Shown: piece by piece, positions 1 through 40,098 of the stretch
How the letters are laid out: each line of letters begins with the position of its first letter
Position numbering within the stretch: the stretch's first letter is position 1
Origin: Planctomycetota bacterium
GTDB lineage: Bacteria > Planctomycetota > UBA1135 > UBA2386
Direction: 5' to 3'
Length of the DNA stretch: 40,098 nucleotides
NCBI GenBank assembly: GCA_947501605.1
Contig: CANMWZ010000040.1
Coordinates: 1-40,098 of the forward strand
Notes under the pieces: model-generated
What the model was told of the DNA's origin: nothing
What the model saw: only the letters and a program-made list of their open reading frames with translations
The model's database searches: none
Position numbers and translations under genes: made by a program

Positions 1-1026
1 TACGGCCATGCCGCGACCGGCATGCTCGAGCTTCGCGAACTGCTCTGCGAACGCGCGCGTCGCGACGAACCCGCCGCGAGTCCCGACGACATCCTGGTCA
101 CCGCCGGCGCGCAGCAGGGGCTCGATCTCGTGCTGCGCACGTTTTGCACGCAAGGCGACGCCGTCGTCCTGACCTCGCCGTCCTACCACCAGATGTTCGG
201 CCTGTTGAAGGCGCACGGACTGCGCGCGGTGGAGGTGCCGTTCACCTCTGCCGGGCTCGATCTCCAAGCCTTCGAACGCGCGGTCCGACGCAGCGACGTG
301 CGCCTCTGCTACCTGATGCCGTCGTTCCACAACCCGACCGGGCGAACGCTCGACGAAGCGCAGCGGCGCGCGTTGATCGACATCGCGGCGAAGACCGAAG
401 TGCCGATCCTCGAGGACGAATACCAGGATGCGCTGCGCTTCCGCGGCACGCCGCCGCCGTCGCTGCGTGCGCTCGATCCGCGCGGCCTCACCGTGACGGT
501 GCAGACGTTCAGCAAGGGTCTCTTCCCCGGGCTTCGCGTCGGTTGGGTCCACGGCGGCCCGCGCGCGTTGCGGCCGATGGCGGCGGTCAAGCGCTTCGTC
601 GACCTCGAGACCAGTCCACTGCTGCAAGTGGCCCTGTGCGAGTTCATCAAGAGCGGCGCGATGGATCGCTATCTCGCGACCCTCAATCGCGAGTTGCGCG
701 AACGCCACGCGACGCTGCAGCGCGTGCTCGGACACGAACTGCCCTCCGGTTGCTCGCTCACCGATCCCGACGGCGGCTTCATTGCGTGGCTCGAACTGCC
801 GCTGCAAGGCCAAGGCGATCGTCTCGCCGAACTGGCGGTTGCGCGCGGCGTGCGCGTCGTGCCCGGCCGCACCTTCGATGCCCACGGCCACTCGTCGCGC
901 GGCGTGCGCCTGTCGCTGTCGCGCGCCGACTGCACACAAATCGAGGCGGGGGCCACCGTGCTCCAAGAACTCGTCCACGAACTCGTGCGCGGCCCGGCAT
1001 TGCTGCCGACGCGCAACTTCCTTTGA
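1..1026 (+). CDS. MocR/GabR-family PLP-dependent protein (aminotransferase class I domain), probable PdxR-like regulator; 5' end lies outside the window
   Basis: The frame is open from base 1 (YGHAATGMLELR, the YG..G..LR motif). Other motifs: VTAGAQQGL, FHNPTG, ILEDEY and the PLP lysine in TFSKGLFPGLRVGW. It lies directly upstream of pdxST. The HTH is not visible, so a plain aminotransferase cannot be excluded. Confidence 0.8.
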   Translation, partial: YGHAATGMLELRELLCERARRDEPAASPDDILVTAGAQQGLDLVLRTFCTQGDAVVLTSPSYHQMFGLLKAHGLRAVEVPFTSAGLDLQAFERAVRRSDVRLCYLMPSFHNPTGRTLDEAQRRALIDIAAKTEVPILEDEYQDALRFRGTPPPSLRALDPRGLTVTVQTFSKGLFPGLRVGWVHGGPRALRPMAAVKRFVDLETSPLLQVALCEFIKSGAMDRYLATLNRELRERHATLQRVLGHELPSGCSLTDPDGGFIAWLELPLQGQGDRLAELAVARGVRVVPGRTFDAHGHSSRGVRLSLSRADCTQIEAGATVLQELVHELVRGPALLPTRNFL

Positions 1027-1050
1027 CATTCGATCTCCGCGAGAACTGCC

Positions 1051-1968
1051 ATGACCAAGAGTCCCTCCCAGAAGTCCGTCCCCGGGTTCACCCAAGAAGA
1101 AGTCGTCAGCAAGATCGGCTTCTGCGAGCAGTTGAAGGGCGGCGTCATCATGGACGTCGTCAATGACGAACAGGCCCGCATCGCCGAGGACGCCGGCGCC
1201 TGTGCCGTGATGGCGCTCGAACGCGTTCCCGCCGACATCCGCAAGCACGGTGGCGTCGCGCGCGCGAGTGACCCGACGATGATCGAAGCGATCCAGAAGA
1301 CCGTCTCCATCCCGGTGATGGCCAAGGTCCGCATCGGCCACTTCGTCGAGGCCCAGATGCTCGAAGCGATGGAGGTCGACTGCATCGACGAGAGCGAAGT
1401 GCTCACGCCGGCGGACGAGCAGTTCCAGATCGACAAGCGCGTGTTCAAGACGCCGTTCGTGTGCGGTTGCCGCGACCTCGGCGAAGCGCTCCGTCGCATC
1501 CACGAAGGCGCTGCGATGATCCGCACCAAGGGCGAGGCCGGCACCGGCAACGTCGTCGAGGCCGTGCGCCACATGCGCGCGCTGATGTCGGAGATCCGCG
1601 CGCTGCGCGGCATGGACGCGCAGCATCTCGAGAAGCGAGCCGTCGAACTGCGCGTGCCGTTCGACCTCGTCGCTTGGGTCGCCGAGAGCCAGAAGCTCCC
1701 GGTCCCCAACTTCTCCGCCGGCGGCGTCGCCACGCCGGCCGACGCGGCGTTGATGATGCAGCTCGGCGCCGAAGCGGTGTTCGTCGGCTCGGGCATCTTC
1801 AAGTCCGGCAACCCGGTGCAGCGCGCCAAGGCGATCGTTCGCGCGGTCACGCACTTCCGCGACCCGAAGGTGCTGATCGAAGTCAGCAAGGGCCTCGGCG
1901 AACCGATGGTCGGCATCGACATCCACGTGATGCCCGCGAACGAGCGCTACGCCGGCCGCGGGGTCTGA
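1051..1968 (+). CDS. pdxS: Pyridoxal 5'-phosphate synthase lyase subunit PdxS
   Basis: Motifs [56 protein letters not shown] and [17 protein letters not shown]. Confidence 0.98.
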
Positions 1969-1969
1969 G

Positions 1970-2593
1970 GTGGACGCGAGCGCGCCGATCGTCGGAGTGC
2001 TGGCGCTGCAAGGCGACTTCGAAGACCACGCGGAGTCGCTGCGGCGGCAAGGGCTCTGCACGCGCGAAGTGCGCAGCGCGCGGGACTTGGTCGGCATCGC
2101 GGCGATCGTGCTGCCCGGCGGCGAGAGCACGACGATGCTGAAGCTGCTCGACGTCGAGGGCTTGTGGGCGCCGCTCGGTCGCGCATTGCAGAGCGGTATG
2201 CCGGTGATGGCGACCTGCGCTGGACTCATCCTGCTGGCCCAGCACGTCGAGAACCCGAGCCAACGCAGCTACGGGATCCTGCCGGTCACCGTGGTCCGCA
2301 ACGGCTACGGGCGGCAACTGCACAGCGGCACGTTCGCGCTGCGCAGCGACGTGCTGCCAAAGGGGACGACGGGCACGTTCATCCGTGCGCCGAAGATCAC
2401 GCGCGTCGGGCCGGGGTGTGAGGTGCTCGCGTGGCGCGACGGCGACCCGGTGCTGGTGCAGCAGGGCAACGTGCTGGCGGCGTGCTTCCACCCCGAGTTG
2501 GAGGAGCGGCACCCGGTGACCGAGCGCTTCGCGGCGATGGTCCGGGCGGGCAAGACGACGGCGATGGGTGGGGGCGTCGGCGGCTGCGGCTGA
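1970..2593 (+). CDS. pdxT: Pyridoxal 5'-phosphate synthase glutaminase subunit PdxT
   Basis: Motifs GVLALQGDF, LPGGEST, catalytic TCAG, RNGYGRQ, FIRAP and FHPE; starts 1 nt after the pdxS stop. Confidence 0.97.
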   Translation: MDASAPIVGVLALQGDFEDHAESLRRQGLCTREVRSARDLVGIAAIVLPGGESTTMLKLLDVEGLWAPLGRALQSGMPVMATCAGLILLAQHVENPSQRSYGILPVTVVRNGYGRQLHSGTFALRSDVLPKGTTGTFIRAPKITRVGPGCEVLAWRDGDPVLVQQGNVLAACFHPELEERHPVTERFAAMVRAGKTTAMGGGVGGCG

Positions 2594-2765
2594 GCCTGAG
2601 ATCGGACCCACCGCACCTACGTTGCGGCCGGGCAGAACTGGGCTGCAGCCCGGGTCGAAAGGGGCGCCACGAGGGAACTTTTGGGACAAGTCCAAACTCT
2701 GATGTCCGCGCGCCGTAGGGCGCAACCGGTTTCGTTTCCTACCCCTCCTCCCCCCGATTTCTGAC

Positions 2766-4604
2766 ATGCGCAATTCCATTGCTCTTGCCTGCTCTACCCT
2801 CGCGCTCGCGACCATTGCAAGCGCCCAGACATTCGTCTTTGCCCCGGACAATGCCGGGCTGACGCAGCCGTCGTCGTCGACGCTCGCCTGGCGTGACTCG
2901 ACGACCGGCTTCCGGTCGCAGTTCATCTACGACACGTCGCACTTCACGTCGGTCGGCGTCAACGGCCCGTGCGTCATCACCCGCATGCGCTTCCGCGCGG
3001 CCAATGCGAGCACTTCGGTCGGTGGCAGCTATCCGGGTGACGGCGTCACGACCGGCGCCACGGTCGACATCGGCACCAGCGCCTCGGACTACAACGCGGC
3101 CAGCACGACCTACGCGACCAACCGCGGCGTGATGCAGAACGTGCTGACGTTTGCGACCCTGCCCGTTGCCGCCGGTGCGGGCCTGACCCCGAACAACTAC
3201 GTCATCGACATCGTCATCCCCGGCGGCTTCGTTTACGACCCGACGGCCGGCCAAGACTTGCTCATCGAAGTTGCCGGCCCGGACTTCATCGGGACGATCC
3301 CGACGATGTCGACGGGTGTGTCGCTCGCGGCGAGCCGTTGCCAGCGCGTCGCCAACACGACGACGACGGGTCTTACCGGCACGTTCTCGGGTGGTTTCTG
3401 CCCCGTGGTGCTGTTCGACATCGTCGGGCCGGGCGGCATCCCGAACAACGGTTCGGGCAATCCGCTGCTGGTCGCCGCTGGCAACGCCAGCTACGGCACG
3501 GGCTGCGGGTTGACGTCGACGCGCTCGTTCGGCGAACTCTTCCCCGGGGGCGTCGGCACGAGCCTCGACCTCGGAACCGGCGTCACGCTGTTCCCGAACA
3601 TCCCTGGCGCACCGACGGCCTACACGGCGGTCGCTGGCAGTGGTGCTCCCTTCTTCCCGATCTCGGGCGCCGCGTTGCTGAGCAACGCTTTGACGCCGGC
3701 GCTGATGACGGACGATGCGATGTCGCAGGCCTGCACGCTGCCGTTCGCGTTCCCGTTCGTCGGCGGCTCGACCACGACGATCCACGCCAACACCAACGGC
3801 TACATCGCTCTGGCCGCAACGACTGCTACCGGCGGTGACTTCTCGCCGACGCTGACGGACATGGTCGGCGCTACGGCCGGCACCCACGGTGGCCTGCCGC
3901 GCATCTTCCCGTGCTGGTACGACCTGTACGCAAGCCGCAACACCACGGTCAATGCAACGGCCGGTGTGTACTTCAACGTCGACGCGGTCAACAACAAGGT
4001 CTACGTGACGTGGAACGACGTCGGTGAGTTGGCGACGTCCACCGCCGGAGCGAAGAGCTTCAACATCCAGGTCGAGCTCTCGCCGGACGGTACGATCGAC
4101 ATCCGCTACGGCGCGATGTCGGTGTTCGGCAGCACCACGCAAGGCAAGATCGTCGGCTTCACGCCTGGCCTGCCGTCGCCGGCACCCGCGAGCACCGACC
4201 TCTCGGTGGCGATGCCCTTCAGCTCGGGCTCGTTCGATAGCGCGCCCCTGGCCCTCGCGACGGGTGAGCCGATCATCGGTTCGAACATGGCGGTGACGAC
4301 CAACTTCGTCCCAGCTCCGGGCCTGCTGTTCAACATCATCAGCACGACCCAGTACAACCCGGGCATCGACCTCGGCATCGTGGGCGCGCCAGGCTGTCTG
4401 GCGCACGTCGATCCGGGCACCTCGGTCTATGACACGTTCTTGTTCGGCACCGGCACAGTTGCGTTCAACGTCGCGATCCCGAACGACATTTCGTTCCTGG
4501 GCGTCTCGCTCTACATGCAGTCGGCTGCAGTGGACCCGTTCTTCAACGCGTTCGGCTTCATCACCAGCAATGGCGTCACGCTGACGTTCGGCACGGTTCC
4601 CTGA
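2766..4604 (+). CDS. Secreted protein with a nidogen/NIDO-like domain and the lineage C-terminal module
   Basis: Signal peptide (ending IASAQ). The segment LPFAFPFVG...NTNGYI...FPCWYDL...VTWNDV...IQVELSPDGTIDIRYG is NIDO-like. C-terminus IPNDISFLG...Q...SNGVTLTFG. Confidence 0.8.
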   Translation: MRNSIALACSTLALATIASAQTFVFAPDNAGLTQPSSSTLAWRDSTTGFRSQFIYDTSHFTSVGVNGPCVITRMRFRAANASTSVGGSYPGDGVTTGATVDIGTSASDYNAASTTYATNRGVMQNVLTFATLPVAAGAGLTPNNYVIDIVIPGGFVYDPTAGQDLLIEVAGPDFIGTIPTMSTGVSLAASRCQRVANTTTTGLTGTFSGGFCPVVLFDIVGPGGIPNNGSGNPLLVAAGNASYGTGCGLTSTRSFGELFPGGVGTSLDLGTGVTLFPNIPGAPTAYTAVAGSGAPFFPISGAALLSNALTPALMTDDAMSQACTLPFAFPFVGGSTTTIHANTNGYIALAATTATGGDFSPTLTDMVGATAGTHGGLPRIFPCWYDLYASRNTTVNATAGVYFNVDAVNNKVYVTWNDVGELATSTAGAKSFNIQVELSPDGTIDIRYGAMSVFGSTTQGKIVGFTPGLPSPAPASTDLSVAMPFSSGSFDSAPLALATGEPIIGSNMAVTTNFVPAPGLLFNIISTTQYNPGIDLGIVGAPGCLAHVDPGTSVYDTFLFGTGTVAFNVAIPNDISFLGVSLYMQSAAVDPFFNAFGFITSNGVTLTFGTVP

Positions 4605-4613
4605 ACCGAGCCT

Positions 4614-4690
4614 GAGCGGGGCCGCTGATGCGGCCTTTCGTTCGCGACCGCGGGCTGCATCCGACGAGGATGCGGCCCGCGGTCGTTTGT
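4614..4690 (+). terminator. Tandem hairpins, likely intrinsic terminator
   Basis: GGCCGC-tgat-GCGGCC-ttt, then an 18-bp stem CGACCGCGGGCTGCATCC / GGATGCGGCCCGCGGTCG (one G-U pair) at 4645-4685 followed by TTTGT, just after the 4604 stop. Confidence 0.75.
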
Positions 4691-4775
4691 GGGGGCAAGT
4701 GCGTTCTTCACGGTCGTCTGCAAACAGACGCAGAAGTGACCGAGCCCGCGGGCGCTGGCTAGCATCCACCGCCCT

Positions 4776-7004
4776 ATGCCGCGCGCCCCTTGGTTGCTGC
4801 TCGCCGTCGCGATCGCCATCGCGGGCATCCTGTGGTTGCAGCGCAGCGATCCTGCGGCAGCCGGGCACGCGCCGACGCCGCTCGTCATCGACGCACCGGG
4901 ACCTGCACCAGCGCCCGCCGCAGCCGACGTCCAGAAGGAGCCCGCTGCGCGGACGGTGATCGCCGACGACAAGAGCGACGGCGCGTTCCACAGCGAGGAC
5001 GACGAGGGCCAGGTCCTCGTCGATGCAGTCCGCGACGGCATCGTCATCGAAGTGCGCGACAGCAACGGTGCACCGTGCGGCGGATACCCGGTCAAGGTCG
5101 ACTGGCGCAAGGGTTGGGGCATGTACGGCTTCGACCGCGGGCGCACCGAGAAGGACGGAACCTTCGCGACCACGGTTGCCCAGATCCCGTTCTTCGAGTC
5201 GTTCTCGATCGAGCATCCGATCTATGGCGAACTCGGCAGCGGCGCCATGCCGATCCCTACAGCCGACGATCCGCGCCGCGTCGTCTACGTGCTGCCGCGC
5301 ATGGCCGACGTCGAAGTCGTCGTCCGCGACCTCGTCGGTGCACCGGTCGAAGGCGCGCTGCTCGAGGTCCATCCGCAGCCGGCTGCCGTCGGCCCGCGCG
5401 AGACCGCGCTCAGCATGTGGATGGATGACGAGCCTTCGAGCGACGCGAACGGGCGCGTCACGGTGCGCCTTCCGGTCGGGACTGCCAACATCGCTGCGCA
5501 TCTCGCCGAGGAGAAGCCGGTGCAGGAGGCATACTTCCAGGTGTTGCCGACGGGCGGCCTCGTGGACCTCCTCGTGCTGCGAGCCGAGGCGCGCATCGAG
5601 GCCGAAGTCGAGGTCGTGCTGCCGGCAGGGTTCTCCGAGTTGGAGTACTACAACGCTTGGGGACGAACGGAGGTGCCGCGGCCGTCGTCGACTCTGGTCA
5701 CCGCGTGCGAGTCGAAGCAGAGGGACTACACGGCGCAGCCGGTTGAAGCCGTCGGCAGTGACGAGTCGCGTCGCTTCCGAGTGGTCGTCGATCTGCTGCC
5801 GTGGCGCTTCTCCGTGCGTCTGCGCGGCAACCACTGGGCCTCCATCGATGTGCCCGCCGGCCAACGGTCGGTGCGCTTCGTCGTGCCACCGCCCGCCGCG
5901 AAAGCGCTCGCGGCGCCGAAGGCGAAGGTTCGCGTGCGTGTGCTCGGCTCCGGCGGTGAGCCGCACAGCGGTGCGACCATTCGCGTGCACAAGACGCCCG
6001 ACCTGGTCTACGGCACCGAGGTCGGCACGACGGACGACGGCGTCTGTGAGTTCGAACACGAACCCGGCGAGACGGTCTGCATCAGCGCCGAGGCCTACAC
6101 GTTGCCGGTCGCGATCGGGGGGCCGATCCTGCTGACTGCCGGCACGCACGAGATCGAGATTCGCTTCCACACGCCGGGGACCGTGCGCGGTGTCGTCCTC
6201 GATCTGGATGGCAAGCCACTGCAGTCGGACGTGTGCTTGCGCCGACCTGCCGGCGCCTTCCGCGCCATGCGTCCGGATGTCCCCGAGATCCTCCCGCTCA
6301 CGGGCGGCGGCGGCTCGCTCGGGACCGGCGAAGACGGGAAGTTCCGGTTCGAGGACCTCGGCGAGGGCGAACACGAACTCTGGGCCTTCCCCGACCGCGG
6401 CGGGCTACCGGCGCGTCGCCGCGTTCGCGCGGGCGACGAAGTCACGCTGCGGCCCGGCGAGGGATGCGAGGGCTTGGTGCTGTTCGCGGTGAAGCCGGTC
6501 GATGCGGACACCGGGGCGCTGCTCGAGGTCAACGAAGTGCGCGTCGAAGGTGGGCTCTACACGCCGCGCCGCGCGGCCGCGGGCGAACCGTTCACGTGCG
6601 CGGTGCGGCAAGGCGAGGTCGAAGTGCGCGTGCGGGCCTTGGACCATGCGCTGTTCGTGAAGAAGGTGCAGGTCGGAGGCGGGCCGATGGTGTTCGAAGC
6701 GCGGCTCGAGAAGAGTCCGCTCCGGTTCGTGCGCGTGATCGACGGGGCATCGACCCCGATGCCCCAGCTCGAGATCCAGGCGCTCGACGAGGACGGCAAC
6801 GAACTCGAGTTCCTCGACGAGTACGGCAACTTCGACAGCAGTGTCATCGACACCGATCGCGACGGCCGCGCGGTCCTTCGCGGTCTGCCGCGCCGCGCCT
6901 GCAGGCTCGTGGTGGAGAAGCAAGGCGTGGCTCAGAAGCAGGAGTTCGCGCTGCCGGCCGACAAGGGCCTCGTCGAGGTGTTCGATCTGGTCTGGAAGAA
7001 CTGA
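4776..7004 (+). CDS. Membrane-anchored protein with carboxypeptidase regulatory-like (prealbumin-fold) repeats
   Basis: N-terminal TM helix and a Pro/Ala linker, then repeated V.D..G.P..GA and TD..GR/F motifs (VRDLVGAPVEGA, VRGVVLDLDGKP, TDRDGRAVLRGLP). Confidence 0.75.
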   Translation: MPRAPWLLLAVAIAIAGILWLQRSDPAAAGHAPTPLVIDAPGPAPAPAAADVQKEPAARTVIADDKSDGAFHSEDDEGQVLVDAVRDGIVIEVRDSNGAPCGGYPVKVDWRKGWGMYGFDRGRTEKDGTFATTVAQIPFFESFSIEHPIYGELGSGAMPIPTADDPRRVVYVLPRMADVEVVVRDLVGAPVEGALLEVHPQPAAVGPRETALSMWMDDEPSSDANGRVTVRLPVGTANIAAHLAEEKPVQEAYFQVLPTGGLVDLLVLRAEARIEAEVEVVLPAGFSELEYYNAWGRTEVPRPSSTLVTACESKQRDYTAQPVEAVGSDESRRFRVVVDLLPWRFSVRLRGNHWASIDVPAGQRSVRFVVPPPAAKALAAPKAKVRVRVLGSGGEPHSGATIRVHKTPDLVYGTEVGTTDDGVCEFEHEPGETVCISAEAYTLPVAIGGPILLTAGTHEIEIRFHTPGTVRGVVLDLDGKPLQSDVCLRRPAGAFRAMRPDVPEILPLTGGGGSLGTGEDGKFRFEDLGEGEHELWAFPDRGGLPARRRVRAGDEVTLRPGEGCEGLVLFAVKPVDADTGALLEVNEVRVEGGLYTPRRAAAGEPFTCAVRQGEVEVRVRALDHALFVKKVQVGGGPMVFEARLEKSPLRFVRVIDGASTPMPQLEIQALDEDGNELEFLDEYGNFDSSVIDTDRDGRAVLRGLPRRACRLVVEKQGVAQKQEFALPADKGLVEVFDLVWKN

Positions 7005-7040
7005 GCGGGCGGACCCGCGCACGCCGCAGCCGCACCTCCT

Positions 7041-7535
7041 TCACACGATCGTCAGCACCACGCCGTTCGACAGCGTCCAGACCGGTTCACCACCCGTCGC
7101 GGACGGCATCGGTGCGAGGCCCTGTAGCAACACCTGCACGCCGACCGGCAGCGTGTTCGGCACCAACACCGTGTGCGTTCCCGCGAGCGAACTGCACCCC
7201 AGCGGGTCGCCGCCGGGCATCCCCGTGATCAGGTCGAGCGGGACGATGTCGGCCGTCACTGCGACGAGCAGGTTGCCGGCGAAGCCCGGCAGCGCCACGC
7301 ACTGCGCCGGCATCGGCGCGACCAGCAGCCAGTGCGGCCGGCGGAAGGCGCCGCGCAGCACGAGGTCGACCGGGTCGCCGACGCTGGCTGTGGCGTTCGC
7401 CGGCGTGCACGTCTGCGGATCGCAGTGGGATCCCGAGGTCCCCTGCGGCGTGTGCACGACGAAGGTCAGCGATTGCGCGGCGAGCGGGAGGCACGTCGCC
7501 AAGGCGACGGCGAGGAGCGAGCGAGAACGAGGCAT
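7041..7535 (-). CDS. Small secreted hypothetical protein with the lineage C-terminal module
   Basis: Start moved to MPRSRSLLAVALATCLPLAAQ (signal peptide); ends VPNTLPVG...LQG...LSNGVVLTIV. Confidence 0.7.
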   Translation of the reverse strand: MPRSRSLLAVALATCLPLAAQSLTFVVHTPQGTSGSHCDPQTCTPANATASVGDPVDLVLRGAFRRPHWLLVAPMPAQCVALPGFAGNLLVAVTADIVPLDLITGMPGGDPLGCSSLAGTHTVLVPNTLPVGVQVLLQGLAPMPSATGGEPVWTLSNGVVLTIV

Positions 7536-7710
7536 CACGATCTCCGACGAAGGTCGCGCTCGAGCGGGGGCGGTGCCGGGATCAGCCCGGCTTCGAGCGT
7601 GGGATGGCGCGCGCCTCGTCAATCGCCGTGCCGCGGGCCAGAGGCCGGCAGACCGGCATCGCCGTGCCGCGTTCGCTACTCGTTCGTAGCGACTGCCACA
7701 GCGAACCCGG

Positions 7711-8130
7711 TCACTTCGCCGCGAAGTGCTTGTCGAACATCGCCATCAGGTCGCGCGCGACGTCCTGCGCCGAGCGACCTTCGATCTTGCCGCGCGGCAG
7801 GAAGTCGACCACGGTGCCGTCCTTCCACACCGCGACCGACGGGCTCGACGGCGGGATGTGGGCGAAGTGGCCGCGGGCGCGGCTGGTCGCGTCCTTGTCC
7901 TGACCGGCGAACACCGTGGCGAAGCGCTCGGGCTTCACGGCGTGCCGCATCGCGAGGCCGATGCCGGGGCGGGCCATGCCGGCGGCGCAGCCGCACACCG
8001 AGTTGATGACCAGGACCCCGCTGCGCTTGTCCTGCACCCAGGAGTCGACGGCGGCGGCGGTCTTCAGTTCTTCGGCGCCGATGCTGGTCAGTTCCTGGCG
8101 CATCGGTTGGATCAGTTCTTCGGGATACAT
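7711..8130 (-). CDS. BrxA/BrxB (YphP/YqiW) family bacilliredoxin
   Basis: MYPEEL..PMR.EL start, NSVCGCAAG.ARP (CGC motif), TVFAGQD, PPSSPS and IEGR. Confidence 0.93.
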   Translation of the reverse strand: MYPEELIQPMRQELTSIGAEELKTAAAVDSWVQDKRSGVLVINSVCGCAAGMARPGIGLAMRHAVKPERFATVFAGQDKDATSRARGHFAHIPPSSPSVAVWKDGTVVDFLPRGKIEGRSAQDVARDLMAMFDKHFAAK

Positions 8131-8273
8131 GATTGCTGTGGGTTCTTCGGTTCGACGGTAGGGAGCGGCTCGGGGCGGGGAGAGTAGGTCAGGGACCCAG
8201 GTCCGCCAACGGCAGAAGTCGAACCCCGAGGGGACGCGGGCGGCGGCGGGGGTCGCTAGACTCTTTGCCCCCT

Positions 8274-9275
8274 ATGAGCCAACCCCTCCGCGTCGTCTCG
8301 TTCGGTCTTGGCCCGATCGGCCTCGCCGCCGCCCGCCTCGCCCTGTCCAAGAAGTCGATCCAGCTCGTCGGTGCCATCGACGTCGATCCGAAAAAGGTCG
8401 GCAAGGATCTCGGTGACTTGCTCGAACTCGGCACGAAGACCGGCGTGATGGTGCGCTTAGATGCCGAGGCGGCGCTGAAGGAATGGAAGGCCGACGTCAT
8501 GCTCCACTGCACGTCGTCGTTCATGCCGGTCGTGAAGGACCAGTTGCTGCTCGCGGCCAAGTGCGGCGTCGACGTCGTGTCGTCGACCGAGGAGCTGCTG
8601 GTGCCGGAGATGCAGCACAAGGACATCGCCAAGGAGATCGACGCGGCGGCCGTGAAGGGCGGCATCAGCGTGCTCGGCACCGGCGTCAACCCCGGCTACG
8701 CGATGGACTTCGTCGCCATCGTCGCGAGCGCAGTGACGTTCGACGTGACGGGCGTGCAGTGCACGCGCGTCGTCGATGCCGGAACGCGCCGCCTGCCGTT
8801 GCAGAAGAAGGTCGGTGCCGGCCTGTCGGTCGCCGAGTTCGAGGCGCAGATGGCGACGGGTCGCTTCGGCCACATCGGCATGCGCGAGTCGGTGGCCCTC
8901 GTCAGCAAGGCGCTCGGCTTCGACGTCGACACCATCGAGCAGACGGTCGAGCCAGTTCTCGCCACCGAGAAGCGCGTGACCAAGTTCCTCACGGTCGAGA
9001 AGGGCCAGGTCGCGGGCATCCGCAACCACGGCTACGGCAAGAAGGGCGGCACGACGATCGTCCACCTCGACCTCTCGATGTACGTCGGCGCGCCCGATCC
9101 GCGCGACGAAGTGGTGCTGCAGAGCACGCCGCCCGTGCACCTGAAGTTCCACGGCGGCATCGCCGGCGATCAGGCGACCGCGGCGATCCTGGTCAACAAC
9201 CTGCACGGCGTGGCGGCCGCGAGCCCGGGCCTCAAGACCGTGCTCGACGTGGCGCCGCCGCGGCTCTGCCGCTGA
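8274..9275 (+). CDS. NAD(P)-dependent dehydrogenase, dihydrodipicolinate-reductase-like / 2,4-diaminopentanoate dehydrogenase (Ord) family
   Basis: Rossmann motif FGLGPIG, plus VVSSTEEL, LGTGVNPG, RRLPLQKKVG, GHIG and GGIAGDQATAA. Start moved to the ATG at 8274. Confidence 0.85.
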   Translation: MSQPLRVVSFGLGPIGLAAARLALSKKSIQLVGAIDVDPKKVGKDLGDLLELGTKTGVMVRLDAEAALKEWKADVMLHCTSSFMPVVKDQLLLAAKCGVDVVSSTEELLVPEMQHKDIAKEIDAAAVKGGISVLGTGVNPGYAMDFVAIVASAVTFDVTGVQCTRVVDAGTRRLPLQKKVGAGLSVAEFEAQMATGRFGHIGMRESVALVSKALGFDVDTIEQTVEPVLATEKRVTKFLTVEKGQVAGIRNHGYGKKGGTTIVHLDLSMYVGAPDPRDEVVLQSTPPVHLKFHGGIAGDQATAAILVNNLHGVAAASPGLKTVLDVAPPRLCR

Positions 9276-9317
9276 GAGAGCGCGAGCGTCCGCGAATGCA
9301 ATGAGCACCGCAGTAGC

Positions 9318-10652
9318 ATGCGGCGCATGACGATTCGCGCGCTCGTCGTTCTGTCCTGCCTCCTCGCCTCGGCGTTCGCGCAGGAGGCGCCGAAGGTCGT
9401 GTCCCTCGATCCGCCGGAAGGAGCCGAGGTCGACGCCAAGGTGCAGACGAAGCTCGTCGTCGTGTTCGATCGCGCGATGGAGCAAAGCTCCTACTCGCTG
9501 TGCGGCGGCGGGCCGACGTTCCCGACTGCGCGGAGCAAGCCGAAGTGGATCAGCGACACGACGCTGGAGTTCGAGGTCGAACTTGCACCGGATCGCGAAT
9601 ACCGCATCGGGCTCAACTGCCAGGGTTCCGCCAACACGAAGAGCAAGGACGGCGTGCCGCTGATTGCGCGCAGTTGGACGTTCACGACGATGCCCGGTGT
9701 TCTGCGCCCGGAGACCGAACAGCGGCAACGCAATCAGCTCGCGTTCGATCTGTTGTTCGAGGCGCTGCAGTTGCGCTACTCGCACCGCGACGTGCGCGTG
9801 AAGGACTGGGAAGGCCTGAAGGAGGCGGCCGCGAAGTCGGCGCTCGCGGCGCGCACCGATCGCGCCTTCGCCTCGGCGGTGGCAAAGGCACTCGCTCCGA
9901 CGCAGGACCTGCACCTGTGGTTCACGGTCAACGGCTCGACGATCGGCGTGACCTCCCGCGAGGTCGATGCGCTGTTCCGCCCGCAACTCCTGCCGCGCTA
10001 CGTGAAGTCCGAGAAGATCGACAACGCGACGCTCTACGGGCGCACGGACGACGGCATCGGCTATCTGGTGATCGCGAGCTGGCAGAAGCCTGTCGATCCA
10101 CAACGCATCGGCGCTGCGATCACCGAGTTGATGGACTGCAAGGCGATGGTGGTCGACGTGCGGCTCAACTCAGGCGGCGACGAACGCCTCGCGCAGCAGG
10201 TCGCGGCGTGGTTCGTGCGCGGCGAGAAGGTCTACGGGCGGCACCACGTCCGCGACGGCGCCGGCAAGGACGGTTTCGGGCCGGTGCAGGAACGTTCGCT
10301 GACGGGGCGCGACGACGGCTTCGAAGGTCCGGTCGCGGTGCTGACGAGTCGCTGCGTGATGAGCAGCTGCGAGTCCTTCGTGCAGATGATGCGGCAGGCG
10401 AACGACTGCACGGTGGTCGGGCAACCGACGTACGGCAGCAGCGGCAACCCTCAGCCCGTCGACCTGCAGAACGGAGTGACCGCGATGGTCCCGAGCTGGC
10501 AGGACCTTCGCCTCGACGGCACGCCGATCGAAGGCGAAGGCTTGGCTCCGGACGTGCTCGTCGCGTGTGCGCCGAAGGACTTCGAGACCGCGGATCCGAT
10601 CCTCGAGAAGGCGCTCGCCGTGCTGCGCGAGAAGGTCGCGGCGGCGAAGTAG
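9318..10652 (+). CDS. Secreted S41 family peptidase with an N-terminal Ig-like (Big_5-type) domain
   Basis: Signal peptide; P.VVS..P......V......VVFDRAM Ig-like start; S41 motifs IGYLVI, DVRLNSGG, SSCESF, VGQPTYG and IEGEGLAPD. Confidence 0.88.
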   Translation: MRRMTIRALVVLSCLLASAFAQEAPKVVSLDPPEGAEVDAKVQTKLVVVFDRAMEQSSYSLCGGGPTFPTARSKPKWISDTTLEFEVELAPDREYRIGLNCQGSANTKSKDGVPLIARSWTFTTMPGVLRPETEQRQRNQLAFDLLFEALQLRYSHRDVRVKDWEGLKEAAAKSALAARTDRAFASAVAKALAPTQDLHLWFTVNGSTIGVTSREVDALFRPQLLPRYVKSEKIDNATLYGRTDDGIGYLVIASWQKPVDPQRIGAAITELMDCKAMVVDVRLNSGGDERLAQQVAAWFVRGEKVYGRHHVRDGAGKDGFGPVQERSLTGRDDGFEGPVAVLTSRCVMSSCESFVQMMRQANDCTVVGQPTYGSSGNPQPVDLQNGVTAMVPSWQDLRLDGTPIEGEGLAPDVLVACAPKDFETADPILEKALAVLREKVAAAK

Positions 10653-10680
10653 CGGGCGTTCCTCGCGCCGCGCCCTCGGA

Positions 10681-12285
10681 TCACTTCCTCGGCTGGACCT
10701 TCTCGAACTGCAGCGCGCCGAAGTCGAAGTCCGCGATCGGGCAGTCGATGCGGAAGCCTGTGATCCCGCCTTCGCTGTCGAACTCGAAGCGGAACAGCGC
10801 GAACGGCAGGAAGCGATCGGGGAAGTCGACGCGGAACACGTCGTGGTGCCAGTGCGCCATCGGGCCGAACAACCGCCGCTTCGACGGGATCAACTCGACC
10901 TTCAACGTCTCGCCGTCGAGCGTCACCTCGGCCGGCCCGTAGGTCGCGTCGACGTAGCGACCGACATAGGCCTTCAAGGGCAACGTCGGCGCGGTGTCGG
11001 CCACGCGCTGGGCCTCGCGGCGCGCAATCTCTTGCTTGGTGCGCGCTGTGATGCGCTCGTTGATCTTGCCGAGTCGTTCGATCTGCGCGAACGGGTCCTT
11101 CCCGTCGAGTGCCGCATAGATCGCTTGCTTGATCGCTTCGTTGAGCACGCCGTCGTTGCTGTTGTTGAGCACGACGAAGCCCAGGTGTTCGGCGGGCACC
11201 AGCGAGACCTTGCTCAAGAAGCCCGGCATGCCGCCGTCGTGCTCGACGACCTTGCGGCCGCGTTCGTAGCTCACGAACCAACCGAGGCCGTAGCCCATGA
11301 AGTTCAGCGGGTCCGCCGGCCCGCGGCGGATCGACACGCGCGGGTGCCACATCTCCGCGAGTTCTGCGGGCTCGAGCACCTTGGTCTCGCCGAGCGTCCC
11401 GGACGCGAGCAGGGCGCGGATCCAGTGCGAGAGGTCGTGCACCGAGGAGTAGATCGACGCGGCCGGCTTGCACGCGACGAAGGCATGGTCCTCGACCATC
11501 GCACCGTCGATGTGCGGGAAGGCGCGCTCGGCTCCTTCTGGCAATCGCTGCACGCTGGCGCGCGTGTCGGTCATGCCGAGTGGTTGCATGATCTGCTCTT
11601 CGACGAGCTGCTCCCAGCTGCGGCCGGTCGTGCGTTCGAGCACGATGCCGGCGACCATGTACATCAGGTTCTGGTAGCCGAACTCTTCGCGGAAGCTCTG
11701 CTTGATCGGCAGCTTCTCGATGCGCGCCAACACCTCGGCGTCGGTGTAGTCGGAGCCATACCACAGGAGGTCGCCGGCAAACGTCACGAGGCCACAGCGG
11801 TGCGACAACAGGTCCGCGACCGTCATGCGCGCCGTGATCCACGGATCCTGCATGCGGAACTCGGGCACGTGGTCGACGACGCGATCGTTCCAGCGGAGTT
11901 TGCCGGCGCTGACCTGCTGTGCGACGAGAGCGGCGGTGAACGCCTTGCTGCAGGACGCGATGTTGAACAGGGATCGCGGCGTCGCGGGCTGACCGTCCTT
12001 GCGTTCGCCGAACGCGATCTCGGTGACGAGCGCATCGTCCTTCACGACCGCGAGGGCCATGCCCTTGGGCCGGAATACTTCGAAGGCGCGCGCAGCGATG
12101 GCGTCGAGTTGCTCCTTGGTCAGTCCTGTCGGCGCTTGCTGCGCGACCGGAGCCAGCGTCGCCGCAGCGGGAGCCAGCGTCGCCGCAGCGGGAGCCAGCG
12201 TCGCCGCAGCGGGAGCCTGCGCGATCGCGAACGGCAGACAGAGTGCGAGCAGGAACGACGCGACGAGTGGTGGGCGCATGCGCAT
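10681..12285 (-). CDS. Serine hydrolase (beta-lactamase/AmpC family) with C-terminal DUF3471-like domain
   Basis: SxxK in IASCSKAF, LLSHRCG, YxN in GYQN, HDGG, and C-terminal YVGRY...YG; signal peptide. Confidence 0.9.
   Translation of the reverse strand: MRMRPPLVASFLLALCLPFAIAQAPAAATLAPAAATLAPAAATLAPVAQQAPTGLTKEQLDAIAARAFEVFRPKGMALAVVKDDALVTEIAFGERKDGQPATPRSLFNIASCSKAFTAALVAQQVSAGKLRWNDRVVDHVPEFRMQDPWITARMTVADLLSHRCGLVTFAGDLLWYGSDYTDAEVLARIEKLPIKQSFREEFGYQNLMYMVAGIVLERTTGRSWEQLVEEQIMQPLGMTDTRASVQRLPEGAERAFPHIDGAMVEDHAFVACKPAASIYSSVHDLSHWIRALLASGTLGETKVLEPAELAEMWHPRVSIRRGPADPLNFMGYGLGWFVSYERGRKVVEHDGGMPGFLSKVSLVPAEHLGFVVLNNSNDGVLNEAIKQAIYAALDGKDPFAQIERLGKINERITARTKQEIARREAQRVADTAPTLPLKAYVGRYVDATYGPAEVTLDGETLKVELIPSKRRLFGPMAHWHHDVFRVDFPDRFLPFALFRFEFDSEGGITGFRIDCPIADFDFGALQFEKVQPRK
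12149..12217. repeat. Perfect 21-bp tandem repeat, about 3.3 copies, encoding (APAAATL)3
   Basis: GGAGCCAGCGTCGCCGCAGCG at 12149, 12170 and 12191, plus a partial GGAGCC; lies just after the signal peptide of the serine hydrolase. Confidence 0.95.
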
Positions 12286-12378
12286 TCGAAGGGGGCCGAT
12301 TCGAGCCGGCCTCGCGCAGCGCGCAGCCCGGCGGGGCGCGGGAGCGTATCCCGCGCGCCGCCACCGGGCACTACAGGC

Positions 12379-14028
12379 TCACGGGCAGGCGCTGATCGCC
12401 GAGCCGATTCGCAGGCGCAGACCGTTGCTCAGATTGAACGATCCGAGCAGGGCGCCGCCAGTGACGATGTTGACGGCCTGCATGTCGAGATGCTGACCTT
12501 CGAAGATCGGCAGGTTGGGGATCGGCAGCGCGATCGTGACATTGCCGGCGGCGTCTGCCGTGATCAGGCCCATCGAGTTCATCGAACCGAGGTTGGCGGA
12601 GTAGATCGTGCAGCCGGGGCCGGCCACAAACGAGCCATCCTGCGTGCTGAACGCAAAGGCGCACGGCGCATTGGCGGGATTGCCGGCGCTGCTCAGCTGG
12701 AACGTCGTGTTACCGAGCGTCGCACGATCCGGCGCACCAAGAGCGTAGAGGCGAGGTGCAGCTCCGCGGATGCCGCAGCCAGCGCCGAGGTTCTCGTTGT
12801 AGAGGCCGCCGGGGGCCGTGCTGGTCACGAGCACGCTGGCCGTGCCAGCGCCGATGTCGTGCTGGTCGAGCGACAGCGTCGAACCGGTGACCGGCGCCGC
12901 GTCGCAGTCGAACCAGAAGTTGAAGATCGAATTCCAGCGCAGCGGGTTGCCGGTGCCGTTGAAGACAATCTCACCACCGACCTTGCTACCGACCCATTGG
13001 TTGAGCGGGTCCTGGTCGACGTCATGGAAGCCGAAGCCCGTGACGCTGGCAGTTGGGCAAATCGGGATGCGGAGTGCACCGAGGCCACGCTTGTTGTCGC
13101 GGTTCTGGACGGCGTACTCGTAGTGGTACTTGCCGTCGACGGGACCCGTCACTTTGACGGCGACATAGAAGCGACCGTCCTCGCCGACGTTGTTGGCGGA
13201 AGAGATCGATGCGCCCGGCCAGCGTTGCAGGACCGAGCCCTGCAGGAAGGTGCCGGTGTCGGCGATGCTCCACGAGGTCCCGGTCCACGTTGGCACGAAG
13301 CCGCGCGAGCCGAGGTTGTTGTCGCGCAGTGCTTCGAGCTCGCTCGGGATCAGGTACGCGGACTGAAACCAGAACGTCGAGTTCGGCACCAGCAGTTCCT
13401 GGTCGCGGACCCGCATCTGATTGTGGAGCGTCGCATTCAACGCCGACGCCTGCTGGTTCGTCAGGCTGCGGAGGCCATTGCAGATGCTCGCTGGCGCCGC
13501 AGGGGGATCGCCGCGGTCGAACAACGAGCAGACAGGATCCCAGGTGCCGAGCCACGGATCGATCTCCGACGGCGGTCCGAGGTCGAAGTGGTTGACGGCC
13601 TGCGAGTTCGCGTAGGTATCCGAGCAGCCGACTTCGACGGCGTTGAAGTTGCCTGGGCCCGCGCACGTGCCGCAGGGGCTTGGGTCATTGCTCGAACCGA
13701 ACGTGTGCTTGACGTAGCTCCAGTTGGAGATCTGTTCGAAGCGACCATTGGCTTCGCGAGCGACGATCCAGTGAATGAAGCCGTGGTTTGGGCTCATCGC
13801 GGCCTGGAACGGGATGTCGTTCGTGCCGGGATTGCAGCACGTCGTCCACGCACCCAGAGCGAAGGCGCCGTTGGGGTAGGTGCCGGAGCGCACGTAACCA
13901 CGCAGGTTCCAGGTGTCCTGGAGCTGCAGGTCGCGACCAGCGACGACGTTGCTTTGGGCGTGTGCGGAAGCAACGCAGAGCAGTGCGCCGACGACGGTCG
14001 GCAGCACGGGAAGCAGGGATCGATTCAT
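12379..14028 (-). CDS. Secreted Cys-rich protein with a possible lysyl-oxidase-like N-terminal domain and the lineage C-terminal module
   Basis: Signal peptide (ending SAHAQ); NPGTNDI...KHTF...VGCSDTY...DNN; C-terminus IPNLPIFEG...Q...LSNGLRLRIG. Confidence 0.75.
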   Translation of the reverse strand: MNRSLLPVLPTVVGALLCVASAHAQSNVVAGRDLQLQDTWNLRGYVRSGTYPNGAFALGAWTTCCNPGTNDIPFQAAMSPNHGFIHWIVAREANGRFEQISNWSYVKHTFGSSNDPSPCGTCAGPGNFNAVEVGCSDTYANSQAVNHFDLGPPSEIDPWLGTWDPVCSLFDRGDPPAAPASICNGLRSLTNQQASALNATLHNQMRVRDQELLVPNSTFWFQSAYLIPSELEALRDNNLGSRGFVPTWTGTSWSIADTGTFLQGSVLQRWPGASISSANNVGEDGRFYVAVKVTGPVDGKYHYEYAVQNRDNKRGLGALRIPICPTASVTGFGFHDVDQDPLNQWVGSKVGGEIVFNGTGNPLRWNSIFNFWFDCDAAPVTGSTLSLDQHDIGAGTASVLVTSTAPGGLYNENLGAGCGIRGAAPRLYALGAPDRATLGNTTFQLSSAGNPANAPCAFAFSTQDGSFVAGPGCTIYSANLGSMNSMGLITADAAGNVTIALPIPNLPIFEGQHLDMQAVNIVTGGALLGSFNLSNGLRLRIGSAISACP

Positions 14029-14198
14029 GGCGGGAGCGCGTATGGGGGAGGGCGAACAGACTGTCCCCCTCTAGTGTAGGTCCGTCAACGGTCGCCAACT
14101 TTGTGGCGGGTCGCTAGCTCTGTGCCATCGAGCGCGGTGCTATCGTGCGCCGCGTTCCGCTCGCTTAGAGGCCACCCTTGCAACGTCCTACTCAAGCC

Positions 14199-15356
14199 AT
14201 GTTGCTGTGCGCAGTCCTGATGCTGGCTGCCTTCGCCTGGAGCGGCCACCTCCCGGTGGCGGCGCACGGGGCGTCGCAATCGCCGTCTCGCTTGCCTGTG
14301 GTGCTGCGGCTGCCGCCACCAAAACCGCAAGCCGCGGTGGCGGTCACTGGGCGGGTACTCGATGCGATGGGGTTCTTGCTCGCGGGCGCAGAAGTCGCGG
14401 CTGGTCCCGCGCGGGCTCGCACCGATGCGGGCGGCCGTTTTGAAATCGCCGTCGGTGACGGGCTGGTCGCCGATTTGCAGATTGCCGCCGCGGGCCATCG
14501 TTCGAAGTTCGTCCGCAGTTTCCCAGCCGTCGGCGAAACGGTCGTCGCCACCTTGGAGCCTTCTGCCCCTTGGGATGAGCTCTTCGTCCCGTCTTTGTCC
14601 GCATTGGGAAAACTGCGCGGTGAAGGGCTCGTCCGTGGACTCGATCACGCACCTCTTGCCGCGGCGTTGGTGCTGGTCGCCGAAACCGGGGCGCTGGCGC
14701 GGACGGACGCGGCCGGTCGCTATGAGATCGCGCTGCAAGACGGGCCCAACACGCTGATCGTGCAATACGCCGGCAAGGACGATCTCTACTTGGCGGCGCG
14801 CACCGAGCCGGTGAGCCCGTCGCGGGCGACCGGTCGCGTGCCGCTGCCCGAGATCGGTGCAGCAAGGGGCGGAGCCGTCCGCGGTACTATTCGCGATGCG
14901 CATGGCGCGCCGCAGCCCGGTGCACCCGTGCAGGTCGTGGGCGATGGTTACGCGCGCACGGTTCTGGCCGGCGAGGGCGGCGTCTTCCGCTTCGGTGGGC
15001 TCATGCCCGGCAGCTACGACGTCGCAGTCCTTGCGCATCACGGCTTGCTAGGGGCGCACGCGAGCGTGCAACTTGGCCTGACCACCGTCGACTGCGAACT
15101 GCATCTGCGCCCCGCTCGTGGCCGCCGCGTGCGCATTGTCGACAAGGCTGGGGCGCCCGTTCGCAGTCCGCTCGTCGCCACATCCATCGACGGGCTGCGG
15201 CGCGACGTTGCTCGGGGCGACGGCGACGGCTACGTCGAGTTGCGGGCGACGGATGAAGCGGCGCGGTTTGAAGTGCGGGCCGGCAGCGAGCTGCAGCCGC
15301 TGCGCGTGCTCGAGAGTCGGGTCGATGCCGACCAGTTCGTCGTCGTCGTTCCGTAG
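14199..15356 (+). CDS. Carboxypeptidase regulatory-like domain protein
   Basis: Hydrophobic N-terminus; repeats VTGRVLD..G..LAGA.V...ARTDAGGRF, RTDAAGRY and VRGTIRDAHGAPQPGA. The start could be 14178 or 14199. Confidence 0.75.
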   Translation: MLLCAVLMLAAFAWSGHLPVAAHGASQSPSRLPVVLRLPPPKPQAAVAVTGRVLDAMGFLLAGAEVAAGPARARTDAGGRFEIAVGDGLVADLQIAAAGHRSKFVRSFPAVGETVVATLEPSAPWDELFVPSLSALGKLRGEGLVRGLDHAPLAAALVLVAETGALARTDAAGRYEIALQDGPNTLIVQYAGKDDLYLAARTEPVSPSRATGRVPLPEIGAARGGAVRGTIRDAHGAPQPGAPVQVVGDGYARTVLAGEGGVFRFGGLMPGSYDVAVLAHHGLLGAHASVQLGLTTVDCELHLRPARGRRVRIVDKAGAPVRSPLVATSIDGLRRDVARGDGDGYVELRATDEAARFEVRAGSELQPLRVLESRVDADQFVVVVP

Positions 15357-15611
15357 TCGCAGGCTGGGCGCTCTAGAGAGCTGGAGAAGCGTGGCTTCCC
15401 ACAGCCTCTGCGGCGGCCGGCGCTGACGAACACCGCCGCTGTCGTGGTCTCGCGCGAAGGCCGACCGCGAAGCCGCGGTCAAGTAACGGCCAGCGGTCCG
15501 GAGGGATCGGTTTTCTGCAACCGGTACGCGGCCGCCGTGCGTAGCGCAGGTCCCGTAGGGCGCGAGCCAAGCGATCACTCCCGACCGCCGCAATCGCCCC
15601 ATCTAGCACCC

Positions 15612-16019
15612 ATGCGCAACCTACTGCTCGCTTCCGTCTTTTCGCTCGCCAGCATCGCGTCCGCTCAATGCGGCACGCTGGCCATCACCGGCGCCGGCAC
15701 CGTCGGCACCACACTGACCGTCGCGGTCACCGGGACCTCTGCCAATGGCATGGTCGCGCTCGTGGTCGGTCAGACCACCGGCACGACGGCGATCAACCTC
15801 GGCCCGTTGAGCCTGACGCTTGGCCTCGCTCAGCCGTTCTTCCCGCTGCCGCTCGGAACCGCTGATGCGAACGGCAATGCGTCCGTGTCCTTTCTGGTTC
15901 CTGCCGGCATCACGCGGCAGGTCCAACTGAACGCGCAGGCAGCGACCTTTGCGTTCACTCTGCGTCCGTTCGCGATTGCAGCATGCGCGAGCAACGTCGT
16001 GGGCTTCACGATCGGCTGA
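15612..16019 (+). CDS. Small secreted hypothetical protein (lineage module)
   Basis: Signal peptide MRNLLLASVFSLASIASAQ; ADANGNA...VP...Q...SNVVGFTIG. Confidence 0.75.
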   Translation: MRNLLLASVFSLASIASAQCGTLAITGAGTVGTTLTVAVTGTSANGMVALVVGQTTGTTAINLGPLSLTLGLAQPFFPLPLGTADANGNASVSFLVPAGITRQVQLNAQAATFAFTLRPFAIAACASNVVGFTIG

Positions 16020-16024
16020 TCGCG

Positions 16025-16076
16025 TCCAGGAAAACAGCCTGGATCACAGGATGGGCGACGGCAAGTGCCGTTGCCC
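16025..16076 (+). terminator. Two hairpins after the stop, possible terminator or stabiliser
   Basis: TCCAGG-aaaacag-CCTGGA and GGGCGACGGC-aagt-GCCGTTGCCC; no U-tract. Confidence 0.35.
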
Positions 16077-16151
16077 GCCCCCCGCCGGCGAGCTGCAGCC
16101 GAGCGCCGCGGGGACTCATGTTTGCGATCCGGTAGGACCGATCAAGCTGCC

Positions 16152-18461
<2,310 letters not shown>

Positions 18462-18486
18462 GGCTCCGGCACGCTGCCATGCGACT

Positions 18487-20472
18487 CTAGCTGGCTTCGA
18501 TCTCGCCCTGCGCCTTGCTGCCGCGCGCGTGGTAGCGCGTGATCTTCAGGTGCGGATCGCGGCGGTCGCGCGCTTGTACGCGGCTGCCAAAGCTGGTTGC
18601 GACCTCGTTGGTCACGTCGATCAGGCTCGTGGTCGCGCGCAGTTCGATCGCGCCCACGGCGCCGCTGTCGACGCCGCCACGACGGCAAACGTGGGCCAGA
18701 ATGCGACGGGCATCGGCGCCGTCGCGCACGCCCCAGTTGATCGAGAATCGCGTGTAGCCAGGCTCGCCGCCGCCGACGGGCTCATCGAGGCCGACATCTT
18801 CGAGGCGCATCTTCTGCTCGTCGGGCTTCTTCTGCCACGCGGGCTTCGCCAGGGCCTGGCCGCGCGTCGGCAACGGTCGCCGCTGCACCGTCTGCTCTGG
18901 TTCGATCAGCAGTTCGCTCTTGGGGTGGGCGACCGGCTCCGGCGGGATCGCGGGCGCGCGCTCGATTGCGGTCGCCGCGATCGCAGCGGCCAGTGGTGCG
19001 GACGTGGCGGCGGCGGCCTTCATTGCCGGTCGGGCAGGCGCGGGCGCGGGCGCGGGCGCAGGCGATGGCGCCGGACTCGCGGTCGCGGTCGGCAGCGACG
19101 GCGAAGAGTTAGCGAACGGGAATGGCTGGCGCGGCCCTTGGCCCGCCTGCATCAGCAACGCCGCGACGACATCGACGGCATCCCGATCGCGCAGCAGGTG
19201 CGCGGCAACCGCACGTTGACCTTCGCTGAGGGCATGTGCCGCGATGGCCGATGCGGCGTTGCGTTCGGCGCGCTCCATCTGGCGCTTGAACACGGCGTCG
19301 GGGCTTGGCGGAAAGCTCCATACCGGCGTCACGCGCACTTGCGAGTACATGCGGCGCACTTTGCTCTCGTGCGACTTGAGTGCCAGCATGATGCTGCGAC
19401 CCTTCTGGCCGGCGCGTCCGGTTCGGCCGCTGCGGTGTACGTAGGTCTCGGAGTCCATCGGCGGATCGATGTGCACGACCATGGTCACGTCCTGTACGTC
19501 GAGGCCGCGAGCCGCAACGTCGGTTGCGATCAGCGTGCGCACCGCACCGCGCTTGAACGCAGAGAGCGTGCGCGTGCGCTGAGCCTGCGCGAGATCGCCG
19601 CTGATCGGCAGCGCCGTGAAGCCATCGACCGCGAGCTTGTCGGCCAGCGTGCCCGTGTCTTCGCGCGTGCGCACGAACACCAGCGTGCGATCGTCACCTG
19701 CCATCAACAGCAGGTTGACCAAGGCGGCGTAGTGACCGCGTGCGGGAATGCGCACGGCGATGTGCTCGATGTCTGCGTGTGCGGTGCCAGGTCGTTGGCC
19801 GGCGACAAGGATCGGGTTGTGTTGGAAGCGATTGGCGAGTTCGACGACCGCCGGTGCAAACGTAGCCGACACCAAGTGCGTTCGCCGTTCGGCCGGCAAC
19901 GCCTCGAGGATCGCATCGAGCTCGTCCTTGAAGCCGAGGTCGAGCATTTGGTCGGCTTCATCGAGCACCAGCTGGCGCACGGACGACAGGTCGAGCGCCT
20001 TGGTGCGGATGTGGTCGAGCAAGCGACCGGGGGTGCCGACGAGTACTTCGGGTCGGCGCGAGAGCCGTTGCCGTTCGCGGCCGATCGGTGTGCCGCCCGT
20101 GACTACTTCGCAGACGCAGCCGCGCAGGTCCTCGAACAGCCACGACAACTCTTCGCATACTTGGCTCGCGAGTTCACGCGTGGGCGTGACCAGCAGCGTC
20201 GTCGGACCGCGCCGTTGGTCATTGTGCAAGTCGTGCGCGAGTGCGAAGCCAATCGCCACAGTCTTGCCCGAACCGGTCTGCGAGCTGATGCGTAGGTCGC
20301 GCACGCCGTCGTCGGCTGCGAGCAAGGCATCTTGGACGGTGGTTAGTTTGTCGAAGCCGCGACGCGCGAGGGCTGCGTGCAGGGTGTCCGGCACGGCAGC
20401 AAAGGGATGGACGTCAGGCGTTGCGGGCTCTGGGTTCTCGGCCTCTGGCGCCGAGTCGGACTCGATGTACAT
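18487..20472 (-). CDS. deaD: DEAD-box RNA helicase with C-terminal DbpA-type RNA-binding domain (DeaD/CsdA-like)
   Basis: Motifs QTGSGKT, PTRELA, GTPGR, LDEAD, SAT, TDVAARGLD and HRSGRTGRAG; Pro/Ala linker; C-terminal INWGVRDG...VGAIEL. Confidence 0.9.
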   Translation of the reverse strand: MYIESDSAPEAENPEPATPDVHPFAAVPDTLHAALARRGFDKLTTVQDALLAADDGVRDLRISSQTGSGKTVAIGFALAHDLHNDQRRGPTTLLVTPTRELASQVCEELSWLFEDLRGCVCEVVTGGTPIGRERQRLSRRPEVLVGTPGRLLDHIRTKALDLSSVRQLVLDEADQMLDLGFKDELDAILEALPAERRTHLVSATFAPAVVELANRFQHNPILVAGQRPGTAHADIEHIAVRIPARGHYAALVNLLLMAGDDRTLVFVRTREDTGTLADKLAVDGFTALPISGDLAQAQRTRTLSAFKRGAVRTLIATDVAARGLDVQDVTMVVHIDPPMDSETYVHRSGRTGRAGQKGRSIMLALKSHESKVRRMYSQVRVTPVWSFPPSPDAVFKRQMERAERNAASAIAAHALSEGQRAVAAHLLRDRDAVDVVAALLMQAGQGPRQPFPFANSSPSLPTATASPAPSPAPAPAPAPARPAMKAAAATSAPLAAAIAATAIERAPAIPPEPVAHPKSELLIEPEQTVQRRPLPTRGQALAKPAWQKKPDEQKMRLEDVGLDEPVGGGEPGYTRFSINWGVRDGADARRILAHVCRRGGVDSGAVGAIELRATTSLIDVTNEVATSFGSRVQARDRRDPHLKITRYHARGSKAQGEIEAS

Positions 20473-20596
20473 ACCACAGCTTCGTGTATTCGCTTCGAGC
20501 CGTCAACTCGGGGGCATTCGTCGATGCTGCGCACCGCACCGAATGGTGGGGTCGGTGAGGGTGGGTGATGGCGGAAGGCGCGGTGGCATGGGGCAG

Positions 20597-20950
20597 TCAG
20601 CGGGTGATCTTGCGACCGGTCACGCGGACCGTCTTCATGCGCACGAAGCCGAGCGAAAGGTGCGTCAGCAGCCAGTCGTGGAAGGAGGCGCCGAGGCTGA
20701 CGCGGAAGTCGCTGACGCCGAGGCTGCCGTTGCAGTGCTCGCGCAGCATGGCGCCGACGTCGGGTTGATCCTTGCCGGCGAGACCGTGCACCCACAGCAC
20801 GCTCTTGCCGGTCAGTTCGAACTCCTCGCTCTGGCGTTCGGCATTCGGCCGCGCGCTGACGGGGAAGGGGACGTCGGTGAGGTCGTAGGTCAGCGAGCCG
20901 CAGCTCGCGGCAAACGGCAGCAGGGCTGCGAGGAGCAGGGTGGTGCGCAT
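20597..20950 (-). CDS. Bor/Iss-like small lipoprotein
   Basis: Lipobox (FAASC); WVHGL...D......C.G...V....SF.DWLL..LSLG resembles Bor-family lipoproteins. Start moved to MRTTLLL. Confidence 0.65.
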   Translation of the reverse strand: MRTTLLLAALLPFAASCGSLTYDLTDVPFPVSARPNAERQSEEFELTGKSVLWVHGLAGKDQPDVGAMLREHCNGSLGVSDFRVSLGASFHDWLLTHLSLGFVRMKTVRVTGRKITR

Positions 20951-21101
20951 CGTGCGCGCATCATGGCGGCTTCGGCTGTGCGTTCGCCAGTGCGCGCATC
21001 TCCCGATGGCACGGAGCCGCTGGAGCGGTCCGTTGGACGGTGCGACGCGTGCGGCATAGCTTCCTTCTGGGAAGGAAAGCCTGCCGATAACCTTTCCTCG
21101 G

Positions 21102-22214
21102 ATGAAGGAAAGCTCGGCAGCGCAACCGACGGGGGAGGGCGACGCGATCGCGCGGAGATCCACGTCCTCGCGCCTCTCATCGCTCGACCAGTTCCGCGGG
21201 CTGACCGTGGCGGCGATGTTCGTCGTCAACTTCGGCGCCGGGCATCCGTCGGTCCCAGCACTGCTGCGCCACCACCGCACGTGGTTCAGCCTCGCCGACG
21301 CGGTGATGCCGATGTTCTTCCTCGCCGTCGGCTACGCGCTGCGACTGGCCTACGTTCGCCACGTCGAGAAGGAAGGGGCCGCGAAGGCGCGCTGGCTCGC
21401 GGTGCGCCGCGCGCTCGCGCTGGTGCTGCTTGGGCTCGTCGTGCACGGGCTCGACGGCGAGTTCGCGACGTGGCAGGCGCTACAGGACGAAGGGTTGGCG
21501 GCGGTGGGCAAGGCGTTCGTGCGGTCGCCGTTCCAGGCCTTGGTGCACATCGCGCTCGCGACGTTGTGGGTGTTGCAGGTGGTGGCGAAGTCGCTGCGCG
21601 CGCAGGCTTGGTGGCTCGTCGGCTCGCTCGCTTTGCATACGGCCTGTCTGATTGCCGGCTATCAGTCCTGGCTCGTCGCGAACAGTTGCATCGACGGCGG
21701 GCCGCTCGGGTTCTTGGGTTGGACGGTGCCGGTGCTCGCGGGATCGATGCTGCGAACGCGCGACGAACGTGGGGCAATGACCGCGCCAGCGATCGCTGGG
21801 CTGGGGCTGCTCACGATGGGGGCCGGATATGTGTGCTCGTGCCTGTCGCAGGGTGGCGTGCTCGCGGCGCCGCCATTCGTGGCGCCGTGGCACGAGCGCG
21901 ATCTGTGGACGATGAGCCAGCAGACGGCGGGGGCGAGCTATCAGTTGGCGGGCGTCGGGTTCGCGATGGTGGTGTTCGCATCGTGCCGCTGGGCCGCTGA
22001 CGTCCGCTCGGCGCGCGCGGCGGTGTTCACGACGTTCGGCAAGAACGCGCTCGCGGCCTACGTGCTGCACGGGCTGGTTGAGGACTTCGTCGATCCCTTC
22101 GTGCCGAAGGACGCGCCGCTGTGGTGGGTCGGGGTCGGGTTCGCGGTTTTCTTCGCGGTGACGTGGGCGATGCTGCGCGGGCTGGAGAAGCAGGGGCTGT
22201 TCGTTCGGCTGTGA
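21102..22214 (+). CDS. Heparan-alpha-glucosaminide N-acetyltransferase-like membrane protein (HGSNAT/NagX-like)
   Basis: RLSSLDQFRGLTVAAMFVVN, ADAVMPMFFLAVG and FGKNALAAYVLH; multiple TM helices. Confidence 0.82.
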   Translation: MKESSAAQPTGEGDAIARRSTSSRLSSLDQFRGLTVAAMFVVNFGAGHPSVPALLRHHRTWFSLADAVMPMFFLAVGYALRLAYVRHVEKEGAAKARWLAVRRALALVLLGLVVHGLDGEFATWQALQDEGLAAVGKAFVRSPFQALVHIALATLWVLQVVAKSLRAQAWWLVGSLALHTACLIAGYQSWLVANSCIDGGPLGFLGWTVPVLAGSMLRTRDERGAMTAPAIAGLGLLTMGAGYVCSCLSQGGVLAAPPFVAPWHERDLWTMSQQTAGASYQLAGVGFAMVVFASCRWAADVRSARAAVFTTFGKNALAAYVLHGLVEDFVDPFVPKDAPLWWVGVGFAVFFAVTWAMLRGLEKQGLFVRL

Positions 22215-22305
22215 GGGTCAGTGGTTCTCGACGGTGGAGCGTGCCCGTCCTTCTGCAGCTCCGAGTCGCCACCTCGACCAGGCGAGGACGCCGTCTTCGA
22301 AGCGT

Positions 22306-24069
22306 TCACGCGAGCGGCAGTTCGAGCACGAAGCAGGCGCCGTCCGCGACGGTCGCGTCGAGTCGCAGATCGCCATCGAGGTCGTGCGCGAGGCCGCGGG
22401 CCAACGCGAGCCCGAGGCCGACGCCAGGCACGTCGTTGCTGCCGGCCGCCACCGCGCCGCGGTCGAACGGGGCGAAGATGCGATCGTGCATGTCCCGTTG
22501 CACACCTTGGCCGTGGTCGCGCAACGCGAGTTGGACGCGACCGCCGCTCGTCCGCGCCGTCAGTTCGACGCGCCCATCGCCGGCGCCGCGCGCGTACTTG
22601 GCAGCGTTGTCGACGAGGTTGAACAGGATCTGCCCGACGGCGTCTTCGTCAGTCGTCGTCACGACGGCACGCGCTTCGTCGGTCGCGTCGACGACGAGTT
22701 GGAGATCCGCTTCGGCGAGCCTTCGCTGCAACGTTGGCACGAGGCGATCGAGCATCGGGCCGACCTCGCACGGGACACGCCGAGCGGTGAAGCGGCCGTC
22801 TTCGAGGCGCGACCAGGCGAGCACGTTCTCGACCACGCGCGACAGTCGGTCGCTCTCGCGCTGCAGCGTCGTGAGGTACTCCTTCTGCGCTGCCGGTTCG
22901 GTCACGACACCCTCGGCGAGCATCTCGCTGTACATGCGAAAGGTCGTCAGCGGCGTGCGCAGCTCGTGCGTCACCGCCGCCGCGAACCGCGCGCGCCGTT
23001 CGCCAAACTCGATCGCGGCGCGCAGTGCGAACGCGAGGCCGACGAGTCCCAGCAGCGTAACTCCCCACGTCGTGCCGAGGATCCATGGCATCGGCATGCT
23101 GCTGCAGAGGGAGTCGTCGTACGGGGCTTCGAGTCGGGTCGGCACCGACGCGAGCATCGATGGCTGCTCGGCGGCGGTCGGGTGCTCGCAGCGGACGAGA
23201 CGGGTGCTACCAGCTGGGAACAGGTCTTCGATCAGGCTCGTCAGGCGCGTCTGTAGCGCGGGCCAGTCGACGACTACGCCCTGGATCCGACCCGTTGCGC
23301 CGGTGCCAACGCGACGTACGAACAACAGCTGCGAGCCGCCGACGGCATCGAGCCACACCGGAACCAGAGGCCCCGGGGCGTCCGACCCGGCGACGAGGCC
23401 GAGGCCGGCGGGCAAGTCGAGGACTTGCGGGTTGAAGGAGTTGCCTTGAACGCTGCGCTGGCGGTTCGAGTACTCCTGCACGCTCTGCTGCGTCGGCAGC
23501 GGGTCGCTCGGCGATACCGGGTTCTTACCGCATGCAAACAGCAAGGTCTCGGCGCCGCCGAGTGCGGGTTCAAGACGGGCGGGGGTGAGGAGGACCGTCA
23601 ACTCGGCGAGCTTCTGCGCGGCCTGTTCGATCTTCGCGCCATCGATCCCGTTCGCTTCACAGGCATCGCGCGCGTTGCCCGTCGGCACCTGAGGGCTGGT
23701 GAGCCCTTCGGGGCCGAGTTCGAAGTGGAGCGAAAACAGAGGCAGTGCGGTCGCCAGCAGTGGCGACGGCACGAGGACCTCGCCCGGGCCGAGCTTGCTG
23801 AAGCCGCGGGTCCACGCCGTCGTTGCCGACGGGAACGGCCGGTAGTCCCCTGCCGGACGACCGGCTTCGCGAGCGACGAGCGGTGCTAGGAAGCTGTCCA
23901 TCCGCCACAACGAGAGCCGCAGGCGCTCGTGCATCGAGGACAGGCGCCGCGCGGTCAGTTCGTCATGGTCGAGCTGCGTCATGGTCGCGGTCAACCACGT
24001 GAGCACGAGCAGCAGGACCGTTGAGGCAAAGGTGAACGCCGACCACGCCAAACGCCGCGGCGAGGTCAC
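22306..24069 (-). CDS. Membrane sensor histidine kinase
   Basis: Two TM helices; VTHELRTPL, NLVDNAAKY, DHGQG and GVGLGL; GTG start overlaps the response regulator stop (GTGA). Confidence 0.92.
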   Translation of the reverse strand: MTSPRRLAWSAFTFASTVLLLVLTWLTATMTQLDHDELTARRLSSMHERLRLSLWRMDSFLAPLVAREAGRPAGDYRPFPSATTAWTRGFSKLGPGEVLVPSPLLATALPLFSLHFELGPEGLTSPQVPTGNARDACEANGIDGAKIEQAAQKLAELTVLLTPARLEPALGGAETLLFACGKNPVSPSDPLPTQQSVQEYSNRQRSVQGNSFNPQVLDLPAGLGLVAGSDAPGPLVPVWLDAVGGSQLLFVRRVGTGATGRIQGVVVDWPALQTRLTSLIEDLFPAGSTRLVRCEHPTAAEQPSMLASVPTRLEAPYDDSLCSSMPMPWILGTTWGVTLLGLVGLAFALRAAIEFGERRARFAAAVTHELRTPLTTFRMYSEMLAEGVVTEPAAQKEYLTTLQRESDRLSRVVENVLAWSRLEDGRFTARRVPCEVGPMLDRLVPTLQRRLAEADLQLVVDATDEARAVVTTTDEDAVGQILFNLVDNAAKYARGAGDGRVELTARTSGGRVQLALRDHGQGVQRDMHDRIFAPFDRGAVAAGSNDVPGVGLGLALARGLAHDLDGDLRLDATVADGACFVLELPLA

Positions 24070-24773
24070 GAGGTGCCTCCGGCGAGCATGTAGCCCTTGC
24101 CGCGAACGGTGATCACGACCTCTGGGCAGTCGGATGGATCCGCGAGCTTGTCGCGGAGATTGACGATGTGCATGTCGATCGCGCGCGTTGCGGAGTCGCC
24201 GCCCGCCGGCAGACCCCAGACTCGTTCGAGCAGCTCGGTGCGGGCGATGGCGCGGCCGCGGTTCTGCACCAGGTAGCGCAGCAGTTCGGCTTCCTTCTCC
24301 GACAACAGCGCACGGGTCTGGTCGGGGCGCTCGATCTCGCGACGGTCGAAGTCGATCACCCGCCCGGCGATCGCGACGCGGCCGACGTCGGAGGGGCGTT
24401 CGGCGCTGCGGCGGAGCACGGCGACGACCCGCGCCAGCAGTTCCTTGCTCGAGAACGGCTTCACCACGTAGTCGTCGGCGCCGGTTTGCAGCCCGTGCAC
24501 GCGATCCTGTTCGGCGCCGCGAGCAGTCACGAGGATCACGGGCAGCGATGGCCGCACCCGGCGCACTTCGGCGAGGATCTGGAGGCCGTCGGTCTTCGGC
24601 AACATCACGTCGAGGACGACGAGATCGAGCTGGGCGGAGAGCGCCGTGGTCATGCCGTCGGCGCCGTCGGCGCACGCGATCACCAGAAAGCCGGCGAACT
24701 GCAGCGTGTCGACGATGCCGCGGCGGATCGCCGCATCGTCCTCGACGACCAGGATGGTTCGCTTGGTAGTCAC
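24066..24773 (-). CDS. OmpR/PhoB-family response regulator
   Basis: ILVVEDD, LDVMLP, GADDYVVKPF; winged helix LSEKE..LL...RAIDMHI..LR.K...TVRGKGY. Confidence 0.95.
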   Translation of the reverse strand: MTTKRTILVVEDDAAIRRGIVDTLQFAGFLVIACADGADGMTTALSAQLDLVVLDVMLPKTDGLQILAEVRRVRPSLPVILVTARGAEQDRVHGLQTGADDYVVKPFSSKELLARVVAVLRRSAERPSDVGRVAIAGRVIDFDRREIERPDQTRALLSEKEAELLRYLVQNRGRAIARTELLERVWGLPAGGDSATRAIDMHIVNLRDKLADPSDCPEVVITVRGKGYMLAGGTS

Positions 24774-24780
24774 GTGTCCG

Positions 24781-26508
24781 TCAGCGTAGCCACAGGCGCC
24801 GGTCCTCGGCTGCATCCTGATGACACTTGATGCACGACGCCACGTGGCCGGCGGCAGTCACCGTGCCGGCCCGATCGACGGTGCCGTAGACCCAGCCCGC
24901 GTCGGTGCCTTCCGTCTTGGCGTCGAGCTTGTGCATGACGAACAGCCCATGGAAGTCGCCGGCGTGGAACCAGGCGTCGCCCGATTGCATCCGCAGGGTC
25001 GACATGTAGCGGGCCGACGACTCGGTCGGTCCGTTCGGATCGCCGGGCATGCACTCCCACGACTCCTTGACCAGAGTCTGGCCGACCTTCTCGGGGGTGC
25101 CTTTGGTCACGTACTCGAGGCCGTCGGCGAAGCGCGCGTAGAGGAGGTAGAGCTTCTGGCCGTGCTCCTTCTCGGCGTCCGACTTGCGAACGAACGGGGG
25201 CGCGATGTAGCAGTCGGTGGGTGCGCGCTTGGGGTCGCCGGTCACGCGAACGAACTCGCGATACTGCGAAGCCGCGTCCACGACGATCTGCTCGAAGCGC
25301 GCGTCGACCTGGTTGCCCGCGGGAACCTGGACTTCGGTCGCGGCCGGCGGCACTGCCACCTTGCGGGTGAAGCCGCGCGCCGCCGCCTGCTGGCGGACGG
25401 CTTCGAGGACCGCCGTCTCGAACAGCTTGTCCCCGGACGTGCTGCGCTTCACCTGCTCGGCGATCACGAACGCATCGCGCTGCTTGCCGAGTTCGGCGAC
25501 CGTCGCCTGCAGCTCCGCGCGCTTCTTGCGTTGCCCCTCGACGTGCGCGCGCAGATCCGCGATCGACAGCGTCCGCAGCGCCTCGGGAAGGTCCTCCTTC
25601 TTGACGTCCTCGAGCTTGAACTTCGGGTCGGTGGTCGCATCGACGAGGTCCCAGTGGCCGCAGAAGTAGAGGCCCGAGGCCTTGGTCTGGCAGCGCTGCG
25701 CGGCGGCGGCGGGGTTGAGGTTCACGGCGTTGCCGTCCTGCGCCTGCTGGTTGCCCGTCCATTGCTCGCGCTGTGAGCCGTAGGGCACGTAGGTCGAGTT
25801 GATGAGGCCGCTGATCTCGGTGAGCTTGCCGTCGAACGGCGTCTCGATCACGACGGCTGCGTCCTTCTCGATCGCCGCGAACTGACCGTCGGCGAGCTTG
25901 GCGACCTCGCGCCAGGCCGGAGCGAGTTCGTCGGCGGGGTTGCCGCAGTAGATCGAGTTGACCACGATGCCGCGAGCGATGGCGTTCTTGCACGCGAGGG
26001 CGATCGCGATCGAAGGGTCCTGCGCGGCACTCTCGTTGCCGGCGACGAACAGCAGCCTCAACGCGTCGTTACGTTGCGACCACTGCAGTTCCGAGGCGGC
26101 CGCCTGCAGCACCCGCGCGACGTACTCTTCGCCGCCGTTGGTGGTCAGGGCGAACAGCTTCTGCGACACCAGGTCGAGGTCGGTGGTGAAGTCGGTCTCG
26201 ATCTTGACCCAGCCCTTCTCGGCCTCGTGCGCGGTGCAGCCGAAGGTCACGAGGGCAACCCTCAGGGTCGGCGTCGGCTGCAACGTCGCGAGGTCGTTGA
26301 CCACGGCCCAGAGGTTCTGGCGCGCGGCGTTGATGAGCCCGTCCATGCTGCCGCTGATGTCGAGACAGATGGCGAGGTCGATGGGCTTTTGCTCGGTCGA
26401 GGCTGCGACCATCGGCACCGCCGCGATGGGCGGGCCCACGATCGCCGGCGACTGCGCCAGCAGCGTTGCACACAGGAACGACGAGAACGAGAACAGGACG
26501 CGATTCAT
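24781..26508 (-). CDS. Secreted vWA-domain protein fused to a C-terminal cytochrome P460-like c-type haem domain
   Basis: MIDAS CLDISGSM, GGEEY and AGNES; C-terminal GQTLVKE, LFVMHK, GWVYG and CIKCH. Confidence 0.8.
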   Translation of the reverse strand: MNRVLFSFSSFLCATLLAQSPAIVGPPIAAVPMVAASTEQKPIDLAICLDISGSMDGLINAARQNLWAVVNDLATLQPTPTLRVALVTFGCTAHEAEKGWVKIETDFTTDLDLVSQKLFALTTNGGEEYVARVLQAAASELQWSQRNDALRLLFVAGNESAAQDPSIAIALACKNAIARGIVVNSIYCGNPADELAPAWREVAKLADGQFAAIEKDAAVVIETPFDGKLTEISGLINSTYVPYGSQREQWTGNQQAQDGNAVNLNPAAAAQRCQTKASGLYFCGHWDLVDATTDPKFKLEDVKKEDLPEALRTLSIADLRAHVEGQRKKRAELQATVAELGKQRDAFVIAEQVKRSTSGDKLFETAVLEAVRQQAAARGFTRKVAVPPAATEVQVPAGNQVDARFEQIVVDAASQYREFVRVTGDPKRAPTDCYIAPPFVRKSDAEKEHGQKLYLLYARFADGLEYVTKGTPEKVGQTLVKESWECMPGDPNGPTESSARYMSTLRMQSGDAWFHAGDFHGLFVMHKLDAKTEGTDAGWVYGTVDRAGTVTAAGHVASCIKCHQDAAEDRRLWLR

Positions 26509-28769
26509 CGGACGATCTCCATCGGGGTAAGGCTCTGCGCCGGTTGCACTGCGGGCGCGATCAGCACGTTCTTGCCGTCGACTTCGAGAAGGATCTCGCC
26601 GCCGAGCGACAGCACGCCGGTGCGACGTTCGCCCTGCAGGCGGTGCACGAGCGCGAAGTAGTCACTGCTGCCGAACTCGACGCGGCTGTCGGGTTCGAGT
26701 CGTTGCGCGATCACGGCATTGCCGTCGATCCAGCGGTCGCCGCGGCGCAGGAAGGCGCGATCGCACACCTGCTGCACGCTAGTCGTCTCGACGACCGTGA
26801 GGCTCTGGTCGAGGAACGCATTGCGCGGGTTGGCGCATGCCTGCAGCTTCTGCGCCCACAGGTTGCTGCCTTGGTTGTAGGCGCCGACGCCGCTGCGGGT
26901 CGCGATCGCGCGGCCGCTCAACGCGTCCTGACACGCGGTCGTGAGCGCGTTCCAGTCGTCGAGGCGGCTGCCTTCGGTGGCGAGGAATGCGGTGTATTCG
27001 CCGAGCACGCCGAAGCGGGTCGACAGGCGCAGGATCTCGTCGCGCAGTTCGCAGAGGCGCGGATCCGCGAATGGATCGGTGCCCGGCCGCTGCAGCGGGC
27101 CGCCGAGGTCGCCACCTTGCTGACGCAGCGCGTCGACGAGGAACGCGATCTGACGGCTCGCCCACAGACGCGGAACGAAGCCGTGCGCGAGCGATGCGTT
27201 GCGCACCGGCAGTGCGAAGCGGAAGGAGCGCGCGCCTTCGGGCCCGCGTCCCGACAACATGAAGTCGAGGTCGGCGTCGCCGCGGTAGCGTCCGAGCAGC
27301 ACGATCTGGTCGCCGGCGAACAAGTCCGGCAACGCGCGCGGCAGCAGATCGGCAATGCGCGAGGTCTCGTTCTTTGCGGTCTCGTGGGTGAGCTTCGGCT
27401 CGGCGAGCACTGGGTGGCCGAGCTTCGCGAACGTGCGCGCGACCTTCACCTCGACGTCTTCGTCGGGGAGCACGTAGGTGGTGACCGCGCGCGTCGCTTC
27501 GGCGATTGCGTCGAGCAACGGCACGTTGACGTCGTGACCGACGCCGAAGCTGAAGACGCGGCGCCCGTGCGGATTGCCGTTGGCGACCAGTGCCTTGAGC
27601 TCGCGTTCGCTGGTCGGGCCGACGGTCGGCAGGCCGTCGGTCAGAAACAGGACCAGCGGCAGCGTCCCTGGCATCGCCGGTGCCGATAGGGCTTCCTGCA
27701 GCGCGTCGTGGATGTTGGTGCCGCCGAGCGGACGGATGCCGTCGATGTAGGCGCGCGCCGCGGCCAGCGTGGTGGGGTTCTTTGCGACCGGTGCTGCGAA
27801 CGCGCGCGTGACGTCGTTGCCGTAGTCGAGGATCTGGATGCCCTCGCCGGGTTCGAGCGCCTCGAGGACCTGCAGCGCCGCGGCCTTCGCTTGGTCCATC
27901 TTCTTGCCGGCCATGCTGCCGGAGCGGTCGAGCACGAGGGTCACTTCGCGCAGCATGGACTTCTGCGTGGTGGCCGCGGGCGCGTTGGCCATCAGCAAGA
28001 ACCAGCCGCCGCCGATCGCGGCGTCCGGATAGGCGAATAGCGTCGCGGTCGGACGGTCCGCGGAGGTGACCGTCGTGTAGCTCAGTCGGAACGCGCCGGG
28101 CGAACGGCGGCTCGCTTCGGCGATCGTGAGCGAGCGCGCGCGCGGCTTCACGTTCGTGACCACGAGTTCGTGGCTGACCGAGTGACACAGGCCGATGTCG
28201 GCGCGAGCCTGCAGGTCGACGGTGATGGTCCACGGCACGTCGCTGCCGATCATCTCGCTGCGCGGCAGCACGTAGTCGGCGCGGTCGCCATCGACCTCGA
28301 GCAGGTGGTCGAAGGTCACGCGGATGCGCTGGTTGCCGTGCGCGGGTACCGGGAACACGCTACTGCGCAGGCAACCCCAGTCGGCGAACTCGAGCAGGGC
28401 CGGGTCCTTGAGTCGTCGCGTGATGTCGTCGTAGAGCGCGCGCGCTTCGTCGCGCGGCAGGATGCGGGCTTGCGGCGAAGCAGCTGCGCCTTCGAACGTG
28501 AACTGCGACACGGCGGCGCCGGCGGGAACCGGGAGCAGCACGACGGCTTCCTGGTCGCGGTGGCCGGGGTTGTGGAGTTGGAGTTCGAGCGTCGTCGTTG
28601 CGGCGCGGTCGACGATGCGAACGTGCGCTGTGACGGCGGTCACGCGGACGGGTTCGGTGCCGAACGGCACGAGAGCGGCGCGATGTGGAACGACCCACTG
28701 GTGGGGCGATTGCGCGGTCGCGGAGAGCGCTGCGCCGAAGATCGTGAACAGAACGGATAGAGCTCGCAT
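26505..28769 (-). CDS. Secreted VIT + vWA domain protein (inter-alpha-trypsin inhibitor-like)
   Basis: VIT region (LHNPG...EA...LPVP...DPALLE...VFPVP); vWA motifs LDRSGSM, GGTNI, LTDG and FGVG; RLWA. Its stop overlaps the next start. Confidence 0.88.
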   Translation of the reverse strand: MRALSVLFTIFGAALSATAQSPHQWVVPHRAALVPFGTEPVRVTAVTAHVRIVDRAATTTLELQLHNPGHRDQEAVVLLPVPAGAAVSQFTFEGAAASPQARILPRDEARALYDDITRRLKDPALLEFADWGCLRSSVFPVPAHGNQRIRVTFDHLLEVDGDRADYVLPRSEMIGSDVPWTITVDLQARADIGLCHSVSHELVVTNVKPRARSLTIAEASRRSPGAFRLSYTTVTSADRPTATLFAYPDAAIGGGWFLLMANAPAATTQKSMLREVTLVLDRSGSMAGKKMDQAKAAALQVLEALEPGEGIQILDYGNDVTRAFAAPVAKNPTTLAAARAYIDGIRPLGGTNIHDALQEALSAPAMPGTLPLVLFLTDGLPTVGPTSERELKALVANGNPHGRRVFSFGVGHDVNVPLLDAIAEATRAVTTYVLPDEDVEVKVARTFAKLGHPVLAEPKLTHETAKNETSRIADLLPRALPDLFAGDQIVLLGRYRGDADLDFMLSGRGPEGARSFRFALPVRNASLAHGFVPRLWASRQIAFLVDALRQQGGDLGGPLQRPGTDPFADPRLCELRDEILRLSTRFGVLGEYTAFLATEGSRLDDWNALTTACQDALSGRAIATRSGVGAYNQGSNLWAQKLQACANPRNAFLDQSLTVVETTSVQQVCDRAFLRRGDRWIDGNAVIAQRLEPDSRVEFGSSDYFALVHRLQGERRTGVLSLGGEILLEVDGKNVLIAPAVQPAQSLTPMEIVR

Positions 28770-28815
28770 GTCACCTCGCTTGTCGACGCATCAGACGAGG
28801 GAGGGGGCGCGAGTA

Positions 28816-28834
28816 CGGTAAGGGCTCGGTAAGG
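28816..28834 (-). promoter_or_regulatory. Putative OmpR-family binding site (direct repeat CCTTACCG-N3-CCTTACCG, 11-bp period)
   Basis: CGGTAAGG at 28816-28823 and 28827-28834 on the + strand, 47-65 nt upstream of the start of the operon that encodes the OmpR regulator. Confidence 0.6.
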
Positions 28835-28997
28835 TGGGGGCGGGTGGGGCCTCGGCGGGCGACGGCAGGGAGGGCCCCCGCGAATGCCCCCCGAGCCACC
28901 CAGTCGCTGGCCAAGGGAGACGGTCCAGGGAGACCTCTCGGGGCAACCACATTCCCCTGGGAGAGTGACTAAAGTGCCGTCACTTTTGTCGATAGAC

Positions 28998-29032
28998 TTG
29001 ACATTTATGACGGCAATTCGATCCTTAGGAGG
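28998..29032 (+). promoter_or_regulatory. Candidate sigma70 promoter and RBS for the AAA_14 gene
   Basis: Perfect TTGACA at 28998 in a locally AT-rich patch, a weak -10 (GATCCT) 16 nt later, and AGGAGG just before the ATG at 29034. Confidence 0.4.
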
Positions 29033-29033
29033 C

Positions 29034-30467
29034 ATGCGAAGAACGGCCTTCGACGACCTCCAGCAGTGGGCGACCGCGCCGGTGCATCGCCCCTTGGTCG
29101 TGCGCGGGGCGCGGCAGGTCGGCAAGACCTGGCTCCTCGAGGCCTTCGCGAAGGAGCATCTCGGCGACGTCGCAACGCTGGACGTCGAACGCCAGCGGGG
29201 CGTGCGCACCCTGTTCGCCGATCCTTCTCCGCGTGCCAACGTCGCTGCGATCGAAGCGGTGCTGGGCAAGCGGATCGAGCCAGGGCGCTGCCTCCTGTTC
29301 TTCGACGAGATCCAGGCCTGGCCGGAGCTGCTGGCTCGGTTGCGCTACTTCCACGAGGAGATGCCGGAGCTGCACGTGGCGGCCGCGGGATCGCTGCTCG
29401 ACTTCGCGCTGGCCGACCACACCGCGAGCATGCCGGTGGGACGGATCAGCTACCTGCACCTCGGGCCGATGTCGTTCCCGGAGTTCGTGACGGCGATCGC
29501 AGGAGAGCGGACGACGCAGTATCTGCGCACGATTCGAGTCGGGCAGGTGCCGCCTGAACCGATCCACGAGCGGCTCTCGGCGCTGATGCGCGACTACTCG
29601 CTCGTCGGCGGGATGCCGGCCGTGGTCGAGGCCTTCCGCACGTCGCGGTCTTTCGTCGACGCGAGTCGCGTGCAGCAGGACCTGATGGCCACGTACCGAG
29701 ACGACTTCGCTCGCTACGGGGAGCGAGCGTCGCGAGAACGGCTGCAGCGGGTGCTCGACTCCGTGGCGAGGCAGGTCGGCGGCAAGTTCGTGTGGTCGGC
29801 AGTGGATCCCGAAGAGCGCGCAGCGGCTCTACGCCCGGCTCTCGAGGCGCTGTGTCGCGCGCGGGTCTGTCGCTACGTGCGTTGCAGTCACGGTAACGGG
29901 ATCCCGTTGGGTGCCGACGTCGTCGACAAGCACTTCAAGGTTGCACTCGTCGACACGGGGCTGCTGCAGAGTTCGCTCGGAGTGCTCGTGGGGGCGAGGG
30001 TTGCCCCTGGCGAACTCGTCAACGAAGGGCCGGTGGCCGAGCACCTGGTCGGACAACTGCTGGCCGACCTGTCTCCGCGCTTCGTCGAGCCTCAGCTGTG
30101 GTACTGGGCGCGTCAGCGGCAGGGGGCGGAGGCCGAAGTGGACTACCTGCTGCAGCACGGGGCCGATGTGATCCCGGTCGAAGTGAAGGCAGGGGCCACA
30201 GGGACGCTGCGCAGTCTGCATCGATTCGTGCACGAGACGGGGTCGAAGGTGGCGGTTCGCGTGAGCAGTGCACCGCCACAACTGGCGACGGTGTCGACCA
30301 ATCTGGTAGGGCAGACGCCGCACGAGTTCCAGTTGTTGTCGATCCCGTTCTATCTGGTGCCGGAACTGCCGCGGCTGTTGGAGGAAGTGAAGGCAGGGGC
30401 GAATCTGCCGGAGAAGACGGAGCGCGCGGCGTCCGTTCGCAAGCGAAGGAAGTCGAGCGATCGTTGA
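29034..30467 (+). CDS. AAA_14 ATPase with DUF4143 and a C-terminal PD-(D/E)xK-like motif
   Basis: Walker A GARQVGKT, Walker B FFDEIQ, AAGS, PMSF.EF, VGGMP, DTGL and AEVDYLL...IPVEVKAG. Confidence 0.9.
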   Translation: MRRTAFDDLQQWATAPVHRPLVVRGARQVGKTWLLEAFAKEHLGDVATLDVERQRGVRTLFADPSPRANVAAIEAVLGKRIEPGRCLLFFDEIQAWPELLARLRYFHEEMPELHVAAAGSLLDFALADHTASMPVGRISYLHLGPMSFPEFVTAIAGERTTQYLRTIRVGQVPPEPIHERLSALMRDYSLVGGMPAVVEAFRTSRSFVDASRVQQDLMATYRDDFARYGERASRERLQRVLDSVARQVGGKFVWSAVDPEERAAALRPALEALCRARVCRYVRCSHGNGIPLGADVVDKHFKVALVDTGLLQSSLGVLVGARVAPGELVNEGPVAEHLVGQLLADLSPRFVEPQLWYWARQRQGAEAEVDYLLQHGADVIPVEVKAGATGTLRSLHRFVHETGSKVAVRVSSAPPQLATVSTNLVGQTPHEFQLLSIPFYLVPELPRLLEEVKAGANLPEKTERAASVRKRRKSSDR

Positions 30468-30588
30468 TCCTGCCGGTGTGTCCGTCGAACGAGCGCGCGC
30501 GACGGGCCGGACAGGGTGGGCGCACTCGGGAGGACGGAGACGGCGCGTGCCGATCGGCCCATGACGACGGCTAGGATCGCCTGTCCCC

Positions 30589-31677
30589 ATGCTGCATCCC
30601 CGACTGCTCCTGACCGGAGTCCTCGTCCTCCTTGCAAGTTGCGCCGTCCCCGAACGCGCGACCGAGCCCGCACCGGATCCGATCGCGGTGATCGTTCAAG
30701 AGGAGCTCGCGCGCCAGAAGATCCCTGCGGCGAGCGTCGCGATCATCGAGCACGGGCGTCTGGTGCATGCCGAGGGCTACGGCTTCGCAAATCTGGAGCA
30801 CCAGGTCCCCGCGACCGCCGAGACGATCTACCAGTCGGGCTCGGCGGGGAAGCAGTTCACTGCAGCGCTGGTGCTGCTGCTCGCGAACGACGGGCGTTTT
30901 CATCTCGACGATCCGATCGCGAAGCACCTCCCGGGCACGCCACCGAGCTGGGCAAGCGTCACGATCGGCCAGCTCCTACACCACATCTCGGGGCTCGCCG
31001 ATCCTTACGAGAAGCTCGACTTCGCGCGCGACTACACGGAAGCGGAACTGCTCGCGATCGACGGGCAGATCCCGTTGCTCTCCGAGCCCGGCACCAAGTT
31101 CTCCTACTCGAACATGGGCTACCACGTGCTCGGCTTCCTCTGCTCGCACGTCGGCGGTGTCTTCTACGGCGAGCAACTCGCGCAGCGGGTCTTCGCGCCG
31201 GCCGGAATGAAGACGACGCGCATCATCAGCGACCGCGCGCTCGTCCCGCATCGCGCGGCGGGCTACGAGCTCGAGAACGGTGAGCTTCGCAACCAGAGCT
31301 GGATCTCGCCGAGCCTCAACACCACCGGCGACGGCAGCCTCTACCTGAGCGTCCTCGACTTCGCCGCCTGGGACATTGCGCTCACGCGCGGGACGCCGAT
31401 CCCCGAAGACATCCAAGCGGTCATGCGGACGCCGGCGCGCCTCGCGAACGGGAAGCTCTCGCCCTACGGCTGCGGCTGGAGCGTGCAACCCATCGAGGGG
31501 CGAGAGGCCATCTCGCACGGGGGCGCCTGGCAGGGGTTCACGACGTTCTACCTCCGGTTGCCGAAGGAGGAGCTCTCCGTGATCGTGCTCACGAATCTCG
31601 CGGGCGCCGACCCCGGGAAGATCGTGCAACGCATCCTCGCGGAACGGCTGCCGGCCCGCGCCGACGGTGGCCGCTGA
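30589..31677 (+). CDS. Serine hydrolase (beta-lactamase/AmpC family) lipoprotein
   Basis: Lipobox LLASC; SxxK in SGSAGKQF; LLHHISG; YSN; HGGAWQG. Confidence 0.9.
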   Translation: MLHPRLLLTGVLVLLASCAVPERATEPAPDPIAVIVQEELARQKIPAASVAIIEHGRLVHAEGYGFANLEHQVPATAETIYQSGSAGKQFTAALVLLLANDGRFHLDDPIAKHLPGTPPSWASVTIGQLLHHISGLADPYEKLDFARDYTEAELLAIDGQIPLLSEPGTKFSYSNMGYHVLGFLCSHVGGVFYGEQLAQRVFAPAGMKTTRIISDRALVPHRAAGYELENGELRNQSWISPSLNTTGDGSLYLSVLDFAAWDIALTRGTPIPEDIQAVMRTPARLANGKLSPYGCGWSVQPIEGREAISHGGAWQGFTTFYLRLPKEELSVIVLTNLAGADPGKIVQRILAERLPARADGGR

Positions 31678-31942
31678 GGCCGACGGCTTGCACGGAGCTT
31701 GGCCCAAGGGGAGTCCGCTGGCGCGCGCAGAGCTGATGTTGATCGCCGCGAACCTGCACGGCTACTACACCGCCCTCGAGACGCTCTGCCAACGAGTGGC
31801 TCGGCAACTCGACGAGGTGGTTCCGCAAGGGGCGAGCTGGCACGCGGACTTGCTGTCGCAGATGCAGATCGAGGTGCCTGGACTTAGTCCCCGCGTGGTG
31901 CCGACGGAGGTCGTCGGCGAGCTACACGAGCTGCAGAAGTTC
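31667..31942 (+). pseudogene. Truncated HepT-like HEPN ribonuclease toxin
   Basis: AANLHGYYTALE.L..RVA..LD..VP.G.SWH..LL.QM....P is HepT-like. Similarity stops at LHELQKF, where FRH..R..Y is expected, and the N-terminus is also short. Confidence 0.72.
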
Positions 31943-32006
31943 CAAGTGTTCCCAGCCGATCCAGATTCAGAACGGACGGTACCGGCGCCTCCTCTGGCAG
32001 CCAGTT

Positions 32007-33179
32007 CTACGGGACCAGCGCCGGAGCGAGCGCAACACGGAAGCCGTTGATGAACAACGCTTCGCTCGGGTGACTGGAGCGGCGCCACGCAGATCGCGCG
32101 AAGAACGAGTCGTGGAGCCAGCTGCCACCACGAATGACCCGGTTCGTGTTCCCGCTGGTGCCATAGGGATCCGAGACCCCTGCGGTCGGGTAGTTGGGCG
32201 CGCCATCCCACGAGTCGAGGCACCACTCGCGGACGTTGCCCATGAGGTCGTGCAGGCCCCACGCGTTGGCGGCGTAGCTGCCGACGTTTGTCGTCCCGCC
32301 GATGCTGCAGTTCTGCCCCGTATGGTGGTTCTGGCCATGGTTTGCCTGCGCACAGGTCAGGGCCGCGCCCACGGAGTACTCGGTCGCCGTCCCGGCGCGG
32401 CAGCAGTACTCCCACTCAGCCTCCGTCGGCAGGCGGTACTGATAGCCCGCCGGCACGCGTCCCGCCGCACGCTCGGACACCGTCAGTGACGCGCAGTAGG
32501 CCATCGCGTTGTTCCACGTCACCTGCTCCACCGGCCGCTGCGGCCCGACGAAGGCGGACGGATTGTTGCCCATGACCGCCTGATACTCGGATTGGGTCAC
32601 CTCGTACCTTCCGATCCAGAACGGCTGTGTGATCGTCACAGGATGCACCGGGCGCGCGTCCGCCTGGTTGAAGTAAGGCGCCACGTTGAGTGGCGCTACA
32701 CCGGAGCCCATCGCGAACGTACCCGCCGCAATCGGCAGCATGTTGGGCAGCACGTCTGCGATCGTCAGCATCAGCTCGTTGTCCGAGAACGTGAGCGTGC
32801 TGGTGGACAGCGCCAGATCGACCGACTGCAGATCGAACGTGAGCCCGACGAGCAGTGGGTCATTGGGCAGGGCGACACCGCGCGTGAGGTGACCGCTCGC
32901 GTCGAGCACCCCGACGAACATCTCCTGGAAGTTCGATGGATCGATGCGCACGAGGCCCTGCACGGTGAACCCGGGGATCTGCAGCGACTGAATGCCCGGG
33001 TATTGCGGCACCGTGTAGGCGAACAGGTAGACGTTGCCGGCAGCGGCCGTCGGATATGTCAGCGAGAACGCTGCCGTCTGTCCCACCGCAACAGGCGTCA
33101 CGGACTGCAACGTGCGGTTGTTCTGCGCAATGGCGAACGAAGCGATGGAGAGGAAAGCGAACGCGGACTGGCACTTCAT
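32007..33179 (-). CDS. Secreted formylglycine-generating enzyme (FGE-sulfatase/SUMF1) domain protein
   Basis: GTFAMGS, YEVTQ, PVEQVTW, RLPTEAEWEY, NAWGLHDLMGNVREW, RGGSW and GFRV; signal peptide; start moved to MKCQ. Confidence 0.9.
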   Translation of the reverse strand: MKCQSAFAFLSIASFAIAQNNRTLQSVTPVAVGQTAAFSLTYPTAAAGNVYLFAYTVPQYPGIQSLQIPGFTVQGLVRIDPSNFQEMFVGVLDASGHLTRGVALPNDPLLVGLTFDLQSVDLALSTSTLTFSDNELMLTIADVLPNMLPIAAGTFAMGSGVAPLNVAPYFNQADARPVHPVTITQPFWIGRYEVTQSEYQAVMGNNPSAFVGPQRPVEQVTWNNAMAYCASLTVSERAAGRVPAGYQYRLPTEAEWEYCCRAGTATEYSVGAALTCAQANHGQNHHTGQNCSIGGTTNVGSYAANAWGLHDLMGNVREWCLDSWDGAPNYPTAGVSDPYGTSGNTNRVIRGGSWLHDSFFARSAWRRSSHPSEALFINGFRVALAPALVP

Positions 33180-33270
33180 GAATGGACTCCCTGCATGCCC
33201 CTGCTCGGGGCAAAACTGAATACCGAAGTCACCGCCGCAACTGCGGGATGACGGTTGCACTCGATGGCGA

Positions 33271-33430
33271 CTAGCCCTGCTCGCCGCCCACCGCCGTCGA
33301 GGCCGCGAAGCCGAACGGCAGTCCGGTCGGCCAGGAGACGGGCAGCGAAATCCCCACCTGCTGGCGACAGCACGAACACGCCGAGCTCGACATCAGGCGA
33401 GGACACCAGCGAACACTGACAGGGAACGGA
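33271..33430 (-). pseudogene. Possible frameshifted remnant of a secreted-protein C-terminal module
   Basis: SLVSSPDVELGVFVLSPAG in one frame joins GISLPVSWPTGLPFGF in another frame across a G-run. Confidence 0.3.
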
Positions 33431-33654
33431 ACGCAGTTCGTCATGCAGGTCACCACGGGCGGGGGGCGTGAGACGGAGCCCCTCCACTGCTGTTGCGCCA
33501 GCAGCGCCGCCGACCGGTCAAGAATCCGGCAGTCGATCTGCGGCCGGTGGGCTGCACCGAGGGTCCGCTGCTCGCCGCTGCCGTGGCACACGGTGCGCCG
33601 TCGCTCGAGGCGAGTAGAGTGCGGCACGTGAGTCGCCTCAGTTACCCGCCCCTC

Positions 33655-34065
33655 ATGGGAATCCAGGGCAGCAAGTCGGCATTGATCGATCCGCCGGACT
33701 GGACCTGGTTGGTCGCCGTTTCCGTGCTGGGCACGGTCGGCGCGTTGGTCGGGCTCGCCCTCGCGCGATGGATGCGTGTCGGGCGCAGATTCCTCTTCCT
33801 GCGACTCGCCGCGGGCCAGGCCGTCTGCTGGCTCCTGCTCATGTTCCACGGATACTCGGTCATCACGCAGGCGTACGGCAACCGGTCCCGTGGCAGTTAC
33901 TTCGCGATCGTCGCGGCCCTGCTGCTCGTGCCTTGGTGCGGCACTTGGATCGCATTGCGCGGTGCCACGCCGAGGGCCAGATTCGTGCATTGCGTCGCGC
34001 TTGCCTACCTCCCGTTCCTCGCGGTCGCGGGGTTGCTCCGGATCTACGGCTTCTTGATCCACTGA
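33655..34065 (+). CDS. Hypothetical membrane protein (about 4 TM helices)
   Basis: Four hydrophobic segments; no recognised motif; start uncertain. Confidence 0.5.
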   Translation: MGIQGSKSALIDPPDWTWLVAVSVLGTVGALVGLALARWMRVGRRFLFLRLAAGQAVCWLLLMFHGYSVITQAYGNRSRGSYFAIVAALLLVPWCGTWIALRGATPRARFVHCVALAYLPFLAVAGLLRIYGFLIH

Positions 34066-34273
34066 CCGAGCCGTCGAGGGCCGAGGACCGGCTGCCGCCG
34101 CGCGAGTGGGTTGCGAGCGAACGGGTGGTCGCGTGACCGGCAATGCTGCGCCTCGCGAGCGCACGTCCTGCGCGGAAGCGACCGCGGCCGCGAGAAGACA
34201 GCTATGCTTGCCGCCCATGGTCGCGGGGTAGATCCGCGACTGCGATCACCCTCACCGCGCCCCGAAGGATTCC

Positions 34274-34504
34274 ATGCGCTCCCGCCTCTGCTTGCTCCCT
34301 CGGGTCCGTTCCTTCTCACTGCTCGTGTTGCTCGTAGCGTCGGCAACGAGTGCTGTGGCGCAGTGTGCTCTGCAGTGGCAGCAGGGGTCGTTGGTCGGGT
34401 TGCTGGCGCGCGCGCAGGTGATGTCGATCGAGCTCACGCCGCAGCTGACGGGCTCGGCGATCACGACTACCAATGCGATCGACTTCACGGTCGGGCAGTT
34501 CTGA
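34274..34504 (+). pseudogene. Internally deleted secreted-protein gene (signal peptide joined directly to the C-terminal module)
   Basis: Signal peptide and AQCALQWQQG run straight into SLVG....Q....TTNAIDFTVGQF; only 76 aa. Confidence 0.55.
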
Positions 34505-34573
34505 TTCGATCCTCATCCTGCATCGTCCAGAGACACAGCCGCTTCGATCCTCGATCGAGCACTTGATGCGCCG

Positions 34574-34730
34574 ATGACCGTTTCCGCGGAGCAGACCGTC
34601 GCGACGCTGCGTGCGCGGGCAAGCGTAGTGCGCGCGGCTCATCGGCTCGCTCGTCTGGGCCGGGTTCGGCGAACACAGTGACATCGATCTGGTGCTGCGC
34701 GGAGCCGATTCTTCGCGGGTCGCAGCGACG
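34574..34730 (+). pseudogene. Frameshifted minimal nucleotidyltransferase (MNT) antitoxin remnant
   Basis: The ATG at 34574 gives MTVSAEQTVATLRARA. A different frame from 34638 gives LIGSLVWAGFGEHSDIDLVLRG, the GS-x10-DxD Pol-beta motif. Confidence 0.68.
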
Positions 34731-34848
34731 AACTTTGCGCCGGATCCAAGCCACTCCGAATTGCAGACTCGGAAGATCGGGCTCGGTCCCTCCCGCCCGT
34801 ACGCCACACCGCGCACCCCGCATGACACACTTCGCGCGCCCCCACCTC

Positions 34849-34876
34849 TGGACACCGCGCGCAATCTGCCGATACT
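34849..34876 (+). promoter_or_regulatory. Candidate sigma70 promoter for the riboswitch leader
   Basis: TGGACA-N16-GATACT, placing a transcription start near 34883, just before riboswitch P1. Confidence 0.4.
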
Positions 34877-34884
34877 CCTCCTCA

Positions 34885-35010
34885 GCATCCAGACGGCCCC
34901 GCGGACAACCAACGGGCGGCCAACCTGCCGAGGAGCGGCAAGGTGGTAAGTCGAGGCCGAGTGGCCGAGACGATGCGCGCGGGCGAGTGTCCCGGCGAAC
35001 GAAGGCTCCT
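34885..35010 (+). promoter_or_regulatory. SAM riboswitch, SAM-I clan (SAM-I/IV-like)
   Basis: P1 GCATC (34885) / GATGC (34972); J1/2 core ATCCAGA; P3 GCC-AA-CC-TGCCG / CGGCA-A-GG-T-GGT followed by AA; P4 GGCC-gagt-GGCC; P5 hairpin at about 34978-34997; 3' GCTCCT (35005-35010) complementary to the P3 loop AGGAGC (PK-2). It lies upstream of an operon containing a MetK homologue. Confidence 0.82.
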
Positions 35011-35030
35011 GCGGCGCGCGTCGCCGCTTT
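35011..35030 (+). terminator. Putative riboswitch expression-platform terminator
   Basis: GCGGCG-cgcgt-CGCCGC-TTT immediately after PK-2 and before the RBS (GAGGA) and ATG at 35054; short U-tract. Confidence 0.5.
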
Positions 35031-35053
35031 GGGTGCATGCCGAGGAACTCAGC

Positions 35054-36817
35054 ATGTCCACCGCGAAGTCCGCAGCCGCTGCGACCCCGTCCCTGTCGAT
35101 CCGCGTCGACGGCGACAACCCCGACCACCACCTGTTCCAGAACCGCGGCACTTGGTGGATCCACTACACCGAGCACCGCGGCAACAAGAAGGAGCGCAAG
35201 CGCCAGTCGCTGAGGACGCGCGACGTCGTCGAGGCGCGCTCGGGGCGCGATGCGCTGTTTGCGCGCATGCGCGCCGGCGGGGCCTCGCTGGCCGAGGACG
35301 CGGCGCCGGGGGCGACACCATCGGCGGCCGGTCCGGCCGTCGCGAACGCAGCCCCACTCGCCGACCCCGCCCGCGCGCGTTCGCAACTGCTGCGTCCGCT
35401 CGGCCTCGAGGGCTGGGACGAACTCGAACCCGTCGTGCTCGCGTCGCTGTGCGCCGAGGCGCCGCTGCTCCTCGTCGGGCCGCACGGCAGCGCCAAGAGC
35501 TTCGCGCTCGAGCGCCTCGCGGCCTCGCTCGGTCTCCGTTTCCGCGCCTACAACGCCAGCCTGCTGCACTTCGACGACCTCGTCGGCATCCCGTTGCCCG
35601 ACGAGAGCGGCAAGGGGCTGCGCTACGTCTCGACGCCGACGTCGATCTGGGACGCCGAGGTCGTGTTCATCGACGAACTCAACCGCACCAGGCCCGAGCT
35701 GCAGAACAAGATCTTCCCGATCGTCCACGAACGGCGCGTGCAGGGCGTGTCGCTGACGGCGCTGCGCCACCGTTGGGCGGCGATGAACCCGCCCGTGCGC
35801 GAGGAGACGAGGCCCGGCGAGGCCAACTACCTCGGCGCCGAGCCGCTCGATCCCGCACTGGCGGATCGCTTCGCCTTCGTCGTCGAGGCGCCGTCGTGGG
35901 GCGAGTTGTCGACCGCGCAGCAGAAGCGCGTGCTGCAGGGTTCGCTGCGGCAGGGTGGGCAGCCGCTCGCCGACGTGAAGCCCTTCGTCGAACGCGCGCG
36001 GCGTTGGTTCTTGCTGCTGCGCGAGGCCGCGCCGGCACGCCTCGTCGACTACTTCGTGGCGCTCGAACAGCAGCGGCGCAGTGCGGGGGCCGTGCCCTTC
36101 TCGACGCGGCGCATGGCCATGCTGCTGCAGAACGCGCTCGCCGTGCAGGCTGCGCGCGCCGCGCTCGCTGAGGTCGCGGGCGGCGAGGTCGCCGTGCGCA
36201 CGGTCGACTGGGAGACCTCCGTCTGGCTCGCGTTCCTGCACGGCTCGCCGACGCTCGCCGAGACCGGGACCCTTGATCGCGCGGTGATGCGCGCCTTCCA
36301 CCGCCAGGCCTGGGCCGTGTGCGGCCTCGCCGAGGGCGATCCGTGGCGCGAACTGCTGACGATCGCCGATCCCGTCGAGCGCGCGCTGCGCGCCGTGGCG
36401 CTCGGACTCGTCGTCACCGACGAGCAGCTCGGCCAGCTCGTGGTCGACGGCGTCGAGAGCGTGGCCGTGCCGGCGCACCGCGATGCCACCGCGCTCGCGC
36501 TCTACCTCGCCGTGCATCGCGAACGCGCGTTGCCCGCGATCGCCGTCGAGTCGCTGGCGCAACGCATCGCGCGTGTGTTGGCACCGGTGCAGCGCGACGT
36601 CACGTTGCCGACTGCGCAGGCCGGGCTCGCGCGCGAAGTGGGCCAGCTCGAGGCCGAGGGCACGGGAAATCCCGCGCGCGACGCCTACGTGCGCAACTTG
36701 CTCGAGGCGCTGCTGCCCGACGGCTACGCGGGTACGTCGCCGCGTGAGGTGCGCGATCGCTTCGTGCGCCTGTGGGACCGGCTGCAGCTCGGCCTGCGCC
36801 TGGAGGTGGCCGCGTGA
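35054..36817 (+). CDS. MoxR/RavA-like AAA+ ATPase with an N-terminal arm-type DNA-binding-like domain
   Basis: Walker A GPHGSAKS, Walker B VFIDELNR, sensor AMNP and Arg finger LDPALADRF; N-terminal NPDHHLFQNRGTWWIHY...RKRQSLRTRDVVEAR; RBS GAGGA. Confidence 0.88.
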   Translation: MSTAKSAAAATPSLSIRVDGDNPDHHLFQNRGTWWIHYTEHRGNKKERKRQSLRTRDVVEARSGRDALFARMRAGGASLAEDAAPGATPSAAGPAVANAAPLADPARARSQLLRPLGLEGWDELEPVVLASLCAEAPLLLVGPHGSAKSFALERLAASLGLRFRAYNASLLHFDDLVGIPLPDESGKGLRYVSTPTSIWDAEVVFIDELNRTRPELQNKIFPIVHERRVQGVSLTALRHRWAAMNPPVREETRPGEANYLGAEPLDPALADRFAFVVEAPSWGELSTAQQKRVLQGSLRQGGQPLADVKPFVERARRWFLLLREAAPARLVDYFVALEQQRRSAGAVPFSTRRMAMLLQNALAVQAARAALAEVAGGEVAVRTVDWETSVWLAFLHGSPTLAETGTLDRAVMRAFHRQAWAVCGLAEGDPWRELLTIADPVERALRAVALGLVVTDEQLGQLVVDGVESVAVPAHRDATALALYLAVHRERALPAIAVESLAQRIARVLAPVQRDVTLPTAQAGLAREVGQLEAEGTGNPARDAYVRNLLEALLPDGYAGTSPREVRDRFVRLWDRLQLGLRLEVAA

Positions 36818-37362
36818 TCGCCGACGAACTCTGCTGCGATCTACCGCTCGGCCGCGATCCGCTCGACGCGTTCGCCAACATGTGCGTGCCGCCGCGCACG
36901 GTGGTGAAGTCGACGCAGGTCGCGATCTCGGGCCGCGTGCTGTTGTTCAGCATGCTGGGCGCGTGCCACCACCTCGGCCTCGTCGTGTCGAACCAGCTCG
37001 CCCAGGCCAAGGCCGAGGTCGAATCGCGCTGGGGCAAGCAGGTCGACGCGTTCCTGCAGGACGTCGAGGCGCGCGGCTACCTGGCCAACCGCGCCGAGGC
37101 CGAACGCACGCTCGCGTCGTGGCGCGGCCCAGTGATCGGTTCGCGGCCGCAACTCGGTCGCATGCCCGGGCCGACGCGCGCGATCTGCACCGACCTCGGC
37201 TTCGCCATCGCCGTGCTGGCGCGCGTGCACGGCAACCTACTGCTGCCGTCGCGCGCGCCGACCCTCACCTGGCCGCGCCTGTTCGACGTCGTGTTCGGCC
37301 TCGACGACGCGCGCGCCAACCACGTCCCTGCCTACGTCTATCCCGAACCGGAGCTGCGATGA
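36814..37362 (+). CDS. Hypothetical protein (182 aa), operon member
   Basis: GTG start overlaps the upstream stop (GTGA) with a GGAGGT RBS; its own stop overlaps the next ATG (ATGA); GC3-rich codon use. Confidence 0.75.
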   Translation: MIADELCCDLPLGRDPLDAFANMCVPPRTVVKSTQVAISGRVLLFSMLGACHHLGLVVSNQLAQAKAEVESRWGKQVDAFLQDVEARGYLANRAEAERTLASWRGPVIGSRPQLGRMPGPTRAICTDLGFAIAVLARVHGNLLLPSRAPTLTWPRLFDVVFGLDDARANHVPAYVYPEPELR

Positions 37363-38900
37363 ACTTCGTCGACGAACGCGCGCTCGACCCGCGCGCGCAG
37401 GAACTGCGGCGCCGCGTGCTCGAGGTCCTTCCCGCCGGCGGCTACCAGCTCGACCGACTCTTCCGCCTGCTCGACATCGAGGTCACCGACGAGGTCGAGA
37501 CCGCCGAAGTCACCGTCGGCCTCGTGTCGCGCATGCGCTTCAACCCGCGCTTCGTCGAACGGCACTGCGCCACCGACGAGCGCCTGTTCGTGCTCGTGCT
37601 GCACGAACTGCTGCACGTCGTGCTCGGGCACACGCGCCTGTTCCCGAAGCCGAGCTACGCGCACAACATCGCCTTCGACGCGGTGATCAACGCGATGATC
37701 GCGCGGCAGCATCGGGAACCGGAGTTCCTCGAACTGCTGCGCGAGGTCAACGCGTGGACCGACTTCCCGTCGCGATTGCTGCGGCCGGCGCCGGGCTGGC
37801 CCGAGAAGCCCGAGCCGATGCCGAGCGACGCGACGAAGGCCGAACGCGAACTACACGCCCGGCTCTACGGCAAGGACAGCAAGGACGTCACCTACCACGA
37901 GCTATTCGATCTGCTCGCGCAGTGCGTCGACGAACGTGCGCCCGGCCCCGCGCGCCTGCTCGGCGGCCACGGCCAGGGTGCGGGAGGCGAGGCGGACGGT
38001 GGTGGCACGAACGAGTTCTTCGACGGCGACGAGGCCGTCGACCCGACCTTGCGCGACGTGCTCGCGCGCATCGTGCGCGAATGGCCGGCACCCTTCCGCG
38101 AGCAGATGCTCGACCGCGGCCAGAAGGCGCACGACCTGCGGCTTCAGAGCGCGCAGCCCGCCGATGCGGCACTCGAACGCGCGCTACTCGAGTTCTTCGA
38201 ACGCGCGGGCATCGCCGCGCTCGCACGGCGCACGCGACTGCGCCGTACGACGGCGGAGCACACGTCGTGGTCGGTCGTGCCGCAGGGCGCGGACCGGCGC
38301 GGCCACGTGCGGACGTTGTGCCTCGGCCGCCCGCCGCTGTTTTGGGAGGCGCCCTCGACGCGGACCTCGCGCCTGCGTTCGCCGGTTCCGGCTGCGTTCG
38401 TGTACCTCGACGTCAGCGGCTCGATGGACCCGTACCTCGGCGCGCTGCGGTCGGCTCTGCGCAAGCCCGTGCGCGAAGGGGCTGCGCGCCTGTTCTCGTT
38501 CAGCACGATGGTCGCGGAGATCGACGTGCGCACGTTCGGCACGCGCGCGACGCGATCGACGGGCGGCACCGACGTCGACGCCGTGCTGCAGCACGTGCTT
38601 GCCCTTTCGGCACGCGAACGGCCGCAGCGCATCGCCATCGTCACCGACGGCTTCGTCGGCAAGCCGCGCGCCGACCACGTGCGCCAACTCGCGGCGCGCG
38701 GCATCGGCGTGCACGTGGCGCTGGTCGCCAATGGCCGCCGCGCCGATCTCCAGGCGATCGCGCAGCGCCTGGTCGAGCTGCCAGCACCGGCCTCGCGGCC
38801 GAGTCAGAACGTTTCCGCGCCTGCCACTGCACCGGCCCCGACCTCTGTCGCGGCAGCACCGCTTCCGACGCCGACTCCCGGCCAAGGCCCTTCTCGATGA
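37359..38900 (+). CDS. Putative metallopeptidase (HExxH, DUF2201-like) plus vWA domain protein, MoxR partner
   Basis: FNPRFV...LHELLHVVLGH...NIAFDAVIN; C-terminal vWA motifs YLDVSGSM, GGTD and IVTDG; true start is the ATG at 37359. Confidence 0.88.
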   Translation: MNFVDERALDPRAQELRRRVLEVLPAGGYQLDRLFRLLDIEVTDEVETAEVTVGLVSRMRFNPRFVERHCATDERLFVLVLHELLHVVLGHTRLFPKPSYAHNIAFDAVINAMIARQHREPEFLELLREVNAWTDFPSRLLRPAPGWPEKPEPMPSDATKAERELHARLYGKDSKDVTYHELFDLLAQCVDERAPGPARLLGGHGQGAGGEADGGGTNEFFDGDEAVDPTLRDVLARIVREWPAPFREQMLDRGQKAHDLRLQSAQPADAALERALLEFFERAGIAALARRTRLRRTTAEHTSWSVVPQGADRRGHVRTLCLGRPPLFWEAPSTRTSRLRSPVPAAFVYLDVSGSMDPYLGALRSALRKPVREGAARLFSFSTMVAEIDVRTFGTRATRSTGGTDVDAVLQHVLALSARERPQRIAIVTDGFVGKPRADHVRQLAARGIGVHVALVANGRRADLQAIAQRLVELPAPASRPSQNVSAPATAPAPTSVAAAPLPTPTPGQGPSR

Positions 38901-40090
38901 CCACGCCAACTCTCGTCCCCTCGCGCGCGGCCGTCGCCGCGCACCCCAGTGCCATCGCCGTGCAGCACGTGCACACGGCCGAATGGGTCTCGCCGGGCCA
39001 TCCCGATCGGCTCGCCGACGCGATCGCCGACCGCGTCGTGCGCCACGCCGTGGCCCTCGACCGCGAGGCCCTCGTCGGCGTCGAGGTGGCGTTGCACCGC
39101 CGCCGCGTATTCGTCGACGGCCGCATCGCCGCGCGCGGCATCGGCAATGCCGACGAGTGGCTGCCGCCGCTCGTGCAAAAGGTCTACGCCGAGGCAGGGC
39201 ACGGTGCTCATTGGGCGCCCGCGCCCGACGAACTCGCGATCGACCACGACCTTTGCCTCGACGACCTGAGTCGCGACGAACGCACGGCCCGCGGCGTCGC
39301 CGACGACCAGAACGTGGTGATCGGCTGGGCCGGTCGCGACGAACGCACGCGCTTCCTGCCGCCGGCGCACTTCCTCGCGGGCGAGCTCGGCGCCGCGGTG
39401 TGGCGCTTTCGCTGCGAGCACGCCGAGCACTTCGGCCCGGACTTCAAGCTGCTGCCGCAGCTCGACGAACTCACCGACGGCTCCCTGCGCTGGCGCCGCC
39501 TCGTGTTGTCGCTGCAGCACCGCGCCGACGTGGGCTACGAACGCCTACACCGCGAACTGCTGCCCGTGCTGCGCGCCGTGCTCGAGGCGCACGAACAGAA
39601 TGGCCTCGTCGGCGCCGCCTCGACGTTCGCCCCGCACGTCTTGCACTGCAACGGCGCGGGCTCGTTCGTGCTCGGCGGCCCGCTCGGGGACAACGGGCTG
39701 TCGGGCAAGAAGCTCGTGGTCGACCACTACGGCCCCGACGTGCCCATCGGCGGCGGCGCGATCTACGGCAAAGACCCGCACAAGATCGACCGCGCCGGCG
39801 CCGTTCGCGCGCGGCAATGGGCGGTGGATCTGCTGCAGCAGGAGCGAACGCGCGGCGTGCGCGAGGTGCGGACGAGGCTGTGCTGGTCGCCCGGCGACGC
39901 GGCCCCGAGTTTCGTCGAGGCCCAGACGCGCGACGCGGCGGGGCTGTGGCGGCGCGTGGCCGAGGACCAGCTGCCGCCGCGCGAGTGGTTTGCGATCGAA
40001 CGCGTGGTCGCGGAGTTGCTGGACCAGGGCGTCGACGCGTTCGCGGCGCCGGGTGCGAGTGGGTTCGTTCCGGGCGGGGTGTTGCCGTGA
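38897..40090 (+). CDS. Divergent methionine adenosyltransferase (MetK-like paralogue)
   Basis: TAEWVSPGHPDRLADAIAD, DQ, PDFK and GGPLGDNGLSGKKLVVDHYG...GGGAIYGKDPHKIDR; ATGA overlap with the upstream gene. Confidence 0.9.
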   Translation: MTTPTLVPSRAAVAAHPSAIAVQHVHTAEWVSPGHPDRLADAIADRVVRHAVALDREALVGVEVALHRRRVFVDGRIAARGIGNADEWLPPLVQKVYAEAGHGAHWAPAPDELAIDHDLCLDDLSRDERTARGVADDQNVVIGWAGRDERTRFLPPAHFLAGELGAAVWRFRCEHAEHFGPDFKLLPQLDELTDGSLRWRRLVLSLQHRADVGYERLHRELLPVLRAVLEAHEQNGLVGAASTFAPHVLHCNGAGSFVLGGPLGDNGLSGKKLVVDHYGPDVPIGGGAIYGKDPHKIDRAGAVRARQWAVDLLQQERTRGVREVRTRLCWSPGDAAPSFVEAQTRDAAGLWRRVAEDQLPPREWFAIERVVAELLDQGVDAFAAPGASGFVPGGVLP

Positions 40091-40098
40091 GCGATCCT

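Follow-up and report, generated by a model that had tools for sequence, protein, structure and literature searches.

A predicted SAM-I/IV riboswitch precedes a conserved cassette of MoxR-class ATPase, zincin-vWA and MetK-like genes in uncultured bacteria

Riboswitches that bind S-adenosylmethionine (SAM) are generally taken to control enzymes of methionine, cysteine and SAM metabolism, and transporters. The locus described here raises the question of why such an RNA should precede genes of another kind, encoding a putative protein-remodelling machine and a protein with the MetK fold. The window analyzed is an entire contig of 40,098 nucleotides. An earlier note on this DNA described a SAM-clan riboswitch followed by four overlapping genes, and both the overlaps and the leader were borne out. 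The four genes lie on the + strand (35054–36817, 36814–37362, 37359–38900 and 38897–40090), are translationally coupled through four-nucleotide overlaps (GTGA at 36814, ATGA at 37359 and ATGA at 38897), and have GC3 values of 0.87–0.91. The features of the unit are:

34883..35012, + strand: riboswitch aptamer of SAM-I/IV type, predicted from RF01725 (26.2 bits), a relatives-based model and covariation
35013..35064, + strand: putative expression platform, a predicted hairpin over the Shine-Dalgarno sequence and AUG
35054..35310, + strand: Arm-type (integrase N-terminal-like) DNA-binding-like domain, from DUF6538 and Arm-DNA-bind_3 matches in relatives
35054..36817, + strand: MoxR-class AAA+ ATPase, 587 aa (AAA_5, 2.3e-9)
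36814..37362, + strand: small conserved protein, 182 aa, of a family present in 58/59 cassettes, with no PDB fold match
37359..38900, + strand: zincin-like metallopeptidase domain (HELLHVVLGH) and vWA domain (MIDAS DVSGS; VWA_CoxE)
38897..40090, + strand: MetK-fold paralogue, 397 aa, with three S-AdoMet synthetase domains (Pfam/NCBIfam)

The first gene probably starts at 35054, a position chosen on the GAGGA found 7 nt 5' of the ATG; its reading frame is also open from a GTG at 34943. A further GTGA at 40087 had been taken to suggest a fifth gene. The ORFs found downstream vary in strand and family across loci and are not conserved in relatives, so that a fifth gene is not supported as a member of the unit. 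A metagenome scan for DNA beyond position 40098 returned only relatives of 42–45%.

A gathering-level Rfam search of the window returned no match. In E-value mode the SAM-I/IV model (RF01725, clan CL00012) aligns to 34880–35013 with 26.2 bits (E 0.1), below its gathering cut-off of 41.1 bits. The same model exceeds the cut-off in three of 11 related loci (45.9, 41.6 and 41.2 bits), each time just 5' of the operon. The aptamer consists of a P1 stem (34885–34889 paired with 34972–34976), P2, P3, a P4-I hairpin and P4-IV, with a pseudoknot between the P3 loop (34931–34936) and 35005–35010. The helices are kept in all seven close relatives. In 7/7 sequences the six pseudoknot pairs are standard, and both ends show exchanges among A-U, C-G and G-C; the complementarity is visible by eye in other leader subgroups too.

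Aligning all leaders with MAFFT gave a faulty 3' half, and we built a covariance model (R1) from seven consistent leader sequences. The model scores the window at 125 bits (E 7.7e-23), a score given by construction because the window is one of the training sequences. Of the 51 testable loci, 41 have a + strand match 5' of the operon at E<=0.01; relaxing the threshold to E<=1 raises this to 45, and the aptamer is undetectable in the remaining six. The earlier note would have given up its reading if the leader failed a covariance-model test, which it passes. Among 53 distinct sequences, in an alignment that was itself fitted to the model, 94.5% of cells are paired and 31 of 33 pairs show compensatory change on both sides, a level reached by none of 500 shuffles and compared with 36–44% in slid controls. 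Judged from sequence comparison, the leader at 34883–35012 is a real SAM-I/IV riboswitch. The SAM-clan core letters CAU, GA, CAACCU, AAGGUG and GAUG are invariant in 21 sequences, which makes SAM itself the most probable signal.

The leader shares with SAM-I/IV RNAs the P1–P3 core, the CAACCU/AAGGUG P3, a P4 following P1 and the pseudoknot between the P3 loop and the 3' tail. A simple P2, as found here, is described for a SAM-I/IV variant in the available text of Weinberg et al. 2010 (PMC2864571); that text and its searchable supplements give no gene context for the class. However, the leader differs from RF01725 in a long P4-I insert and a variable P2, which accounts for the score of only 26 bits here and the detection of only 3/11 relatives. 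Rfam's SAM-I/IV model thus fails to detect most members of this riboswitch subgroup. Searches of this genome with RF01725, RF00162, RF00521 and R1 found no other SAM riboswitch, R1 matching at the cassette locus only, and the leader of the canonical metK gave nothing but a chance c-di-GMP-II match in Rfam at E<=1.

Downstream of the aptamer, the segment GGGTGCAT at 35031–35038 is able to pair with the start-codon region, near the Shine-Dalgarno sequence GAGGA (35043–35047) and the ATG at 35054. The predicted hairpin that encloses the Shine-Dalgarno sequence and pairs with the AUG has an energy of -27.7 kcal/mol, with a z-score of only -0.86, i.e. not better than shuffled sequences. The same start-codon layout is found in three other loci (L009, L010 and L011), and seven loci have terminator hairpins with U-runs behind the aptamer. 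An alternative pairing with the 5' strand of P1 was read by eye, and thermodynamic folding of the leaders of the window and its relatives made no switch apparent. In this arrangement the leader would bind SAM and thereby turn down the genes behind it. An aptamer followed by a terminator or a start-codon hairpin would imply induction at low SAM, in agreement with the SAM-starvation-induced module proposed in the earlier note.

The first protein matches AAA_5 (2.3e-9, 37.8 bits against a cut-off of 22), with AAA_3 and bpMoxR below their cut-offs (bpMoxR 22.3 against 27). Its AAA core covers approximately residues 122–280, and the long C-terminal part behind it is helical; the nearest AAA+ protein by sequence is RavA (0.004). 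Walker A is present in 51/51 homologues and the strict Walker B pattern in 28/51, the window having VVFIDELNR. The Arm-like domain is fused to the ATPase here. In many relatives it is a separate ORF of approximately 75 aa, an arrangement absent from the earlier note, and in 11 loci such stand-alone ORFs, ending in a stop, head the operon. The domain is matched in 26 of 80 loci, and about half of the loci lack it. Its members resemble DUF6538 (22/24; best 1.4e-5, below the 27-bit cut-off), Arm-DNA-bind_3 (4/24) and AP2 (1/24). No match was found among PDB sequences, and the Atlas match to an 'Integrase family protein' (0.88) is a lead only.

The small protein encoded by the second gene was identified by iterated HMMs in 58 of the 59 cassettes, and its status as a conserved family is likewise absent from the earlier note. 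A word-based search finds only six homologues, whereas a full-library profile search recovers 589 representative clusters at E<=0.001. Conserved motifs include NMSxPPRT, FLIGW and AFDDP. The AF2 model has a pLDDT of 86 and a pTM of 0.78. No related fold was found by Foldseek (best E 2.4), a wide VIA-align search (no chain at Z>=2) or the Atlas (no usable match), and comparison with Pfam, NCBIfam and PADLOC gave nothing below E 0.06. A complex prediction with the MetK-like protein scored 0.00, which gives no verdict either way. The conserved Met of the NMS motif was weighed as a possible substrate and rejected, as at least two sequences have Tyr there.

The third protein matches VWA_CoxE exactly at the cut-off (5.4e-6, 26.4 bits) and DUF2201_N (PF13203) below it (0.0015, 18.6 bits against 23.2). 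Both the HExxHxxxxH motif of the zincin domain and the DxSGS (MIDAS) motif of the vWA domain are present in 59/59 homologues. The best structural matches of the vWA domain are the NorD vWA domains in NorQD complexes (E 2e-5).

The fourth protein has more than 1178 relatives and matches MetK structures in the PDB at 1e-29 and weaker. It scores 127.3 bits against the bacterial MetK family TIGR01034, for which the cut-off is 309.4. In a comparison of 73 MetK-like with 11 canonical sequences, the equivalents of His14, Asp16, Glu42, Asp163, Lys165, Phe230, Asp238, Lys245, Lys265, Lys269 and Asp271 are kept in at least 90% of the 73. The protein thus has the three-domain fold of MetK (by Pfam) and retains the catalytic His, the Phe that stacks on adenine and the residues that bind metal and triphosphate. 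However, Arg occupies the Glu55 position in 90% or more of the 73 sequences, the region of the Gln98 gating loop is not conserved among them, and the C-terminal YGHFG motif is lost. In published accounts, Glu55 and Gln98 are methionine ligands (PMC1282579, PMC3853416), and the roles given here to His14 and to the metal, triphosphate and adenine ligands follow PMC3853416 in part. This altered methionine pocket is a further feature that the earlier note did not include. Because Glu55 and the Gln98 loop are changed, the product may not be SAM.

A separate canonical metK, for which the earlier note had advised a search, is present in this genome (contig C2, 581 bits). Among 13 other carriers examined, 12 have one as well, at more than 500 bits, and the thirteenth shows a fragment only. 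Two Opitutae-type operons (L015 and L030) include an additional canonical-type MetK, which argues against regarding the MetK-like protein as simply a reserve synthetase. One locus (L062) has a riboswitch-MetK unit just 5' of the cassette, and another (L049) has metA directly 3' of it. We count these associations in favor of a link between the cassette and SAM supply.

Gene order is shared in other genomes, as the synteny check proposed earlier had sought: of the 55 loci with 4.2 kb or more of upstream DNA, 48 have genes for the AAA+ protein, the small protein and the zincin-vWA protein 5' of the MetK-like gene, and where less upstream DNA is available the adjoining vWA gene is found in 22 of 25 loci. 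The carriers are metagenome-assembled genomes labelled with more than 10 phylum-level groups. The cassette occurs in four of 401 genomes of the phylum, no convincing match was found in 40 close relatives, and the MetK-like gene was found in neither viral contigs nor plasmids.

MoxR-class ATPases adjoining vWA partners are client-specific remodellers in NorQ-NorD and CbbQ-CbbO. NorQ-NorD, CbbQ-CbbO and RavA-ViaA share with the cassette a MoxR-class AAA+ protein beside a vWA/MIDAS protein beside a candidate client enzyme, the evidence for a client here being the conserved adjacency of the AAA+ and vWA genes to the MetK-like gene. In contrast to these systems, the vWA partner here carries a zincin with HExxHxxxxH kept, the cassette adds a small protein without a fold match and an optional Arm-like domain, the putative client has the MetK fold, and the whole unit stands under a predicted riboswitch. 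The reading that we prefer, tentatively and with somewhat less than even confidence, is that the cassette is a self-contained, horizontally moving response to low SAM in which the AAA+/vWA-zincin machine serves a client of the MetK family. Judging from the layout, SAM binding would close P1 and favor a terminator in low-GC relatives or the start-codon hairpin here, and the operon would be made only when SAM is scarce. The families of the proteins suggest that the ATPase and its vWA/MIDAS partner would act as a client-specific remodeller, with the small protein perhaps an adaptor. The most likely client would be a MetK-family enzyme, namely the cassette's MetK-like protein and perhaps the cell's MetK too, and the output would be SAM synthesis restored when the ordinary supply fails. 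The invariant zincin motif is no feature of NorD or CbbO, and a machine acting purely as a chaperone would give no reason for it; nor does the preferred reading assign a role to the Arm-like domain.

A failure of SAM supply could be nutritional or inflicted by phage SAM lyases or MetK inhibitors. We consider an inflicted failure about as probable as a nutritional one, because the cassette and its decayed remnants often have genes for DNA modification and other defence functions around them. The SAM lyase of phage T3 depletes SAM and also acts as an inhibitor of MetK. The cassette might thus be a counter-counter-defence device, in which the riboswitch senses that SAM is falling under the action of phage SAM lyases or MetK inhibitors, an inhibitor-resistant or bait MetK-fold enzyme is deployed, the AAA+/vWA-zincin machine dismantles the phage factor, and SAM-dependent immunity (R-M, BREX, Dnd/Ssp, Dpd) is kept working; we regard this elaboration as improbable. 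Somewhat less doubtful, while still rather unlikely, is an anti-phage effector for which low SAM is the alarm raised by SAM-degrading phages, MoxR/vWA activating either the zincin protease or a runaway use of ATP and methionine by the MetK-like enzyme so that the infected cell stops growing. The rare and patchy distribution of the cassette (4/401 genomes) would suit such an effector, and Kaur et al. 2020 (PMC7159879) describe MoxR-vWA pairs coupled to peptidase effectors as a theme of conflict systems. Decayed remnants of the cassette adjoin AIPR+DUF4420, DarT-Macro with a transposase, and an integrase. Among 150 of 208 flank ORFs scanned, PADLOC matches at E<=1e-12 lie within 4.5 kb in 11/26 loci (~40%) and include SspD, DpdE+QueC, DndB/DndC, a type II methylase, DrmMII, AbiLii and a BrxL fragment. 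Control regions have matches in 5/19, generic only, so that the defence-neighbor signal is modest at the any-match level, and the hallmark-gene category was picked after the data were seen. Against an effector, the four cassette proteins have no convincing match in PADLOC-DB 2.0 (best mad8 0.0011, then PDC-S05 0.024; two without a match), the MetK-like gene is missing from the viral contigs and plasmids searched, the residues for catalysis are all conserved as in a working enzyme, and the metabolic SAM genes MetK and MetA have been recruited to the operon. The neighborhood had been taken earlier for an accessory or defence island; the surroundings in the window are ordinary genes, which speaks against both that view and an effector.

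The changed methionine pocket bears on a different possibility, that the MetK-like enzyme adenosylates a substrate other than methionine, either a methionine analogue without the usual amino and carboxyl contacts or a peptide-bound thioether, and that the cassette makes or salvages a SAM-related sulfonium. The replacement of Glu55 by Arg and the unconserved Gln98 region beside an intact ATP side are what this would predict, the coexistence with canonical MetK in some cassettes implies that the two are not redundant, and MetK-like proteins fused to DUF3293 (P0011 and P0012) also point in this direction. However, the aptamer core indicates that SAM is sensed, the equivalents of Asp238 and Lys269 are kept, the Arg could take over binding of the methionine carboxylate, and the neighbors indicate no candidate substrate. 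We consider this reading unlikely. Far less probable still is a regulatory protease, in which the zincin would cleave the Arm-like or another regulator in the manner of ImmA/ImmR and reprogram transcription at low SAM, with the MetK-like protein a SAM/ATP sensor rather than an enzyme. The invariance of the zincin motif and the position of the separate Arm-like gene at the head of 11 operons fit this scheme, but the domain is missing from about half of loci with the rest of the unit unchanged, the catalytic residues of the MetK-like protein are strictly conserved, and no homology of the cassette proteins to ImmA/IrrE is seen.

The nearest published relatives on the conflict side are the MoxR-vWA ternary systems of Kaur, Burroughs, Iyer and Aravind (2020, PMC7159879), which share MoxR, vWA and peptidase components, a patchy distribution and defence neighbors with the cassette. 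However, the cassette is without the VMAP, STAND or beta-propeller third component described in the available text. In the ternary systems metallopeptidases are described as rare and the peptidases fused to vWA as mostly inactive, whereas the motif is kept here in 59/59. The terms MetK, 'SAM synth' and riboswitch are absent from the main text of that paper as available. Our literature searches, in agreement with the earlier note, found no published description of a cassette combining a SAM riboswitch, MoxR, vWA and a MetK-like protein.

Under the preferred reading of a low-SAM response, a SAM riboswitch would control a protein-remodelling and proteolysis machine and a re-tooled SAM synthetase, rather than methionine, cysteine or SAM enzymes or transporters, and the unit would move between phyla with its switch. 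If the AAA+/vWA machine serves a MetK-family client, a central metabolic enzyme would join the few MoxR clients known so far. Should phages inflict the SAM loss that triggers it, the cassette would bring metabolite-riboswitch gating into the phage-host arms race, a kind of response of which our literature searches found no description. Within the window, the AAA_14 gene mentioned in the earlier note is confirmed (AAA_14+DUF4143 at 28884–30464), and a search upstream for remnants of a second cassette gave only one 55-bp repeat. The carriers found are all uncultured, which may explain why the cassette has gone unnoticed.

Four genes occupy the final 5 kb of the window, which is a whole contig of 40,098 bases from a metagenome-assembled genome (MAG) of 4.65 Mb that is 91% complete. 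The earlier note had described them as joined by four-nucleotide overlaps, and these junctions were found to be, in order, GTGA, ATGA and ATGA. Their GC3 values range from 0.87 to 0.91.

35054-36817, + strand: gene 1, MoxR-class AAA+ protein (AAA_5 2.3e-9; RavA, AAA_3 and bpMoxR weak)
36814-37362, + strand: gene 2, ORF for a small protein, GTGA overlap with gene 1
37359-38900, + strand: gene 3, zincin-vWA protein (VWA_CoxE at cut-off; DUF2201_N weak; HELLHVVLGH)
38897-40090, + strand: gene 4, MetK-like protein (three MetK domains; TIGR01034 127 bits against a cut-off of 309)

The product of gene 2 has no match among Pfam, NCBIfam and PADLOC (defence-gene) models. A fifth gene had been proposed from a further GTGA at 40087. 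The tetranucleotide is present, 11 bases before the contig end, but the genes 3' of the cassette vary among relatives and show no conservation.

Relatives of the MetK-like protein number more than 1178. When one genome per species was scanned, 109 were recovered, and the best 80 of these were taken as loci. All 80 come from MAG or uncultured-bacterium assemblies, and they are labeled by their record titles as Planctomycetota, several Verrucomicrobiota classes, Lentisphaerae, Kiritimatiellia, Nitrospira, Gemmatimonas, Actinomycetota, Alpha-, Delta- and Gammaproteobacteria, Rokubacteria, Chloroflexota, Acidobacteriota and Spirochaetales. The conservation of gene neighbourhood that the earlier note proposed to check is clear: the order AAA, small protein, full zincin-vWA, MetK-like is shared by 48 of the 55 loci that have 4.2 kb or more of sequence upstream, and the remaining seven (L020, L023, L061, L065, L069, L082 and L088) are decayed or truncated. 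Among the 25 shorter loci the vWA gene adjoins the MetK-like gene in 22, and three have fewer than 100 nt upstream. Within the phylum, the small-protein profile matches only 4 of 401 genomes sampled, with the window's own genome counted, and the gene 2 protein used as a single query gave no convincing match in 40 close relatives. The cassette is probably an accessory, portable module.

The window has no match to Rfam at the gathering level. In E-value mode the Rfam SAM-I/IV model, RF01725, aligns to 34880-35013 with 26.2 bits (E 0.1), and this match alone is insufficient for a riboswitch call. The same model scores above its cut-off in three of 11 related loci (45.9, 41.6 and 41.2 bits), each time immediately 5' of the cassette operon. 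Stems P1, P2, P3, P4-I and P4-IV were assigned by hand on an alignment of seven consistent leaders. Standard pairs fill 224 of the 231 pair cells (33 pairs in seven leaders), and a six-pair pseudoknot between the P3 loop and the 3' tail is kept in all seven with compensatory swaps. A covariance model made from this alignment, R1, returned 54 matches at E<=1 in a search of 917 kb. Fifty-one loci have an AAA gene preceded by 650 nt or more of sequence. An upstream match on the + strand is found in 41 of them at E<=0.01 and in 45 at E<=1, and L041, L058, L070, L074, L079 and L086 show no match at E<=1. In the alignment of R1 matches, which is fitted to the model and so biased in its favor although the margins are large, 94.5% of cells are paired and 31 of 33 pairs vary at both partner positions. 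None of 500 shuffles equaled this result, and sliding the partner by 1-3 columns reduced pairing to 36-44%. The SAM-clan riboswitch placed before the operon by the earlier note is upheld by this comparative evidence. The Rfam model, which reaches its cut-off in so few of the 11 loci where R1 and covariation show the aptamer, under-detects this cassette-linked subgroup, which has a long P4-I insert.

Riboswitches of the SAM-I clan are OFF switches. Seven low-GC leaders end in a hairpin followed by a U-run. The window's leader and those of its GC-rich relatives have a predicted hairpin with the Shine-Dalgarno sequence inside it and the start codon in its stem. However, the start-codon hairpin is no better than in shuffled sequence (z -0.86), and the switch itself is not seen in computed folds of the leaders. 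We therefore infer OFF-switch logic for the cassette leader only from the leader layout and the known behavior of the clan.

Comparison of 73 MetK-like proteins with 11 canonical MetKs identified 11 residue equivalents that are kept in at least 90%: His14, Asp16, Glu42, Asp163, Lys165, Phe230, Asp238, Lys245, Lys265, Lys269 and Asp271. In contrast to the canonical enzymes, Glu55 is replaced by Arg, and the Gln98 loop and the C-terminal YGHFG motif are lost. According to the passages on methionine binding in PMC1282579 and PMC3853416, Glu55 and Asp238 contact methionine through its amino group, while its carboxylate is contacted by Gln98 and Lys269. The HExxHxxxxH and MIDAS DxSGS motifs are both found in 59 of 59 zincin-vWA proteins. 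Walker A is intact in all 51 AAA proteins, and 28 of the 51 fit a strict Walker B pattern. The zincin-vWA model (pLDDT 78.6) has as its nearest structure NorD in the NorQD complexes, a likeness in predicted structure.

A word-based search gave the gene 2 protein just six relatives, whereas an iterated HMM places its family in 58 of 59 cassettes, and in 589 representative clusters (E<=0.001) of a 1.84-billion-protein library. Its AF2 model is confident (pLDDT 86, pTM 0.78) and has no fold match among solved structures. The N-terminal ~80 residues of the window AAA protein correspond to a separate ORF of ~75 aa in 11 loci. This Arm-like domain, matched in 26 of the 80 loci (best 80 of 109 relatives), is weakly similar to integrase Arm-type DNA-binding domains (DUF6538 in 22 of 24 members, Arm-DNA-bind_3 in 4 of 24; Atlas 0.88).

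The MetK-like gene is not the only copy in its genome, a point raised in the earlier note: a canonical metK (>500 bits) lies elsewhere in the window's own genome. Of 13 other carriers tested, 12 likewise have one outside the cassette, and the last has just a metK fragment at a contig edge. The R1 search found no second aptamer in the window's own genome, which also lacks matches to RF01725, RF00162 and RF00521, a weak result for RF01725 and RF00521, for which control genomes are matchless too. The leader of its canonical metK has no Rfam match. Some loci show links to SAM supply. In two Opitutae-type operons under riboswitch control, the Arm-like ORF is separated from the AAA gene by an extra MetK of canonical type (L015:2540-3643, 471 bits; L030:2490-3626, 476 bits). 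Genome G444 has a housekeeping MetK in addition to the in-operon copy, and the L015 copy reads GNPDK, in which the catalytic His14 is replaced by Asn. At locus L062 two SAM-I/IV aptamers lie on the same strand (1869-1998 and 3447-3572), the first 5' of a divergent MetK (346 bits) and the second 5' of the cassette, the units directly adjoining. L049:8171-9064 encodes MetA, homoserine O-succinyltransferase (280 bits), on the same strand 67 nt 3' of the MetK-like gene. A further strong SAM-I/IV-type match (52.7 bits) was seen at L042:10497-10622 on the - strand, ~2.4 kb downstream of the cassette and opposite to it.

The defence-island setting suggested in the earlier note is not borne out in the window itself. 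The AAA_14 gene is present, with DUF4143, among otherwise ordinary neighbours, namely an SNO amidotransferase, peptidases, beta-lactamase-fold proteins, two-component systems, a DEAD helicase, VIT/vWA proteins and an FGE-sulfatase. Among the first 150 of 208 ORFs within 4.5 kb of the cassette in 26 loci, 17 ORFs in 11 loci match PADLOC models at E<=1e-12, including SspD (387 bits), DpdE (605 bits) with QueC, DndB/DndC, a type II methylase (528 bits), DrmMII, AbiLii, a BrxL fragment and type IV restriction-like proteins. As a control, 120 of 128 ORFs were scanned, taken from 19 of 20 arbitrarily chosen 9-kb stretches of carrier genomes. Five ORFs in five regions matched, all generic (mad2/3/8, ShosA/DprA-like and a desaturase model). 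The difference in matches of any kind is modest. The contrast is clearer for hallmark DNA-modification genes, a category set post hoc after the data were seen. Cassette remnants adjoin AIPR+DUF4420, DarT-Macro with a transposase, and an integrase.

By riboswitch logic the operon products would be wanted at low SAM. Given the MoxR/vWA architecture, the likeness to NorD and the fixed adjacency of the genes, the AAA+/vWA pair may be a client-specific remodeller. Because the only ever-present enzyme has the MetK fold, these considerations together lead us to favor, tentatively and at somewhat less than even confidence, a low-SAM rescue module in which an AAA+/vWA-zincin/small-protein machine serves a MetK-family client. 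This reading leaves unexplained the ever-kept zincin motif, the changed methionine pocket, the optional Arm-like domain and the cassettes with a canonical MetK, and rival explanations therefore stay alive. An alarm-triggered effector system is unlikely but deserves serious consideration, and we regard it as rather doubtful that the MetK-like protein adenosylates a different substrate. That the cassette is a regulatory protease appears very improbable.

Literature searches returned no description of the cassette, although the per-motif gene-context supplements of Weinberg et al. 2010 (PMC2864571) may already include the genes of this cassette. In the main text of their paper on MoxR-vWA ternary conflict systems, Kaur et al. 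2020 (PMC7159879) mention neither MetK nor SAM synthetase nor riboswitches.

Several minor features were observed at these loci. A 55-bp direct repeat, 93% identical, occurs in the window at 34079-34133 and 39958-40012. The copy at 34079-34133, ~750 bp before the riboswitch, encodes AEDRLPPREWVASERVVA, which matches the 3' part of the MetK-like gene. It may be what is left of a previous or tandem copy of the cassette, or a trace of the insertion event; no further cassette remnants were found in the window. A short frame at 34680-34760, DIDLVLRGAD, in the gene-poor stretch 33260-34880, resembles, by eye, the nucleotidyltransferase (MNT) remnant suggested in the earlier note. The - strand at 24781-28766 encodes two neighbouring vWA proteins with no relation to the cassette, one VIT+vWA and the other vWA with a C-terminal cytochrome P460-like stretch. 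In two Terrimicrobiaceae-type loci another pair, of more typical kind, lies directly before the cassette: L034:526-2873 encodes AAA_3 with DUF2201_N+DUF2201, and at L039:803-1921 DUF2201_N+DUF2201 alone was seen. DUF3293 appears repeatedly with the cassette: as a separate gene in L019 (2310-2990) it stops 15 nt 5' of the aptamer, and in two relatives of 515 aa, P0011 and P0012, it forms a fusion with the MetK-like protein.

Follow-up and report, generated by a model that had tools for sequence, protein, structure and literature searches.

The class of SAM riboswitches closest to the RNA described here is SAM-I/IV (RF01725; Weinberg 2010, PMC2864571; env87 structure 4L81, PMC5393176, PMC6890682), whose marks, as worded in the accessible part of PMC6890682, are an undivided P2, the lack of PK-1 and the presence of P4. 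The leader that we find at 34885..35010 of a 40,098-nucleotide stretch of DNA from a Planctomycetota bacterium (contig CANMWZ010000040.1; the whole stretch is called the window below) shares with this class, as far as the accessible portions of these sources describe it, the SAM pocket, the undivided P2, the absence of PK-1, and P4, P5 and PK-2. With SAM-IV (RF00634) it has the pocket, PK-2 and P5 in common but differs in carrying P4 and no PK-1, and with SAM-I (RF00162) it shares the pocket and P4 but carries PK-2 and neither a kink-turn P2 nor PK-1, by what the accessible descriptions of the two classes state; the divided P2 of SAM-I and SAM-IV is absent from the window.

The aptamer itself is ordinary for the SAM-I/IV class. 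The less expected parts of the locus, namely the anti-P1 strand, the small protein domain and the DNA site upstream, lie outside the segment covered by the earlier note, and a literature search that had most subscription papers outside its scope returned no description of the small protein, the site or the platform. Comparison with homologues points to a riboswitch of a known class with a well-supported translational platform, and this riboswitch may control a regulator and not only enzymes.

Class and anatomy of the aptamer

The elements of the aptamer are the following.

34885..35010, plus strand: SAM-I/IV aptamer, from Rfam, fold and covariation
34885-89/34972-76, plus strand: P1, present in the sequence
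about 34895-34916, plus strand: P2
34919-47, plus strand: P3, with the core GCCAACC (34919-25) / GGUGGU (34942-47)
34950-71, plus strand: P4, present in the sequence
about 34977-97, plus strand: P5, from the Rfam match and fold
34931-36/35005-10, plus strand: PK-2, formed by L3 with the 3' tail

The element is assigned to the SAM-I/IV riboswitches, a known class, with RF01725 as its best match in Rfam. In E-value mode the match extends over 34880-35013 and covers the whole model at 26.2 bits (E 0.067), below the gathering cut-off of 41.1 bits, so that the comparison with the Rfam models envisaged by the earlier note sustains the assignment over the full length and falls short of it in score. 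At the gathering threshold the whole window gives no Rfam match, and routine annotation would therefore miss the element. The score lies under the cut-off because P2, P4 and P5 are longer than in the SAM-I/IV class and the GC content is high, and it has no bearing on the structural class of the RNA. Neither RF00634 nor RF00162 was reported in the Rfam scan of the window, and among 136 candidates scored in the 4.6-Mb genome the element is the sole RF01725 match (E 0.10). The 92-nt core from P1 to P4 folds at z -2.42, with 3 of 200 shuffles equally good, and three longer fragments fold no better than shuffles (z 0.27, -0.96 and -0.91).

The small domain of about 60 aa at the start of the ORF at 35054 served as a handle for collecting homologous leaders. 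It is present in 6 of 61 relatives, in 22 of the phylum's 401 genomes, where four matches are weak, and in 9 of 60 genomes of a second phylum, that of a Verrucomicrobiales MAG; it was also found in 574 of 599 metagenome candidates, 80 being kept, and in 992 clusters at 50% identity, of which 728 match at E up to 1e-10. Of 114 small-domain loci, 93 have an upstream sequence that parses as a SAM-I/IV core; where 300 nt or more of upstream sequence is available, this is the case in 90 of 98. After removal of L068, L069 and L111, whose parses were doubtful, the other 90 were dereplicated at 80% to yield 35 leaders. When 20 homologous loci were scanned with RF01725, 14 matched at E up to 1 and two reached the cut-off (L015 with 44.2 bits and L023 with 41.1 bits); leaders of this type are mostly under the Rfam cut-off and so unannotated.

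Nineteen named pairs were followed through an alignment of 32 of the 35 leaders, three long ones being omitted. Paired cells make up 93.9%, two-sided changes are seen at 11 of the 19 pairs, and 0 of 500 shuffles reach the observed level, a count that is not a probability as the leaders are related; slid controls give 33-44%. P4 is present in all 35 leaders. PK-2 forms 4-8 Watson-Crick pairs in 35 of 35, as 26 distinct helices, and its own pairing is better than cross pairing in 34. Covariation in the homologues thus supports P1-P5 and PK-2, and the pairing of L3 with the 3' tail put forward by the earlier note was borne out by it, as was, together with RF01725, the call of a SAM-I/IV class RNA with P4, P5, PK-2, a short P2 and no kink-turn (the predicted fold of P2 has a small internal loop near its tip only). 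The claim of a new hybrid is withdrawn, since the set of P4, P5 and PK-2 with a short P2 and no kink-turn already defines the known class in the accessible parts of PMC6890682 and PMC2864571.

The bases attributed to the SAM pocket are all found in the window, where P1 has its A-U pairs, J1/2 its G-A and P3 its internal loop; the full-length RF01725 match keeps every one of them, and across 32 leaders they hardly vary, if at all. That the RNA binds SAM we infer from this conservation and from its class. A ligand other than SAM, or a non-switching relic, might be suspected from the Rfam score and from downstream genes that in most homologues have no link to SAM, yet such an RNA would hardly keep its pocket bases nearly invariant and its switch helices covarying, and we regard it as extremely improbable.

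The P3 pair described by the earlier note as a compensatory swap is indeed C-G in the window and covaries, being C-G in 20 and G-C in 15 of the 35 dereplicated leaders, but it is not unusual, as C-G is the consensus of the RF01725 model. By eye we counted C-G in 18 of the 38 rows examined of the 2010 alignment, in the accessible supplement of PMC2864571, where one row closely resembles L009 and L017; the crystallised RNA (4L81), by the accessible part of PMC5393176, differs from the window in having G-C. The suggested PK-1 between GAC at 34904 and GUC at 34950 had to be given up, because P4 already has GUC 34950-52 as its 5' strand, so that the two pairings clash. A pairing of L2 with J3/4 of at least three pairs is possible in one of the 35 leaders only, and PK-1 is not conserved.

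The expression platform

Unlike the leader, the Rfam model ends at PK-2 and is without the anti-P1 strand and the upstream site. Downstream of PK-2 we find the following.

35011..35027, plus strand: spacer hairpin, variable in sequence and not a terminator here
35028..35036, plus strand: switching strand (anti-P1), 9 bp with 34885-93, excluding P1; from duplex energy and covariation
35032..35059, plus strand: start-region hairpin, covering the Shine-Dalgarno sequence 35042-46 and the ATG at 35054 when the switching strand is free

The switching strand begins at the three T that follow the spacer hairpin and is complementary to the 5' side of P1 and to J1/2. In the window its duplex amounts to -11.1 kcal/mol, as against -4.9 kcal/mol for P1. 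Across the 35 leaders the value is -14.8 kcal/mol for the own duplex, -10.4 for cross-leader duplexes and -8.4 for shuffled ones, the own duplex being better than cross in 33 leaders and beating shuffles in 31. These leaders carry 13 different 5' 9-mers, and the own downstream region pairs best with the own 5' end. Compensatory changes are seen at several positions of the duplex; position 6 is A-U in 18 leaders, C-G in 12 and U-G in 3, and position 7 is G-C in 24, A-U in 6 and C-G in 2. In 30 of 35 leaders the anti-P1 strand has a second partner in the start region, with a duplex of -6 kcal/mol or better, and the start region is more open in the forced anti-P1 state than in the forced P1 state in 29 of 34. 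In the window itself the difference in start-region accessibility is small (0.31 OFF versus 0.41 ON, in a model that leaves the pseudoknot outside), and the ON state keeps a short hairpin over the RBS.

Based on the covariation of anti-P1 and on the pairing and opening of the start region we propose that the leader is a SAM-I/IV riboswitch acting as a translational OFF switch, a reading to which we assign a probability of roughly 0.78. The anatomy, its covariation and the mutual exclusivity of the helices are observed in the leader, and it is the direction of switching and the coupling of the downstream genes that we infer. In the absence of SAM the strand at 35028-36 would capture the 5' side of P1 and J1/2, the start region would be more open and the small-domain/ATPase ORF would be translated, with the three overlapping genes downstream coupled to its translation. 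With SAM bound, P1 and PK-2 would be stabilised and the freed strand would close the hairpin over the Shine-Dalgarno sequence and the AUG. As the platform is defined by natural compensatory changes, the switching mechanism of a SAM-I/IV riboswitch becomes directly testable.

Of the GC hairpin with TTT reported in the earlier note, the structure stands, at 35011-27 and followed by three T, but its role as a terminator does not. An intrinsic terminator was taken to be a GC hairpin with at least five U within 8 nt; by this measure the window hairpin fails, and no terminator is called anywhere in 34300-35300. A PK-1-bearing variant acting by SAM-induced termination at this hairpin would draw on the stability of the hairpin and on L093, L181 and L184, where the switching strand is the 5' arm of a terminator-like hairpin with a T-run. 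T-runs of at least five are seen, however, in only 3 of the 35 leaders, the T-run being three in the window and at most three in 31 leaders; the three T of the window pair with J1/2, and PK-1 could form in a single leader. Termination is thus very unlikely here, and L093, L181 and L184 use the same switching logic with a different output.

The start at 34943 in the ORF track, suspected in the earlier note of being wrongly extended, was rejected: this GTG lies inside P3, and of the 35 leaders 10 have it in frame and 5 with an open frame, which makes 35054 the likelier start.

The small domain and the operon

The genes behind the leader are as follows.

35054..36817, plus strand: ORF of 587 aa, joining the small domain and a MoxR-type AAA+ ATPase (AAA_5, E 2e-9) in one frame; separate genes in G300 and L034
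35054..35272, plus strand: small domain of beta3-alpha1 type with a weak likeness to integrase arm-binding domains (DUF6538-like), encoded on its own in most homologues
36814..37362, plus strand: hypothetical protein whose gene overlaps the stop of the ORF before it; without a Pfam family at cut-off, a homologue in G300
37359..38900, plus strand: metallopeptidase-like and vWA protein (VWA_CoxE at cut-off, DUF2201_N weak)
38897..40090, plus strand: divergent MetK paralogue (31% identity with the MetK of the genome itself)

In most loci the small gene is not fused and its neighbours are unrelated, so that the conserved target of the leader is the small domain. The 83 downstream ORFs belong to mixed families, and the idea of a conserved metabolic gene behind the leader was dropped. 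An origin from a mobile element is likewise unsupported, there being no phage match and, among 6 viral-contig loci, one with a riboswitch core.

No Pfam family reaches its cut-off in the small domain. Against DUF6538 the window domain scores 15.9 bits, the cut-off being 27, and in the family the best E for DUF6538 is 7.5e-7, with 73 of 100 members at E up to 0.01. The structural model (pLDDT 82) has three strands and one helix, and its top three structural matches are integrase arm-binding domains (Z 4.5, 4.4 and 4.0; rmsd 2.2-2.9 over 47-50 residues), at Z values no higher than those of unrelated folds ranked just below. The best Foldseek E is 0.99, the nearest named Atlas clusters score 0.92-0.93, a sequence search found no solved relative, and a search of NCBIfam found no family. 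Structure, DUF6538 and Atlas all point, if weakly, to an integrase arm-type domain. With the arm domains of the lambda, HPI and Tn916 integrases and with DUF6538 its model has three strands and one helix in common; it differs from them in having no recombinase domain, in a conserved additional N-terminal segment, NPxHHLWxN, and in being single-copy and riboswitch-led. L009 (from 1498) and L102 have another extension, of 229 aa, fused to the small domain, and some 750 nt upstream L009 carries a second riboswitch with the upstream DNA site. The small genes of L175, L176, L177 and L179 have neither riboswitch nor site, and the gene just before them we take to encode ribosomal protein L28.

The block of ATPase, vWA protein and MetK-like protein also occurs in G107, G395, G270 and G300, with the riboswitch ahead of it in the latter two, and in L006, L008 and L033 metK follows the small gene. 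That the operon ends in a MetK paralogue, and that metK follows the small gene in these three loci, we count in favour of a SAM riboswitch. The paralogue keeps most nucleotide- and metal-binding motifs and differs from the genome's MetK at a Glu and a Gln position, which we presume to bind methionine in the E. coli enzyme, and it could use another substrate. Contigs from an RNA library span leader and operon, but they cover the DNA upstream to a similar depth as well and are therefore no proof of expression.

Around the operon, 34573-34710 looks like the remains, with a frameshift, of a gene that we take to encode a minimal nucleotidyltransferase (MNT-type antitoxin). The RNA-library contigs carry a similar, longer copy of it about 100 nt past the window end, so that related sequence lies on both flanks of the operon. 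A sequence of about 65 nt at 34713-34780 has copies of 78-84% identity on contigs C55 (four) and C78. Further upstream, a 127-aa ORF at 31667-32050, presumably a HEPN toxin fragment of a toxin-antitoxin pair, has cassette-like neighbours (AAA_14/DUF4143, beta-lactamase-family and FGE-sulfatase-like genes).

An upstream DNA site and its possible reach

Ahead of the leader lie two further elements.

34821..34829, no strand assigned: operator-like site, consensus (T/C)ATGACAC(A/G), the A at 34822 being 49 nt before the -10 box
34849..34876, plus strand: sigma-70-like promoter (TGGACA, 16 nt, GATACT), the only one in 34300-35300, with 0.0 expected from shuffles

The promoter would place the transcript start just before P1. 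In the 90 nt ahead of P1, 32 of 33 leaders and 87 of 89 loci carry ATGACAC or TATGACA, as against 9 of 1455 control windows, the motif having been chosen by inspecting the same loci that were counted. Among loci added later, 4 of 5 leaders with a riboswitch from the second phylum have it, as does 1 of 3 leaders from family f34. In the 33 leaders 29 sites are forward and 4 reversed; the forward ones lie 38-40 nt before the -10 box in 20 of 29 cases and 48-49 nt in 5. Both orientations, and a spacing that changes by about one helical turn, argue for a protein site on DNA. That the motif is a mere upstream stop codon was considered and rejected, as its TGA closes a frame of at least 80 codons in 9 of 27 forward cases and the motif also occurs reversed. 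In one RNA-library contig, a strain variant, 34810-34859 has 7 substitutions and 3 indels around the promoter and none in 34821-29.

Whether the small domain is the DNA-binding regulator that recognises this ATGACAC site is, on the sequences compared here, an even call; a regulator-operator pair is plausible, though unproven. Non-palindromic sites are typical of the integrase arm-type fold. In the accessible part of PMC4239095, MetJ, MetR, SahR and SamR control metK and methionine genes through upstream DNA sites, as the small domain would here; their sites are tandem Met boxes or palindromes of 15-24 bp, whereas here the site is a short non-palindrome, and MetJ, MetR and SahR are themselves ligand-sensing proteins, whereas here the RNA upstream of the regulator's own gene would sense. 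Should the small domain bind the site, both a function and a target sequence could be given to a family of several hundred clusters.

Tentatively, a circuit of two tiers can be drawn in which the riboswitch gates a minimal activator derived from an integrase arm-binding domain. As SAM falls, the small protein would be made, would bind single ATGACAC sites lying ahead of the -35 box by one to three helical turns and would raise transcription from its own promoter, from that of metK and from a small number of further SAM-riboswitch promoters; in the window the activator domain would be fused to the ATPase of a MoxR/vWA/MetK-like module. If true, the riboswitch would control metK indirectly, via a domesticated integrase domain.

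A looser form of the site is found at the metK promoters of 10 of 23 carrier genomes and 1 of 27 non-carriers (background, 43 of 476 windows); with the second metK of the non-carrier G286 added the comparison is 10 of 23 versus 2 of 27 (p 0.006), and within family f34 it is 7 of 9 carriers versus 2 of 9 others (p 0.057), the genomes being kin and not independent in both. The forward metK sites lie at 38, 39, 49, 49, 59 and 59 nt. In genome-wide pattern searches metK is one of 3 matches in G254, and metK and the cassette are two of 5 in G359 and two of 10 in G084. The site also stands at promoters of secondary SAM riboswitches in carriers (L009, L263, L265, L266). Even so, activation through the ATGACAC site by the small domain at low SAM has its counter-examples, among them the window's own metK, which has no site, and would seem doubtful rather than probable.

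These counts also bear on a reading that falls somewhat short of even odds, namely that the site belongs to another, more widespread factor or promoter element and that the small domain binds, for example, RNA or a protein partner. Sites occur where the small gene was not found, in phase at the second metK and metH of G286 (93% complete) and at two riboswitch promoters of G004 (84% complete); the carriers G449 and G451 lack the site at their own small-gene promoter; 8 of 14 small-domain loci of the second phylum have neither a riboswitch core that was found nor a well-placed site; being a carrier has no effect at ahcY (4 of 20 versus 2 of 8) or at metH-like genes (7 of 20 versus 3 of 8); and the fold matches are weak (Z 4.0-4.5). 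Such a factor would, on the other hand, have to account for the presence of the site at nearly all small-gene promoters, for its absence from the upstream position at the riboswitch promoters of the non-carriers G238, G221, G302 and G103, and for the carrier difference at metK. G449 and G451 are also without the site at metK, which fits a joint loss.

It is unlikely that the small domain, once bound to the site, acts as a repressor or does no more than regulate its own gene, without a true regulon. The window's genome, with the 8-mer seen 10 times and expected 8.2 times, has no genome-wide excess of the motif and no phase peak, and its metK, ahcY, metH and second riboswitch are without the site, as this reading would have it. 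The site lies, however, 5' of the -35 box, at 38-40, 48-49 or 59 nt from the -10 box, and placement upstream of the -35 box at such spacings is activator geometry; a metK repressor made at low SAM would, moreover, make little physiological sense. As for the size of the regulon under the two-tier circuit, a large one was rejected. Besides the lack of motif excess and of an effect at ahcY and metH, counts of the 8-mer in 40 genomes failed to separate carriers from others, and totals of site plus box were 10, 5, 1, 30 and 3 in five carriers and 5, 27, 22, 9 and 6 in five non-carriers.

Some neighbouring observations are added here. A second SAM-I/IV-like riboswitch, without an upstream site, lies on the minus strand of G000:C4 near 147776; it was not among the matches of the genome-wide Rfam search, and the gene after it is similar to the Cys/Met PLP enzymes that follow L252 and L261. 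At L143 (G452) a divergent gene, which we take to encode an ArsR-family regulator (SahR-like), lies beside metK, whose promoter is without the site. In L256 (G103) and L260 (G302) SAM-I/IV leaders stand directly before DUF3293 genes, and in G103 a second metK follows.
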